64,000 nt of DNA from Longimicrobiales bacterium (GTDB taxonomy: Bacteria; Gemmatimonadota; Gemmatimonadetes; Longimicrobiales; Gaopeijiaceae), in contig OZ250165.1 in NCBI GenBank assembly GCA_965238005.1, forward strand, positions 768,001 through 832,000, given 5' to 3'. The notes below the pieces were generated by a model. It ran no database searches and was not told the DNA's origin. It saw only the letters and a program-made list of their open reading frames with translations. The number at the start of each line of letters is the position of its first letter. The stretch's first letter is position 1. Shown here one piece after another: positions 1-64,000 of this stretch. The translations under genes were made by a program, and so were the position numbers.

Positions 1-4
1 CTGA

Positions 5-1687
5 ATGGATCCCGGACACATCATTTTCAGCCTCCGTGGTATCGCCACGGAGCTCAAGGAGCGTTTGCTCGCAGTTCCGGTGTACCAGCGATCCTATGCG
101 TGGACGACTGATGAGATTGGCGAGTATTGGGCAGACTTGATAGGAGCCTTCTCAGACAACGTACTCGAGTACTTCTTGGGCACGATCGTGCTGACGAAGT
201 CATCATCCTCATCTTCACGCAAGACGATCATTGATGGCCAGCAACGTCTGGCAACAACGTCAATCTTGCTGGCAGCTATACGCGACGAATTCAAGAGTCG
301 CGGGGATGAGAAACGTGCCGGGATTGTTCAACAGAAGTATCTGTCGACATCTGATCTAGCGACCGCAAGCGAGGTTGCACGTCTCACGCTTAATAGTGAC
401 GACGTGAACTTCTTTGAGCAGCACGTCATCAATGGAAAGACGTCACCCCAGCCGACAAGACCTTCGCACGAGCTAGTCCTGCAGGCACTTGTCTATTTTC
501 GAACCCAAACGGGCAGAGTCGCCGACGACGCTGGGCCGGACTGGCCGCTACGATTGACTCAGTGGGCCGACTTTCTTGAGCATCGTGTTAAGGTGATCGT
601 TCTCGAGGTTCCGACCGACGCCGATGCCTACTTGATCTTCGAGACGCTCAATGATCGTGGGGCCGATCTCACAATTGCGGACCTCTTGAAGAACTATCTC
701 TTCGGCCATGCGGGCTCGAAGCTAGATGCGGTGCGTGACGGTTGGATGATGGCACTCGGTGCTTTGGAGATCTCTGCGGAGAATGCGCTATTTACGACGT
801 TCCTCCGCCACTACTGGAGTTCAGTTCACGGCGCGGTCCGGGAGCGCGACCTCTACAAGAGTATCAAGGACCACATCGCCACTGAGACGCAGGTTCTGGA
901 ATTCATCGCTCAAATCCAGAACGGGGCCGCCCTCTATGCAGCGCTGATCAGTAGCGATCACGACTACTGGGATGACCTCGGTGGAACGGTTAAGAGGAAC
1001 GTTGAGACGCTTCTTCACCTCAACTTAGGGCAGAATCGTCCTCTACTTCTGGCTGCTCTACAGCACTTTACAGATCCAGAAAAGAAGACGTTGCTCAAGT
1101 CGCTGGTCGCTTGGTCGGTCCGAGGGTTGATCGTCGGCGGTATTGGCGGCGGCACAGCGGAAAAGGCGTATTGCGGAGCGGCCGTCAAGATCCGCCGAGG
1201 AGAGATCAAGACTACCGTCGAACTGTTGGCCGAATTGTCGCCGATTGTACCGTCGGACAACGATTTCGAGGAAGCTCTTGCTGTTGCGCGGGTTCCGAAG
1301 GCCAAGCTTGCCCGGTACTACCTCATCGCTCTCGAGAACGGAAACCAGAGTCAGGAAGAGGCGGAGTTCGTTCCCAACTCGAACGAGGATGAAGTGAACC
1401 TAGAGCACATTCTTCCAAAACGGGCCACGGCGGCAGATTGGGGCGGGCAATTCAATTCCGACGAACGACGCGATTACGTGCACCGTCTCGGAAATATGGT
1501 ACTACTCCAAAAGGGTCCGAACGGTCGAATCGGGAACAAGCCGTTCAGTGTCAAGAAGCCGATCCTCGAGCAGTCAGCATTTGCCCTGACCGCGGAAGTG
1601 GGCGCTGAGGATGATTGGACCAAGACCACGATAAGAGACCGTCAGACGACTTTGGCACAGTTGGCTGGCAAGGTCTGGCCGAGATAG
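5..1687 (+). CDS. DUF262 + DUF1524 (HNH) GmrSD/SspE-like modification-dependent nuclease
   Basis: DUF262 motifs VPVYQRSYAW, IIDGQQRL, IFETLNDRG; C-terminal LEHILPK...LGNMVLL...N HNH-like DUF1524 motif; 560 aa. Confidence 0.9.
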   Translation: MDPGHIIFSLRGIATELKERLLAVPVYQRSYAWTTDEIGEYWADLIGAFSDNVLEYFLGTIVLTKSSSSSSRKTIIDGQQRLATTSILLAAIRDEFKSRGDEKRAGIVQQKYLSTSDLATASEVARLTLNSDDVNFFEQHVINGKTSPQPTRPSHELVLQALVYFRTQTGRVADDAGPDWPLRLTQWADFLEHRVKVIVLEVPTDADAYLIFETLNDRGADLTIADLLKNYLFGHAGSKLDAVRDGWMMALGALEISAENALFTTFLRHYWSSVHGAVRERDLYKSIKDHIATETQVLEFIAQIQNGAALYAALISSDHDYWDDLGGTVKRNVETLLHLNLGQNRPLLLAALQHFTDPEKKTLLKSLVAWSVRGLIVGGIGGGTAEKAYCGAAVKIRRGEIKTTVELLAELSPIVPSDNDFEEALAVARVPKAKLARYYLIALENGNQSQEEAEFVPNSNEDEVNLEHILPKRATAADWGGQFNSDERRDYVHRLGNMVLLQKGPNGRIGNKPFSVKKPILEQSAFALTAEVGAEDDWTKTTIRDRQTTLAQLAGKVWPR

Positions 1688-1700
1688 GCTACGGTGAGGT

Positions 1701-1825
1701 GTCAAACCTTGGGTTGAGGTTGGGTGCTGCTGGCCGCCGTCCGTGATGGCCCGCATGTTCCTTAAGACATGTCTTGTTACGCGGCGGTAACTCGTTGCAG
1801 TAGAAATAGAATCCACTAGTTAGAC
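1701..1825 (+). other. degenerate attC-like recombination site
   Basis: GTCAAAC (1701-1707) ... GTTAGAC (1819-1825) with nested imperfect inverted repeats TGCTGC/GCAGTA, CCGCCG/CGGCGG, CATGT/ACATG. Confidence 0.45.
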
Positions 1826-1844
1826 AGAGGCCTAGGGGGCCGCG

Positions 1845-3107
1845 GTGTTTGAGGAGGAGCTGCTCGATCGCTTTCGCCAGAAGGCGCTCCTAGCGGCCCC
1901 ATCGATGAGATTCGCTCCCGACCTAGTGAACGAAGCCGTGGCCGTGCTCGTACACACCTTGGGCGTGGACTGGATTGAGAAAAAAGCCAAAGAACGAAGC
2001 CGCGCCCTGCCTCTTCCCATTTTGAAGCACCCGGTCGGCGGAATGATCCATACGGGCGGCGAGGTTCAGGTCGCGGAGGTACTTGAACTTTCCGAGTACC
2101 TGAAAATGGTAGCCTCCTCGACCGCCTTTCCGCTCATCGTCGCCGGGCTCAGGGCACAGTTTCGACCAACTCTGCTTCAGCTGGCGTTTTCCTACCGTAT
2201 CGAGCAAATCACGTCCGCGGCACCTATACTTGAGCCGCCAGTTTCAGGTGGACGGCTCGGCGACATCGGGTTCTCCTTGGGCGGCCAGTCGTACTTCGCT
2301 GAGTGTTATGCCCCGGGAACCAGGGCGAGGAAACTCGACGAGCTGCAATGGCTCACGTCTAAGGTGATGGCCGACGTTCAGGAGCGAGAGAATACGTATT
2401 CGGTCGCGATCCAGTTCCGGACCATCCCGGATGCCGTGGAAAGAAAGGCACTGGAAAGGCTGATCGTGCGTCTCGTGGGCGACCTAGACCCGGTCGACTG
2501 GAACGGACGTGGTTACCCCCCCTCAGTGCTCGAACAGAACGAGATCGCGCTCGTGTCAGTGTCGCGAACGCTCGTGAGCCAGCCCGGCCAGCGAGCCTTG
2601 GGGGCCCTCCACCCCGACTTCCCTGAGTTGGGAGAGCCTCAACAATTCATCGCCGTGAAGCAAGTACCGATCTCGCGGGTCAAGGCTCTCCAGTCGGATA
2701 CGCTCGGAGATCCATACCGCGACCACATCGCCATCTGGTTACCCGATGAAGATGCTGGTCTGCCGGATGTGGTCGATAAACAGGTTTTGGCCTTGCTACC
2801 GAAGCTTAGGGCAAAACTATCTCAGGCGAAGGCCCCTGGCGCGCACAGACTCTTGATCGTCGATACTTGGACGGCCGGTGCCCGGTACACCTTCTCTGAA
2901 GCTGCGAGGGCTGAGGTGGAGCGTACCCTCTTCGACAATCACTCAGACGTCGCCGGTGTACTAATGGTGACCCGACGTTACTCAGAATCGAACAAGCGAT
3001 ATCGATACGAGATGCGGGCGTGCATCAACGAAAGTGTCGGCGGTCAACCGATCTCACGACTGATTGAAGCTGAGCCTCAGTTGCTAGTGCCAGCGGTCTC
3101 CGTCTAA
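1845..3107 (+). CDS. hypothetical protein, possible PD-(D/E)xK-type nuclease; candidate gene cassette
   Basis: 420-aa ORF, GTG start; GDIGFSLGGQSYFAECY resembles a D...E-x-x restriction-fold motif; stop codon lies inside GTCTAAC. Confidence 0.55.
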   Translation: MFEEELLDRFRQKALLAAPSMRFAPDLVNEAVAVLVHTLGVDWIEKKAKERSRALPLPILKHPVGGMIHTGGEVQVAEVLELSEYLKMVASSTAFPLIVAGLRAQFRPTLLQLAFSYRIEQITSAAPILEPPVSGGRLGDIGFSLGGQSYFAECYAPGTRARKLDELQWLTSKVMADVQERENTYSVAIQFRTIPDAVERKALERLIVRLVGDLDPVDWNGRGYPPSVLEQNEIALVSVSRTLVSQPGQRALGALHPDFPELGEPQQFIAVKQVPISRVKALQSDTLGDPYRDHIAIWLPDEDAGLPDVVDKQVLALLPKLRAKLSQAKAPGAHRLLIVDTWTAGARYTFSEAARAEVERTLFDNHSDVAGVLMVTRRYSESNKRYRYEMRACINESVGGQPISRLIEAEPQLLVPAVSV

Positions 3108-3146
3108 CGTGCGATTGCTCCGTCGGGAGCGCCCTGACCGTTATGC
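3102..3146 (+). other. shortened attC-like site
   Basis: RYYYAAC = GTCTAAC (3102-3108) overlapping the upstream stop; GTTRRRY-like GTTATGC (3140-3146) 16 nt before the next ATG; only 45 bp long. Confidence 0.5.
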
Positions 3147-3162
3147 GTCACGACAAGAACTG

Positions 3163-4467
3163 ATGATTGTCTTTCTAGATACGAACGTGCTTCTGCACTA
3201 CGACTTCGAGCAGATCAACTGGGAGTCGGAACTCGGCGTGCCGGTCAGGCAGGTCGTGATTTGCTGGGTCAATGTCGAAGAACTTGACCGCCTCAAGGCG
3301 AATCATCCCAAGACAAGACGACGGGAGCGCGCTCGCCGACTACTCAGACTGGTCGTACAGACCCGAGAGGCGGGCGCACCCCATGATCTGCCCGGAGGTT
3401 CAGAACTGACGTTTTGTCCGCTTCAACCCTCGATCGATTTCCTCCAGCACAACCTCGACGCGTCCAAGCCCGACCATCGTCTAGTTGCGACTGCACTCCA
3501 GCTTCAGACGACCGAGAACATGCCGGTCACGTTGATCACTGAGGACGCAACACCGCGGCTCGCCGCAATCGAACTCGGCATTAGCGCCGTTGCCCCTCCA
3601 GTAGCCTTCCGGCTCCCAGCGTCCGATGACCCGGCTGAACAGGAGATCCGAGAGCTAAAGCGCCAGCTGGAGTTAGAACGTCACCGGAGGCCCAAGCTCT
3701 CAGTTCACTTCGACCGAACGGACGTGCTCACTCTTGCTTGGCCCCCGAACCCTATCCAAATCCATGGCCCGGTGTTGAAGGAGGTGATCGCCCAAGAGAG
3801 GGAACGCTTCCCGCAGCCCTCGCGAGGCTTTCGCGATATGGATCCAATCATGATTCCGGAAGACGCCAAACAGCTCGAGCGTCGCGTCGCACGGTACTTC
3901 CAAGAGCTGCCTGGCTCGCTCAACAAGATGAATGAACACCTTGGGGTTAGCGCGCACCTACAGCCGCTTTCCTTCGTCGTGCGGAATAGCGGATCGGCTC
4001 CGGCCACGGACGTTACGCTCGACCTGCTCTTTCCAACCGGCGTCGAGGTGCAAACCAAAGCCACAGCTCCTGCGCCGCCATCTCCACCCACGCCGCCTGA
4101 TCGATCGAAACAACCACGCCGCTTGGACCTAGTGCAGACTGCGGCGCGAGCCCTTCCATATGGCACCTGGATGGGCACGAACGTCTCGCCCGTCGCTGCG
4201 GTGCGCCAACACGATGGAACGTGGTTGGCCAAGATCCGATTCAAGAAGATCTCGCAGCTGCGAGAGGAGCACACCGACCCCGTATGGATCGAGTTCAGTG
4301 GTCAACCGCACTCGTTTTCCATCGCGGCCACGTTGCTGGCGGATGAATCCCCGGATGATATCCACGTCGAGTTGCCGGTTGTGGTCGACACCAGCCCTAT
4401 ATCACCGGAGATCACGGCGGACGACCTACTAACGGTGATCGAGCAGTTCGGCGCCGGGGGGACGTAG
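3163..4467 (+). CDS. PIN-domain ribonuclease with coiled coil and beta-rich C-terminal domain
   Basis: N-terminal MIVFLDTNVLLH, VEELDRLK, PDHRLVATA, LITED PIN motifs; start taken at ATG 3163. Confidence 0.8.
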   Translation: MIVFLDTNVLLHYDFEQINWESELGVPVRQVVICWVNVEELDRLKANHPKTRRRERARRLLRLVVQTREAGAPHDLPGGSELTFCPLQPSIDFLQHNLDASKPDHRLVATALQLQTTENMPVTLITEDATPRLAAIELGISAVAPPVAFRLPASDDPAEQEIRELKRQLELERHRRPKLSVHFDRTDVLTLAWPPNPIQIHGPVLKEVIAQERERFPQPSRGFRDMDPIMIPEDAKQLERRVARYFQELPGSLNKMNEHLGVSAHLQPLSFVVRNSGSAPATDVTLDLLFPTGVEVQTKATAPAPPSPPTPPDRSKQPRRLDLVQTAARALPYGTWMGTNVSPVAAVRQHDGTWLAKIRFKKISQLREEHTDPVWIEFSGQPHSFSIAATLLADESPDDIHVELPVVVDTSPISPEITADDLLTVIEQFGAGGT

Positions 4468-4495
4468 AGCGCAATTCCTGTTCGCAGGTCGGTGG

Positions 4496-4570
4496 GACCT
4501 CCTCGCTGAAAAGCTTCAGACCAGGTCGATCCTAACATTGCACCTGGTCTCGTTTCAGGGGGTCAGGTCA
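4496..4570 (-). mobile_element. isolated IS3-family left end
   Basis: Near-identical to 6460-6534 and the reverse complement of 32901-32975; begins TGACCTGACCCCCTGAAACGAGACCAGG. Confidence 0.85.
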
Positions 4571-4696
4571 GCCGTGGGAATGTCTAAGGACGGGGCTCAT
4601 AACAGGTGTCACACAAACTCTGACGCACATCGATTTCGGCCGGGCATGGTCAGGTGTAAGGTAGGCCAGAAGCGAGGCGGATAAAGACACTTGCCA

Positions 4697-5926
4697 TCAG
4701 AACTGCTTGCCCGCTTGGCCAGGTTCCCCGCTGAGGTAGGCGGCCCAGTCGTTCATGAGCTTGCGCCGCCGCTCGAACAGGTCGGTGCGCCGATAGGCTG
4801 CCTCGACCCTGTCCTGGACCACATGTGCGAGGGCCGCTTCGATGACCTCGCGGGGATGATCCGTCTCTTCGGCCGCCCAGTCCCGGAAGCTCGAGCGAAA
4901 ACCGTGTGGCACGGCCGCGATCCCGTGCTTCTGGAACATCCGGCGCAGTTGCTTCTCTTCGAGCTGCTTGCCGACCCGATTGGGAAACAGGAACGGGCTG
5001 GTTCCCTCCACGAGCGTCCGTGCCTCGTCCAGAATCTCCACGGCCCGGCCACACAGCGGCACCCGGTGCTCCCGGTTCGACTTCATCCGCTTAGCCGGTA
5101 CGGTCCACACGCCGTTCTCCCGATCGATCTCGGTCCACTCCGCCCACCGCACCTCGCCCCATCGCGCGGCCGTCAGTACCAGGAACTCGAATGCCAGCCG
5201 GACGGCCAGCGGAACCGTCGATTCCCGCGCCGTCCGGATGGCCGCGGCCACCTCGCGATGCGGCAAGGCCCGCATGTGCTGCACAACGTTATGCTGTGGG
5301 CCCAGGACCGGGCCAATCCGGTCACAGGGGTTGTCGATCCGGAACTCCATCGCCACCGCCCACTCCAACACCGCGCGGATGCGCTGCCGCAACCGCCGGG
5401 CGGTGTCCGCCTTCGTGTGCCAGATAGGAGCGAGGATCTCCAGCACGTCGGCGCTAGTGACCTCCGAGACCGGCATCTTCCCGATGCGCGGGAAGGCGTA
5501 CCGCTCGAAGGTCAAGATCCACTCGCGGCCGTGCGCCCGACTTCGCCAGCCGGCTTGCTTCTGTTCTACCACACGCGCGGTGGCTTCGGCGAAGCTCGGT
5601 ACGCCCTGCCTACGACGCTTCTCGGCAAGCGGGTCGCCGCCCTCGCGGGCCAGCTTACGGTTGGCCAGCGCCTTTTCCCGGGCCTCGGCGAGGGAGACCA
5701 GCGCGACGCTGCCGAGCCCGAGCTCGCGGCGCCGACCCCGGATGACCAGGCGCTGAATCCAGCTTCGGGTTCCGCTCGGCTGGACGAAGAGGTACAACCC
5801 GTTGCCGTCCGCGTGTCTTCCAGGCGGGGCAGTGCGCACGAAGGCGGCCGACAGGGCCTTGTCTGGATGGCGGCCCTTGGGCTTGGTTTTCCGCGGCGGA
5901 GTGGCCTTGTTCGTTACAGTAACCAT
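4697..5926 (-). CDS. P4-like tyrosine integrase (arm-binding DUF4102 N-terminus)
   Basis: DGNGLYLFV...SW arm domain; LTAARWGE, RMK...HRVPL, HGFRSSFRDW, LAH, AY catalytic motifs. Confidence 0.95.
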   Translation of the reverse strand: MVTVTNKATPPRKTKPKGRHPDKALSAAFVRTAPPGRHADGNGLYLFVQPSGTRSWIQRLVIRGRRRELGLGSVALVSLAEAREKALANRKLAREGGDPLAEKRRRQGVPSFAEATARVVEQKQAGWRSRAHGREWILTFERYAFPRIGKMPVSEVTSADVLEILAPIWHTKADTARRLRQRIRAVLEWAVAMEFRIDNPCDRIGPVLGPQHNVVQHMRALPHREVAAAIRTARESTVPLAVRLAFEFLVLTAARWGEVRWAEWTEIDRENGVWTVPAKRMKSNREHRVPLCGRAVEILDEARTLVEGTSPFLFPNRVGKQLEEKQLRRMFQKHGIAAVPHGFRSSFRDWAAEETDHPREVIEAALAHVVQDRVEAAYRRTDLFERRRKLMNDWAAYLSGEPGQAGKQF

Positions 5927-6076
5927 CCCCGCATAATATAGGGGATGGGAATGGATATCAATGGATGTTGTGAGCGGGGTGCGTTGCTAGTCTATGCTCG
6001 TAACTTACTGTTATCACAGTCATTTATGGACTTAACTGGACGATACTGCACACCGGTCCAGATAGTCTGCCCATTC

Positions 6077-6534
6077 CTGGGTCGTGCGTGGCTGCCCGAG
6101 CACCCGGCACGCTCTCCTCTCCGACGCCCCGAGCTGCTGACGTACACGCACCACACAACGTCGTCGGCGCTCGGGGCTCAGAAGTTTCCCTTGGCCGCTT
6201 CCTCCACGATCAGCTTGTCCAGTGTCAAGTCCGCCACTGCTCGCTTCAGGCGCCCGTTCTCGCGCTCGAGCTCCTTCAGGCGCCGTGCCTGGCTCACCTT
6301 CATCCCGCCGTACTCCCGCCTCCACCGCTAGTACGTCTGCTCGGTGATGCCGAGCTCCCGGCTGATCAGCTTCACGGATTTGCCGCGGGCCAGACCGACC
6401 TCTGCCTCCCGCAGTGCAGTGATGATCTGCTCCGGAGTGTGTCGCTTCCTTCCCATCCTGACCTCCTCGCTGAAAAGCTTCAGACCAGGCCGATCCTAAC
6501 ATTGCACCTGGTCTCGTTTCAGGGGGTCAGGTCA
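6077..6534 (-). mobile_element. truncated IS3-family element (left end, orfA with nonsense codon, start of orfB)
   Basis: orfA MGRKRHTPEQII... from 6456 with TAC>TAG relative to the 32979 copy; frameshift window GGGAAAC then LSPERRRR...SERRACRVLG; ends abruptly near 6077. Confidence 0.9.
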
Positions 6535-6543
6535 CCTCGGCTG

Positions 6544-7797
6544 CTAAAGTTGCACGATACGGGGTGCTGGGCGATTGGTATGGATTGTCACATTCGGTGG
6601 TTGTCCATCAAGCCAGACAATTTTCCATCCGGCCCATCTGAGCTCATCGAAATTTACGTCTCGTGACGGTATCGAGGCTACAGTCTGAAATCCGAAGGTC
6701 GTGGATGTGAGAAGTTCACCATAGCATTGCAGCCAGTTAGTATCTAGAGTCCAGGCCCCAGAATCGAGGATCAAGATTGTCGGTCTTGTCACGGCCAGTC
6801 GACCAGCGGCAAGCATTGCTAATTCCATCAATACTCGCGCGCATTCTGAATGCGATAATACCTGAAGAGGACGGGGACTACCGCCCTTTACAGCAGCAAG
6901 CATATGGCATCCCTCATCATCATCGTGAAACGATGCATGTGTAACATAAGGGGAGCCTCTCGACGATACGTCCTCGCACAAAGCCAATACCTCATATGGG
7001 TGTAACCGCAATGCGGTTGAAACACGATCGAGATCATTGGGCTTCTCTTCGGGAAAAAAACGTAGCACTTTGGGGAATATGACCCGCAGCGGTGTGATTG
7101 GCATCGCTGTCAATGCACCATCCAGACTGTATTTGGGCGAAGTGCCAGACAAAAAAGAGACGCTAGCCGAGTGAGTCATGGGGTCAAGATAGTTGACCTC
7201 AACGCTAACGCGGTCTAAGCCACGTGGTGTTTTTCCTGCCGACCAGCGTTCCATATAGTGGGCGTCTGTAGTTGCTGCGAGCCATTCACATAAGGCAGTC
7301 TTGCCGATGCTATTCCCACCGACGAAAAGCGTGAGTCTTGCAAACTCTATTTCGGTTGGCTCAGCTAAAAGAGGGCTCGAATGGATTTTCAGGTTCTTCA
7401 CCCATCCAAAAGGCGCATGAATTCCGCTGAGTTCTCGAGCAATCCTGGCCTCATGCAAAGCTTTGTAGCCGATTAGTAGCTCACGCGGATATTCCGCTCC
7501 TTTGTGCTTGTCAATGAGGCTGGCGTGATCCTCGCATAGCCAGACTGCATTTGCCGGGGACTTCAGCTCTTCTTTACTCAGGCCATTGGAACCGCGAGGC
7601 CCACCAGAGGCAGCGGCATAGATATGAGCGGCAATCCCAATACACGACGATTTATCGGCCTCCGCGCTGGGGCCGACCGTTATCCGATCACAGGATGGGA
7701 AACTGCACCGGAATCCAGCCCTTCGGGCCGTTAACTCCCGTGTTGTTTTAGTGAACTCGGCTTCCTTTCTTTCGCTCTTGCCCATTGGTGTTGTCAC
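6544..7797 (-). CDS. HNH nuclease fused to an ABC/AAA_21-like ATPase domain
   Basis: N-terminal CSFPSC...AAHIYAAASGGPR...NAVWLCEDH...ID HNH; then LTLFVGGNSIGKT Walker A, LSHSE signature-like motif, ILILDSG Walker B-like motif; lower GC than flanks. Confidence 0.75.
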   Translation of the reverse strand: MTTPMGKSERKEAEFTKTTRELTARRAGFRCSFPSCDRITVGPSAEADKSSCIGIAAHIYAAASGGPRGSNGLSKEELKSPANAVWLCEDHASLIDKHKGAEYPRELLIGYKALHEARIARELSGIHAPFGWVKNLKIHSSPLLAEPTEIEFARLTLFVGGNSIGKTALCEWLAATTDAHYMERWSAGKTPRGLDRVSVEVNYLDPMTHSASVSFLSGTSPKYSLDGALTAMPITPLRVIFPKVLRFFPEEKPNDLDRVSTALRLHPYEVLALCEDVSSRGSPYVTHASFHDDDEGCHMLAAVKGGSPRPLQVLSHSECARVLMELAMLAAGRLAVTRPTILILDSGAWTLDTNWLQCYGELLTSTTFGFQTVASIPSRDVNFDELRWAGWKIVWLDGQPPNVTIHTNRPAPRIVQL

Positions 7798-8109
7798 CTC
7801 TCAGAGACAATCGATGCGCCGGCCAACGCTTATTACGTGACGCTGGCCAGTATGTCTGGAGCCGTCCGTGCCGTATGGCACCTCACCCGGGATTTCCGTT
7901 GTGCCTGCCCCAGATGGGCCCCTTCTACGCCCGAAAGGCGCAGCGCTGATGAGAATCTTCTTCATCGCACCATCCTCCAGGTTCTGAGGCCGCCACGTAG
8001 CCCGCGCTGACGTGTGGCGGGCCGGAGGCCCGGGCTCCCAGGACATTCCATAGTCACCGCTCCTCACGTGTGTCCTCGTTTTGCCAAGCCGGCGTCCTTG
8101 CGTAAGCTG

Positions 8110-9485
8110 AGCTAGGATCAAAGGGTGAGTAAAAAGAGAGGCGACGTACCTTTGCGCTGAGATTTAAACCAGCGAGCCCGGGTGACAGCCCGGGGAAAGG
8201 AACGTCGCCTCATGAGAGAGGATATCGCGGGACCCCAGGGTGCGTCCAGCAGGCCGATGTGGGAGACGCTCGAGGGGATGGTTAGGGAGAAGGCGCAGGA
8301 GTTCATCCAACAGATCATGGAGGAGGAAGTCACGGGGTTGTTAGGCCGGGAGAAGTCAGAGCGCAGGAGTACGGTGGACTCGGCCGAGGGCTACCGCAAC
8401 GGATATGGCAAGCCGAGGCGGTTGGCGATGAGCTCGGGCACGATCACACTCCGACGTCCTCGGGTTCGGGGCGTCGAGGAGCGGTTCGAGAGTCGGGTGC
8501 TGCCGTTGTTCGCGAGGCGGACGAAGGAGCTGGGGCGCTCTGCTTCCGGAGCTGTATCTGCACGGACTGGCAGAGGGAGACTTCGAGCTGGCGATGCGGG
8601 GACTGCTAGGCGAGGGGGCACCGCTGTCGAAGTCTTCGATTCGGCGGCTGCGGGCGGGATGGACAAGGGAATTCGAGGAATGGAGCCAGCGTCGCCTGGA
8701 GGGCCGTGAGGTCGTCTACGTATGGGCGGACGGGATCTACGTGAAGGCAGGGCTCGAGCGGGACAAGGCGGCGCTGCTGGTGGTGCTGGGCGCGATGCGA
8801 GACGGGACGAAGGAGGTGTTGGCCCTGAGATCGGGCTACCGAGAGTCGGTCGAGTCCTGGTCGGAGGTGTTGCGGGATCTGAAGGCACGCGGCATCGAGG
8901 CGCCCCGGCTTCTGATGGCGGACGGTAACGCGGCGATCTGGGGCGCAGTAGGGCAGGTATGGCCTGAGGCGGGCGAGCAACGGTGCTGGAACCACAAGAT
9001 GAGGAACGTGCTGGACCGGCTGCCGCAGCGGGAGCAGAGCGAGGCGAAGGACCTTCTCAGGACCGTGGTCTACGCACCGAGGCGGTCCGAGGCGGTGAGG
9101 GCCCGTGAGGCGTTCGCCAGACGCTACAGGCCGTGGTATCCGAAAGCAGTGGACGTACTCGAGGACGACTGGGAGCGGATGGTGGCCTTCTACGACTTCC
9201 CCGAGGATCACTGGAAGCATCTGCGCACGACGAACGTGGTCGAGAGCCCGTTCGCCGCGGTACGGCTCAGAACCACGGCTGCGAAGCGGTTCAAGCGAGT
9301 GGAGAGCGCTACGGCGCTGATCTGGAAGTTACTCTTGGTGGCCGAGAAGCGGTTCCGAAAGCTCGACGCTCCTCACCTCCTCAAGGACGTGTTTGAAGGA
9401 AGAAAGTTCGAAGACGGAAAGCCCGTCTCAACCCAACAGCGGAAGAATGCCGCCTGATACGTTTACACACCTATTGACCCAACCT
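8110..9485 (+). mobile_element. IS256-family element, copy 1 (frameshifted transposase)
   Basis: YRNGY, YVWADG, LMADG, QRCWNHK, TTNVVES motifs; imperfect IRs AGCTAGGATCAAAGGGTGAGTAAA / AGGTTGGGTCAATAGGTGTGTAAA; extra G near 8532-8535 relative to copy 2. Confidence 0.92.
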
Positions 9486-9560
9486 CCCCCCGCGTGGGCG
9501 GGGATAGACCCCACGGGTACGCAGTGGGCGATAGGGTGATACCGGCTCCCCTGCGTGGGC
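9486..9560 (+). CRISPR. orphan type I-E-like repeat-spacer-partial repeat remnant
   Basis: CCCCCGCGTGGGCGGGGATAGACCC, 32-nt spacer, then GGCTCCCCTGCGTGGGC; GCGTGGGC recurs at 9492 and 9553 (period 61 nt); no cas genes in window. Confidence 0.6.
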
Positions 9561-9884
9561 TGGCTTACGCACCGAACGGTGCTCGGAACCAGCCCGGCGG
9601 GCGCGGCCGAAGCGGCGGGGGAGGGCCTCGGCTGTGGCCCGTCCAGATAGGCCCGCCCGAGCTATCTGCCGCAGTAACGCGGCTGCGGACTGCCGCAGAC
9701 CCGGAACACGCACTCCGGTTCGACGATTCCCAGAATCGTTCGTGCGCAGGGCCGACGTCCGGTCAAGATCCGTCCCCCTTTGACCGAGCCCTCGGTGAAG
9801 GCCGGCCGGGGCGTTCGACGAGCCGCTGGCGGCGGTGTCCAACAGCTCGCGTACCGTACTGAACGTCTCTGACCGCCACAGGTG

Positions 9885-9941
9885 CTTAGGATATTTCCTA
9901 CGGGTTGACTTCCTTGCAAACGGCTCTTCACTGTTCCGGGC
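9885..9941 (+). promoter_or_regulatory. conserved promoter of the HTH-AlpA module (copy 1)
   Basis: TTCCTACGGGTTGAC...CAAACGG.TCTTC motif shared with 22808-22862, 52480-52535 and 53420-53468; TTGA starts 37 nt before ATG. Confidence 0.65.
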
Positions 9942-10916
9942 ATGGAGACGCGGAAGCAGCAGTTCAACTCGGCGGTGAGCGATGCGATCGTTCACCTCCA
10001 GGGAAGCGAAGAGGCGCTCGCGCCATTCGGCTGGACGGGAGAAAAGGCCGGGTGGATCGCGTTCGTCTGCCTCCACAGCGGCGCGTTCACCCGCGTCCAG
10101 TGCGCGCGATTCCTCGATGCACACCCGGAACAGGTGCGGCGCGTCGTCCACGCGCTGATCGCGCAGGGCCTGGCCGCCGAGGACACCGTGCCCGGCATCC
10201 GGGGGATCGGCCGCGTGTGCCGCATCTTCTCGCGGCGGATCTACCGAGCGCTCGGAGCCGAGCACATCCGCCACCGCCACGACGCCTCTCCAGAGGTGCT
10301 CATGCGGCGCCTGCTCTCGCTCGACTACGTCATCGATCATCCCGGCCTGCCGTGGCTTGCCACCGAAGCCGAGAAGGTCGCCGCGTTCGAGGCCCTCGAC
10401 ATCCACCGGGGGCTGCTGCCCGTCAGGGTGTACCGGGGAGCCGCCAGCACCGCGCGGCGCTACTTCCCGGTCAAGCTGCCGGTCGCGCTGGACGCCGAGC
10501 GCGCCGTCTTCGTCTACGCCGATCCCGGCCACGATACCGCGACCGCGCTCCGCTCCTGGGGCGTGGCGCACCGCCAACTCTGGTACGCGCTCCGGAGACA
10601 AGGCAGGTCCGTTGAGGTCGTCGTCGCCGCGCGCACGCATCGGGAGATGGAGCGGGCGCGGCAGGTCATGCGAGGCTGGGCCAGGCCTTCCGGCCACGCC
10701 GAACCCGCCCCCGAGGTCCGTGAGGAACTCGACCGGATCGAGCGGGCCATTCTCGAGGGCGCGGTCCAGATCCTCGAAGAGTTCGGCGGCCTCCAGGCCG
10801 CCATGAAGCGCAGCGTCGCGCTCACGAAACAGGCACGGCGACAGGCCGTCCACGGATCGATCCGCCGGGGCAGCGTCTGGCGGACCGCGCGCCTCGCCGG
10901 GGCTCGCTACCGATGA
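9942..10916 (+). CDS. conserved ICE protein, possibly replication-relaxation-like; N-terminus borrowed from the HTH gene
   Basis: Clear paralogue of 61787-62722 (FGWT...VCLHSG.FTR, RRLLSLDYV, RRYFP.KLPVALD); first ~13 aa (KQQFNSAVS) match the start of the HTH-AlpA ORFs. Confidence 0.6.
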   Translation: METRKQQFNSAVSDAIVHLQGSEEALAPFGWTGEKAGWIAFVCLHSGAFTRVQCARFLDAHPEQVRRVVHALIAQGLAAEDTVPGIRGIGRVCRIFSRRIYRALGAEHIRHRHDASPEVLMRRLLSLDYVIDHPGLPWLATEAEKVAAFEALDIHRGLLPVRVYRGAASTARRYFPVKLPVALDAERAVFVYADPGHDTATALRSWGVAHRQLWYALRRQGRSVEVVVAARTHREMERARQVMRGWARPSGHAEPAPEVREELDRIERAILEGAVQILEEFGGLQAAMKRSVALTKQARRQAVHGSIRRGSVWRTARLAGARYR

Positions 10917-11352
10917 TCGGGGCGCGACTTACGGCCGGACTGGAGTGCGCAAACGACGTGGGGGTGCGATTCACACTTTGGCCCTCCGGCGATTCACAGG
11001 GGCCTTCCCGCGTATCCACTGGCGGGGCCGTGTCTTGCGCATCCGTGGCCCGGACGGCCGGCGCCGCGCGGGCCGCACCGGCCGTGGCGGGAGCGACCCA
11101 CCACCAGTCCGAGGGCCTGGTACGGGTTCGGGGCCGGGTGTGCTTGCGCACCCCCGCCCCCCACCCTCCTGGGGTCGCTCCCGAGCCAATTATCCCGTGC
11201 GGGAAGGCCTCCAAGCGCCGCGGCCAGCACGGCGGATCAACGGATCCCCCTCCGACAGCCGCCATCGCCCAGACGTATCGCTCAAAACGCAGCCCATTCC
11301 GCCAGACTCGGGACGCGCCTGTCCCAGGCGTCCCAAGACAGCCTTCCTGCAC

Positions 11353-11620
11353 AGGACTGATGGACGGGAGCGACCCGCAGCGGAGGGGAGGATGGGGATG
11401 CACATCGCCATCCTCCCCGATGCCGATCGAGGCATGCCGAGATGGGGGGTCGCTCCCATCCACGTCCAAGGAGCGCGGATCGGCATCCGCGCTTCGCTGG
11501 CCGTGGCGCAACCGAAAGCGCGCCAGCGACATGCGGAATCGGCGGCGTGCCCATCACAGGCGCGATTTCGTGTCCGGTCACCCCCAAAGTGCCCCGGACA
11601 CTCGCGGATCGGCATCGGCC
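11353..11620 (+). repeat. conserved multi-hairpin non-coding element (copy A)
   Basis: Reverse-complement homologue of 62738-63005; nested stems GGGAGCGACCC/GGGTCGCTCCC, GGGGAGGATGG/CCATCCTCCCC, GCGCGGAT/ATCCGCGC. Confidence 0.8.
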
Positions 11621-12155
11621 GGGCGGTTTCTGGCCCCCAAGACCGACTCCCAGCCGTCCTTGGAAGCACCGCGCCCGAAACCTCCAGGTCCATGGATCCG
11701 AACTTGGGAATCGGAGTGCACCGGCCCGGGGGGTCAACCCCTCGGACCTGCGCGAACGCCGCCCTTGAAGCCCGCTACTGGCCAGCAAGCCCCGCCGACG
11801 CGACGTTTCAAACGCGCAGATCGTGCAGTCCATCAATCGAGAGGAATCGAATGATGGCACGCACGAAACGAGTCCGGCGCAGCTACGGATACAATGTAGT
11901 AAATGACTTCTATACAACGAGTTACATATGATTATCCCGAAGCAATTACCTCATTAACTCCCTCGTTCCTAATTGGAATGCATTCGACCGTAGAAGATGT
12001 CCGTGGACCGTGAACGAGTTGTCGATCAACCTTGGAGTCCGGAAGGATGAGGCTCCAGTCGGGGAGGTACAGGATCAGGCACATTCATCGCGGGCGGCGC
12101 AAGTCTTTTCCTAATCCGTGGTCAGGTTGATCTCCTCAGGGTTGCACGTACTGCT

Positions 12156-12881
12156 TCAATAGCCCTCGTAGAGAATTGGCGATGCCATTCCTGGTTTTCT
12201 CATGCGATCGGGGATGCGTCTTCCCTTATAGATCGTCGAGACTGGTTCCTCGGCCTCACGACCACGAAACTCGTATCTCCCCGGCACCTCTTCCGATGCC
12301 TGCCAAGCATCGACGACGAATACACCTTGACATATGCCGTCTACCACGGCGAGGACATAGTCTGCTTTCTCCGCTCTTGCCCGATCGATCTTCCAGGCCC
12401 ACCGGACGGCATCGTAGAGTCTGCGTTCTTCGACGGTCTCACGCTTCACCTTGATTACAAGGAGCTTGTGCGTCGGGTCGAACTCGATCTCCGCCGCCCC
12501 GTACTGCTCTACCAACTGGTCAACATGGGCAGGACCGCGTTCATTGGACCCATGACCTGACACGACATTCGTCAAGCCCGGTGTGGCGTCTATCAATGCG
12601 GCTTCAACCTCAAGGGACGATTCTCCCGACATTCCATGGCGATGGATGACGTGAATCGGTTGAAGGTTGGCGGCCCTTATCCTCCTGATTACGTCAAGCC
12701 TGAGTGGCAACTCATTGCCGTCCATATCGTCATTGCTCTCGATCTCGGCCCGGACATGGGCAAACACCCGGTTACCTTGACCTCTGCCTATATAGAACGT
12801 CTTTCCGTTCCTGGGATCAATCAACCTGTAGACGTAATGACCGAGTTTCTTGCTTACTTCGTCGGTGAAGTTGTTTCTCAT
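12156..12881 (-). CDS. LEM-3-like GIY-YIG nuclease domain protein
   Basis: HYVYRLIDPR...FYIGRG.GNRVFAH...VEAALID...LTN. Confidence 0.85.
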   Translation of the reverse strand: MRNNFTDEVSKKLGHYVYRLIDPRNGKTFYIGRGQGNRVFAHVRAEIESNDDMDGNELPLRLDVIRRIRAANLQPIHVIHRHGMSGESSLEVEAALIDATPGLTNVVSGHGSNERGPAHVDQLVEQYGAAEIEFDPTHKLLVIKVKRETVEERRLYDAVRWAWKIDRARAEKADYVLAVVDGICQGVFVVDAWQASEEVPGRYEFRGREAEEPVSTIYKGRRIPDRMRKPGMASPILYEGY

Positions 12882-12969
12882 TCTACACAGCCAAGTTCCC
12901 GGGTGGGAGACCTTGATCGTTCCCCCGGCACCTTACTCTGATGAGACGGTATAAGGAGCGTCAGCTTCG

Positions 12970-13578
12970 TCACAGTTCTGTGGCACTAGGGTGTTCCGGC
13001 CAAAAGTAACACATCGGCGCAAGCCAGTAGCTTAGCGGATCCTGCTCCGACTTATGCCGTTGAACGGCGAGGTCTGTACGCCAACGCTTCTCGAAACCTT
13101 CCCTCGCGCAAACGGCAGCAACGGCGGCGTCACGCTCATCCTCGTTCTTCCAATCGGTACCAACTTTGAAGCATTTAGCAAAGGCCGATTCGTCGAGATT
13201 GAGGGCTCGTAGCAAAGCCTTGGGGTGCGATTCGGTAATCCTTGTGCAAGGGAAGGCTTGCCGGACCCGGAAGGCTAGCATCGCACCGCCTACGAGCGCT
13301 GCACCCCTCAGCGAGTTCGCCGACTGCACTGTCCCGGAAGGAATGCTGTAACCCTTTCGAATCCTTTCGTCCGCCTCTCGGCCGCCGCCCCCGCGTGTAG
13401 ACCACCACATCGGTGCGTCAATGCCTAAGCCGAGCGGCTTTCCCTTCGCGATTATTTTTTCGGCAGCTTTATCCACCGAGGAGACTGTAGTGCAACACAG
13501 CGCACCGGCCGCGTCAAGGAAAGCCAAACCGAACTTGTCCTTCCCGCCGGGATCGGCACCGACCCAGAATCCGCTCAT
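12970..13578 (-). CDS. DUF429 family (RNase H-fold) predicted nuclease
   Basis: VGADPGG, LGIDAP, R.AD, ITESHP, DERDAAVAA motifs. Confidence 0.75.
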   Translation of the reverse strand: MSGFWVGADPGGKDKFGLAFLDAAGALCCTTVSSVDKAAEKIIAKGKPLGLGIDAPMWWSTRGGGGREADERIRKGYSIPSGTVQSANSLRGAALVGGAMLAFRVRQAFPCTRITESHPKALLRALNLDESAFAKCFKVGTDWKNEDERDAAVAAVCAREGFEKRWRTDLAVQRHKSEQDPLSYWLAPMCYFWPEHPSATEL

Positions 13579-13818
13579 CGCTCTCAATCCAACGAAGCCG
13601 TATGCAACGTGCCACTGTCAATATTAAAGGATTGAAAGAAGTGGCGCACGGACAGGCTGGCGACGGGCTGATCCGGGCTACGCGACCGCACCTGGCAGAC
13701 GATACGGCGCTCTGCGAGGGAGGGTGTGCTTCCCCCATGGCGACTGGGACGGTCGTCCTTTCGCCAGGATGATGTTCTTTGTCATAGCTGTTCCTCCCGT
13801 CGTCGTGACTCACTCATG

Positions 13819-16800
13819 TTACGATAGTGGCACTGTGATGTGTTTGGGGTCTTCCGCCACCCAGCGCCAAGCTCTGCCACTGAGGATCCACCGGGTAGCG
13901 ACATGGGCGGGGTTCTCAATGGGTAGCACGTGGAAGGCATTGTCGGCCGTTTTCTCCACGACGTACAGATACCACGAACCCGCTGCTTGCCCGTCCGTCG
14001 CTTTGAATGCTTCGCGTACTTGCGCACGGCTCAACTCTACCACCTCGTCTTCATCCCAGGAACGTCCCTTGCCCTTCACCTCGATCAGTCGAACTGCGCT
14101 CGTCTTCGGATCGACGCTGCGGATATCCCAGCCGGTCTGACGAGGATCGCCAAGCTCCGGTTCGCGGTCAGCCTCTCTCTCGTATTGCGCCGCGGCCTCT
14201 CGGTACTCTTCATCACCCAGGTCCCCACGGGAGTCTTTGTTGGTAGTCCCGGGCTCATCCGTGCCGTCCTCTTCATGGCTTGGTGCAATCTCACCTTTCA
14301 GTGAACTCTTCAACTGCTCGACCAGGGAGTTTTGCTTCGCAAGAGCTCTGCCTTTGGGGTAGGAGTTGCCCGTGGGATCCGACGCTCCAGGTGTACGGGC
14401 AGGGGCGTCGACCGCCCCGGCGTCGGGGTGCCCCTCTCCCTGTGCCTCGGCCTGAGTCGTGTCGTCAGCTTCGCTCGGGTCGTCCTGCCCCATCGTTTGT
14501 TTCGTCATCCACACGAGACTGCCTTGCGCGTCCGTCGATTCATAACCGGGGACGTGGGACCGCGCGAACTTTTCCACCGACAAACGGAAATCCTCCTCGG
14601 TGCCGATAGCGGACAACATGCCGGTAAGGTCGGCAGCGAGGTTGGCACGTTGGCCGAAGGAGAATTCTCGTAGGAGTTCCTTGGCCGCGTCGGCACCAAA
14701 CTCTACCGGCCGACCCGCGACCGTGAGGGTACCCCGGTGCAAGCGGGCGTTCACGGGCACATGTTGGGCAGCATCGCTACCGACGCGAACGTCCACAGCA
14801 AGCTTACGAGCGGACACTAACGCTGGCGGCGCGCCAGTATCGCTGCCCGTTCCGTCGCTTTCCGCACGTTCGCTTTGCCGAACCCGTAGGAGAAGCCCGT
14901 GGATGATGTCGAACCGTGAGATCCAGTTGTCGTCAACGGCAGTTTCGTCTCCGACACGCCAATCCAGAGTGACCACCGATGACAGGAGCGGCACGCTAAT
15001 GGCATCCGCAGTGCGAAACTGCTCGTCCCGTGAACGGCCGAGGTGACCGGCTGTGACTATTCGCACCGGGACATGGCCGGGAAAGAACCTCTTATCCTCG
15101 ATGTCATCAAGATAGGTGCTGTCGGACTCCGCTAAAACGATCCATTCGCGTTCCGCAAAGACGATGGCGTCGGGAAAGGCCGCGGTCCATCGATCGTGCA
15201 GCGAGGTATCCTCTTCACAATCTTCTAGGCAGTAGGCATAGGCCATCGGGAGGACGTCGCGGACCTCGTTCGCTAGCCCTTCTGGTAACGACCGGGCGCG
15301 CTTCCAGATCTCGAGGATGTAGTCCAGTGATTGTTCACCTGTGGTCGTCTCCGGGAAGTCGCTGGGAAAATCGGGATGCTGAAGCTCCATCCGAAGTGTC
15401 TCGTTGATTCGATCAAGCGGCACAATCCAGCCGCCGAGCGCTCCCCGACGCCCTCCAACACGCTGAACGATCCGCTTGAGCGGAATACGGCGACCGTCGT
15501 CCGACGGCACTCTTAAGTCTTGTAGAGCCTGCTCCAAGAGACGCAAGTCAGCGTCCGTCATTACCTGTTCGCGGCAGTCCGAGATAAGTTGCGCAAGCTC
15601 CTCTGCTTCGATGTGAGTGCCTGTCGCCAAGAGTCTGCGGAGCGAAGTGGCTTCTGGTATCGCCGTGCCAAATTCCAATCCCTCCTGGTCCAATACCGAC
15701 AGGAGTTCGGGTAATAGTTGTGCAACCGGTGCGTCTTCTCGCACCGGATCGGGTGTTGGAAGTGCATCTTGCGGACACCTGAGTTTCTCGTCGTCGCAAG
15801 GCACCCACGCGAGCTCGGCCAGCTTGCTCGCCCAAGCACTCGGCCTGTTCCCCACGGATTCATACTTCGAGTAATAGAAATACGACGCCTTCCGCTTGCC
15901 CGTTTGCTTGAGGGCTCCCAAGCCGTCGTCTAGCCAAGTGGCCAAGGCTTTCCGGAGTTCTTCGGGTGCATCCGGATCGGGAAGACTCGGCTCGATATCG
16001 AAATCCAGAAGTAGATAGCCACTATCGTTCGATTCACTGATCATGGCGACGTCGCAGTCAAGGAATTCCGCAACGCGCTGATCCTCCACTCGCCAACACC
16101 GTTCCTCTAAGGGTTGTACTTGGAGCTTGCCCCGGGCGTGGGCCTTCTCGAAGAAAACACGCCACTCATAGGTACCGCCGCTCTTGGGGTCGTCTTCGAA
16201 ATAGACCGCGGCGATTGCGGGAGCCGCTGGAAATAACTGGCGACGGTCCTGGCCGTGCTCGACATATGGATTGGCTAGGAGTGCCTCGCTAGTCGGCACA
16301 CCTTGTAGGTCGCTCTCTGATTCCACGAGCACGTAGGTCAACAGTCCAGGACGATTCCGATGCTTCGCCCAATGCCCGAGTGGTAGGAGCACCGACCAGT
16401 CTGGATTGGCCGATGACCCTACTAGAGCGTTCACGGCATCCTTGACGATGTCCTGGAGACTGATGCCGTGGGCATGGTCCTCGACCCAGTCCCAAACTTG
16501 AGAGAGCCGCACACGTTCGGGCTCGTTCTGTCTCCCTTGGCGGAGGGCGGAAACCCATCCTTCGTCCAAACGGTTGGCGTCCTGAATGACGGATTGCATG
16601 AACTGGCGAGTCTCCCGACCGCCCGGCTCGTGTTCCGTGGGGAGCGGCTCGTTGAGGAATGTCGTCTCGCTCACCGACAACCACTGCCCGGTGACCGATC
16701 GGATGCAAGGAAGCTCGATGTCCGTCCACGCGTCGTCAGGGCCTAGGTCGGCGACAGCCGCCCAGATGTGGAAGAGCAGGTGCCGACGGATCTCATGGTT

Positions 16801-18321
16801 GTCAGGAAGTGTCTCCCACCAGTCCTCCAGACCTCCTTCCCACGCGTGCTCTAAGTCGCGCGGTAACATCTCAGTCCGAAGCTCAAGTCGCCCAAGAAGC
16901 TCTACCGCACCGCGTCCGAGCACATCATCCCTGAGCACGGACCCTTTCAGGAGAACCGCAGGTTGTAAGTCCGGTTGCGCCCTGAATGCCTTCGCGAGTG
17001 GGACGGGCGGAACGAGAGCATCCCTCGGCTTGGCGTATGCCAGCTTGCTGGTCCCCGCAGTCCAAACCGGAATCACCGTCGTGTCCTCAAAGCGGTCCCG
17101 TAATCGTGACAACCAATCGTCCTCTGCAAGGAGCGCTTCAAGGCCGCTTGCTTCGGTCGATGGCAATGCGAGTGCCTGGAAGGCTATCTTCGCAGCATGG
17201 GGCTCTACAAGCGTATCTGCGGACCATTCGAGGAACTGTGCCAATATTTCTACGATGCCATCCGCGATACCGCGTTGCCAGGGATTGTCCTCGAGCCCTC
17301 TAAGCCCGCTGCGTGAGAGGTCCAACAGCCAGTCGGCGTTGACGTGGAGGCCAAACGGCAACGTGACCTCCGTGGGCAAAGTGGCATAAACAGACCCTCT
17401 GTTCGGTGGCGCCGGTAGACCTTCGTTATCCAGGGGGAGCACTCCAAGAATCTGGCGCGGCCTGCCGGCGTCGGCATACACTTGATCGCGTTCATCCTTG
17501 GCAGGTCGAATTTTCCTGTGTTCGAGAAAACAGGCGATCGCTTGCTTAGAAGGTTGGAATTGCGTCGAAAATAGTTGCCACATCCGATTCTCTGCTTCCG
17601 ACAGCGCCGTCGCTTCAAGGCTCCCGCTATGTTCCCCGGTGACTCCCAATTCCCAAACACACCCGTTCACCTCAAGGCGCTTTAGGTTTGACGCTGCGAG
17701 GATGGCGAGGGGTGTGCGATCATTGTCGGGGAGGAAGCGCGCCAAGTCGGATTCGAGATCCGCTCGTTGGTTTGTTCGTCTGCTTAGTTCGAAACGGGTA
17801 GTGAATCCCGGTTCGGGCAGCGAGACCGCGCCATCCCATATCGGAACCACAGCCCCAAGCAGATCCGTCTGTACGTCTCCATATTCTTCGCCTCGGATCT
17901 GGGCGATTTCATAGCGGAATGTCCAACCCCAACCAGAGATTCGAGCTTCCTGAAACCGCATGAAGACGCTCTTGAAGCCGACGCCCATGAAGCCCACAGT
18001 GGAGGCACCCTTGGTCGATCGGAAAACCATCGAGAGTGCCTCGACATCTCCCTCGTCGAGTGCACGCGTTCCATCATGCTGAAAGATCAGGGCGTCGCCG
18101 TCATCAGAAATGTGAATCGCAATGGACCTCGCAGACGCATCGAGAGCATTCTGGATCAGTTCGAAAATGTAGACCCAACGGTGCTTGAAGGTCAGCTCGA
18201 GCGCGCGTAGCATGCCACGCCCTTGCGGCCTGTCATAGAACTCTCTATTCGTGTTGGCGAGCCCTGCGACGAACTCTCCTCGCTCTTTCCTAGCTGCGTC
18301 CACTCGGACTCCTGCCTGCAT
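13819..18321 (-). CDS. sacsin-like GHKL ATPase with C-terminal DUF3883/NOV-C nuclease domain
   Basis: ELIQNALDA, FQHDG, GFMGVGFKSVF, LPFGLHVNADW at N-terminus; GWDIRS...LIEVKG...WYLYVV at C-terminus; 1500 aa. Confidence 0.85.
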   Translation of the reverse strand: MQAGVRVDAARKERGEFVAGLANTNREFYDRPQGRGMLRALELTFKHRWVYIFELIQNALDASARSIAIHISDDGDALIFQHDGTRALDEGDVEALSMVFRSTKGASTVGFMGVGFKSVFMRFQEARISGWGWTFRYEIAQIRGEEYGDVQTDLLGAVVPIWDGAVSLPEPGFTTRFELSRRTNQRADLESDLARFLPDNDRTPLAILAASNLKRLEVNGCVWELGVTGEHSGSLEATALSEAENRMWQLFSTQFQPSKQAIACFLEHRKIRPAKDERDQVYADAGRPRQILGVLPLDNEGLPAPPNRGSVYATLPTEVTLPFGLHVNADWLLDLSRSGLRGLEDNPWQRGIADGIVEILAQFLEWSADTLVEPHAAKIAFQALALPSTEASGLEALLAEDDWLSRLRDRFEDTTVIPVWTAGTSKLAYAKPRDALVPPVPLAKAFRAQPDLQPAVLLKGSVLRDDVLGRGAVELLGRLELRTEMLPRDLEHAWEGGLEDWWETLPDNHEIRRHLLFHIWAAVADLGPDDAWTDIELPCIRSVTGQWLSVSETTFLNEPLPTEHEPGGRETRQFMQSVIQDANRLDEGWVSALRQGRQNEPERVRLSQVWDWVEDHAHGISLQDIVKDAVNALVGSSANPDWSVLLPLGHWAKHRNRPGLLTYVLVESESDLQGVPTSEALLANPYVEHGQDRRQLFPAAPAIAAVYFEDDPKSGGTYEWRVFFEKAHARGKLQVQPLEERCWRVEDQRVAEFLDCDVAMISESNDSGYLLLDFDIEPSLPDPDAPEELRKALATWLDDGLGALKQTGKRKASYFYYSKYESVGNRPSAWASKLAELAWVPCDDEKLRCPQDALPTPDPVREDAPVAQLLPELLSVLDQEGLEFGTAIPEATSLRRLLATGTHIEAEELAQLISDCREQVMTDADLRLLEQALQDLRVPSDDGRRIPLKRIVQRVGGRRGALGGWIVPLDRINETLRMELQHPDFPSDFPETTTGEQSLDYILEIWKRARSLPEGLANEVRDVLPMAYAYCLEDCEEDTSLHDRWTAAFPDAIVFAEREWIVLAESDSTYLDDIEDKRFFPGHVPVRIVTAGHLGRSRDEQFRTADAISVPLLSSVVTLDWRVGDETAVDDNWISRFDIIHGLLLRVRQSERAESDGTGSDTGAPPALVSARKLAVDVRVGSDAAQHVPVNARLHRGTLTVAGRPVEFGADAAKELLREFSFGQRANLAADLTGMLSAIGTEEDFRLSVEKFARSHVPGYESTDAQGSLVWMTKQTMGQDDPSEADDTTQAEAQGEGHPDAGAVDAPARTPGASDPTGNSYPKGRALAKQNSLVEQLKSSLKGEIAPSHEEDGTDEPGTTNKDSRGDLGDEEYREAAAQYEREADREPELGDPRQTGWDIRSVDPKTSAVRLIEVKGKGRSWDEDEVVELSRAQVREAFKATDGQAAGSWYLYVVEKTADNAFHVLPIENPAHVATRWILSGRAWRWVAEDPKHITVPLS

Positions 18322-18737
18322 GGCTTGCGTGGTCTGGTGGCGGTTATCTTACAGATCCTCGCTGTTCATGGCGAACGTCGAGCAGGAACGAACTCCATGC
18401 GCAGCGGCCATCGCGGATCGTGCGGGACAGCATTGGGCCGCTGGGTGGCCACGAATTACGCGGACCCCGCTACGCGTGCCACATGGCTCGACCAAGAGAT
18501 AGAGCGGGATCGGGAAGAAGTTGGGTCTTGCGAGGCTTAATCCGCAGACTCGCTGGCAGACCCGGCGCCCTGATTCGATCCACCCCACCTCCTCATCGGC
18601 TCCGTTTCCTTCTCGCGGGATGGTTGGACCGCCGCTCCGGAGCGACGCGGTCGCTGTTGCGGCTATCGCGACCGAGGCCCCCGGCTGGTTCAAGCGGTCC
18701 TCCAGAGCGTGGGTGGACGAGTTCGTTTAGTGCACGG

Positions 18738-18810
18738 GAGCCAGCCTACGCAATGTGAAACATTGCGGTCTGGCCAAGGGGACGCTGCGCCCCCCTTGCA
18801 CCCCCAACTT
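18738..18810 (-). other. oriT-like site (copy 1)
   Basis: GTAGGCTGGCTC on the minus strand next to hairpin CGCAATGT/ACATTGCG; homologous to 19095-19163 and 22103-22172; decayed mobC follows. Confidence 0.5.
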
Positions 18811-18897
18811 CCCGGGCCGCTGCCGGGGCAGCGAGCGGTGGGTGCCGCCGTCGCGAACCGCGTCGCCGGTGCGCTCCCCGCGGACCGCCTCACCGTC

Positions 18898-19030
18898 ATG
18901 GCGGCCGCACGCACGCCGCCTACGAGGTCGCGGCGACCGACGATGGCGCGGAGGCGAACGTGGACCGTGCCTGCACGCGCCATTGAGCGCGAGCGGAGCC
19001 GCCTGGCCAGGCTCCATCGGGCGCGACCGG
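18898..19030 (+). pseudogene. mobC: decayed mobC fragment
   Basis: RRTWTVPARAIERERSRLARL resembles RVRTWTVAHSEVERERTRELARL of 21817-22074. Confidence 0.5.
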
Positions 19031-19094
19031 ACACGGCTCGCACGATGGGCGAGCACGCACCCCGCAGCGGAGCGCGGGCGTCCTTCGGGATCGA

Positions 19095-19163
19095 AGGGGC
19101 GGAGCCCCTCGCCAGCCCCTGCCGGGGACGCGCGAAGCGTGGCCCCAAAGGGTATGCTGGCTC
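19095..19163 (+). other. oriT-like site (copy 2)
   Basis: Near-identical to 22103-22172; ends GGGTATGCTGGCTC, similar to the ColE1-type nic region GTATACTGGCTT. Confidence 0.55.
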
Positions 19164-19229
19164 TTGACCCTTAAGGGGTCATGAGCCAGCCGTGGATCGG
19201 CCTCGGCTCGCGCCTCAACGGCTCGCGCC

Positions 19230-20465
19230 TCAGCGGCTGGGACCGGCCTCCGGGTCTCGACGCTCGGTGGCCAGATACGCGGCCCAATCGGCCATCAAGA
19301 TGCGCCTGCGCTCGAACAGATCCGAGCGAGCGTAGGCGGCCTCCACCTTGTTGCGGACCACGTGCGCCAACGCCGCCTCCATGACCGCATGGGGGGTGTC
19401 CGTGCATTCGGCCGCCCAGTCCCGGAACGACGACCGGAAGCCGTGCGGCACGGCCGCGATCGCGTTCTCCCGGACCAGTTGGCGCAGCTGCGGGTCGGCG
19501 AGTGGCCTCCCGCCCTCCCGGGCGAAGACCAACCGAGCGGCGCCATTGGCCAGCGTCCGCGCCTCGTCGAGAATCTCCAGCGCCCGGCGGCACAGGGGCA
19601 CCCGGTGCTCGCGCTTCGTCTTCATGCGCATGGCGGGAACCGTCCACACGCCCTCCACCGCGTCGATCTCCGGCCACTCGGCCCGCCGCACCTCGCCCCA
19701 CCTCGCCGCCGTCAGCAACAGGAACTCGAAGGCCAGCTTTACGACCGGCAGGGCGTCCGAGGACTGCACTGTCCCGAGAGCCGCCGCTACTTCGCGATGC
19801 GGCAACGCCCTCATGTGCCGCACCACGCGGTGCTGCGGGCCGAGCACCGATTGTACCCGGTCGCACGGGTTGTCGGTGCGGTACTCCATCGCCACCGCCC
19901 ACTCCAGCACCGAGCGCATGCGCTGATGCACGGACCGGGCCATGGCCATCTTCGCGTGCCAGATCGGAGCGAGGACCTCCAGAACATCGGCGGCCGTGAC
20001 CTCCGAGACGGGCATCTTGCCGATGCGCGGGAAGGCATGGCGCCTCAGGCTCGTCATCCAGTTGTGGGCATGTCGTTGGTTGCGCCAACCGGACCGCTTC
20101 TGCTCCAGGACGCGCTCGGCGGCTTCGGCGAAGCTCGGCATGCCCCGGGCGCGCCGTCTCTCGGCGAGCGGATCGCCGCCCTCGCGGGCCAGCCTGCGGT
20201 TCGCCCGCGCTTTTTCGCGGGCATCGGCGAGCGGGACCAGTTGGGCGCTGCCGAGCCCGAAGTCGCGCCGCCGCCCGCGAATGACGAGCCGCTGGACCCA
20301 GCTTCGGGCTCCGCTCGGCTGGACGTAGAGGTAGAGCCCGTGGCCGTCGCAGTATCTTCCGGGAGGCGCCGCGCGCACGAATGCGGCCGAGAGCGCCTTG
20401 TGGGGGTGGCGGCCTTTCGGCTTCGTTTCCCGTGGCGGATTCGGGGATTGGGTTACGTCATCCAT
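19230..20465 (-). CDS. P4-like tyrosine integrase (paralogue of 4697-5926)
   Basis: Same motifs: DGHGLYL, LTAARWGE, HGFRSSFRDW, LAH, AY; start taken at ATG 20465. Confidence 0.95.
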   Translation of the reverse strand: MDDVTQSPNPPRETKPKGRHPHKALSAAFVRAAPPGRYCDGHGLYLYVQPSGARSWVQRLVIRGRRRDFGLGSAQLVPLADAREKARANRRLAREGGDPLAERRRARGMPSFAEAAERVLEQKRSGWRNQRHAHNWMTSLRRHAFPRIGKMPVSEVTAADVLEVLAPIWHAKMAMARSVHQRMRSVLEWAVAMEYRTDNPCDRVQSVLGPQHRVVRHMRALPHREVAAALGTVQSSDALPVVKLAFEFLLLTAARWGEVRRAEWPEIDAVEGVWTVPAMRMKTKREHRVPLCRRALEILDEARTLANGAARLVFAREGGRPLADPQLRQLVRENAIAAVPHGFRSSFRDWAAECTDTPHAVMEAALAHVVRNKVEAAYARSDLFERRRILMADWAAYLATERRDPEAGPSR

Positions 20466-20655
20466 TACTCCATAATATGGAGGATGAGGATGGATATCAA
20501 GGGACACCACGGGGAACACAGGGCGAGGATACATATGCATAACCCTATGTAATAACAACAGATACGAAACACCACCGGATGTCACGGGATTTCTATAGAC
20601 TCTTAGCAACTGTTGTCGGCGCAGCTATGGCGCCGGAGAATGGGGCCGGAACCGG

Positions 20656-21756
20656 GTGAGGGTCTTCCCCGATCCCAAGACCGGCTTGTACCAGATCGAG
20701 TGGCGAGAGAACGGGCGCAGGCTCACAAGGTCGCTGCAACACCGCGACTGGAGGCAGGCGAAGACGCAGGCGGACGAGTTCGCTGCGGGATTCGCCGGGC
20801 CGGAGCTGAACGGCAAGAAGAACGCCGAGCCCGAGCCGCTCACGCTGGGCACGCTTTTTGACATCTACGGTGAAGAGGTGACGCCCACCAAGGCCGAGCA
20901 GACACGGCGGCGCGACAGGACCGCGACGAGGATGTTCCTCCAGTTCTTCGGCAGGGACCGAGACCCGGCAACGCTCTCCCAGCGCGACTGGGACCGATTC
21001 ATCGGCGCGCGGCGCGCGGGAAGGATCGGCATCTCGGGCAAGCCCGTGTCCAACAGGACGATCGAGTGGGACCTGACGTTCCTGATGGCCGTGCTCAACT
21101 GGGCGGCGAGGTCGAAGGACGAAGGGGGCCGCCCGATGCTCGACAGGAATCCGCTGAAGGGCCTCAGGAAGCCCAGGGAGAAGAACCCCACCCGGGTCGT
21201 CCTCACCGAACAGGAGTACCAGGGGTTGTTGAGGGTGTCCCGGGAGGTGGACTGGCGGTTCCATGTCGCGCTCGTACTCGCGCATGAGACCGGGCACCGC
21301 ATCGGTGCCATCCGCAAGCTCCGGTGGTCCGATATCGACTTCGAGGGCGAAGCGGTGCGGTGGCGGGCGAAGCACGAGAAGACGGGCTACGAGCACACCA
21401 CGCCCGTGACCGACGAGGCGTTGGACGCTTTGGAGGAAGCGCGAGCGATGAGCGCCGGGACCGGGGACGGGCCGGTGCTGCCCGCCCCGACGGATGCCTC
21501 GCGGTGCGTGGGCCGGTCGCTGCCGAGCTTCTGGTGGCAGAGAGCCCAGACGCTCGCGGCGCTGGAACCGAAGCGGGGCCGAGGCTGGCACTCGCTGAGG
21601 CGGAAATTCGCGTCCGACCTCATGGACCATCCGCTCAAGGTGCTGTGCGAACTCGGAGGCTGGAAGACGGCCAAGACCGTCCTCCAGTGCTATCAGAGAG
21701 CCGACGAGGGACAGCTGAGACAGGCGCTCGCGGACCGCCGGAGAGTTCGGGCCTGA
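20656..21756 (+). CDS. phage-type tyrosine recombinase/integrase
   Basis: ETGHRIGAI, K, WHSLRRKFAS, LGGWKT...CY motifs; start uncertain. Confidence 0.9.
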   Translation: MRVFPDPKTGLYQIEWRENGRRLTRSLQHRDWRQAKTQADEFAAGFAGPELNGKKNAEPEPLTLGTLFDIYGEEVTPTKAEQTRRRDRTATRMFLQFFGRDRDPATLSQRDWDRFIGARRAGRIGISGKPVSNRTIEWDLTFLMAVLNWAARSKDEGGRPMLDRNPLKGLRKPREKNPTRVVLTEQEYQGLLRVSREVDWRFHVALVLAHETGHRIGAIRKLRWSDIDFEGEAVRWRAKHEKTGYEHTTPVTDEALDALEEARAMSAGTGDGPVLPAPTDASRCVGRSLPSFWWQRAQTLAALEPKRGRGWHSLRRKFASDLMDHPLKVLCELGGWKTAKTVLQCYQRADEGQLRQALADRRRVRA

Positions 21757-21760
21757 TCCC

Positions 21761-21845
21761 AATCAGCGGGAATCAATCGGCGGGAATCGCGCCAGCCGAA
21801 TCCGTAAGTTCAATGATCACAACAAGATCCGCACGGGAATGTGCA
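21761..21845 (+). other. att-like end: tandem 14-bp arm-type repeats plus IHF-like motif
   Basis: AATCAGCGGGAATC AATCGGCGGGAATC (21761-21788) just after the integrase stop; AT-rich motif 21804-21830; mobC is truncated at this junction. Confidence 0.5.
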
Positions 21846-22074
21846 TGCTCGCCCAGCGGGCGATCTGGTTGAGGTTGTTGCCGAGACGCGCCAGCTCGCG
21901 GGTGCGCTCGCGCTCCACCTCGGAGTGCGCCACGGTCCAGGTGCGCACCCGGCCAACCGACCGGCGCACCAGATCCGACAGCGTCAAGCCCGCGGAGCGC
22001 GCCTTGGCGTGCCACTCGGCACGCTCCGCCTCGCTGGCGCGGATCTTCACCCGCACGGCGCGTCCAGCGCTCAT
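21817..22074 (-). CDS. mobC: MobC/MbeC ribbon-helix-helix relaxosome accessory protein, C-terminally truncated
   Basis: VKIRASEAE...KARSAGLTLSDLVR and ELARLGNNLNQIARWA signature; no relaxase follows. Confidence 0.85.
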   Translation of the reverse strand: MSAGRAVRVKIRASEAERAEWHAKARSAGLTLSDLVRRSVGRVRTWTVAHSEVERERTRELARLGNNLNQIARWASMHIPVRILL

Positions 22075-22102
22075 GACGCGCCGTCGCCGTTGGGGGGGTG
22101 AG

Positions 22103-22172
22103 AGGGGGCACAGCCCCCCGCCAGCCCCTGCCGGGGACCCGCGAAGCGTGGCCCCAAAGGGTAAGCTGGCTC
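22103..22172 (+). other. oriT-like site (copy 3) upstream of mobC
   Basis: GGGGGCACAGCCCCC hairpin ... GGGTAAGCTGGCTC; adjacent to the mobC start. Confidence 0.6.
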
Positions 22173-22249
22173 TCCCGTGCTAACGGCGAACTCGTCCGCC
22201 GACGCGGACGACCCGGAGACGGCCCCATCGGCGCGCTTTCCGGGGACCG

Positions 22250-22807
22250 TCACGGTCCGCGCGAACTCCATCCGGGTGCGGGCGACGGCCACGACCTGGC
22301 CCAGGCATCCTCGCCCCGGCTCTCCTCGATCCGCTCGCGGATCCACTCCTCGACCTCCGACTCGATCCAGCCCACGGCGCGCGATCCCAGCGAAACCGGC
22401 CGGGGGAACCGCCCCTGGTCCAGCCGCGCATAGATCGTGCTCCGCGACAGGCCTGTGCGGTCCTGCACCTCCGGCAGCCGCAGGAAGCGGGTCGGTGGGT
22501 TCGTTCTCTGTTCGATCGGTTGTTCGGTCATCTCTCTGCTCCTCCTCGTTCTCCTGGCCTGTGGTGAAGGCGTCCGGTGTCGAGCGGGGCGGGGCGGCGC
22601 GCGCGCGCCGCTCGAGTCCCCGTCGTACTCGGCCATGAATGCCAGAACCCGGTCCGCCGTCCTCAGCGACAGCGAGCGTCCACCATCGATCTGGCGCACC
22701 AGATTTGGGTCGCCCAGCGCCTTGATGCCGAACGTCGTCGGCCTCAGGCCCGTGCGCCGGAGGAACGCACTCAACCGCGAGCCGAACTGCTGCTCCAGCG
22801 TCTGCAT
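22250..22807 (-). CDS. alpA: Cro-like HTH fused in frame to AlpA/excisionase domain
   Basis: PTTFGIKALGDPNLV...GRSLSLRTADR then FLRLPEV..RTGLSRSTIY...FPRPVSLG.RAVGWIESEVEEWI. Confidence 0.85.
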   Translation of the reverse strand: MQTLEQQFGSRLSAFLRRTGLRPTTFGIKALGDPNLVRQIDGGRSLSLRTADRVLAFMAEYDGDSSGARAPPRPARHRTPSPQARRTRRSREMTEQPIEQRTNPPTRFLRLPEVQDRTGLSRSTIYARLDQGRFPRPVSLGSRAVGWIESEVEEWIRERIEESRGEDAWARSWPSPAPGWSSRGP

Positions 22808-23387
22808 GCCCGTAACGGTGAAGACCCGTTTGGAAGAACGTCAACCCGTAGGAAATGTCCTAAGTTCTTGCAGTGTATATCGATATCCAGTAATGACAGC
22901 AGCCTTTCCGATGCCTCCGCCAGCGGCGTGGCGAGCGCCCCCGCAGCGCTGGCCACCGACCCCGTCAAGCGTGTGGAACTCGACCGGGAGGTCGGCCCGG
23001 ACCGGGCCGGTCTGGAATCGTCCAGCCGGAGTGGCAGACTGCGAATGCGTGGTCTGAGTGCAGTCGTCGCGCCCCGCCGAAGCCGGGTGCGGAGGCGCGC
23101 GGCAGCCACGGTCCGGCGGACCGGGCCGATTCGCACCGAGGGGCTCACCGATCCTGGAAGGCGGGGATCCGCACGGCGGAGTGCCCCTCGGCGGCCCGGG
23201 GTCTGGAGGTTGCCGGAGAAAACGGGTGCGGAGTTCGAACCCTCTGCGCCCTCGTGCTCCGGTGCGCCCAGGAGGCGGTTCAGCGCGTCAAGGAGGGTAG
23301 GAAGGAGCCGCGCCTTGGAATCGGAGGGGGCTACGTCCGGGCGTCTCGGTATCGGATGCGAGAGCGCCCGGACCGTGACCACGACGG

Positions 23388-23830
23388 CTAGTGGAAGCGG
23401 ATGTCCCCGCGCAGCACTAGGGCCTCCTTCGCTGGCTGCGCTGCGTTGTCCATTCGGCCGAACTCCAAGCCGATGTCGAGCGACGGGCCGGAGTTGAGCC
23501 TGAGGCCGAAACGTTTCTGGCCGGTGGCGTCGGCGACGAGGTAGGGATACCAGAGAAGGCCGCCGCCGAGCCCGAAGCCGACCTCGGTGTCGGAGCGCCG
23601 AGGAGGGGCATGCCGCCCTGGCGTACGAGGCCTGCCGCGTTCTCGAGCGCCCACAGGCTCCGCACGCGGCTGGCCGCCGCGCCCGAGCTGTATCCGAGCC
23701 GCATCCGCAGGCCGCGACCGTCGGCACCGGGCTCGTAGACCAAGGAGCCGCCGTAGCCGCTTTCCTGGTAGGATTCGTCGGCGTAGGCGAGCAAGTATTC
23801 TCCCGCTGACTCTAAACGCCAGCACTCCAC
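23388..23830 (-). pseudogene. C-terminal beta-barrel fragment of a large outer-membrane/autotransporter-like protein
   Basis: Amphipathic strands GYGGSLVYEPGADGRGL, then after a frameshift EVGFGL...LVLRGDIRFH; no N-terminus. Confidence 0.5.
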
Positions 23831-24076
23831 CGGCCCAGTCCAGACCGCATGCGCCCGCCACCGTCGGGATGCGCGCTCCGCGCCGCCGAAGCAAGTAGCC
23901 CCCCACCCGACCGCAAGGGGGGGGGCTGCCCACCAGGCCCGTCCAGTCGCCGGCCCCGGCACCGTCGCGTGCGTCGCGCCGCTCATCGGCCTCGGACCCT
24001 TCTTGTGATCGCGTGGGCCGCATGGTCCCGCCGCTACGCGCCCGAATCGCGCTAGCCACTCCCTTGGCCCATCGGG

Positions 24077-25297
24077 TCAGCCGGTGTCCCTTATAGTCCT
24101 GATCGCTTCGCCGTCCGCGATCGTCACCGGATTGCTCCAGACCGACATTGTACTCACCTCCCGGGCGCCGGTGATCTCCACCACTATCGTCTCGCCGTCG
24201 TCGTCAATCTCGTCGGCCATAAGCGCGACCCCCATCTTCTGGCTGGTGGTCCCGGGCTTGCAGAGGAGCATCACCTCGCCACTCGAACCGAAGTCCACGT
24301 CCGCAGTGGCCGTCCCCCTGATGGTGGTCCGCGCCAGCAATGTGACCGGGTGTATCGACGACTTCGACAGCGTGACCTCAAAGAGCATCACACCGTCGTC
24401 CTCGTTGGCGGTTGCGTCGGCGATGGAGACCGTGAGGTCCGGGCGACCCGGCTTGAGTGTGAGCGTTGCTCTTTGTGAGAGCATCCGCCCGTCCGGGGTG
24501 CATATCGCGCCCGTCGTGCTGCAAGCCCTGTTGGCCGGCAGGATGACCGTCACGTTGGCCCTATGCCGTTCGGGTTTGATGTCGAGCCTCCAACTGCTGG
24601 TCACCGAGCGGGCGCGGCCGTCAATCACTTCGGTACGCTTCCAGCACCGCTTCGCCGCCACCACCGTCCCGCCCGTGACGGTAAACACATGGTCGCGCAT
24701 CGTGCGCCACGATATGGCCGTCGGCTCGCTCAGATCGAGGTACATGCCGTAGCGGACTGCTCCAGATCGATCCGTGGTGCTCCTGACCTGCGTAAGCGTG
24801 GCCGTAAGGGGGGAAAACGCCAGCTTCATCGTCGCCCCCGTCTCGTCTACCGACGGCGTCCCCACCTCCAAGTCCGGAACGGTGACGGCGATCAGTTGCG
24901 TGGCAGCCAATCCACCTGGGTCCGTGGCCCTAACCATCACAGTCGCGCTACCGCGACTCACGGGGGTGAGCGTCAGACTGCTTGCCGAGACGCTGGCGGC
25001 TACGACGCCGATATCACCGGAGACGGCTGCATAAGCAAGCCTGTCGCCATCCGGGTCAGCAAAATGCGGACCCACGTCCAGCGTCGATGTCTCTCCATCG
25101 ACGGTCAATGCCTGCTGAGGGATCGATTCCATGGCGGCTGGAGGGCGGTTGGCCGCAGGCTCGATTGGCGTTGAGACCGACGAAGACGGACCGCCTTCGC
25201 AACCCAACATCTGAGAGAAGATAAGGAACGAAAGACAGTAGAAGTGCCAGATGCGACTGCACGCTCCCGGAGGCCGGGCTCTCACGGAGCTGGCCAC
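24077..25297 (-). CDS. surface (lipo)protein: cadherin/Ig-like repeat + GAICT-DGR domain + Calx-beta
   Basis: MLGC lipobox-like motif; FADPDGDRLAY...VRATDPGGL; CSTTGAICTPDGRMLS; VSIADATANEDDG...TATADVDF...DEIDDDGET; start uncertain. Confidence 0.7.
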   Translation of the reverse strand: MASSVRARPPGACSRIWHFYCLSFLIFSQMLGCEGGPSSSVSTPIEPAANRPPAAMESIPQQALTVDGETSTLDVGPHFADPDGDRLAYAAVSGDIGVVAASVSASSLTLTPVSRGSATVMVRATDPGGLAATQLIAVTVPDLEVGTPSVDETGATMKLAFSPLTATLTQVRSTTDRSGAVRYGMYLDLSEPTAISWRTMRDHVFTVTGGTVVAAKRCWKRTEVIDGRARSVTSSWRLDIKPERHRANVTVILPANRACSTTGAICTPDGRMLSQRATLTLKPGRPDLTVSIADATANEDDGVMLFEVTLSKSSIHPVTLLARTTIRGTATADVDFGSSGEVMLLCKPGTTSQKMGVALMADEIDDDGETIVVEITGAREVSTMSVWSNPVTIADGEAIRTIRDTG

Positions 25298-25442
25298 GTC
25301 AGCGGACGAAAAGCCACTCCGGGAGGCACTTCCGCAACTTCCCGGCTGTAGTGATCCACGACGGGCAGTTCACGCGCGCGACGCGAAGAGGAGATTTGAA
25401 GACATCCGTTTATAGCTCCCTTGAGCGGTAGTGTCCGCCCTT

Positions 25443-26486
25443 TTAGTGATGCCCCCCGATCGGCTCGAAGGACTTCTGCCATCCCAACGTCAGGATCCAG
25501 TCGGTCTGGAGCTGCGGCCCGTTCAGGCTCTGATAGATCGGCAGGCTCCACTCGACGGCCAACCGGTGCCCGCCCAGCACTCCCGCAGGGAACTGGAAGT
25601 TGAGGCCGAGCGGTAAGTCGATGCGCCTTCCTCCTCGAAGATCCTCGCGGACGGTCGGAACGACCATGGGGTTCATGAAGGCTTCGTCGTGTCCCGAGTA
25701 ATCGCCCCAAGTCTTGGCGCACAGTCGCACCGAGAGGCTGATGGGGTCGTGTGGCTTGACGGCATACCATACGGTCCCTTCCATCGACGTTCCCCTTGCG
25801 TAGCCGCGGCTGTTTTCGCCCAACCGGAAGTTTCCGAGGGCCTGCATGCCCCAGGATGTCCGCTCGGTCATACCAAGGAACGTGATTCCGGGAAGAAGGT
25901 CCCAGGTGCCGGATCCGAGCTGCATCGGATACGGCAGCTGCACGGGATTGCCGCCACTCATCGGGGTGACGTCCATCTGCTCGATCGAGCCGGTGGGTAT
26001 CGATACGGCGAGATTGAGGTGGGTGCGTGTTGATCCGGACTGCTTGAGTCCGACGAGGGCGCCGAGCCGAGTGTCGCCCAGTCCCGACGAAGTTGTCGTG
26101 AACTTCCCGCCCATCCGGGTCTCGTGATCCATGGAGTAGGAGTGCCAATTCCCCATGACCATCGTGGTGACCCTGTCGCTGGGCGCATACATCAATCCCG
26201 CCATGTGCATGGCCATCGGCATGTTCGTCGGCGACACCATGAAGTTCTTCAGGACATCCTGGGTCGTCACCTTGTCCGCGCCGGTGCGGTTCGCCGTCAT
26301 GGGCATGCTCATGAAACGATAGGAGAGCATGAACTCTCCCTTGGAGTGCATATGCTCGCCCATCACTCCAATGGGCGCGTGACCATCGGGCCGCGATGAA
26401 GTCCATTCGTACTGCGCCCGCAGCGGAAGCGCACTGCCCAACATCGCCAACACCACGAAAACCAGTTGCCTCATTCGAATTCTCAT
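25443..26486 (-). CDS. Met/His-rich outer-membrane beta-barrel 'transporter' family protein (possibly metal-binding)
   Basis: Signal peptide, RPDGHAPIGVMGEHMH, GLGDTRL, YPMQLGSGTWD, terminal W..SF. Confidence 0.7.
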   Translation of the reverse strand: MRIRMRQLVFVVLAMLGSALPLRAQYEWTSSRPDGHAPIGVMGEHMHSKGEFMLSYRFMSMPMTANRTGADKVTTQDVLKNFMVSPTNMPMAMHMAGLMYAPSDRVTTMVMGNWHSYSMDHETRMGGKFTTTSSGLGDTRLGALVGLKQSGSTRTHLNLAVSIPTGSIEQMDVTPMSGGNPVQLPYPMQLGSGTWDLLPGITFLGMTERTSWGMQALGNFRLGENSRGYARGTSMEGTVWYAVKPHDPISLSVRLCAKTWGDYSGHDEAFMNPMVVPTVREDLRGGRRIDLPLGLNFQFPAGVLGGHRLAVEWSLPIYQSLNGPQLQTDWILTLGWQKSFEPIGGHH

Positions 26487-26948
26487 CTGCCACCCTTTCA
26501 TCGCAGCGTCGTGGCAGGATCTTTCAGCAGGTGAAGATTGAGGCTCACAAGGCCACCTGTGAGCAGAAACCCTTCCAAGAGAATGTTCTGACGCCACGCC
26601 TCTTCCAGCGCGTCCAAGAGGTGGCCCCGAACTTCAAGCATCTTCGCTCGCGCTTCAAGTACCTCCGTGTACACTTCGCCGAGTGCTTGGTGGCAATCGA
26701 GGGCGAAGCCGGCAGCCCGGCGCAGGGAATCGATCCACGGCATGACCGAACGATTACGTCCGTTCGCGGCTGAGGAGAGCCAGCAAGATCCGCTTCATGT
26801 CGGCGGAAGGAATGGTGGGGATACCAGACTTTATAGATAGGTAACTCACTCATAATAAACGGCTTACAGCGCATGAGGACCTAGCCGTTCTGGCAGCAAG
26901 CCTATACGAATCTCGTGCGCTGGATCAGCGGAGCACGGGTGGCACCAA

Positions 26949-27345
26949 TCACGGCAAGTAATCGTCTAAGTTCAACTGGGACTGCACGATCTGCCGCACT
27001 TGCCGCTTTGAGGACATCTGATTCCGCCGCACTGAAATAGCGGGGAAACGGTATCAAAAGGCGGGAGTCCCGGCTCCGCGCTGTTCAGTGTGGGCAATCC
27101 GCCAGCGGGTGTCAGCATGAGGTCCGGTGCCTATCCGCTCCGAGCGAAGCCGTCCGGGTTGGAGCGGAATCGGTGGACGGCTTGGCCTGGAACAGGTGGA
27201 CGGCTTGGCTCGGAATGAGTGGACGACTTCGTCGGAATAGGCAAACTTGGCATAACCCGTCGCGGTAAACCCCGCCTGTTTCGATCCGCGCCCCCCGCGC
27301 GGGGCGGGGCGACGGCATCAAGGGGTTGAACGTCACGCTTATCAG
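26949..27345 (+). repeat. 397-bp direct repeat, copy 1
   Basis: Apparently identical to 44859-45255 (offset 17910). Confidence 0.95.
27165..27243 (-). mobile_element. IS21-family-like terminus inside the duplicated segment
   Basis: TGCCTATTCCGACGAAGTCGTCCAC followed by ~22-bp tandem repeats (ATTCCG..AAG.CGTCCAC). Confidence 0.6.
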
Positions 27346-27377
27346 CATAGCACCGGCCCCCGGGGGGGACCGGCGAC
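27278..27377 (-). CRISPR. orphan type I-C-like repeat, spacer-sized segment and degenerate second repeat
   Basis: GTCGCCCCGCCCCGCGCGGGGGGCGCGGATCGAAAC (27278-27313, minus strand); second hairpin GTCGCCGGTCCCCCCCGGGGGCCGGTG ~36 nt away. Confidence 0.55.
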
Positions 27378-27394
27378 ATGAGAGAGAAACTGTG

Positions 27395-27620
27395 CCATTG
27401 ACCACACGGCCCTGAGCCTGCGGATCGAAGCCTTCGACAGCGGCGCCCCCTCACCGAGTAGGCCCCTGAGCGCCAGCTCGAAATCCCCCTCGGCCAACCC
27501 GTGTAGGTACAGCTCCGGTATCAACTCCCCTACCTCCTTCGTCCGTCTCGCAAACAGCGGCAACACCCGACTCTCGAAGCGTTCCTCCAGACCCCGTACC
27601 CGGGGGCGTCGCACTGTCAA
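27395..27620 (-). pseudogene. internal fragment of a diverged IS256 transposase
   Basis: RRPRVRGLEERFESRVLPLFARRT...LYLHGLAEGDF, nearly the same peptide as 8182-9457. Confidence 0.85.
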
Positions 27621-27634
27621 CGACTGCCCCTGGT

Positions 27635-28045
27635 TCATTTTTCTCGGCGGTGATACCAGATACAGCCTACCAAGATCGGAAAATCGGGAGGCAGCCCAGC
27701 GAAGGGTTGGTACCATGGCGTATCATCCGAGATCCGGAGATGACCAGAGCACAGTGGGCGTAGCCGATGATTCGTGAAAGCGTATACGGTCGGCAAAACA
27801 TAGCCGAACGATTGACAGCCCATTTCTCTCATGTCCACGAACCCATCGTTGTTGTATAGCAGAAAATCCCACCGATCCTCCGAGGGGCTTCTGTCCTCAC
27901 GATAAGCAATGCTCTGGGCTACTGTCCAGCAGGTCCGATATTTAGGAGATCCTGACTGCCAAATCTGAGTTCCAAGCCGGGTCGACCTCTTGGCCGGAGA
28001 GGGTCGGCGCATAGAGGATCGTGAGCAAGGCGGCTAGTCTTATCA
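27635..28045 (-). pseudogene. frameshifted secreted hypothetical protein
   Basis: Signal peptide MIRLAALLTILYAPTLSGQ ends in a stop near 27942; coding appears to continue in another frame to 27635. Confidence 0.35.
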
Positions 28046-28107
28046 TTTTGTGCCTCATCCATTCAGGAACCATGGTGGACCAGTGCCGGGATGTTTCCGA
28101 GGTTCTT

Positions 28108-29091
28108 CTACCCGGCGTCCGCACGCACACCTTCACGAAGAAGCGCGATGCTGTTGATCCAGCCTTTCTCCCCACGACGCTCGGGAAGCACGACCTGGTA
28201 CCATGGATCGCCAGAGCGGTATTTCACTTCGAGTACGGAGATTAGGGTGCCGGCGGGCATGTACCTTATTCCTTGCAAATCCTCAAGACGCTTGGCATCG
28301 AGCGAAGGCATCAAGGGAACGCGGTCTCCAATCAGCCGATAAGACTTGCCAGCCTTCAAGCTGTTCCCGGCGATCAGTGACGCCTCGTGTACCTCTACTC
28401 CCGTCGCAAGCGGGCGAGCAATAGAGGTTTCGGCCTTCCCCGCCAGGTCTCGGCCTTGGACCGCCGCGATGAGGTCCGGGTATTCACGGGCTCCAAACCG
28501 ATTGCCGGAATTGTGGCCGTATGCGTAGGCGGAAATCTCCAGTTCTGACCGGACGGAAACCCCGGTTGTTGGCATTCCCAATTGGGAAAACTTGTTCAGT
28601 TCGGATTGGAGCGCGCGCGCCCACGCCGCATCGTCAATGCGGACCAAGCGGGGCTCTCGCCAGTCGCCAATCGTGCCAGCCTCCGAGAAGTAGTCGAGGC
28701 TGTACGTCTCCGCCTTGCCATCTGACCTGCCGTCGTAGAGCCGTGTGACGCTTAGCTTTACCTCAGCTCGGTCCGGAAGATTGGTGTGGAGCGACACGCG
28801 AATCCCGGCCGTTCCGGCACTCTCCCATCGCAGCTTTAATGTGTCTGCGGCCTTAGCCGCCGGAGCTGGCAGCGCTTTAGCCTCCGGCTCAGCGACTTGT
28901 GCCGTGCTGCTAGTGGCGGTAGCGACCTGTCCCGCACCCTCCGATCCATCGGACAACCCGATTCCGATGAAGAGTATCGCCCAGGACGCCAGCCACACGA
29001 GGAAGGATTTCCCTTTCGAATTCGAGCCGAACATCCCCAGGAAGGATACAGATCCGCTCAGCACGCTCAGGACAATCAGAAATGTGGCCAT
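28108..29091 (-). CDS. membrane-anchored protein with C-terminal SH3b-like domain
   Basis: Two N-terminal hydrophobic helices; GTLISVLE...WYQV...KGWI; RBS GGGAG before ATG 29091. Confidence 0.6.
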   Translation of the reverse strand: MATFLIVLSVLSGSVSFLGMFGSNSKGKSFLVWLASWAILFIGIGLSDGSEGAGQVATATSSTAQVAEPEAKALPAPAAKAADTLKLRWESAGTAGIRVSLHTNLPDRAEVKLSVTRLYDGRSDGKAETYSLDYFSEAGTIGDWREPRLVRIDDAAWARALQSELNKFSQLGMPTTGVSVRSELEISAYAYGHNSGNRFGAREYPDLIAAVQGRDLAGKAETSIARPLATGVEVHEASLIAGNSLKAGKSYRLIGDRVPLMPSLDAKRLEDLQGIRYMPAGTLISVLEVKYRSGDPWYQVVLPERRGEKGWINSIALLREGVRADAG

Positions 29092-29563
29092 GACCCTCAC
29101 TCCCGTGGTGGGCAATCCGTAGGCGTCGCACCCTTGTAGCGCGGGTTGAGTGCCGGTGTGTTGGCCCAATCGCGACCCTTCTTGCCCTTCTTATCGGACG
29201 TCATTATTAGCCGCCTTAACATGTGTTATCCCTTCCGGAGGTATCGGGGGGACCGTGAAATGCCAAGTCACGGGTCCGGCAGCCACTCGATGATGCACGG
29301 GCTCGCGGGCTCGCTTTAGCTGCCACCTATAGACTAAGTGAGCAACCAGCTTAACGGCGTCTTTTATGGCTCCGATGGCTTCCAGTATCCTCCATAACGA
29401 TTCGTCGTCGACAAAAGCGCTCGTGTTCATCTCGCGGATGTTGTGGCGTCCGGCGATCAGGCGTGGCTCTGGGATCTTGCGCTTGTGCGGCTTCACGGCA
29501 GGGAACCTCATATTCGGGGGATTCTACTTTTGGCTTGACGGGTTCGGCATCATCTAAAACTGG

Positions 29564-29821
29564 TTAGTCGGCGGGAGCCGGTCCAAGCCTGATCTCGACT
29601 GCCCGCAGCCGATCATCGATCCCGATCAGTTGTCCCTCGATCTTGTCGATCCGGGCGTTCACGCTGTTGAACCCCGAGACCATACCAGCATCTAAGCGAC
29701 CGACCTGAACAGCGAGATCCCCTACCTGCCCCATTAGGGCCAACATGAGTCCCGCTATCGTCACGAACCCGGTGATCATCCCCACGAATCCGCCGACCGT
29801 CGTCCAGCCATCACGTGTCAT
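29564..29821 (-). CDS. small TM + coiled-coil hypothetical protein
   Basis: Hydrophobic N-terminus, heptad RIDKIEGQLIGIDDRLRAVEIRL; GGAG RBS upstream. Confidence 0.55.
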   Translation of the reverse strand: MTRDGWTTVGGFVGMITGFVTIAGLMLALMGQVGDLAVQVGRLDAGMVSGFNSVNARIDKIEGQLIGIDDRLRAVEIRLGPAPAD

Positions 29822-30097
29822 CGGGTGCCATCTCCGTCCGAAGGGCTCGCCACTGAATACACCTGCTTGCCGAGGCGTGTTTCAGTGTCGGGAAGAAGGA
29901 TAACTCCTAATATCGTGGTCCGTATACGTCAACACATTGCCTTGTGTCGTTTAGAAGCACTTGCCGTTACCCCCACGAACGCCCTATCCTTTCAGCTTGC
30001 AGATGTACAAGGACTTGATCGCGGATTGAAGGCTGTCCGCACCGCTATCTCTATCCGATTCGCGCAGACCTTGCGCACGCGCTGATCCGATTCGCGC

Positions 30098-30364
30098 ACA
30101 ATACCGAGCACCGCCATGGCGGCATCTCGATGCTGACGCCCGAACAGGTCCACTTCGGTTTCGCCGATCAGGTCATCGCCCGCAGGAAGGCCGTGCTCCG
30201 CGAGGCATGGGCCGCTCATCCCGACCGCTTCGTCTCCGGTCAACCGAAGCCTAAACCACTCCCGGAGGCCGTCTGGATCAATCCTCCAAGCCCCACCCTC
30301 ACTACACAGGAGATTGCTCTCTAATTGATTCCCCCAAGTGTCTCATCCGGGTTGACAGGCTCCG
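30098..30364 (+). mobile_element. 3' remnant of an IS3-like transposase with right end
   Basis: EHRHGGISMLTPEQVH...HPDRFV...P..LPEAVWINPP; followed by GTGTCTCA...GTTGACA..CCG terminus. Confidence 0.7.
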
Positions 30365-30433
30365 AAACGCGGGAGGGATAGCCCAGGCTCGGGTTATCCA
30401 GGATTCTCACCGGCAGCGACGAGGACGGCCCTA

Positions 30434-30739
30434 CTAGTCCATGTACGGCATGGGCGGCACGAGCCCGCTGACGCGCGCGTAGACGGTCAGCGCGCCGCGA
30501 TGGTGCGCGGTGTGGTCGGTGATGGCGCTGATGATGGCCATGCGGGGTGCGCCGCCCATGATCGGCCCGTCGGCGATCGGCGCCGTCAACTCCGCGTTGC
30601 TCTTGGAGGACAGCGTGGCCTTGGCAACGGCCACCGCCTTGGCAAACCAAGCCCGCGCGTCGGTGAGCGAGCGGGTCGAGCGGTTGAAGAATTGCTCAGT
30701 GCTCTCGAGTTCGGCGACCGCCTGGTCTGCGAGTGACAT
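30434..30739 (-). pseudogene. DinB-family protein with apparent internal deletion
   Basis: C-terminal DHTAHHRGALTVYAR..G..PP motif; only 101 aa and lacks the first His-containing helix. Confidence 0.65.
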
Positions 30740-30862
30740 CGGATCCTCCTGACAGGGAGAAGAGGGCGCGGGCGGGCGGACAGCAGTCTCGGCGATTGAT
30801 CAAACAGGTGAGTGATCCGGGACCAAGCGTTCCATCGTGGCGGATAGGCTAGATCGTCGCTT

Positions 30863-31837
30863 TCACTCGCACACGATCCCGTCCCCGTCAGCATCGCGCA
30901 TGTACTGATAGGCGGGATGACCGCGGGGCACCGGTGCAATCCCATGTGCGCGGGCCTCAGCGCAGGTGATCCGGCCGTTGCCGTTATCGTCGTACTGACT
31001 GAGCGCGTCTCCACCCCGGGTTACCGTCGAGGGTACCGGCACTTGGCGCGCGGTGCTGCCCCTGTCCGCACGGCCGTCCGTTTCGCACACGATGCCGTCC
31101 CCGTCAGCATCGCGCATGTACTGATAGGCGGGATGACCGCGGGGCACCGGCGCGATCCCGTGTGCGCGGGCCTCGGCGCAGGTGATCTGGCCGTTGCCGT
31201 TGTCATCCCATTGGGCGACCGCAGCGCTGTCCGTGCCGACGGCGTCAGGGGAGTCGCCAGCAGAGGCAGGTGGAACGGTGCCACGACCCACCACGACCAA
31301 GCTGGTCGAGGTGCAACCAGCCAGTACGCGCTCAAGGGTATCGGCTTCGCGCCGGTCGATGGTGAGCCGGTACTTTTGACGAACCGCGATGACGCGACCA
31401 GCGAACCAACAAGTGTTCTGATCGGGAAGCCAATCGGTGGCGTCGCGGGCACCCTTCTGGCTACGGTTCACTCCGGGAGCCGCCAGCGTCAGGTTGAGCA
31501 GGTCGGTTGCGAAGCGACGCCGGGTCGCCTCGTCTGCTGTGCAGAGGCCACTGTCGTGCGCCTCTGAGCGCGCGACCATGTGCTCGATGTCGGTCTCGAA
31601 CTGGCTGGCGAACCATCGGCCGGTGTAGGGACCATAGACACCGCCGAGTTCGGTGACGATCTGATCTTCTACAGACTGTGGGTACCGGTAGTCGTCCGCG
31701 TTGTAGGCAGAGCAGCGCTGCTCGGGCGCGACAACTAGGCCACGCCACAATGATCGTTGCTGTTGTGCCCGAGCCGATGGGGGCACACATAACACTGCCA
31801 GCGCAGCACTGAGTAGGCCAATGATCGCTCGTCGCAT
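30863..31837 (-). CDS. secreted HNH/DUF1524-like nuclease with two Excalibur Ca-binding repeats
   Basis: Signal peptide; DIEHMV...NLTL...N..K..RD...WLP; 2x DDNGNG.ITCAEARAHGIAPVPRGHPAYQYMRDADGDGIVCE. Confidence 0.8.
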   Translation of the reverse strand: MRRAIIGLLSAALAVLCVPPSARAQQQRSLWRGLVVAPEQRCSAYNADDYRYPQSVEDQIVTELGGVYGPYTGRWFASQFETDIEHMVARSEAHDSGLCTADEATRRRFATDLLNLTLAAPGVNRSQKGARDATDWLPDQNTCWFAGRVIAVRQKYRLTIDRREADTLERVLAGCTSTSLVVVGRGTVPPASAGDSPDAVGTDSAAVAQWDDNGNGQITCAEARAHGIAPVPRGHPAYQYMRDADGDGIVCETDGRADRGSTARQVPVPSTVTRGGDALSQYDDNGNGRITCAEARAHGIAPVPRGHPAYQYMRDADGDGIVCE

Positions 31838-32218
31838 ACGTGAGAGAGCTTTACTCTTTATGATGAGCCCTCCAGAAATGACCTGCCCCCAAGAGCGGAT
31901 TGGGGGTGGGTCAGAGGCAGCCTGCAGGAGCACGGGCCCTTCCAGCTTCTCCCATCTCGATCTAGGGTGAGAAACAGGCAATGGGGGCTGAACTACACGG
32001 CCAGGCCAAGTGGAACGGGAAGACGCTGTGAGGGTGAAGGGGTGGCCGCGTCGTCTGGTGGGCGCACACGGAGGGAGGGTGAGAACGAGCCATGTGGAAT
32101 AGTCCGATCCTGGCGAGTGTGCGATGGCGATCGACTCCTTCGACAAGCAGAGGTGCGAGTGCAGGTAGCAGGCGAACTGGAGTTACCCCGGTAACCTCAA
32201 ACCACAGGAGCAACAAGG

Positions 32219-32821
32219 GTGTCGTTTCTCAAGAAACTTTTCGGTGTCAAGAAGCCCGACAAATATGAGTATACAAGAGCCATGGCCGAGATGGCGGCGG
32301 AGTTAGAACGAACCCACTGTGGCATGGTCGATACATACAATGCGGATGTCGAATTAGGCCGTCTGTCCGCACCGTCGACTTCAGTCGCTAGCGTTCCGAC
32401 AGGGCGCGGTGTCTATAAGGCTCGCTTGTACGCGGCGTTATTCATGGTATATGCATACTCCAAGTCCGGCCACCCGCAGGCCGAAGTCAAGGAGATGATG
32501 AACGTAGCGACCGGCATTGCGTTGGAGCCGTTGGTCGGCGGGAAGGAACCACGTCTCGACCGTGACGAAGCAAAGTCCTTCACCATGGCGTATCTAATAC
32601 CGACCCTCGACGCAATAGTCGCGGCATTTGAGGCGGGCCCAGTGGTACCCGGACGGCTCGCGGAGGAACACATCACTCTCGCTGACCAATTGCATGATGC
32701 TCTAGCTGAGTCGATCGGTATCGACGGCTACACGCCAGAGGTTCGGGACCGGTTTGCCCATTTAATTCTGGGTAATGTGGCCTCGACCATGGCCCACGCG
32801 ATCAAATGGGTGGTTCGTTGA
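32219..32821 (+). CDS. hypothetical protein
   Basis: AGGAG RBS, GTG start, MSFLKKLFG amphipathic N-terminus, 200 aa. Confidence 0.65.
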   Translation: MSFLKKLFGVKKPDKYEYTRAMAEMAAELERTHCGMVDTYNADVELGRLSAPSTSVASVPTGRGVYKARLYAALFMVYAYSKSGHPQAEVKEMMNVATGIALEPLVGGKEPRLDRDEAKSFTMAYLIPTLDAIVAAFEAGPVVPGRLAEEHITLADQLHDALAESIGIDGYTPEVRDRFAHLILGNVASTMAHAIKWVVR

Positions 32822-32900
32822 TGCAACCAGGATAGTAGCGGCCGGCACGGCGGGCCCGAGGGAGACGGCCGGCGTCGCAAACACCATGGCCGGGCCTACT

Positions 32901-33147
32901 TGACCTGACCCCCTGAAACGAGACCAGGTGCAATGTTAGGATCGACCTGGTCTGAAGCTTTTCAGCGAGGAGGTCAGGATGGGAAGGAAGCGACACACTC
33001 CGGAGCAAATCATCACTGCACTGCGGGAGGCAGAGGTCGGTCTGGCCCGCGGCAAATCCGTGAAGCTGATCAGCCGGGAGCTCGGCATCACCGAGCAGAC
33101 GTACTACCGGTGGAGGCGGGAGTACGGCGGGATGAAGGTGAGCCAGG
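32901..33147 (+). mobile_element. IS3-family left end and partial orfA, interrupted by IS256
   Basis: Same element as 6077-6534; orfA MGRKRHTPEQ...GMKVSQ cut at the IS256 right end. Confidence 0.9.
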
Positions 33148-34523
33148 AGGTTGGGTCAATAGGTGTGTAAACGTATGAGGCGGCATTTTTCCGCTGTTGG
33201 GTTGAGACGGGCTTTCCGTCTTCGAACTTCCTTCCTTCAAACACGTCCTTGAGGAGGTGAGGAGCGTCGAGCCTTCGGAACCGCTTCTCGGCCACCAAGA
33301 GCAACTTCCAGATCAGCGCCGTAGCGCTCTCGACCCGCTTGAATCGCTTCGCCGCCGTCGTCCTGAGCCGTAGCGCAGCGAACGGGCTCTCGACCACGTT
33401 CGTCGTGCGTAGATGCTTCCAGTGATCCTCGGGGAAGTCGTAGAACGCCACCATCCGCTCCCAGTCGTCCTCGAGTACGTCCACCGCCTTCGGATACCAC
33501 GGCCTGTAGCGCCTGGCGAACACTTCGCGGGCCTTCACCGCCTTCGGCCCGGCTCGGTGCGTAGACCACGGCCCTGAGAAGATCCTTCGCCTCGCTCTGC
33601 TCCCGCTGCGGCAGCCGGTCCAGCACGTTCCTCATCTTGTGGTTCCAGCACCGTTGCTCGCCCGCCTCAGGCCATACCTGCCGTACTGCGCCCCAGATCG
33701 CCGCGTTACCGTCCGCCATCAGAAGCCGGGGCGCCTCGATGCCGCGTGCCTTCAGATCCCGCAACACCTCGGAGCAGGACTCGACCGACTCTCGGTAGCC
33801 CGATCTCAGGGCCAACACCTCCTTCGTACCGTCTCGCATCGCGCCCAGCACCACCAGCAGCGCCGCCTTGTCCCGCTCGAGCCCTGCCTTCACGTAGATC
33901 CCGTCCGCCCATACGTAGACGACCTCACGATCGGCCAGCGAGCGCTTTGACCATTCCTCGAACTCCGCCGTCCATCCCGCCCGCAGTCTCCGAATCGAAG
34001 ACTTCGACAGCGGTGCCCCCTCGCCCAGCAGTCCCCGCATCGCCAGCTCGAAGTCTCCCTCCGCCAGTCCGTGCAGATACAGCTCCGGAAGCAGAGCGCC
34101 CAGCTCCTTCGTCCGCCTCGCGAACAACGGCAGCACCCGACTCTCGAACCGCTCCTCGACGCCCCGAACCCGAGGGCGTCGGAGTGTGATCGTGCCCGAG
34201 CTCATCGCCAACCGCCGAGCCTTGCCATATCCGTTGCGCTAGCCCTCGGCCGAGTCCACCGTACTCCTGCGCTCTGACTTCTCCCGGCCTAACAACTCCG
34301 TGACTTCCTCCTCCATGATCTGTTGGATGAACTCCTGCGCCTTCTCCCTAACCATCCCCTCGAGCGTCTCCCACATCGGCCTGCTGGACGCACCCCGGGG
34401 TCCCGCGATATCCTCTCTCATGAGGCGACGTTCCTTTCCCCGGGCTGTCACCCGGGCTCGCTGGTTTAAATCTCAGCGCAAAGGTACGTCGCCTCTCTTT
34501 TTACACACCCTTTGATCCTAGCT
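33148..34523 (-). mobile_element. IS256-family element, copy 2 (nonsense codon plus frameshift)
   Basis: Highly similar to 8110-9485 in opposite orientation; TAC>TAG at 34239-34241 and an extra base near 33543. Confidence 0.92.
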
Positions 34524-34785
34524 GGGCTGGGTTGTCAAACACGGCTAATCTTTGGCACAGAATGCCTCAGGTGGACGCAGACAGTTAGCGGGACTCGAAC
34601 GATCGGCGTGAAAAGACGATGTTTGCGTTAGGTTTGCTGTAATTGGTTCCTCTGTTCTCTGTTCTTCCTGACAGACGGGCGGGAGTACGCCATATACGAT
34701 CACCGCATCGGCTATGTTCGGGAGAGTACCCGCTGACTGGAGACTAGAACTGGACGCATATCCAAACACTTAGCAGGACAACCAC

Positions 34786-36057
34786 GTGAACACAAATCTG
34801 TTGTCTGTCGCTTGGGAGTTCGTTGGCAATTACTGGCCCCACATCGCAGCAGTAGGTAGTAGCCCTGTTGTTTTTGCCCTGCTGCGCGGAGCTGTATTAG
34901 CCTATGTCCGTCGGCCTAAATCAACGACAAGTGAGGTCGGTCCGTACTTCACCGACAAGCAGCTCTTGTCTCCGCCTCTGACGAGGCCCGCATACAGCGA
35001 CAGAATGGCTTACATTCTCGCGGAGATGTCCGATCTAGCCTACTATCAGTTCGAAGGCCAAAGCGGTGTCGTCGACGATGCGGTGACACAAGTACTGTCA
35101 TTGGATCTGACGACGGACGCAAACGTACGCAATTTTCTGGACCAGTTTTCGACAGAGTTGATGAGCGGACGTCGCTTGAGCCTGACGTTCCTGAAACGCA
35201 TCCTTGGAAATTCCGAATTCTCGCTGCTGGACGTCATTAACGTCGGCGAAACTCAGGGGTTGGTATGCAAGAGGATCACGGAGGGCGAGTCGCCCTATCT
35301 GGTGCTTGCGTTCCGAGGCACTGAAAAAAAAGTGTCTGACTGGCTGACGGACGCGCAATGCGTTCCAACAGTAGAGGGGAAGGCTAAGGTCCACACGGGA
35401 TTCCTGGAAGCATTCACAAAGAAGAAGGATGCCGCGGGAAGGACCGTGAGACAGGTAGTCGAAGACATTCTCGACGGCCAGGATGCCAAGGACCAAGACG
35501 GAAATCGGCTTCCACTGTTCATCACGGGTCATTCACTTGGCGGCGCCCTGGCTTTGTTGGCAACCAGGCTGGTGGCCCCGAACATGGACGGAGCCTGCTA
35601 TACGTTCGGTGCCCCCAGAATCGGCAACTACGAATACTTTCGCTTCATCAAGACCCCGGTGTACCGGATCGTCAACTCCAGCGACATCGTTCCGAGAGTA
35701 CCGCCTGGGGCAGTCATGATTGCATTGAGATATATCGCTCGGGCAATTTCATCGCTGACCGATTCTATTCCAGGGGTTGCGTCCGTGTTTGACAAGATCG
35801 AGGAGTTCTTGGATAGGCTGAGCGGCTACAGACACTTTGGAGACCTGCGCTATCTAAGCGATGTTGCTGAAGGACGGTTCAAGGACGTACGGTTGCTAGA
35901 GAATCCGCCGGCTACCGATAGAGTAATGTGGGCGTTCAGGCGGATGGCGAAGAGTTTTTTTGTGCCTGTCAAGAGTCATAACATGAACATTTATCGCAGG
36001 AAACTCTTGAGCATTGCAAATGATCGAAATGAGGCGGCGGGTGCTGCCGGCGCGTGA
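34786..36057 (+). CDS. class 3 lipase (alpha/beta hydrolase) with N-terminal membrane segment
   Basis: VLAFRGTE, VHTGF, ITGHSLGGALA, YTFGAPRIG, DIVPRVPP, SHNM. Confidence 0.9.
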   Translation: MNTNLLSVAWEFVGNYWPHIAAVGSSPVVFALLRGAVLAYVRRPKSTTSEVGPYFTDKQLLSPPLTRPAYSDRMAYILAEMSDLAYYQFEGQSGVVDDAVTQVLSLDLTTDANVRNFLDQFSTELMSGRRLSLTFLKRILGNSEFSLLDVINVGETQGLVCKRITEGESPYLVLAFRGTEKKVSDWLTDAQCVPTVEGKAKVHTGFLEAFTKKKDAAGRTVRQVVEDILDGQDAKDQDGNRLPLFITGHSLGGALALLATRLVAPNMDGACYTFGAPRIGNYEYFRFIKTPVYRIVNSSDIVPRVPPGAVMIALRYIARAISSLTDSIPGVASVFDKIEEFLDRLSGYRHFGDLRYLSDVAEGRFKDVRLLENPPATDRVMWAFRRMAKSFFVPVKSHNMNIYRRKLLSIANDRNEAAGAAGA

Positions 36058-36112
36058 GTTCAGATCTGCGGAAGCTCTTGACGACGACCCTCTGGTCGCG
36101 GGTAACGCCTTT

Positions 36113-36440
36113 CTAGGCGGAAAACGTGTCGAGAATCTCGAAGAAGCGATCAGCGTAGACGTCGGTTCCACGACGGACGGTCGCATCGTTCACCCCAAAA
36201 AGCCAAACAAGGATCATCACGACATTTGCCGCATCGAGAGCGAGAGAAATGACCGGAACGAACTGATGCGAAGACGTGAGCCTGTATATCGAGAATCCAA
36301 GCGCGGTCGCGCAGATCGACGCAACCGACAAGCCGATCAACCTGATGCCGCACATGTTGCGACGAAAACCATAGTTGCAGTCCTCCTCGAACACGAGCGG
36401 ATATTTGGCCTTGTTCTTAGCATGACCCAGAAGAAGGACG
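36113..36440 (-). pseudogene. C-terminal fragment of a membrane protein (YPLVFEE..NYGFRRN)
   Basis: Two hydrophobic helices after YGFRRN; in-frame stop upstream and no proper start. Confidence 0.4.
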
Positions 36441-36512
36441 ACAACTGCGCTGAACTAGGCGTACGCCGCATCTCGATCGACCGCCTCACGGCGAAGTGCG
36501 ACGTCCCGCTCG

Positions 36513-37034
36513 TCAGTAGAAGACCGTCCAGGCCAGGGCACCCGTACTGAGCCAGAGGACCAGGGTCATCGGCAGCGCCGAGCTGACGGGCAAGTTGCGA
36601 AACATGTGCACAGGGACGAGGACCAGCAGCACGACCGACACGCTCAAGAGACGGATGGCTCGATCGAGGGGATCGGGAAAGACGCGCTCCATCGCAAGGA
36701 CAAGCACCAGCGTGACTGCGATCCAGAATGACAGGACATTGAGATTACGCGCGATCCTCAGGCCCCGCTCGACCTTGGTGAAGACAGCTGTCGTGAACAT
36801 CCAGACAAGGACAAGGATCAAACTGGAGCGACCGAACTCCAGTGTCGTGCGGCTTCCACCGTTGGCTAGAAGCCCTAGGCCTTCAAACCCGGCTAGCGAG
36901 GCTGAGACAAGCCCAGCTAGCGAGATTGAGGTGGCGGCGGCCTTCACCGAGGCCTTCAGGTCCTGTTCGAACGGTTGAGTGAACAGGCCGAGGAAGGCGT
37001 TCAGGACTGCTTGGACGGATTCGAACCTGGACAC
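36513..37034 (-). CDS. multi-pass membrane protein
   Basis: About 5 hydrophobic segments; GTG start 8 nt after the upstream stop. Confidence 0.6.
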   Translation of the reverse strand: MSRFESVQAVLNAFLGLFTQPFEQDLKASVKAAATSISLAGLVSASLAGFEGLGLLANGGSRTTLEFGRSSLILVLVWMFTTAVFTKVERGLRIARNLNVLSFWIAVTLVLVLAMERVFPDPLDRAIRLLSVSVVLLVLVPVHMFRNLPVSSALPMTLVLWLSTGALAWTVFY

Positions 37035-37042
37035 GGGTTTAG

Positions 37043-37792
37043 CTACCTGGCTTCGAATACGTACTGGTAAACACGTGGTCCGAGACCGTCGAGATCGCCG
37101 CTGTAGGAGACCGCGACGCGGAACTCGTCCTGTCCAGACGGAGCATAGGTCGTGAACGGTACCCACGACGTGACCGGCCGTTGTCCCGCAAGCACGAGCA
37201 GGCGCTCCGTACCGTAGGGAAGGAGAGTCAGGTCGGCTGCGGCACCAGACACCAGCTCGTAGCTCCTGCGGTTGGCCAGCCAGGCCGACGTGTCGTGCCA
37301 GTCGGTGAGGTCGCTCCACGGGGCGACGTCGGGATCGACCGGGAAACTGCGGTGAAACTCCCTGAAGGAGTCGTCAGGATTGGCGCCAGAGGCGTCCGCC
37401 GTGCGGCTCCAGTCGCCTAACAGCCTCCCGACGAACGGAATCTCGGCGGCCGCGCTGTTTCGGAACAGCCACAGCGGCTGGTCGTCGCGGTACTGGGTGC
37501 TGGCGTAGACGATTTGTCGGTTGATCTGCTGGTACGGCGGCGCCTCCCAGGCCAAACACAGATCCTGGAGTCCGCCCGTCTGGAGGACGTGTGCGGGAGC
37601 ACCGTCGTTTGGCGTGAAGAACTGCCAGCCTCTGTCGATCCTGATCGCAAGCCGGCTCTGCCCGGCGATCTCCCGGGGTAACTGGTCAACGTCGCAGGCG
37701 GACTGAGCCAGGGCCGGCATCGGGGCGGCGAGGGCCGCTAGCACGGCCACTGCGAAACAGGATGCGACGGCGGAGCGTTTGGCCATGGCCAT
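37043..37792 (-). CDS. secreted hypothetical protein
   Basis: GAGGAG RBS, signal peptide ending PALA-Q. Confidence 0.65.
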   Translation of the reverse strand: MAMAKRSAVASCFAVAVLAALAAPMPALAQSACDVDQLPREIAGQSRLAIRIDRGWQFFTPNDGAPAHVLQTGGLQDLCLAWEAPPYQQINRQIVYASTQYRDDQPLWLFRNSAAAEIPFVGRLLGDWSRTADASGANPDDSFREFHRSFPVDPDVAPWSDLTDWHDTSAWLANRRSYELVSGAAADLTLLPYGTERLLVLAGQRPVTSWVPFTTYAPSGQDEFRVAVSYSGDLDGLGPRVYQYVFEAR

Positions 37793-38008
37793 CGTGGTGC
37801 TCTCCTCGCGTGGCGCGAATACCGAGAACAGTGTTGCTAACATGGCAGCCTGGCGGGAAGGCTGTCGAGCGCCGATGAGAGCGCGGCGGGTCAGCGGATC
37901 GGTCCGGCCTCCGGGTGTCGACGCTCGCTGGCCAAGTACGCCGCCAGCCCGCCATGAGGCTACGTCGGCTCTCGAACCGGTCTCCGTGCCTATGCGCCCT
38001 TGACGGTC

Positions 38009-39088
38009 CTACGCGGGGACAGGTTCGACATCAGGAGGTTCCTCTACCCGCCGGTTTAACTCCTGAACCGAGATTCCGAGAAGTTCAGCGGCCTGGCCAT
38101 CGGAGATGGCGCCCTCCACGAGAGCGCGGTAGCATAATCGCTCGAACCGTCGGGGCGTCTGAGGCTTCATCGCATAGGGTTCCTCATAGGGAGGGCTGCG
38201 CCAGCCATGACGGGAGAACTCATCGAAGAGTGACCGGAACAGCGTGTTGCCGAAGATACCGAGGTCCTTACAGCGATACGTGAGTGCTTGGACGCTGACG
38301 CCGAATACCCGCTTCAGCTCAAACAGCTCACCCCAGCCGATGGAATTGCGGTGTCTGCCGATTTCGGCCCGCACCATTTCCGCAGGCATAAGGAAAGCTC
38401 CGGCAAAGCGGTGCGCGGCCTTTTCTTCGTTCACTTCGGGCGAGACATCCAGGACCATGTGACCGATCTCGTGTGCCACGGTAAAGCGCTGCCGCTCGCC
38501 CCAATCTCCTCGATTGAGGACGATCACAGAGACGGGGTCTCGGTTCTCCCGTCGCACCCGGGCGGTCAGACCATCGATGTCGGCCAGGTTCATCGTGAGT
38601 ACCTTGATCCCTCGCTCTTCTAGCAGCTCCATGAGGTTTGGGATTGGGTCGAGTCCCAGACCCCAGTGGATCCGGAGTCCAAGCGCAGCCTGCTCAACTT
38701 CGGACAGATCGCGTACGACAGGCCAAGATGCCTCTCTCGGCTTGTCCCAAGCGCCGCTACGGAGACCCAGCGTCTCCTCGACCGTGAGATAGCTTTCCAG
38801 CATGCGTAGAACGCTAGCTTCGACCCGCTGCTGCTCACGTCTGCTTGCAGGTCTCTTTTTCCGGAGTTCCACAGCCTCCAGAATCATGTCCCCATCTCCG
38901 ACCAGGTAGTCTACGGAGACATCGAGCGCTTCGGCGAGCCCGATGAGGACAGTCGAACTAGGCATCGACTCATTGCGTTCGTACTTGCTGATCGCCTGGG
39001 CCGTGACGAGGTTGTCGATTTTCGCCTCTAGGTCGCGTAGTGACAGACCTGAAGCCTGGCGGGATATCTTAAGTCGTTTTCCTATCAT
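38009..39088 (-). CDS. XRE HTH fused to ImmA/IrrE-type Zn metallopeptidase (CBASS-adjacent regulator)
   Basis: IGKRLK..R...GLSLRDL...AISKYERNESMP; RQRFTVAHEIGH; EKAAHRFAGAFLMP. Confidence 0.92.
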   Translation of the reverse strand: MIGKRLKISRQASGLSLRDLEAKIDNLVTAQAISKYERNESMPSSTVLIGLAEALDVSVDYLVGDGDMILEAVELRKKRPASRREQQRVEASVLRMLESYLTVEETLGLRSGAWDKPREASWPVVRDLSEVEQAALGLRIHWGLGLDPIPNLMELLEERGIKVLTMNLADIDGLTARVRRENRDPVSVIVLNRGDWGERQRFTVAHEIGHMVLDVSPEVNEEKAAHRFAGAFLMPAEMVRAEIGRHRNSIGWGELFELKRVFGVSVQALTYRCKDLGIFGNTLFRSLFDEFSRHGWRSPPYEEPYAMKPQTPRRFERLCYRALVEGAISDGQAAELLGISVQELNRRVEEPPDVEPVPA

Positions 39089-39150
39089 AGTTTATTCCGA
39101 TCAGATCGTCAGTTGACAATCTGATCTTGATGAATAAGTTTGTCAACTAC
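39089..39150. promoter_or_regulatory. overlapping divergent promoters with palindromic operator
   Basis: TTGACA at 39113-39118 (+) and 39141-39146 (-); inverted repeat GATCAGATCGTCA-GT-TGACAATCTGATC (39099-39126). Confidence 0.75.
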
Positions 39151-39193
39151 TCAATTCTGAGCGCCCGAACAGGCATGGTCCCAGGGATCTAGC

Positions 39194-40159
39194 ATGGCCC
39201 GAGTACACGTCGATCACAGCGAGATTGTCGGCTTCGCACAGGATAAGGTGAACCTGCCGCGGGACAAGTCCAGCGAGTACCGCGCCCAGGTGCGGCGACT
39301 GCGAGCGAAGCTCGAGGGCTACCTGAAGGACCACCCAGACTTTACCCTCAGGAAGATGCTGCTATCCGGCAGTCTCGCGAAGGGAACGGCCCTTCGGTCG
39401 CTCAACGACATTGACGTGGCCTGCTACATCAGCGGTGCGGACGTGCCCAGCGATGTAGCAGAGCTGTTGGGCTACCTCGCCGAGCGTCTCCGGAAGGCGT
39501 TTCCCAACTTCAGGCCCGATCAAGTTCAGCCACAGACCTACAGCGTGACCGTGTCGTTTCGGGGATCGGGTCTCGATGTCGACGTCGTGCCGATCCTCTA
39601 TGACGGCGACCCCGATTGGTACGGCAGTCTAGTCAGCCAGGAGGACGGCACCTATCTGCAGACGAGTATCCCGCTTCACCTCGAATTCACCCGCAAGAGG
39701 AAGAAGGCACAGGAGCAGAACTTCGCGCAGGTAGTGAGGTTGGTGAAGTTTTGGGCCGGGAACATCAAGCGCGAACATGAGGCATTCCGTTTCAAGTCCT
39801 TCATGATCGAGATGATCCTGTCGCGCCTTTGCGACCAGGGTCTTGATTTCGGAGATTATCCCGAAGCGCTGCAGCACTTCTTCACCTACGTCGCTCGGAG
39901 CGACATGCGGGAGAAGATCGTGTTCACCGACTACTACACGGCGTCTGAAGCAGGTCGGTTCTCGGAACCAGTGCAGATCATCGATCCCGTCAACACACAA
40001 AACAATGTAAGTCGGCTGTACACAGCAGCACAGGCGGATGCAATCGTGGATGCCGCCCTCGATGCCGGCGACGCCATTGACTCGGCGCTGGCCGCGCCAA
40101 CGAAAACAGAAACCGTCTATTACTGGCGAAGAGTCTTCGGATCTTCGTTTCAGGTGTGA
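39194..40159 (+). CDS. cdnC: CBASS CD-NTase, CdnC-like
   Basis: SGSLAKGTALRSLNDIDV, LDVDVVP, FKSFMIE, IIDPVN; 321 aa; closely resembles E. coli CdnC as I recall it. Confidence 0.93.
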   Translation: MARVHVDHSEIVGFAQDKVNLPRDKSSEYRAQVRRLRAKLEGYLKDHPDFTLRKMLLSGSLAKGTALRSLNDIDVACYISGADVPSDVAELLGYLAERLRKAFPNFRPDQVQPQTYSVTVSFRGSGLDVDVVPILYDGDPDWYGSLVSQEDGTYLQTSIPLHLEFTRKRKKAQEQNFAQVVRLVKFWAGNIKREHEAFRFKSFMIEMILSRLCDQGLDFGDYPEALQHFFTYVARSDMREKIVFTDYYTASEAGRFSEPVQIIDPVNTQNNVSRLYTAAQADAIVDAALDAGDAIDSALAAPTKTETVYYWRRVFGSSFQV

Positions 40160-40166
40160 GGAAGCT

Positions 40167-40685
40167 ATGAGCTACAGCCACACGGTTGCCAGTACGGTTG
40201 CGTTCACCCGTACACACGCAAGACATATGGTCGCGAAGGTCGCTACGGATCTGAAGCGAATGCAGAGGTTCTACGGTGAGCCGAGCGACTCGTGGATAGC
40301 TTGGTACGAGGAAGAGGTCATTGAGTTTCTCAAGGAGGGATACCTAGACACCGTAATGTATGGCTTTCATCTGAACGGGAACTGGGTGGAGCCGACGCTC
40401 TTCTACACCGCTCGCGACCTTGCTGGCAGTTTCGCGAACGATGACGACCCTGGGCGGATTCGTCCAGGAAGAGATATCACTGGAGCCACGTTCTACAGCT
40501 ACCTCACTTACAGTTGGACTTGGCACCTCTTGAATGCAACCGGGCAAGAAGAATTCATAAGGCGTCTTCCCTTCCAGCGAACCGGAGCTCTCCAACCAGG
40601 AGTTGCTGGCTACCTGAGAAAGGATCTGACTTATTCGTCCGGTGGCCGGGCGCTTGATCGAGCAATCGTGAGGAGTTGGCGGTGA
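40167..40685 (+). CDS. cap7: CBASS HORMA domain protein
   Basis: THARHM.AKVATDLKRMQRFYG.P...DDDPG.IRPG...TYS.GGR.L; GAGG RBS; directly follows the CD-NTase. Confidence 0.9.
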   Translation: MSYSHTVASTVAFTRTHARHMVAKVATDLKRMQRFYGEPSDSWIAWYEEEVIEFLKEGYLDTVMYGFHLNGNWVEPTLFYTARDLAGSFANDDDPGRIRPGRDITGATFYSYLTYSWTWHLLNATGQEEFIRRLPFQRTGALQPGVAGYLRKDLTYSSGGRALDRAIVRSWR

Positions 40686-41623
40686 CAGCTCCGATAGACA
40701 TTGATGATCTGTTCGAGCGGCGCATTATCTATCCGGACTGCGAGGCGCGTGAACGTCTGGCGGCACTCGTGGGACTGGACAGTCACAAGGCGCGACTGAC
40801 GAAAATCTTGGGCCTCCTGGTCAATCCAGCCGGTCTATCTGAATGGGCAGAGAGATTTCATCCAGGTGCCGAAAGTGTGTTGAGTACGGTCCTCACGAGA
40901 CCACCTCTCGTCGTTCTTACCGGTGATGTGGGATCCGGCAAGACGGCACTCGCTGAAACGATCAGCGATGCCGTCGCCCGCCAGGAAAACATAGAGATCA
41001 CACTGTTCCCTCTAAGCCTCTCGACACGCGGCCAGGGTCATGTAGGCGAGATGACTCAGCTACTGTCTGCCGCTTTCGACCACACGATCGATGAGGCGAA
41101 GAAGCTCAAAGACAGACGCGGAGGAAAGTCACGCGGGGCAGTCATTCTACTGGTGGATGAGGCCGATGCGTTGGCCCAATCCCGTGAGGCAACGCAGATG
41201 CATCACGAAGATCGGGCCGGCGTGAACGCGTTCATTCGAGGGGTTGATCGACTTGGAAGTGGCGAGCTCCCGGCGGCAGTCATTATGTGCACGAATCGAG
41301 CGGGCGCTTTCGACCCAGCCGTTTGCCGCCGTGCAGCAGACATTCTGACCTTTACACGGCCAAATGACGACCAACGCCGTGCGGTATTGGCGACACCGCT
41401 TGAGCAACTTGGTCTTTTACCTCCACAGATCTACGCAATTGTGGCGGCCACCGGTAGGCGGGAAAATGTCCGTTATGGCTTCACGTATTCCGATCTTACA
41501 CAGCGGCTGTTACCTACGGTAGTGTTGGACGCTTATCCGGACCGGTCCGTGAATCCAGATAGGGCCTTGGAAATCACCCGCGCCATGGCGCCAACCGCAC
41601 CGTTTCGCGATGAGATATCATGA
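40682..41623 (+). CDS. cap6: CBASS TRIP13/Pch2-like AAA+ ATPase
   Basis: GDVGSGKT, LLVDEAD, MCTNR, RRAAD; GTGA overlap with the HORMA stop. Confidence 0.92.
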   Translation: MTAPIDIDDLFERRIIYPDCEARERLAALVGLDSHKARLTKILGLLVNPAGLSEWAERFHPGAESVLSTVLTRPPLVVLTGDVGSGKTALAETISDAVARQENIEITLFPLSLSTRGQGHVGEMTQLLSAAFDHTIDEAKKLKDRRGGKSRGAVILLVDEADALAQSREATQMHHEDRAGVNAFIRGVDRLGSGELPAAVIMCTNRAGAFDPAVCRRAADILTFTRPNDDQRRAVLATPLEQLGLLPPQIYAIVAATGRRENVRYGFTYSDLTQRLLPTVVLDAYPDRSVNPDRALEITRAMAPTAPFRDEIS

Positions 41624-42234
41624 GTGAATGCGCAAGTCACTCGCCGACCTGCTCCTAGACTTCAAAGCGTTCGAGCCGGAGCGCCGTCCAGCTCATGGCG
41701 TTAAGGAGAGTAGACCGATGCCGACTCCGACGTTGTCCGTAGCACCAAGCGGTCAGGGGCCAACTGGCATGCCCACTCGCAGGTAGGATGGGCACGTGAT
41801 TTACGGAGAATATCTTCGGGTATTGTCCGGAGACTGGCACGCCCGGGCCAAGATCCTGCGTCGATATGGGGGCCGAACACCGGCCTTTGCCCTTGAGGGT
41901 CTGCCGCAGCGGAGCTCGAAACAGCCCTACGCCAGAGAGGCAACACGATTCTCATCCTGACCGAGCCAGCCAGGGAAAGCGCCTACCTCCGGCGACCATC
42001 TGGGGTACTCGGTGCGGAAGGGCAAGATTCCGAACGCCGAGAGGCCCGGCACACCCACTATTGCTTTGAGAGAACTTGCGCCGTGCAGATCGTGAAGTCC
42101 ATCGGCGAGAAGGGGCATGATGATGGCGAGCACGAAACGACGCCAGCCAAACTATAGCACTGGGCGAATGGGGCCGGGACCGGGTACAACCCAGGGCGGG
42201 CCTGACCAGATCGAGTGGGCGTGAGAACGGTTCA

Positions 42235-42672
42235 ATGGGTAGACTCAGCCCGGTGATTTTTTTGCAGCAGTCGCAGAAGTTCTTGGAGGCATCCGAGCGG
42301 GAGTTCAACAATGCCGGATCTTCGATCCCGATCCCCGGCTACTTTCTGGCTAGTCGTGCACTGGAGCTTGCCCTCAAGAGCTTCCTTCTCCTTCACGTGA
42401 ATCGCACCGAGCACCAGCTACGAGAGATCGGGCATGACCTAGATCGCGGGCTGGACGCGGCCTGTGAACTAGGGCTGGGTGACCTGGTGGACATCGAGGA
42501 CCGGGACCGGGCGGTGATTTCCGGCCTGAACCGGTATTATGTCAGCAAGGATCTGGAGTACGTGAAGACGGGCTACAAGAGTTATCCGGACCCACAGGTC
42601 ATGCTCACCACGGTTCGCTGCCTCCTCGATGGGATTACACCGGCAGTTTGCAGGTGGCTCCCGCACGACTAA
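42235..42672 (+). CDS. HEPN-like protein
   Basis: FLEAS...YFLASRALELALKSFL...GHDL pattern; no clear RxxxxH motif. Confidence 0.55.
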   Translation: MGRLSPVIFLQQSQKFLEASEREFNNAGSSIPIPGYFLASRALELALKSFLLLHVNRTEHQLREIGHDLDRGLDAACELGLGDLVDIEDRDRAVISGLNRYYVSKDLEYVKTGYKSYPDPQVMLTTVRCLLDGITPAVCRWLPHD

Positions 42673-42693
42673 GCAGGACCTCTCGCCGTCGCA

Positions 42694-43449
42694 TCAACTG
42701 TGCTCCCGTAATTCGCTGCTCCAGATGTCGAGGTCCATGGCCAACGCCGTGGCGAGAGGCTGGAGCTTGCGGATCAGTGCCATGAAGAAACCGACGAGCG
42801 CCGTGTCGGCGTCGTAGAAGATCAAGTCTCTCTCGGTATGGTCGACTTCGAATGCGCCGTGGGACATGGCGAGGCCAAGATCGAGACGGTGCTTGCCGGT
42901 CAGCCCCGACAGCGCATCACGGAACGAATCGCCAAACGGCTCCGCCCAGCCGGAGGTCAGGGCAAGGATCCCGCCCAGGATCTCCTGCTTTCTCGGGTCC
43001 TTTCCCGCGTACTTACCTACGTTTGTCCAGATAGAACCTGACGTTCGATGCAGGGCGCGCACGGATGCGACCTTCTCGCCCGTCTGTTTAAGCGTCTCCT
43101 TAGAGACGTCCTGTTTCGCGTCGAAGACAGCGTAGACGCTTTCGGCCGGAACGAAGCACGACGTCCCTGCCTGGAAGAGAAATGGGGAGTACTGCGCGTC
43201 GTGGATGATGACGTCGATCTGACCGGAGATCCCATTCCGGTGGTCGAGCACGAAGCCGGTGTTGACGGAGTATCGGCGCGGGAGGTAAGCGGCCAACATT
43301 TCGCGCCAGCGAAGCTCTGCCGCCGCGCCCTTCTCGCCCTCATGGGGCATGACACGCCGGTTGGCAGACAGCGCGGACAGCATCTCTTCCTGCTTCGCGA
43401 GCATGAAATCGTGGATCGTTGGGCGTGGATCCAGCTCTTCAATCGTCAT
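42694..43449 (-). CDS. nucC: NucC-like cyclic-oligonucleotide-activated endonuclease
   Basis: H.GEKG...E..W...L..YLP.RY, QIDVII.D.QYSPF, PAESVYAVFDAKQ, KVASVR.LHRTS, ILGGIL, RLDLG...HG; GGAG RBS before ATG 43449. Confidence 0.88.
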   Translation of the reverse strand: MTIEELDPRPTIHDFMLAKQEEMLSALSANRRVMPHEGEKGAAAELRWREMLAAYLPRRYSVNTGFVLDHRNGISGQIDVIIHDAQYSPFLFQAGTSCFVPAESVYAVFDAKQDVSKETLKQTGEKVASVRALHRTSGSIWTNVGKYAGKDPRKQEILGGILALTSGWAEPFGDSFRDALSGLTGKHRLDLGLAMSHGAFEVDHTERDLIFYDADTALVGFFMALIRKLQPLATALAMDLDIWSSELREHS

Positions 43450-44206
43450 CACTCTTCTCCACCGGTGGGCTTGCCACCGACCCAACCTCACAGATGCGCG
43501 CGTGGTCGCGGTCATGGCCTGACCCGCTGGACTACGACGGGAACATCCAGTCGCGCAGGTTCGTCGGCATGGTGTCGCTGTTGGCCCGGTGCCGCGCGAG
43601 GATGGTGCCGACCTGGCGCGTGACGCGTATTCCCAACGGCACTCTCGCTTTCGTGACCTAATTTGGCATTTCGTTCTCGTAATTGTCAAAGCCGGAAGCC
43701 TAGCTACTTCGCCATTTTTCCCCTTCTGAGGAGGACGAGGCCTGAAGGATGGGCAAGGTAGTCGGCTTCGCCACCCGCACGGGGACGGTGGCGATATTGC
43801 TCGTCGCTCTGCTCCGGGAGGCATATCCGCGCCAGTAGTCCCAAGATCGCCGTGCTTGCTCGGCCTAGGCGTCTTGGCCGATCACGAGCAAAGGCCATCG
43901 CTGGTTCGTGCAGTTCTGTAGCAGCTGAGGATCCCGTTGGCGGACCAGATCCAGATCCGCCGCAGCCGACCGAACGATTTCGAGCCGACGGGAGGATCCT
44001 CCAAGTTGAGGATTGGCTGCGTGCCAAGGGGGGCCCTCCCGTCTATGGCCGCGTGCTGCGGCCAGCCGCGAGATCGTGCTAGTGGAGTGGGCCACCGTTC
44101 ACGGCGATGTCCGGTCCCTCAGCGAGTTGCTGATCTGAAAGCCGGGCTGCGGACGTTTCGCGGGGTCGTCGCTTGCCCGGAGGCCGCGAGATAGCCGACC
44201 ACCACC

Positions 44207-44247
44207 TGGTGCTTCATCCGCTCCGGCGGGATCGTCCACTCCCGTGC
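44207..44247 (-). pseudogene. tiny P4-like integrase fragment
   Basis: AREWTIPPERMKH matches WTVPAKRMK of the two intact integrases. Confidence 0.45.
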
Positions 44248-44340
44248 CGTGGGCTTGCCAAAGAAGAGAACGCGCCACCTTCATACGCAATGACAGTGTG
44301 TCCTTCGCCGCTCGACGGGCTTCCTCGTCTCCTCGACGAC

Positions 44341-44833
44341 TGTCAATGGCCACGGAAAACTGCACACTTCTGGCCATTGAAAAGTGCACACTTTGGGGGA
44401 GCCCGCGCGGAGGGAGCGGAGCGACCGGAGCGGGGGCTCCCGATGGAGTCGGGACACCCGTCATGACGCTGCTCCCCCGATCTCCGCGTGCTCTGCGGAG
44501 ATGGCCCGGGAGGCGGTCGGGTGGATGGCCTTGGAGAGTTCCATGTGGCGTCGCATACCGGTAGCTGTTACCCCGGATGTTGACGATGTGGCAGCGGTGG
44601 AGCACCCGGTCGAGCAGCGCGGCGGCCATGACCTCGTCGTGCAGGGTGTCTCCCCACTGCTCGAAGCCCTTGTTGGAGGTGAGCACGGTCGAAGCGTGCT
44701 CGTAGCGCCGGTTGACGAGCTGGAAGAACAGGATGGCGCCGCTCCTGGTGACCGGGAGGTAGCCGATCTCGTCGACGACCAGGAGTGCGGGGTGGGTGAG
44801 GGTCTTCAGCCGATGGTTGAGCCGACCGGCCGC
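44341..44833 (-). mobile_element. istB: IS21-family remnant (istB 3' half and right end)
   Basis: LLVVDEIGY...LFFQLVNRRYE...LTSNK.F..WG...ALLDRVLH...I.GNSYR; terminus TGTCAATGGCCA with tandem TGCACACTT repeats. Confidence 0.88.
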
Positions 44834-44858
44834 CTCGGCAGAGTGCGGATAATGTGAT

Positions 44859-45255
44859 TCACGGCAAGTAATCGTCTAAGTTCAACTGGGACTGCACGAT
44901 CTGCCGCACTTGCCGCTTTGAGGACATCTGATTCCGCCGCACTGAAATAGCGGGGAAACGGTATCAAAAGGCGGGAGTCCCGGCTCCGCGCTGTTCAGTG
45001 TGGGCAATCCGCCAGCGGGTGTCAGCATGAGGTCCGGTGCCTATCCGCTCCGAGCGAAGCCGTCCGGGTTGGAGCGGAATCGGTGGACGGCTTGGCCTGG
45101 AACAGGTGGACGGCTTGGCTCGGAATGAGTGGACGACTTCGTCGGAATAGGCAAACTTGGCATAACCCGTCGCGGTAAACCCCGCCTGTTTCGATCCGCG
45201 CCCCCCGCGCGGGGCGGGGCGACGGCATCAAGGGGTTGAACGTCACGCTTATCAG
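44859..45255 (+). repeat. 397-bp direct repeat, copy 2 (includes I-C-like repeat at 45188-45223)
   Basis: Matches 26949-27345. Confidence 0.95.
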
Positions 45256-45361
45256 GCTCGGCACAGATGATATGATTCACGGTAGAGTCGAGGACTGGCG
45301 CGCCGACGTTAGGGTCCGGTGGCTATTCCGTCGCTTTCGCTCCGGGCCTCAGACCGGCTCC

Positions 45362-45663
45362 TGGCGTGACCCCCTGAAACGAGACCAGCGCGAATGTTAG
45401 GATCTGGCACTGGTCGCAAGATCAGGAGGAGGTCACAAATGAGCAGGAGAAGGCACACGCCGGAGCAGATCATCACGGCACTGAGGGAGGCCGAGGTAGG
45501 TCTGGCGAACGGCAAGACGGTGGCAATGGTGAGCCGTGAGCTCGGGATCAGCGAGCAAACGTACTACCGGTGGCGGAAGGAGTTTGGGGGGATGAAGGTG
45601 GATCAGGCCCGGCGGCTGAAGGAACTGGAGCGAGAGAACGGGCACCTGAAGCGGGCGGTGGCG
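45362..45663 (+). mobile_element. second IS3-family isoform: left end and truncated orfA
   Basis: TGGCGTGACCCCCTGAAACGAGACCAG; MSRRRHTPEQII... from 45439 to LKRAVA. Confidence 0.88.
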
Positions 45664-47008
45664 AGTGCCGGGCCGCGTTCGAGAAGAGGTTGTTGAGCAC
45701 CTGGACGATGCGCTCGCGGTCGGCCATCACCCGCGGGAGGTCCGGCGGGAGGTCGATGACGACGGCGTGCCGTCCGCCCCCGCTCAGAAAGGTGGTCCGG
45801 GCCCGATCCACGAGCGCGGCGACGCTGGAGGGCTCGGGCGCGCTGGAGGGCTCGGGCGCGATGGTGAGCGTGCCCGCCTCGATGCTCCCGGCGTCGAGGA
45901 GGTTCGCGATGAGGCCCCTCATGTGGTCCGCCTGCCCGTCGATGATGCGGAAGAACTGGAGCAGCTCGGCCTGGGGCGGGACGGGGGAGGCACCGAGCAC
46001 GGTCGCCGTCGAGCCCTTGATCGAGGTGAGCGGCGCGCGGAGCTCGTGGCTCACCATCCCGAGAAACTCCGCCCGCTGCCGCTCGAGGTCGTCGAGCGGC
46101 GCCAGGTCCTGAACGGTGGTGACGACCGACACGAGTTCCCCCTCCTCCGAGCGGATCGGGGTGACGTTCAGGAGCGTCCGGACGCTCCGCCCGTCGGGCA
46201 CCGATAGGACGACCTCCTCGGCGCGCATCGTCGTGGCGCCCTCGAGGTGCCACGCGAGGGGAAACTCCTCGAGGGAGTGCTCCCGCCCGTCGGCGTGCCT
46301 GCACGTCAACACCTCGAAAAGGTGCTCGGTCGGGCGGCCCGGGGTGCGGAGCCCCTCGGCGATCCGCCGCGCCTCGCGGTTGAACAGGACCGGGCGACCG
46401 GTGGCAGCGTCGAAGACCCCGACCCCGACCGGCGAGGTCTCGACCAGAGCCTCGAGGTCGGCCCGCGCCCGCTCGACGTCGCGGTGCGTCCTCGCGTTCG
46501 CGATCGCCGTCCCCGCCTGCGAGGCGAAGAGCAGCAGGATCTCCTCGTCCTCGGCGGTGAACGCCTCGCCGTTCTCCTTGTCGCCCAGGAAAAAGTTCCC
46601 CAGATGCTCGCGCCGGTGGTGCATCGGGGTCCCCTGCAGCGTCTTCGAGCTCGAAGGGTTCGAGAGGCCGAGCGAGCGAAGGTAGCCGGGGAGGTCCGCC
46701 ACCCGGAGCGGCGCCGGAAGGTCCCTCAGGTGCTCGAAGAGCCAAGGCCCGTCGGGCCAGTCCATCAGATTCCGGCGCTCGTCCGGCGTCATGCCGGAGG
46801 TGACGACGTCCTGCACCCGTCCCCGGTCGTCGACGGTCGTGATCATGCTCTGACGGGCGCTCGTGAGCGCGCGGGCGCTGTCGACGACCTCCTCAAGCAC
46901 CGTGGCCAGGTCGAGGCTCTGGCTGATGCGCAGGATCGCCGCGCTCAGCCGCGAGATGCGGTTGTCGGAAGGCCTGCTCCCGTGCCCCGCAAGCTCTCCA
47001 TCGCTCAA
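45664..47008 (-). pseudogene. GAF-PAS histidine kinase truncated in the HATPase domain
   Basis: FTAEDEE..LLFASQAG.AI.NA GAF; PAS; VSHELRAPLTSIKG H-box; ends just after N-box QVLNNLFSNAARHS at the IS3 junction; 18-bp tandem duplication 45823-45858. Confidence 0.88.
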
Positions 47009-47157
47009 TGTTCCACTCCCGCTGCGGGGTGAGGCGGAGCCGGCCGGGCTCCGCAGCGGAGTGGAGGATAGCGCGTTTCCGGGGGACAGTCACGAACGGG
47101 CCATGAGACTCGCCCGTAAGTCACAATAAGCTTACTAACAATCGGTTAGCTTCCCGT

Positions 47158-47191
47158 TTTACTCGCGATAACTGTAGTTATCAGGAGTAAA
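47158..47191 (+). other. loxP-like recombination site L
   Basis: TTTACTCGCGATA-ACTGTAGT-TATCAGGAGTAAA (13-8-13; arms 11/13 complementary). Confidence 0.85.
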
Positions 47192-47236
47192 CGCCGCAAG
47201 AAATTGTGACCTGCGGGCCGTGCGGTCTCCCGGGGC

Positions 47237-48200
47237 TCATCGGCGTTTCTGGAGGCGTGCGAGCTGGGCGGCGCCGTTGCGCTTGGCGAGGAGCCGCCCG
47301 CCGTATAGCTGCACCATCGAGGCGCTCTTCCAGCGTCCGGCCTGCATGATGGCGGGGATCCCGATCCCCGATGCGACCATGTCCTGAGCGGCCCCCACCC
47401 GGGGGCTGTGCCCGGAGATCCGGCGCACCATCTCGGCGGGGAGCCCGGCGCGTTCGGCCATCGCCCGGTAGATGCGCGGCACCTGGCTCGCATCGAGGCT
47501 CTCGCCCACGGTGCCGTCTTTGTGGAGCGAACGGAAGAGCGGCCCGGCGGCGATCCCGCTCGCGCACAGCCACTCCCGCACCAGCTTCACGGTGTCGAAG
47601 TGCAGGTACAGCATCGCACCGCCGCCCTCCGGATCGCTCTTCGCGCGGCGTACGAGGAGCGAGGCCGATCCTCCCCTATCTATCGTCACATCAGCTACTT
47701 GCAGCGCGACCAGCTCCGAGCGGCGGAGCATGGCGTCGTAGGCGACGGCGAGCATCGCACGGTTCCGCACGTCGATGGTCCGGTCGCCGCCGGCCGACGT
47801 CAGGCGTCGGCGGAGTTTCCAGGTCAGACCCTGCACCTGCGTCTGGCGGGCCCCCCTCCGCCGGCGCATGCGCTGTAGGGCCCGCTGCACCGCGGCGCGC
47901 TCAAGCGGGCTCCGTTCCCCGGCCGCCTTGTGCATGGCGGCGATGCTGAATACGTAGCGGCGCACGGTGGCCGGGGCGCGGACGCCCGCCATCGCATCGA
48001 CGTACGCCGCCACCGTGGCCGCGCGCGCGGGGAAGCGGAGAGAGTCCCCGCTCCGCGCACCATGCCGCGAACCCTTCCAGGTCCGCTCGGAGGGCCCGGA
48101 CGGTGTTCCCGCTGAGGGCGCCGGCGGCGTCCTGCAGGCACGCAGCGAGCCGTTCTCCGATTTGTGACCGCCTTGTGGTGGGACCTGTAGGGCCGGACAC
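47237..48200 (-). CDS. Cre-like tyrosine recombinase (frameshift near 48030)
   Basis: AYDAMLRRSEL, AKSD, SGHSPRVGAAQDM, IMQAGRW, MVQLY closely follow the Cre catalytic motifs; SAM-like N-terminus NTVRALRADL..FAAWC in another frame; one extra C in the run at 48029-48032. Confidence 0.88.
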
Positions 48201-48258
48201 GACTACTGGGCCGAAATCGGCATAAGTGACTCCTCTACAACGATATACGTCAAAACGT

Positions 48259-48292
48259 TTTACTCCCGATAACTACAGTTATCGGGAGCAAA
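48259..48292 (-). other. loxP-like recombination site R (inverted relative to L)
   Basis: TTTACTCCCGATA-ACTACAGT-TATCGGGAGCAAA; spacer is the exact reverse complement of the site L spacer. Confidence 0.85.
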
Positions 48293-48431
48293 AACGGCGT
48301 CGCGGCACCAAGTGGCAAGGGACAGGCCTTCACGGCGAGAGCGAGCAAGAGCGCCATGCGGTCGTCCGGGCGCACGGGAAACCGGCCCCGCGTTGCGGAG
48401 GTCGCCAACACGACAAGGGAGACGAACAGCA

Positions 48432-51400
48432 ATGGGATTCGAACCGACACGGCAGACGGGACATTCGCGATCGGAGCGGGCTGCACGCATGGCCCCGCCG
48501 CTATCGTGGCGCTTCCTCTATCCGCGCGCGGGGGCGGCCCGTCTCCATCGTGGACTTCTGGCGTGCGCTTCGCGGGGCGGCATGTCGGGGCTGCGCCATC
48601 TCGGGCCATCTCTCGCCGGACCGGCCCTGATGGGTCTGATCCTGCTTGCGTTCTCCACCCTCGGCGCAGCGCCGGCCCAGGCGCAGACGGTGGCCACCGA
48701 CGCGACGCTGAGCGAGATCGTCGTCAATAAGAAGGAAGGCAATGACCGCGGCGATGAGATTGTGCTGGAGCCGGCCTTTTCGAGCGACCGGACCTCCTAC
48801 AGCTTCGTGGTGGGACACGAATCCTCTTCGTTCCTGACGGTCCGCACGACCCACCCCCGCGCGACGGTGAGGATCTTCGAGGGTCGGCTGTCGCATCTGG
48901 AGACGCCGCCGCATCTGGAGGGGGAGGTGAGGCATTACGGCGAGGTGGTGGTGCGGTCTCTCGGGGGTGGGCGGTGGTCGACCAATCTCAATCCCTTCGA
49001 AGGCCGCTATTGGATCGACGTGACGGTGACTTCGGCGGACGAAGAACACCAAGTGAACTACAGGTTGGACTATTTGGCCAGGGGCCGGCCGCCGAGTCTG
49101 CTTTGGGCCTTGATCGCGCCGCACGGCTCGAGGGGGACTCTCGACCGCGTGACGCTGAAATACGACAAGATCCTGAGACCGGACGGGCCCGATCCGGACA
49201 ACCCCTTGGCACCGCCGGCGAGCGCCTTTTCGGTGGAGGTGGAAGGCGAACGTGTGCCGGTGACGAGGACGCAGATCAACGCCGAGTATCTGCAGCTGAG
49301 GCTGGCGCGGGAGCTGTCCCCCCAGGAGCAGCAGGTGACGGTGAGCTATGCCCGTCCGGCCACGAACCCGGTGCAGACCAACATCGGAGGGCTCGCGTTC
49401 GACTTCACCGACTACCCGGTGGACGTCAGCCGGGCACCCACGACCAACAATTCCGAGCTGTCGGTCGCGGACGCCGAGGTGACCGAGGGCGAAGGGACGA
49501 TGGACTTCGTGGTGACGCTCGCGCCGGCGCAGCGGCCGCCGGCGTGGGTGGACTACGCGACGGCGGACGGCACGGCCAGGGCGGGCGAGGACTACAGGGC
49601 GACGAGCGGACGGGTGAAGTTCCGGAAGAGGGAGACGACCAAGACCGTCTCCGTGCCGATCATCAACGACGCGGTGGAGGAGGACGGGGAGACGTTCACG
49701 CTCGTCCTGAGCGACCCCGAAGGCGCGCTGATCGCCGACGGGGAGGCGACCGGCACGATCGTCGACGACGGCGACGAAGGGGTGCAGCCGCCGCGGCCGC
49801 CGCAGAACACCGGCACGGAGCTGTTCTCCGAAACGATGACCGTGGGGTACGACTTCAACAACACTTGGGCCGGATATGACGACGGATCAGGTGGTAACTC
49901 TCAGATCGGTATGCTGCCCGAGACCGGCTTCTCCTTCGGCGGCACCGGCTACACGGTGGAGCAGGTGACGAACAGTGATTCCGGGGAGCTGCGGCTGAAG
50001 CTGAACGGCCTGCTGACGCAGGAGGACGCCGCGCCGCTGGACCTGTATATCGGCAACACGCTGTTCGGGTTGGCCGGGGCGGACCGCTACTTTGGCAACC
50101 GCAACTTTCGCGCCTGGAATGACTCCGGTCTGGTCTTGCGCTCCGGCTCGACCATTCTGGTGCGGATTGTGGATCGGAGGCCGGCGATGACCGGGACGTT
50201 CGAGAACGTCCCGCGGAACCACAACAGCCCGTTCACCTTCGAGGTGCATTTCAGCGAGGAGGTCGTGGTGAGCGCGGAGACGCTGCGCGACCATGCCTTC
50301 GCGGTGACCAACGGCGAGGTGACGGGGGCGCGGCAGCTCAATCCGCCGAGCACGATGGCGTGGGAGATCACGGTCGCTTCGTTCTCGGAGGAGGCGGTGA
50401 CGTTGGTGCTGCCGGAGACGACGGACTGCGCGGCGGCGGGCGCGATCTGCACCGAAGACGGGCGGATGCTCTCGGCGGATATCTCGGCGGTGGTGGAGGG
50501 GCCCGGGGCGACGCCCGAGCCGCTGACGGCGACCTTCGGCGACGTGCCATCCGAGCACACGGGACAGGCGTTCACGTTCGGGCTGGCGTTCAGCGAGGAG
50601 GTCGAGATCAGCTATGAGACGCTGCGCGACGACGCGTTCGAGGTCACGGGCGGGAGCGTCACGACCGCGAGCCGCACCGCGCCGCCGTCGAACCAGGAGT
50701 GGGCGATCACGGTCGAGCCGGCTTCGAGCAGCGACACGGTGGCCATCACGCTGCCGGAGACGACCGACTGCGGCGCGGCCGGCGCCATCTGCACGGGCGG
50801 GGACGACCCGAGGCCGCTGAGCAACAGCCCGTCGCACACCGTGGCGGCGGCGGCGGCGGTGCCGGAGCCGCTGACGGCGACCTTCGGCGACGACATGCCG
50901 GCCTCGCACACGGGAGAGACGTTCACGTTCGGGCTGAGCTTCAGCGAGGAACTCGCCTCCGACTTCAGCTACAAGACGCTGCGCGACGACGCGTTCAGCG
51001 TGACCGGCGGAAGCGTGAAGAATGCGAGCCGGCGGACGCAGGGCAGCAACCTCGCGTGGAACATCACGGTCGAGCCGGCTTCCACGAGCGCCACGGTGAC
51101 CATCACGCTGCCGGAGACGACCGACTGCGCCGCGACCGGGGCGATCTGCACAGAGGACGGCCGAGCGCTGTCGCACTCGCTGTCGGCGACCGTCAACGCG
51201 GCCTCCGCGAGCGCGAGCGCCGCGGCGAACGGGGACGGGGACGCGGAGGACGACGCGCTGGCGCTGGTGGCCGGCGTGACCCCGGACGAGGCCGCCCAAG
51301 CGTTGTTCGGCGAGCGGAGGCTGAGCGAGGCCCGGCTGGACGCTCTCGACCTTCTGGGCAACGGAAACGGTCGCTACGACCTCGGCGACCTGCTCTCCTG

Positions 51401-51983
51401 GATCGAGCGCTGCCGACAGGGTGAAGCGAGTTGCGGAAGCGTGCCCACGGATCCCGGTCCCGTCTCGGGCGCCGCCCTGCTCGCCGCCGGCGCGGTCGGA
51501 CGGCGGGGGAGCTCCAGGCGCCCCAAACGGCGCGATTCCGGGTGCCGCGGACGCTCACCGGGGGGACGCGGCAGGCGCCGCCGGGCGGGCATGGCAGGAT
51601 ACGTGCTCGCCATGCTGCTCGCCGCCACGACCTGGTCGTGTGCCGGCGATGCGGTCGGGCCGGCCGCCGTCGAGCAGGATCCGGGCTTCCTGACCGTGGA
51701 AGTAACCGGGCTCGTCGCCAATCGCGACATCGGCGTGCTGCTGGAGCTGGAAGGCCCCGGCATCGAAACCGTGCGGGCTCCCGGTCTCGAGTTGTACCAA
51801 TCCACGGCGGCCGGGCGGCATCAGATCGTCGTGGCGGGCTCGCTCATGGCGGGTCCCCTCGTGCAGTTCGAGGTGCCGGACCGCGGCCAGCTTCCTCTGT
51901 ACCGGGTCCGCGTCCAGCAGGTCACGGGAGAGGGCTACGGGCTGAGGGACACAGGGAACTACCGGGCCGTGATCACGCACTGA
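48432..51983 (+). CDS. large surface protein: cadherin-like beta-sandwich, SwmB-like, Calx-beta, three GAICT-DGR repeats, C-terminal lipoprotein-like module
   Basis: AAPAQAQ signal cleavage; DATLS...PAFSSDRTSY; LSVADAEVTEG...TADGTARAGEDY; 3x FTF...FSEE...LRD.AF.VT.G...DC.A.GAICT; start uncertain (48432 or 48630). Confidence 0.8.
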   Translation: MGFEPTRQTGHSRSERAARMAPPLSWRFLYPRAGAARLHRGLLACASRGGMSGLRHLGPSLAGPALMGLILLAFSTLGAAPAQAQTVATDATLSEIVVNKKEGNDRGDEIVLEPAFSSDRTSYSFVVGHESSSFLTVRTTHPRATVRIFEGRLSHLETPPHLEGEVRHYGEVVVRSLGGGRWSTNLNPFEGRYWIDVTVTSADEEHQVNYRLDYLARGRPPSLLWALIAPHGSRGTLDRVTLKYDKILRPDGPDPDNPLAPPASAFSVEVEGERVPVTRTQINAEYLQLRLARELSPQEQQVTVSYARPATNPVQTNIGGLAFDFTDYPVDVSRAPTTNNSELSVADAEVTEGEGTMDFVVTLAPAQRPPAWVDYATADGTARAGEDYRATSGRVKFRKRETTKTVSVPIINDAVEEDGETFTLVLSDPEGALIADGEATGTIVDDGDEGVQPPRPPQNTGTELFSETMTVGYDFNNTWAGYDDGSGGNSQIGMLPETGFSFGGTGYTVEQVTNSDSGELRLKLNGLLTQEDAAPLDLYIGNTLFGLAGADRYFGNRNFRAWNDSGLVLRSGSTILVRIVDRRPAMTGTFENVPRNHNSPFTFEVHFSEEVVVSAETLRDHAFAVTNGEVTGARQLNPPSTMAWEITVASFSEEAVTLVLPETTDCAAAGAICTEDGRMLSADISAVVEGPGATPEPLTATFGDVPSEHTGQAFTFGLAFSEEVEISYETLRDDAFEVTGGSVTTASRTAPPSNQEWAITVEPASSSDTVAITLPETTDCGAAGAICTGGDDPRPLSNSPSHTVAAAAAVPEPLTATFGDDMPASHTGETFTFGLSFSEELASDFSYKTLRDDAFSVTGGSVKNASRRTQGSNLAWNITVEPASTSATVTITLPETTDCAATGAICTEDGRALSHSLSATVNAASASASAAANGDGDAEDDALALVAGVTPDEAAQALFGERRLSEARLDALDLLGNGNGRYDLGDLLSWIERCRQGEASCGSVPTDPGPVSGAALLAAGAVGRRGSSRRPKRRDSGCRGRSPGGRGRRRRAGMAGYVLAMLLAATTWSCAGDAVGPAAVEQDPGFLTVEVTGLVANRDIGVLLELEGPGIETVRAPGLELYQSTAAGRHQIVVAGSLMAGPLVQFEVPDRGQLPLYRVRVQQVTGEGYGLRDTGNYRAVITH

Positions 51984-52535
51984 CCACCTCGGAAGGGATG
52001 GCCCCCCGACGTGCGCGCCGCAGCTCGTGTGCGCCGGGGGGCGCGTAGCAACCCTGACGCGCACCGATCCTGCTCGGTCCCGCCTGCTCGAGCCTACAGC
52101 GGGGCGCGCCTCCATGACAGGCCGGACGGCCCGGGGTTCGCCCCGCGGACCGCGCGGCGAAGCCAACCATGACCTCCGGTCCCGCGATCCCGCCGTCCCC
52201 GAAAAACGGCGCGCAGCCGATGTAGAGCCGCACGTCCTCGGCGCACTCCATGATGTGCTCGGCCAGGCTCTTCACGGCTTCTCTCCCCGCGCCGGAACCC
52301 CACCCACCAACACAGCGCCGTCCTCCCCGGAGCAACCGGCCCGGCCCGCTGCCCGTCGCCCGCACTCCATGCCCTCGACAGGACCTCCGCCGAGGGCTCC
52401 GGGGGTGTGCGCGACCGCGCCGGCGGAGCCACCGGACGGGCCGTTCGTACGTCTGAATATCTCTACGCAGAGCCAGCACTTGAGACACTTCCTACGGGTT
52501 GATGTCCTCGCAAACGGGTCTTCGTCGTTGCGGCC

Positions 52536-53159
52536 ATGCGGACGCTGGAGCAGCAGTTCGCTTCGCGGTTGAGCGCGTTCCTGCGGCGCACGGGCCTGAG
52601 GCCGACGACGTTCGGCAGGATGGCGCTGGGCGACCCGAACCTGGTGCGCCAGATCGATGGCGGCCGCTCGCTGTCGCTCAAGACCGCGGACCGGGTTCTG
52701 GCCTTCATGGCCGAGTACGACGGGGACTCGGGCGGCGCGCGGGACCCGCCCCGCCGCCCTCGACACCGGACGGCCGCGTCACGGACGAGGAGAACGTGGA
52801 GAAGCAGAGCGACGACCGAACAACCGATCGAACGGAGTACCAAGGCGCCGACCCGCTTCCTGCGGCTGCCTGAGGTGCAGGCCCGCACGGGCCAGTCGCG
52901 GAGCACGATCTATGTGCGGGTGGAGCAGGGGCGCTTCCCCCGGCCGGTCTCGCTGGGTGCGCGCGCCGTGGGCTGGATCGAGGCTGAGGTGGACGAGTGG
53001 ATCCGCGAGCGGATCGAGGCGAGCCGGAGTGTCGCGGACGGTGCCGTCCACTGCCCCCCAAGAGGGAGGACCCGGCGGTCATTCTCATCACCCGTCTCCA
53101 GACCGACGGGGCGCCGGTCGCGGAGGAGGAGGGATGATCGGCCATCTCCCGGGCCGTGA
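52536..53159 (+). CDS. alpA: Cro-like HTH-AlpA fusion
   Basis: Paralogue of 22250-22807. Confidence 0.85.
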   Translation: MRTLEQQFASRLSAFLRRTGLRPTTFGRMALGDPNLVRQIDGGRSLSLKTADRVLAFMAEYDGDSGGARDPPRRPRHRTAASRTRRTWRSRATTEQPIERSTKAPTRFLRLPEVQARTGQSRSTIYVRVEQGRFPRPVSLGARAVGWIEAEVDEWIRERIEASRSVADGAVHCPPRGRTRRSFSSPVSRPTGRRSRRRRDDRPSPGP

Positions 53160-53196
53160 CCAGGCGCTCGGGTCCTTCGGCTGGACGGGACGCGAC
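53134..53196 (+). pseudogene. N-terminal stub of the conserved ICE (replication-relaxation-like) gene
   Basis: GGAGG RBS, MIGHLPGRDQALGSFGWTGRD versus MIAHLRGREKALEAFGWTDRE at 61787. Confidence 0.7.
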
Positions 53197-53468
53197 GGAC
53201 GCACCGTGGATCGGCACTCGGAATCGTGCACCTCCCGGCGTGAACAGTTCCACGCCGGTGACTTCCCCTTCCCACCCCCATCTGGATCGACCTTCCGCCG
53301 CACCCGTGAAGGGAGGCTCCCCGGAGCCCCGATGGGGGCGTTGCCCAAGCCATTGGCGGCGCGATCCAGCGGCTTCGGCGCCGTCCGGAACGACCCCGAA
53401 CGTCCCGGGACTGTAGGCAGTTTGCTAAAGGTTGACGCCCTTGCGCAGAGGTCTTCAGCGTTCGGGGC

Positions 53469-53987
53469 ATGATGACGCTGGAGCAGCAGTTCAGATCGCG
53501 GGTGAGGGCGTTCCTCGGACGCTCGAGCCTGAGCCCGACGAGGTTCGGCAGGATGGCGTTGGGCGACCCGAGTCTGGTGCGCCGGATCGAGCGCGGTCGT
53601 TCGCTGACGCTGAGAACGGCGGACCGGATTCTGGCGTTCGTGTCCGAGTACGACGGGAAGACGGGCGGCACGCGCGATCCGCCCCGTCGTCCTCGATACC
53701 GGAAGCCCTCGCCGCGAGCGAGGAAGACGAACAGGAGCAGAGCGACGACCGAGCAGCCCATGGAACAGAGAACGAACGCGCCGACCCGGATTCTCCGCCT
53801 GTCGGAGGTGCAGGCCCGCACGGGTCTGTCGCGGACCACGATCTACCGGTGGCGGGTTGGGGGACGCTTCCCCCGGGCGATTGTGCTGGGAAGGCGGACC
53901 GTGGGCTGGATCGAGTCGGAGGTGGAGGAGTGGATCCGCGAGCAGATCGCGGAGAGCCGGGGCGGCGCCGAGAGTGCCGCCCACTGA
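53469..53987 (+). CDS. alpA: Cro-like HTH-AlpA fusion heading the T4SS operon
   Basis: PTRFGRMALGDPSLV...; ILRLSEVQARTGLSRTTIY...FP..I.LG.R.VGW.ESEV..WI. Confidence 0.85.
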   Translation: MMTLEQQFRSRVRAFLGRSSLSPTRFGRMALGDPSLVRRIERGRSLTLRTADRILAFVSEYDGKTGGTRDPPRRPRYRKPSPRARKTNRSRATTEQPMEQRTNAPTRILRLSEVQARTGLSRTTIYRWRVGGRFPRAIVLGRRTVGWIESEVEEWIREQIAESRGGAESAAH

Positions 53988-54009
53988 CCCCGAGATGGAG
54001 GACAAGAGA

Positions 54010-54297
54010 ATGAGAACGTTGTTGACGACGGTGCGGACGGCTGCGTGGGCCGCGCTGTGGATGCTCGTGCCCGCCCGGCTGTTGGCCCAGGGCACGAGTC
54101 CGTGGGTGGAAGCGGTGAACGAGCTTCAGGCGCAGTTCACGGGTCCGATCGCGAGGGGGCTGTCGCTGATCGCGATCGTGGTGGGCGGGCTGATGTTCGC
54201 GTTCGGCGAGGGCGGGAGCAAGCGCACGCTGGCCGGGATCATCTTCGGGCTCGGGATGGCGATGGGCGCGGCCAACTTCCTGGCCTGGCTGTTCTGA
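54010..54297 (+). CDS. virB2: TrbC/VirB2 pilin
   Basis: Signal peptide, SPW...L...TGPIA..LSLIAIVV.G..FAFGE; GGAGG RBS. Confidence 0.88.
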   Translation: MRTLLTTVRTAAWAALWMLVPARLLAQGTSPWVEAVNELQAQFTGPIARGLSLIAIVVGGLMFAFGEGGSKRTLAGIIFGLGMAMGAANFLAWLF

Positions 54298-54602
54298 TGC
54301 GTGGCCTCAGGCGCTGGGCGGGCTACGCCGCGCTCAATCGTCCGCTGACGGTGCTGGGCGTGGAGCGGCGGCTGTTCCTCTTGGGCGCGACGCTCGCGCT
54401 CGCCGTGTGGAACGCGACGGCGTCGCTGGTCGCGGGCGGCCTGGTGTTCGCCGTCTGCTACGGTGCGGGCTGGCTCGCGGGCCGGAAGGATCCGGCCATG
54501 CTCGCGGTGCTCCGCGCGGCCGCCCGCCACCCGGCGCGGTTCGATCCGGGCAAGTGGGCGGACGAGCCCTGGCACTTGAAGATCCGGGCGGTCGGCAGGT
54601 GA
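54297..54602 (+). CDS. virB3: VirB3/TrbD family protein
   Basis: ALNRPLTVLGVER, two TM segments, KDP; TGATG overlap with virB2. Confidence 0.85.
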   Translation: MRGLRRWAGYAALNRPLTVLGVERRLFLLGATLALAVWNATASLVAGGLVFAVCYGAGWLAGRKDPAMLAVLRAAARHPARFDPGKWADEPWHLKIRAVGR

Positions 54603-57046
54603 GGGTCGCGGAGGAGCTTCGGGCCTACGAGGCGGCGGGCTCGCTGGCCGAGGAGCTGCCCTACTGGGGCTGGCTCGACGACGGCCGCACCTGCCTGACC
54701 CGTTCGGGCGAGCTGATCGCGGCGGGCCGGCTGCGGCCCGCCGCGGTGGACGGGCGCACGCCGGAGCAGATCGACCGCGTGCTGGGCCTCTGGCAACGCC
54801 TGCTGTCGGGGCTCGGCCCGGGTACGCGCTTCCACTTCTATCTGCTCCGCCGCCCGGAGCCCGCCGTTCGCCCGGAGGAGCACGGCGGCTCGGACATCGC
54901 GTCGGTCTCGAAGCGGGAGCGCTGCTTATTTCTAGCCCGGCGGGTGCAGCGGCTCGATGCCTACGTCGTCTGGTCGCACGATCCCGGTCTCCGTCCGGTG
55001 GCCGATGGTTCCCGGTCGGGACCCGTCGCCCGGCTCACCGGGTTGTGGAAGCGCCGCCGCGGCAAGAGCGCGCCGACGTACCTCGCCTCGGAGATCGAGG
55101 CCGCGGCGGGCCGGTTCCGGGCGATGATCGAGGCGGGCCGCTCACTCGTCGCCGAACACACACCGGTCGAGATGCTGGGAGCCGCGGAAGCATCCCGGCT
55201 GCTTTCCGAACTGACGAACAGGCCGGGCACGGCGTGGGACGGGGCGACGGGCAGCGGCATGAACTGGCGGCTCGCGGTGTCGGAACTGGAAGCGGAGCGT
55301 TCGCATCTGACGCTCGACGGCGAGCCGGTGATCCTGTACTCGCTCCTGTCGCCGCCGGGCCAGGCGCACGCGAACCTGCTGCGCGACCTGTACTGTCTCG
55401 ATGCCACGCTCACGGTCTCCCTCGAGTGGCGACCGTGGACGGTCGAGGCGGCGCGGCGCCGGATCCGGGGCGCGCAGCGCCACTACTTCTCGCGCCGCTA
55501 CTCGATGATGGCGCACGTGCAGGAGACCGAGGGCACGGCGGCCGCGATGGTCGATTCGGCCGCAGCGGTCGAGTCGGACCGGCTGGGCGGCGCGCTCGTG
55601 GAACTCGAGGCGGACGGCGTGGGCTACGGCGAGGCCGCGCTGACGGTGGCGCTCCACGGCGACTTGGGCGAGATCGAGCGCCTGGACGGCGACGTGCGGC
55701 GGCTCTTCGCGGCGCACGACGCGAAGGCGGTCCGGGAGGGCTACGGCCAGCTGCCCGTCTGGTTCGCGCGGCTCCCGGCCCAGCCGCCGGGGCGGCAGGT
55801 GCGAACGGTGTTCGTCTCGGCCGGGCTCGCCGCGTGCCTCGCGCCGGTGTTCGGGCCGCCCGGGGGCTCGGCCCGGAGCCGGCACCTCGGCCGCGAGGCG
55901 CTCGCGGTCCTCGAGACCCCGTGGCGCACCGCGTATCACTACGATCTGTTCGCGGGCGATGTGGGCCACACGCTGATCCTCGGCGCGACGGGCTCCGGCA
56001 AGAGTTTCGCCTTGAATTTTCTTCTGGTCGAGGCGCTCAAGTACGGCCCCCGCGTGCTGATCCTGGACCTGGGCGGCTCCTACCGCTGGCTGACCCGCTT
56101 CGTCGGAGGCTCCTACCTCGAGCTCACGCCCGGCGACTCGGAGTCCGGGCTCAGGCTTCAGCCGTTCGCGCTGCCCTCAGGCACGCGCACCTTCCAGTTC
56201 CTGACCGGCTGGGTGCTCCGGCTGCTGAAGCTGGGCGGCTACGAGGCGGGCGGCGCGGACACGAGCGAGCTCCGCGCCCGCATCGAGGACCTCTACGCGC
56301 TCGGGCCGGAGCGGCGCACGCTCGGCGTGCTCACCGGCTCGCTCCCCTCGGCGATGTGGCCGGCGCTCAGCCGCTGGACCGGAGATGGAGCCTGGGGCCG
56401 GTACTTCGACAACCCGCCGGCAGGTGCGGCGGACCTCGAGTTTGGCGACTGGCAGGTGATCGATCTGGCGGGCGCGGCCGAGCATGCGGATCTATGCGAG
56501 GGCGCGCTGTCGTACCTGCTCGAACGGATGCGCCTCGAGATCGAGGATGCGTCGGAAGCGGCCCGGCTCAAGCTGATGGTCGTGGACGAGGCGTGGCGCT
56601 ACCTGGCCGACCCTGCGGTGCTCGCCTACCTGGCCGAGGCGGCGAAGACGTGGCGCAAGAAGAACGCGGCGCTCGTGCTCGCGACCCAGTCCGCCGTGGA
56701 CGTGACGGGAACGGCGGGCGCCTCCGCGCTCCTCGAGTCGATCCCGACGAAGCTGTTCCTGGCGAACCCCGAGTTGCCGGACGAGGCCGGGGCGCTCTTC
56801 CGGCTGAACGAGTCGGAGCTGGCCCGGGTCCGCGAACTCGCGCCGAAGCGCGAACTCTATCTCCGCCGGCCGGACGAGGCGGCCGTGCTCCGCCTCGAAG
56901 TCGACGCCGCGAGCTACTGGCTCTACACCTCCTCGCCGCTCGACGCCGAGAAGCGCGCCGAGGCCGTCGCGAAACACGGCCTGGTACGCGCGCTCGAGGT
57001 GCTGGCGGGAGGAGCCCACCCCACCCCCAAGCCCGAGAGGAAGTGA
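54599..57046 (+). CDS. virB4: VirB4/TrbE ATPase
   Basis: GHTLILGATGSGKS, LDLGGSY, LMVVDEAW, KTWRKKN...LATQS. Confidence 0.93.
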   Translation: MRVAEELRAYEAAGSLAEELPYWGWLDDGRTCLTRSGELIAAGRLRPAAVDGRTPEQIDRVLGLWQRLLSGLGPGTRFHFYLLRRPEPAVRPEEHGGSDIASVSKRERCLFLARRVQRLDAYVVWSHDPGLRPVADGSRSGPVARLTGLWKRRRGKSAPTYLASEIEAAAGRFRAMIEAGRSLVAEHTPVEMLGAAEASRLLSELTNRPGTAWDGATGSGMNWRLAVSELEAERSHLTLDGEPVILYSLLSPPGQAHANLLRDLYCLDATLTVSLEWRPWTVEAARRRIRGAQRHYFSRRYSMMAHVQETEGTAAAMVDSAAAVESDRLGGALVELEADGVGYGEAALTVALHGDLGEIERLDGDVRRLFAAHDAKAVREGYGQLPVWFARLPAQPPGRQVRTVFVSAGLAACLAPVFGPPGGSARSRHLGREALAVLETPWRTAYHYDLFAGDVGHTLILGATGSGKSFALNFLLVEALKYGPRVLILDLGGSYRWLTRFVGGSYLELTPGDSESGLRLQPFALPSGTRTFQFLTGWVLRLLKLGGYEAGGADTSELRARIEDLYALGPERRTLGVLTGSLPSAMWPALSRWTGDGAWGRYFDNPPAGAADLEFGDWQVIDLAGAAEHADLCEGALSYLLERMRLEIEDASEAARLKLMVVDEAWRYLADPAVLAYLAEAAKTWRKKNAALVLATQSAVDVTGTAGASALLESIPTKLFLANPELPDEAGALFRLNESELARVRELAPKRELYLRRPDEAAVLRLEVDAASYWLYTSSPLDAEKRAEAVAKHGLVRALEVLAGGAHPTPKPERK

Positions 57047-57050
57047 CACC

Positions 57051-57911
57051 ATGAGGCTACCCACCATACCCATCGTACTGACGCTTCTCGTGACGGCGCT
57101 TCCCGCCGGAGCCGCCGCGCAGGAGAAGGACGCCGTCTTGCTCCGCGTGCCGGTCGCCGAGGACGGCGAGGACCGGATCCACCGGCTGCGCGCGCGGGTG
57201 CGCCACACGACGGTGATCGTGCTGCCGGCCGGCGAGCGGATCCTCGACTTCGTGGTCGGCGACTCGGAGTACTGGCACCTGACCGGCGCGGCGAACGTCG
57301 CGTTCCTCAAGCCCCTGGCCGAGGACGCGGCGACGAATGTCGCCCTCGTCTGCGAGTCGGGCCGCATCTACTCGTTCCTGGTCTCGGAGCACGGTGAGGA
57401 GCCCCCGCATCTCGTCATCCGCGTCGAATCCGGCGCGGAGGCTGCGGGCGCATCGGGGGGCGGCGGGAACGTCCCCGCCTTCGTCGCCCGCAGCGACGTG
57501 GCGGCCTACCGGCAAATGGCTGCCGAGGCGGCGGCAGCGGCCCGTCGGGCGCGCGAGGAGGCCGAGGCGGGCATCCTCGAGGCGCGCGCGCGGGCGGCAG
57601 CGGAGATCGAAGCGTTCCGCGCCTCCTATCCGGGACGGATCGCGTTCGAGTACCGGCTGGACGACAAGGCGAAAGATCGTCCGTTCCTCGTCGAGGCGAT
57701 GTGGCACGACGGGCGGTTCACCTACGTCCGCTCGCGCGCCCAGGAGTCGCCGGCGCTCTACGAGCTCAGGGACGGCGAACCGAGCCTGGTCGCGTTCGAT
57801 CTGACCGAGGACGGCCTCTACATCGCACGCCACGTGCTGGGCGACGGGTGGCTCCAGGTCGGCGACAAGCGGGTCGGCTGGCGGTTCACGCCCGCGCAAG
57901 CGCTCCGATGA
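57051..57911 (+). CDS. virB9: VirB9/TrbG
   Basis: Signal peptide, TTVIVLP.GE.I...VVGD...W, FLKP...TN...GRIYSF, WHDGRFTY. Confidence 0.88.
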   Translation: MRLPTIPIVLTLLVTALPAGAAAQEKDAVLLRVPVAEDGEDRIHRLRARVRHTTVIVLPAGERILDFVVGDSEYWHLTGAANVAFLKPLAEDAATNVALVCESGRIYSFLVSEHGEEPPHLVIRVESGAEAAGASGGGGNVPAFVARSDVAAYRQMAAEAAAAARRAREEAEAGILEARARAAAEIEAFRASYPGRIAFEYRLDDKAKDRPFLVEAMWHDGRFTYVRSRAQESPALYELRDGEPSLVAFDLTEDGLYIARHVLGDGWLQVGDKRVGWRFTPAQALR

Positions 57912-59164
57912 GCCGCTGGAAGCAGTGGGTGAAGGAGCCGAAAGGCGCGCTGCCGGGCGGCATCGTCACGAAGGCCGGGATCGTCCTGATCGCCGTGCTC
58001 GTCGGCGGCATGCTGTTCTCGTCGTCGCTCACCGGTCCCGAGGAAGACGCAACCGCTGCCGGAGCGGCGCCGGAGGCGCGGGCGGTGGACGACCGCGTGG
58101 GCCGGGCGTTCGAGGGCCGCCTCCGCGCGGAGGCCGAGCGTCAGACCCAACAGGCGGCGGCCAACGAGGCCCGCGCCGAGCAGGAACGCCGACAGGCCGC
58201 GGCCGCCCGGGATGCGGCCCGGGCCGACACGGAAACCGGACCGGGAGGTGGGGCGACGGGCGTCGGCCCGGCCGAGTACGAGCTTCGCGAGGCGCTTCGG
58301 CTCGAGGAGATCGAACGCAGGACGCGCTCGCTCCGCTCGCTGCCGGTTGCACGGTCGTACCGGGATCCGAACGAGGCCAGCGGCGGGGAAGCGGGCGATG
58401 GATCCGACCTTGAATCGGAGTTCCCCGAGGTCGCGCTCGAAGCGGCGCTCGCGTCGTTCGAGCGGTCCGTCGCCGCGCTCGAAGGCGAGATCGAGGCCGG
58501 GTTCGAGGCCGGGCAACTTCTCCCCGGCTCGCCGGGAGTTGCACGCCCGAACGTTCCTCGCGCGCCCGGCACGGCGGAGCCGGGCCTCACCGTCCGGCCC
58601 GCGGACCCGCCGGGCTGGGAGCGGATCCACGAGGGCTCGTTCCTCGAGGCCGTGCTGCTGACGCAGCTCTCGGGCGAGTTCCCCGGCCCGGTGCTCGCCA
58701 TCGTGTCGGTGCCGTTCCACTCGGCCGACCGCCAGCGGGTGCTGATTCCGCGCGGCGCGCGCGTCGTCGGCACGGCGCGGGCCGTCCAGGACCGGGACCA
58801 GAGCAGGCTCGCGGTCGCGTTCCACCGGCTGCTGCTGCCCGACGGCAGCTGGATCGACCTCGAGTTCGCGGGGCTCAACCAGGCGGGCGAGGGCGCGCTA
58901 CGGGACCAGGTGAGCCGCCACTACTTCTCGACGTTCGCGGCCGCCGGGGCCGTCGGCGCGCTGAGCGGTCTCACGCTCGCCGGAGCCTCGCCCTACGGAC
59001 TCCAGGCCGGCGTCGGGCAGGGACTCGGCCAGAGCGCCACCTCGGTCCTCGACCGGTTCCTGAACCGGATGCCCGCCATCACGATCCGCGCCGGCCACCG
59101 CCTGCGCATCTGGCTCACCTCCGATGTCCTGGTCCCGACGCCCGGGACAACGCCGATCCACTGA
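57908..59164 (+). CDS. virB10: VirB10/TrbI
   Basis: N-terminal TM, coiled coil, EGSFLEAVL...G...VLIPRGARVVG...RLLLPDG...TIRAG. Confidence 0.9.
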   Translation: MSRWKQWVKEPKGALPGGIVTKAGIVLIAVLVGGMLFSSSLTGPEEDATAAGAAPEARAVDDRVGRAFEGRLRAEAERQTQQAAANEARAEQERRQAAAARDAARADTETGPGGGATGVGPAEYELREALRLEEIERRTRSLRSLPVARSYRDPNEASGGEAGDGSDLESEFPEVALEAALASFERSVAALEGEIEAGFEAGQLLPGSPGVARPNVPRAPGTAEPGLTVRPADPPGWERIHEGSFLEAVLLTQLSGEFPGPVLAIVSVPFHSADRQRVLIPRGARVVGTARAVQDRDQSRLAVAFHRLLLPDGSWIDLEFAGLNQAGEGALRDQVSRHYFSTFAAAGAVGALSGLTLAGASPYGLQAGVGQGLGQSATSVLDRFLNRMPAITIRAGHRLRIWLTSDVLVPTPGTTPIH

Positions 59165-59183
59165 CCCCAAGGAGAACACCGTC

Positions 59184-60092
59184 ATGCGCTACCGCACACT
59201 CGCCCCCGCCCTCTTCATTCCGCTTCTACTGCTCGTGAGCACCACGCCGGCGAGCGCGCAGTTCGGCCTCGGCCTCGGCGGCGTGATCCAGCGCGCCCAG
59301 ATGATCGCCAACCAGATCACCCAGATCCGGAACCAGGTCCGCCAGGTGCGGGCGATGACCCGCCAGCTCACGGAGCTCGAGAACCAGCTCGACCACATGA
59401 GGCGCGCCGCGCGCGGCGAGGTCGACGCGCTGCTCGCGCCGTTCTCCGATCTTGCGGCCGAACCCGTGGGCCTCGTGAGGAACGGACTTGCGTGGGGATC
59501 CGACTTCAGCGGCGCGGCCCGCGAGACGGTCGATGCCGTCCGGGATCTGGGCGGTGGCCGCTCGCTCACCGGACTGTGGCGCAGCGCGCAAAGCACGGCC
59601 GACCGGGTGGGCGAGGCCGACATCCTCGCGCTGTTCCGCGACCATCCGCCCGAGGCCGCGACGCGCGCGCTGGAGGCCTACCGCCAGTCCCGGGAGGCGG
59701 CCGACCGGCAGCGCGTGCTCGACTACGCGACGCTCGACGCGGCGGCCGCGCTCGCCGAGGTGATCGAGAGCTCGCAGGGCTCGTTCGCCGGCCTCGCCGC
59801 GAACGGCAATCTCTCGAACACGGCGCTCCAGCAGGCCGGTGTGGCGGCCTCCCTGAGCCAGGGCCGGATCAACGCGGCGCTCGGCCAGGTGATGGCCCAC
59901 CAGGCGGTCGAGCAGGCGAGCCGCCTGCGGCAGGCCGAACTCGCACGGCTCGAGCACCTTGCCGAGTGGCGCGAGAGCCGGATCCGCGCGAACGCTTTTG
60001 CCGAGACGATGCGCACCGCCGCGTCCCGAAATCGGGACGCGCTCCGGGATGGGCTGCTGTTCCGGATCCCGTCGTTCTACACGGGCCGCTAG
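59184..60092 (+). CDS. VirB5/TrbJ-like secreted protein
   Basis: Signal peptide, Q-rich coiled coil (ANQITQIRNQVRQ); lies directly before virB6. Confidence 0.6.
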   Translation: MRYRTLAPALFIPLLLLVSTTPASAQFGLGLGGVIQRAQMIANQITQIRNQVRQVRAMTRQLTELENQLDHMRRAARGEVDALLAPFSDLAAEPVGLVRNGLAWGSDFSGAARETVDAVRDLGGGRSLTGLWRSAQSTADRVGEADILALFRDHPPEAATRALEAYRQSREAADRQRVLDYATLDAAAALAEVIESSQGSFAGLAANGNLSNTALQQAGVAASLSQGRINAALGQVMAHQAVEQASRLRQAELARLEHLAEWRESRIRANAFAETMRTAASRNRDALRDGLLFRIPSFYTGR

Positions 60093-60110
60093 GCGAGGGG
60101 AGCGTTCGCA

Positions 60111-61100
60111 ATGCAACTCCCCCCGCAGTCCATCGACCCGAACGTTCCGGCGCAGATCCCCAACGACCAGCTCCAGGACTTCAAGAGCTTCCTGGACGTG
60201 GTGCTCGATACCGTCGTCGGCGCCGCCGCGCCCGACGTGCACGCGCTCGGGCTCCAGCTCTGGGGCGGGCTCGCCGCCGTGATGGTCGCCTGGACGGGTC
60301 TCAAGATCGCGTTCAGCGGCACCTTCGAGCCGTGGCAGGTCATTCGGCTCGTGATCGGGATCGCGATCCCCCGCACGCTGCTCCACTACTACATCGTCCC
60401 GATCCCCGGAGTGGGACTCACGTTCCCGGCCATGGTGGCGGGAGGGGGGATCTGGCTCCAGAACCTGTTCATCTCCGACGTGGTGTCGGCCGGCTACACC
60501 GAGATGACGGCGCTCGTGCAAGCGTACGCCGCGCATCTGGGCGGCGCGTGGTCGGGCGGGAACCTGCTGTCGATCATGACGGCGGGCGTGAGCGTGATCT
60601 TCTCCTCGTTCGTGACGCTGGTGATGGGCGCCTCGCTCGTGTTCTGCCTGCTGGCGCTCTTCTGCATCACCTATGCGCAGGTCATATGGGCGCAGGTCGC
60701 GATCGCCATCGTGATCCTGCTCGGACCCGTGTTCATCGCCTTCCTCTTGTTCGAGCCGCTCGCGTTCCTGTTCTGGGGATGGTTCCGGTCCCTCATGGTC
60801 TACACGCTCTACGGCGTCGTGGCCGGCGCCGTGCTCCGCGTCTTCATGGGCGTCGGATTGGGCTACATCACGACCTACGCCGATGCGCTCATGGGCACGG
60901 GCACGGCCGACCCGGCCGAGCTCTGGCTCTGGGCCGTCGTGCTTCTCCCGCTCGTCGTCTCCGGCCTCATGGCCGGACTCAAGGTCGGCGAGCTCGCCTC
61001 GATGCTCGTCTCCGGCTCCGGCTCCGCCGGGTCCGGGTTCGTCGCGCTCGCCATGCAGGGAGCCAGCCGCGCGGCGGCCCCCGCCAAGCCACCCGTCTGA
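60111..61100 (+). CDS. virB6: VirB6/TrbL
   Basis: Polytopic membrane protein, ILLGPVFIAFLLF...LF.GW. Confidence 0.85.
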   Translation: MQLPPQSIDPNVPAQIPNDQLQDFKSFLDVVLDTVVGAAAPDVHALGLQLWGGLAAVMVAWTGLKIAFSGTFEPWQVIRLVIGIAIPRTLLHYYIVPIPGVGLTFPAMVAGGGIWLQNLFISDVVSAGYTEMTALVQAYAAHLGGAWSGGNLLSIMTAGVSVIFSSFVTLVMGASLVFCLLALFCITYAQVIWAQVAIAIVILLGPVFIAFLLFEPLAFLFWGWFRSLMVYTLYGVVAGAVLRVFMGVGLGYITTYADALMGTGTADPAELWLWAVVLLPLVVSGLMAGLKVGELASMLVSGSGSAGSGFVALAMQGASRAAAPAKPPV

Positions 61101-61112
61101 AATCCCAAGGAG

Positions 61113-61790
61113 ATGCCGCCAATGAAACGAGACCGCCATGCGGGCCGCGAGTACGCCGAGATCTGGGGCGAGGCGGTCCACGCGAACCGGAGGCTCCGGA
61201 CGCTCGCGATCCTGCTTGCCGCGAGCTGCGTCCTGCTCGCCGTGATCCTGCTGCGGATCGCGGGCGCCGAGCCGCCGCGTCCCATCGTGGTCCGCGTAGA
61301 CGAGGTCGGCCGCGCCGAGGCGCTCGCCTACGAGGCCGCAACCGCCCAGGCCGATCCGCTCGATCCCACGACCAAGTACTTCCTCCACCGGTTCGTCGGC
61401 GACTTCCACTCGCGCCGCCGCGCGACCGTCGAGGAGCAGTGGACCCGGAGCCTTCGGTTCCTGTCGACCGAACTCGCGAACGCCGCTTTCCAGCGGGACG
61501 GCGCGGAGGTCGCAAGCGTGGCGGCCGGGACCGCCGACACCGAGCTCCAGGTCGAGCAGGTCGTGCTCCGCATCCATCCGTCTCCCGAGCCGCCCCACGG
61601 CGCGACGGCCGACTTCGACCTGGTGCACCTGAGGGACGGACAGGAGATCCGGCGCGAGCGCTGGTCGCTCACGCTCCGGTTCGAGTTCCTCAGGTCCATC
61701 CCGCGCGAGCTGGTCGTCCACAACCCGATGGGCATCCTCGTCACCTACCTCCAGGCCGACCAAGCGCTCGTGACCGGGCAGGAGCCATGA
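61113..61790 (+). CDS. virB8: VirB8/TrbF
   Basis: Single TM, PIVVRVDEVG, C-terminal NPMGILVT. Confidence 0.88.
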   Translation: MPPMKRDRHAGREYAEIWGEAVHANRRLRTLAILLAASCVLLAVILLRIAGAEPPRPIVVRVDEVGRAEALAYEAATAQADPLDPTTKYFLHRFVGDFHSRRRATVEEQWTRSLRFLSTELANAAFQRDGAEVASVAAGTADTELQVEQVVLRIHPSPEPPHGATADFDLVHLRDGQEIRRERWSLTLRFEFLRSIPRELVVHNPMGILVTYLQADQALVTGQEP

Positions 61791-62722
61791 TCGCACATCT
61801 CCGGGGCCGCGAGAAGGCGCTCGAAGCGTTCGGCTGGACGGACCGCGAGGCTGAGTGGGTCGCCCTGGTCTGTCTCCACAGCGGCGTGTTCACCCGAGAC
61901 CAGATCTCCGACTGGCTCGGGATCCACCACCGCACCGCGCGCCGATTCATCCGGGACATTTTGGACCGGAAGCTGGCGGCCATGGACAGGCTCGCAGGCC
62001 GGAGGGTCTGCCGGATCTCCGCGCGCGCAGTCTACCGGGCGCTCGGAGCCGAGGATGTCCGCCACCGCCGGATCGCCTCGGCCGAGGTGCTCCTTCGCCG
62101 GCTGCTCTCGCTCGACTACGTGATCGGGCACACCGGCCTGCCGTGGCTCCCCACCGAGCCCGAGAAGGTCGGCGCGTTCGAGGCGCTTGGGCTAGAGCGC
62201 AGCATCCTGCCCGTCCGGGCGTACCGGGGCGCCGCAGGCGAGACGCGGCGCTACTTCCCCCTCAAGCTGCCCGTTGCGCTTGACGGTCGGGGCGCGGTGT
62301 TCGTCTACGCCGATCCGGGCCACGAGACGGCCGCGGGCCTCCGCTCCTGGGGCCGCGCCCACCGGGAACTCTGGGGCGCGCTCAGGGAGCGGGACCGGCC
62401 GGTCGAGGCCATCGCGGTCGTCCTGGGCGGCGCGGAGTTCGAGCGGGCGGAGAAGGTCCTCGGCAACTGGACCGACCCGACCCGGCCCCCCAGCCGCTCG
62501 CAGGCGTCCGCGACCGGCCGTCGGATCCGCCGCGAGATCGAACGGATCGAACAGGCCATCCGCGGCAGGGACGAGAGCGTGATCCAAGCGTACGGCAGTC
62601 TCCGGGGCTGCCTGGCGCGGATCGTCGAACTCAGGGCCGCGCTCCCGACCGCGCTCTCGGAAGCGATGATCGACGGCTTCACGGTATGGCGTTCGACCCG
62701 GCTTTCGGGGGGTCTGTTTTGA
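61787..62722 (+). CDS. conserved ICE protein, possibly replication-relaxation-like (wHTH + nuclease-like)
   Basis: ATGA overlap with virB8; paralogue of 9942-10916; family assignment is inference. Confidence 0.6.
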   Translation: MIAHLRGREKALEAFGWTDREAEWVALVCLHSGVFTRDQISDWLGIHHRTARRFIRDILDRKLAAMDRLAGRRVCRISARAVYRALGAEDVRHRRIASAEVLLRRLLSLDYVIGHTGLPWLPTEPEKVGAFEALGLERSILPVRAYRGAAGETRRYFPLKLPVALDGRGAVFVYADPGHETAAGLRSWGRAHRELWGALRERDRPVEAIAVVLGGAEFERAEKVLGNWTDPTRPPSRSQASATGRRIRREIERIEQAIRGRDESVIQAYGSLRGCLARIVELRAALPTALSEAMIDGFTVWRSTRLSGGLF

Positions 62723-62737
62723 GCGCCGCACGCGGGC

Positions 62738-63005
62738 GCCGATGCCGATCCGTGCGTGTCCGGTTCACTTTGCGGGTGACCGGACACGAAATCGCCGTTC
62801 GGACGGACACGGCATCGGCCGTCCATGTCGCTGGCGCTCTTGCGGTTGCGCCACGGCCAGCGAAGCGCGGATGCCGATCCGCGCTCCTTGGCCGTGGCTG
62901 GGAGCGACCCCCCATCTCGGCATGCCTCGATCGGCATCGGGGAGGATGGAGCCGGACAGCCCCATCCTCCCCTCCGCTGCGGGGTCGCTCCCAGCCAGCA
63001 GTCCC
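62738..63005 (-). repeat. conserved multi-hairpin non-coding element (copy B)
   Basis: Reverse complement of 11353-11620 with stems conserved and loops changed. Confidence 0.8.
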
Positions 63006-63546
63006 TCCGGACTGCCTCGGGTAGGGACGTAACTCATGTTATATAAATGAGTTACGTATTCGCCGACGGTGCTCTGCCCCCCATTATTTCCACCGGGACG
63101 AAACGGATTTCCTAGGCCCGTAGTGGCCGTGAACGGACGAACGGACGCGTCGGCCCCGGATCGCCACGCGCCCGAGGCCGAGCAGCTGAACGCAGGATCG
63201 GTGATGCTCCGATCCGTGCCCAACCGACCCGGTGTCACGCCGCCCAGCCCGCGGGTAGCGTCGCCTTCTCATGTTTCAAGATGTCTTTCCGGGTCATCGC
63301 CGGAAGTGATCCGCTGGCACCCGGATCGCCTCGACCACCTCCGCGCGGCCCTCCCGCGCTGCGGGGGTGATCGCCCCTAACGGTCCCTCGGGTTGCTTAT
63401 ACATTCATGACAAGCGCAAAGCGGAGTGTAGCTCTCACGGAAAGACCTTGCGGCCCGCGTGGAGGACAAGCACTGGACATACCCCGCTTGGCGGTGAAGT
63501 TGCGGGGGCGGTCGGCAGAGCCTCTCGGCACGCGGAGAATCCAACT

Positions 63547-64000
63547 TTGACCCCAAACAAGTTCATCGCGAAGTGGCACGCCTCGGAGTTGAAGGAGCGC
63601 TCCGCGGCCCAGGAGCACTTCATCGACCTGTGCCAACTGCTCGGCGAACCCACGCCAGCGGAGGCTGACCCCAGGGGCGACCACTACTGCTTCGAGCGCG
63701 GAGCGCACAAGGACTCCGGCGGGGACGGCTGGGCGGACGTGTGGAAGCGGCACTGCTTCGCCTGGGAGTACAAGGGGAAGCACGCCGACCTCGACGCCGC
63801 GTTCAACCAGCTGAGGCAGTACGCCCTGGCGCTGGAGAACCCGCCGCTGTTGATCGTCTCGGACATGCACCGGATCCGGATCCGGACGAACTGGACGAAC
63901 TCCGTGAGCAAGACGCTGGAGTTCGAACTGGACGATCTCGTCGATGGCACCGTCCGGGACAAGCTCAAGTGGGCAATGTCCGACCCGGAGCGGCTGCGGC
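63547..64000 (+). CDS. N-terminus of an MmeI-like type IIL/IIG restriction-modification enzyme (runs off window)
   Basis: GGAG RBS, TTG start; FIAKW...ERSAAQEHFIDLC.LLG...GWADVWKR..FAWEYKG...QL..YA..LENPPLLIVSD; absent from the ORF track because no stop falls in the window. Confidence 0.85.
   Translation, partial: MTPNKFIAKWHASELKERSAAQEHFIDLCQLLGEPTPAEADPRGDHYCFERGAHKDSGGDGWADVWKRHCFAWEYKGKHADLDAAFNQLRQYALALENPPLLIVSDMHRIRIRTNWTNSVSKTLEFELDDLVDGTVRDKLKWAMSDPERLR

Follow-up and report, generated by a model that had tools for sequence, protein, structure and literature searches.

A Cre-like recombinase gene is enclosed by two inverted 34-bp sites

The DNA analysed here, referred to as the window, is a stretch of 64,000 nucleotides from a Longimicrobiales bacterium. 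It contains a gene for a Cre-like tyrosine recombinase that lies between two short inverted sites, with a sensor-kinase gene beyond one site and a gene for a large surface protein beyond the other. The segment between the sites, with the recombinase gene and its leader, is called the cassette below. The features are as follows, in window coordinates.

45394..45696, plus strand: fragment of an IS3-type transposase OrfA gene (Pfam HTH_Tnp_1, E 4e-21), which abuts the truncated end of the regulator gene
45548..47008, minus strand: GAF-PAS-HisKA gene (Pfam), coding for the N-terminal 454 residues of a fused kinase-receiver-DNA-binding regulator
47009..47157, minus strand: flank A, conserved, between the site and the regulator gene (from an alignment of 31 loci)
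47158..47191, no strand: left lox-like site L, downstream relative to the recombinase gene; 13-8-13 layout, centre GT on the plus strand
47237..48200, minus strand: Cre-like tyrosine recombinase gene, split as assembled into the open reading frames 47237-48013 and 47901-48200
48201..48258, minus strand: leader of the recombinase gene, inside the cassette (from an alignment of 57 loci)
48259..48292, no strand: right lox-like site R, upstream relative to the gene; centre AC on the plus strand and therefore inverted with respect to L
48312..51983, plus strand: large surface-protein gene with Calx-beta and an SWM repeat (Pfam), at the 5' side of the recombinase gene

The genome carries three copies of the cassette recombinase. 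Copy 2 is 99% identical to the window copy (copy 1) and lies at the very start of the single contig of the assembly (G000:C1:1-1008, locus L008), and copy 3, 80% identical to the window copy, is found 66 kb downstream of it, outside the window. Copy 3 is intact and codes for 330 amino acids, and its protein is 80% identical to that of copy 2. Alignment of the window gene with the two other copies revealed one extra A at 48032-48033, which breaks the reading frame. This base is missing from the contigs of all four public runs, thus the frameshift that the original prediction had reckoned with is probably not real, being either an assembly error or a private mutation.

We assessed the nature of the enzyme by domain and structure searches. 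In copies 2 and 3, Pfam recognised Phage_integrase together with the SAM-like N-terminal domain (Phage_int_SAM_1). The best PDB match of copy 3 in a phmmer search was Cre (E 1.3e-31, query residues 34-319 against Cre 32-333), and the next PDB family was XerD at E 6.6e-7. In the same alignment Cre residues R173, K201, H289, R292, W315 and Y324 are all identical in copy 3, and the window reading frame 47237-48013 carries the same catalytic motifs. These six residues are named as the catalytic set in PMC10250229. The overall identity to P1 Cre is 31% (tblastn). The enzyme is thus Cre-like, as had been proposed.

The leader contains a conserved block TATRTCRTTG (48238-48247 on the plus strand), a GGAG ribosome-binding motif and the usual ATG of the family at 48221-48223. 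In copies 1 and 2 and in the copy of a close relative (genome G001, described below) this ATG is out of frame by a deletion of one nucleotide. The deletion leaves a six-codon upstream open reading frame which ends 2 nt before a GTG (window 48198-48223, minus strand), and this GTG is a possible start of the long recombinase reading frame. The only hint of the internal promoter considered in the original prediction is the conserved leader block, which would suit a promoter sharing some of its sequence with the inner arm of the upstream site; a scan of 46900-48700 for sigma-70 consensus promoters returned no sites. A terminator scan yielded one weak terminator-like site outside the cassette (48295-48310, minus strand), and the Rfam search gave two matches to microRNA families only, both of them due to chance.

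The two sites match each other and occur only beside the recombinase gene

The longest inverted repeat reported by the repeat finder in the region 46000-49500 is formed by sites L and R, with arms at 47157-47191 and 48259-48293 (35 nt, 91% complementary, spaced by 1067 nt). The 8-nt spacers of the two sites, ACTGTAGT and ACTACAGT, are exact reverse complements, and the spacer of each site is palindromic apart from the central GT/AC. Each site is therefore a 16-2-16 near-palindrome in which the central dinucleotide is the only asymmetry. The 13-8-13 parse is still reasonable, since in distant relatives perfect 13-nt arms flank an 8-nt spacer that is plainly asymmetric.

A degenerate pattern made from both sites had no match in the 64-kb window other than L and R themselves (4 strand-matches), and the expectation by chance was 0.00 in 100 dinucleotide-preserving shuffles; chance palindromes were rejected on this ground. 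In the whole 4.84-Mb genome there are five palindromic GATA-N8-TATC sites, each of them beside a copy of the recombinase gene. The original prediction had placed two 34-bp loxP-like sites with exactly complementary spacers at 47158-47191 and 48259-48292, around the recombinase gene alone and with arms other than those of loxP. All of this is borne out: the sites are present with the sequence as written, the gene (47237-48200, minus strand) is the only one enclosed, and the loxP arm in the phage P1 record has 8 or 7 of 13 positions in common with the arms found here.

The cassette is a member of a large family

In a scan of public genomes, with one genome taken per species, we found 79 related loci, so that together with the three copies of this genome 82 loci were examined. 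The pair of recombinase and sites, which had been put forward as a new one, is thus not unique and represents one member of a large multi-copy family. Most of the related loci come from metagenome-assembled genomes (MAGs) titled Longimicrobiales, where several occur per genome and up to 8 on one contig. Loci at 56-75% identity were found in MAGs titled Vicinamibacterales, Latescibacterota, Rariloculaceae, Pseudomonadales and Poriferihabitaceae, and remoter ones (32-51% identity) in Alpha- and Gammaproteobacteria and in Magnetococcales. Two of the loci counted, L014 and L015, are identical across 5.5 kb and may be one region assembled twice.

Both sites are present in 41 of the 82 loci. In every one of these 41 the central dinucleotides are reverse complementary to each other (36 GT/AC, 2 GG/CC and 3 GC/GC), and in 28 the same is true of the whole 8-nt spacers. 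Where an arm or a spacer varies, the two sites of that locus vary in concert, as in copy 3, in which AACT/AGTT is replaced by AGTT/AACT at both.

Among 22 loci of distant relatives no second site was found. In five of these 22 (L061, L067, L073, L074 and L076; 41-51% identity) one 13-8-13 site precedes the gene at a distance of 45-213 nt; one of the five is on a plasmid. As the distant relatives show at most one site, the layout with two sites looks derived from a one-site layout like that of Cre/loxP. The nearest homologues on plasmids reach up to 47% identity. A scan of metagenomes with the 18-nt core of the site returned 30 loci, none of them of the cassette family. In one metagenome contig (L113) the same 18-nt core adjoins a gene for a recombinase only 28% identical; this may be a very distant family member with a conserved core.

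A conserved regulator gene lies on one side and diverse adhesin-type genes on the other

The full-length regulator, as seen at L014:5252-7597, is a single protein of 781 amino acids with GAF, PAS, HisKA, HATPase_c, Response_reg and Trans_reg_C (OmpR-type) domains. The regulators of the window, of copy 2 and of the relative break off at about residue 454, inside the ATPase domain, and no intact regulator was found in this genome, both copies being truncated at residue 445-455 of 781. The homology of the window regulator to the family stops at about 45652. The leftward GAF-PAS kinase of the original prediction is present, but it is not there by chance: it is the truncated form of a conserved partner of the cassette, located downstream of the recombinase gene in 41 and upstream of it in 3 of the 82 loci. 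The region 44099-45696 of the window consists of insertion-sequence debris, in which the reading frame 44099-44686 (minus strand) is IS21-helper-like by eye and several short repeats recur elsewhere in the genome. No site was found at the far end of the conserved unit of cassette and regulator, where the homology either ends at the stop codon of the regulator or extends into another gene that the loci have in common.

Between the site and the regulator gene, flank A (about 150 nt) carries GTGAC-type repeats at 47089-47093 and 47120-47124 and a -35/-10-like pair with 17-nt spacing. As flank A has a promoter-like pair of its own, the regulator gene may not depend on read-through. The flank also contains a leader hairpin (about 47015-47065, in the stretch 46995-47075, minus strand) in which CCACUCC... 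is predicted to pair with the GGGAGUGG ribosome-binding region. The fold has an energy of -37.6 kcal/mol (z -2.5), and its pairs are preserved in 11 loci with a double change in one of 15 pairs and almost no covariation. Conserved GTGAC/GTCAC motifs flank the downstream site, outside the cassette (window 47089-47135) as well as inside it, immediately ahead of the site (47206-47210), and a further GTCAC motif is found just before the start of the recombinase gene. These motifs are candidate binding sites of the fused regulator.

On the other side of the cassette, the surface-protein gene likely starts within its open reading frame, at 48433 or 48582. A divergent open reading frame of at least 150 amino acids that starts no more than 700 nt from the upstream site is present in 46 loci. 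Our scan of these neighbours covered 42 of the 46, without the two loci in the flipped state, L015 (a duplicate) and L067 (a distant relative). Adhesin-type repeats (Calx-beta, fn3, LRR, cadherin, SWM, Big_5, CARDB or Ig) were recognised in 33 of the 42 neighbours; seven of the remaining nine had no family assigned and two were hexapeptide transferases. The proteins on the adhesin side are very diverse, in contrast to the cassette and the regulator, which are 72-98% identical between loci.

Internal repeats with units 74-80% identical lie at 50230-51151 and 52484-54036, within and beyond the adhesin gene, and have paralogous stretches elsewhere in the genome. At window position 48291, contigs of the public runs X1-X4 carry another variant of the site (centre CC, arms ...GCGCGATAATT) joined to sequence that resembles the adhesin flank, in all four runs. 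This flank is thus common to related loci or strains that have a different site.

The cassette occurs in both orientations between the same flanks

In copy 2, the left flank of the window and its regulator gene come after the cassette in reverse-complemented form (98.6% identity over 1540 nt). The site at this junction is composed exactly of the outer half of L and the inner half of R. Such a hybrid is the product expected from a crossover in the centre of the site and thus supports inversion. The contig begins within copy 2, so that the left end of this copy is missing, and no continuation of it is present at the end of the contig. Probably, the assembly was left open at this repeat or was misjoined there.

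A second case was found in the relative G001. Both its regulator flank (99% identity) and its adhesin flank (92%) are on the minus strand with respect to the window, and the cassette between them (97%) is on the plus strand; hence the cassette alone is reversed at an orthologous locus. Near the 5' end of the relative's flipped cassette lies an IS256-type element of 1.43 kb (L013:2560-3992; Transposase_mut, E 8e-38), between an upstream open reading frame and that of the recombinase, with an apparent duplication of 9 nt; this insertion may lock the relative's copy. The third flipped locus, L023, is independent and belongs to another lineage.

Contigs of public runs placed on 46700-48800 break at the sites; being contigs, they bear on the orientation and give no frequencies. 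A 94-nt contig of run X1 consists of the reverse complement of 47192-47211 followed by 48259-48332, and so joins the far end of the cassette to the adhesin flank. In run X2, which comes from another study, a joint 47206|48263 of opposite strands was found at a depth of 7, as compared with a summed depth of several hundred. The junction of X1 has a C at position 9 of the inner half-site, where the window has a T. Its source is therefore not a simple flip of the assembled sequence, but a variant molecule or else the left end of copy 2, which the assembly does not show.

We then scored all 82 loci by the presence of the flank A motif beside a site. The orientation was standard in 39 and flipped in 3; 15 loci had one or both sites without the flank motif, and in 25 no site was found. 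The anticipated inversion is thus seen in copy 2, in the relative and in the contigs of X1 and X2, and scoring of related genomes confirms that the opposite state exists, in 3 of the 42 loci with flank A. If the switch toggles, it mostly rests with the recombinase gene pointing toward the regulator gene.

Probable self-inversion of the cassette and its alternatives

In our view the locus is quite probably a self-inverting cassette, in which a Cre-type enzyme, encoded by the sole gene between its own inverted 34-bp sites, flips the 1.1-kb segment that carries this gene and its leader. The architecture is conserved in a large family, the centres of the sites match in inverted form, and both orientations are found between the same flanks. 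From the sequences we infer that the encoded enzyme itself does the flipping; a flip by homologous recombination between the 34-bp repeats would look the same. The enzyme would bind the four half-sites, pair the two sites and invert the segment that holds its own gene. In the state seen most often, transcripts of the recombinase would continue toward the gene of the fused sensor-kinase/response-regulator, and in the rare, flipped state the recombinase gene would point into the large adhesin-type gene. Transcription leaving the cassette would thereby be directed to one neighbour or the other, and the surface protein would undergo phase variation. In our view, the most likely purpose of the arrangement is such a phase switch of the adhesin, possibly accompanied by altered expression of the regulator or the recombinase.

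Some observations count against a freely working switch. A bias of 39 standard loci to 3 flipped ones is not expected if the cassette toggles freely. The system of this genome is partly decayed, with both regulators truncated and the usual start codon out of frame; the recombinase of the window is frameshifted as assembled, and an intact regulator is lacking.

The strongest rival is a module for exchange or mobility, in which the sites mainly serve to move or swap the recombinase (plus the regulator) between adhesin loci and, through recombination between copies, to rearrange the chromosome, the flip being a by-product. It would fit the multi-copy nature of the family (three copies here, and as many as 8 loci on a contig of a different MAG), the 72-88% identity between MAGs labelled as different phyla and the cassettes 99% identical in different flanks of one genome (L014 and L016). 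Moreover, the outer edge of the upstream site is often the exact point from which copies are homologous, and a comparison of this genome with the relative shows the two regulator flanks and the adhesin flank in new combinations, with the breaks precisely at the sites. We nevertheless regard this explanation as unlikely. There is no target-site duplication at the ends of the window locus or of the aligned loci, and the genome has no solitary sites. In 42 loci the repeats have flank A on their outer side, so that the spreading unit is not the cassette alone, and the conserved unit lacks a site at its far end; besides, simple integration of a circle cannot yield two inverted sites. A transposon or insertion sequence with terminal inverted repeats was rejected on similar grounds, namely the absence of target-site duplications, the constancy of flank A in 42 loci and the absence of solitary or empty sites.

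The signs of decay could also mean that the locus is a relic, inactive in this genome, and that the differences in orientation are old events fixed in different lineages. The frameshift as assembled, the out-of-frame family ATG of copies 1 and 2 and of the relative, the two regulator copies that end at residue 445-455 of 781 with no intact one, and the insertion-sequence fragments that abut the locus or, as with the IS256-type element, interrupt the relative's cassette, would all agree with this. However, the frameshift is missing from the contigs of four out of four runs, copy 3 is intact with a protein 80% identical to that of copy 2, and two runs, each from a different study, have contigs with flipped junctions. 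In copy 2, moreover, the half-sites are exact recombinants of copies that are 99% identical, which argues for a recent event, and a mere relic appears improbable to us. Resolution of dimers or cyclisation, as performed by Cre/loxP for plasmids and phages, with the second site being incidental, would be in line with the single-site loci of distant relatives (five loci at 41-51% identity, one on a plasmid) and with the plasmid homologues that reach 47%. It is hardly credible for the close family, where a second, inverted site with a matching centre is present in 41 loci; inverted sites give inversion and not resolution, and the loci are chromosomal. This candidate was therefore set aside.

Self-inversion could also be part of a wider arrangement, which we propose only tentatively, all its parts being taken jointly. 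The Cre-type cassette and the fused regulator may form one portable unit that responds to signals: the regulator would bind the GTGAC repeats beside the downstream site and in the recombinase leader, so that a signal from the environment or a host would set the direction of the flip or its rate, and each of the several units in a genome would switch one of the diverse eukaryotic-like adhesins. Such a unit may have spread between phyla of bacteria that live together, and its site variants (GT, GG and GC centres, arms differing within a genome) may amount to an orthogonal set of Cre/lox type.

Comparison with known recombination systems

The closest known system is Cre/loxP of phage P1 (together with Dre, Vika, Nigri, Panto and the YR set of PMC10250229), with which the cassette shares the enzyme family, the catalytic residues and a 34-bp target beside the gene, in which two 13-nt arms flank an 8-nt spacer. 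The loxP arm, like the arms of the cassette, ends in ...ATA next to the spacer. However, the enzyme is 31% identical to Cre and the arms differ at 5-6 of 13 positions. In P1 one site lies beside cre, whereas here two inverted sites enclose the gene itself. The cassette also differs from Cre/loxP in being chromosomal and multi-copy, in its location beside adhesin and regulator genes, and in a spacer that is palindromic except for the two central bases. By sequence, the closest outgroup is formed by the single-site Cre-like recombinases of alphaproteobacterial plasmids and chromosomes listed above (L061, L067, L073, L074 and L076; 41-51%). Their 13-8-13 site is similar, but there is one per locus, and neither a fused regulator nor an adhesin neighbour was seen at these loci.

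In its layout the cassette resembles the Hin/hix system. The H segment of Salmonella and relatives is about 1 kb long and consists mainly of the gene of its own recombinase; its two short palindromic sites have an asymmetric centre of two bases, and it adjoins a gene for a surface structure. In the same manner, the cassette recombinase gene lies inside the segment which it would flip, the sites are palindromic with a 2-base centre, and a surface gene adjoins. The enzymes, however, are different: Hin is a serine recombinase, while that of the cassette is a tyrosine recombinase with the Pfam domains Phage_integrase and Phage_int_SAM_1 only. In contrast to Hin/hix, neither an enhancer nor an outward promoter was identified in the cassette (for the promoter, the sigma-70 scan of 46900-48700 gave none).

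Tyrosine recombinases that flip a short segment between inverted repeats at surface-protein genes are known from fimS (FimB/FimE) and from the invertible promoters of Bacteroides and others (PMC11602134). A biased orientation is also known for fimS. In these systems the segment holds a promoter and the recombinase gene lies outside, whereas the recombinase gene fills the segment of the cassette. Their enzymes are of the small integrase/Xer-like type and not Cre-like, and the repeats are short and not full 34-bp core sites.

The accessible part of PMC10250229 describes a search for palindromes within 1 kb of Cre-type genes and does not describe a self-enclosing pair. In literature searches and in passages of PMC10250229 and PMC11602134 we found no Cre-type gene enclosed by its own inverted sites; the approximately 500 enzyme/site pairs predicted in PMC10250229 may include members of the family. 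The chemistry of enzyme and site is known from Cre/lox and the layout from Hin-like invertible segments, and for their combination, and for the family, these searches gave no description.

In nature, Cre-type recombinases have mainly been known to serve phages and plasmids for cyclisation and resolution. Here, we find a large chromosomal family in which Cre chemistry appears in a different layout, at the head of diverse adhesin-type genes and paired with a fused sensor-regulator. Within the family there are dozens of natural pairs of enzyme and site with arms and spacer centres unlike those of loxP, two of which coexist in this genome, and these pairs are candidates for orthogonal tools of genome engineering. 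If the flip controls the adhesin genes, the cassette would be the tyrosine-recombinase counterpart of the classical Hin switch, and it would represent a main route of surface variation in uncultured symbionts of several phyla.
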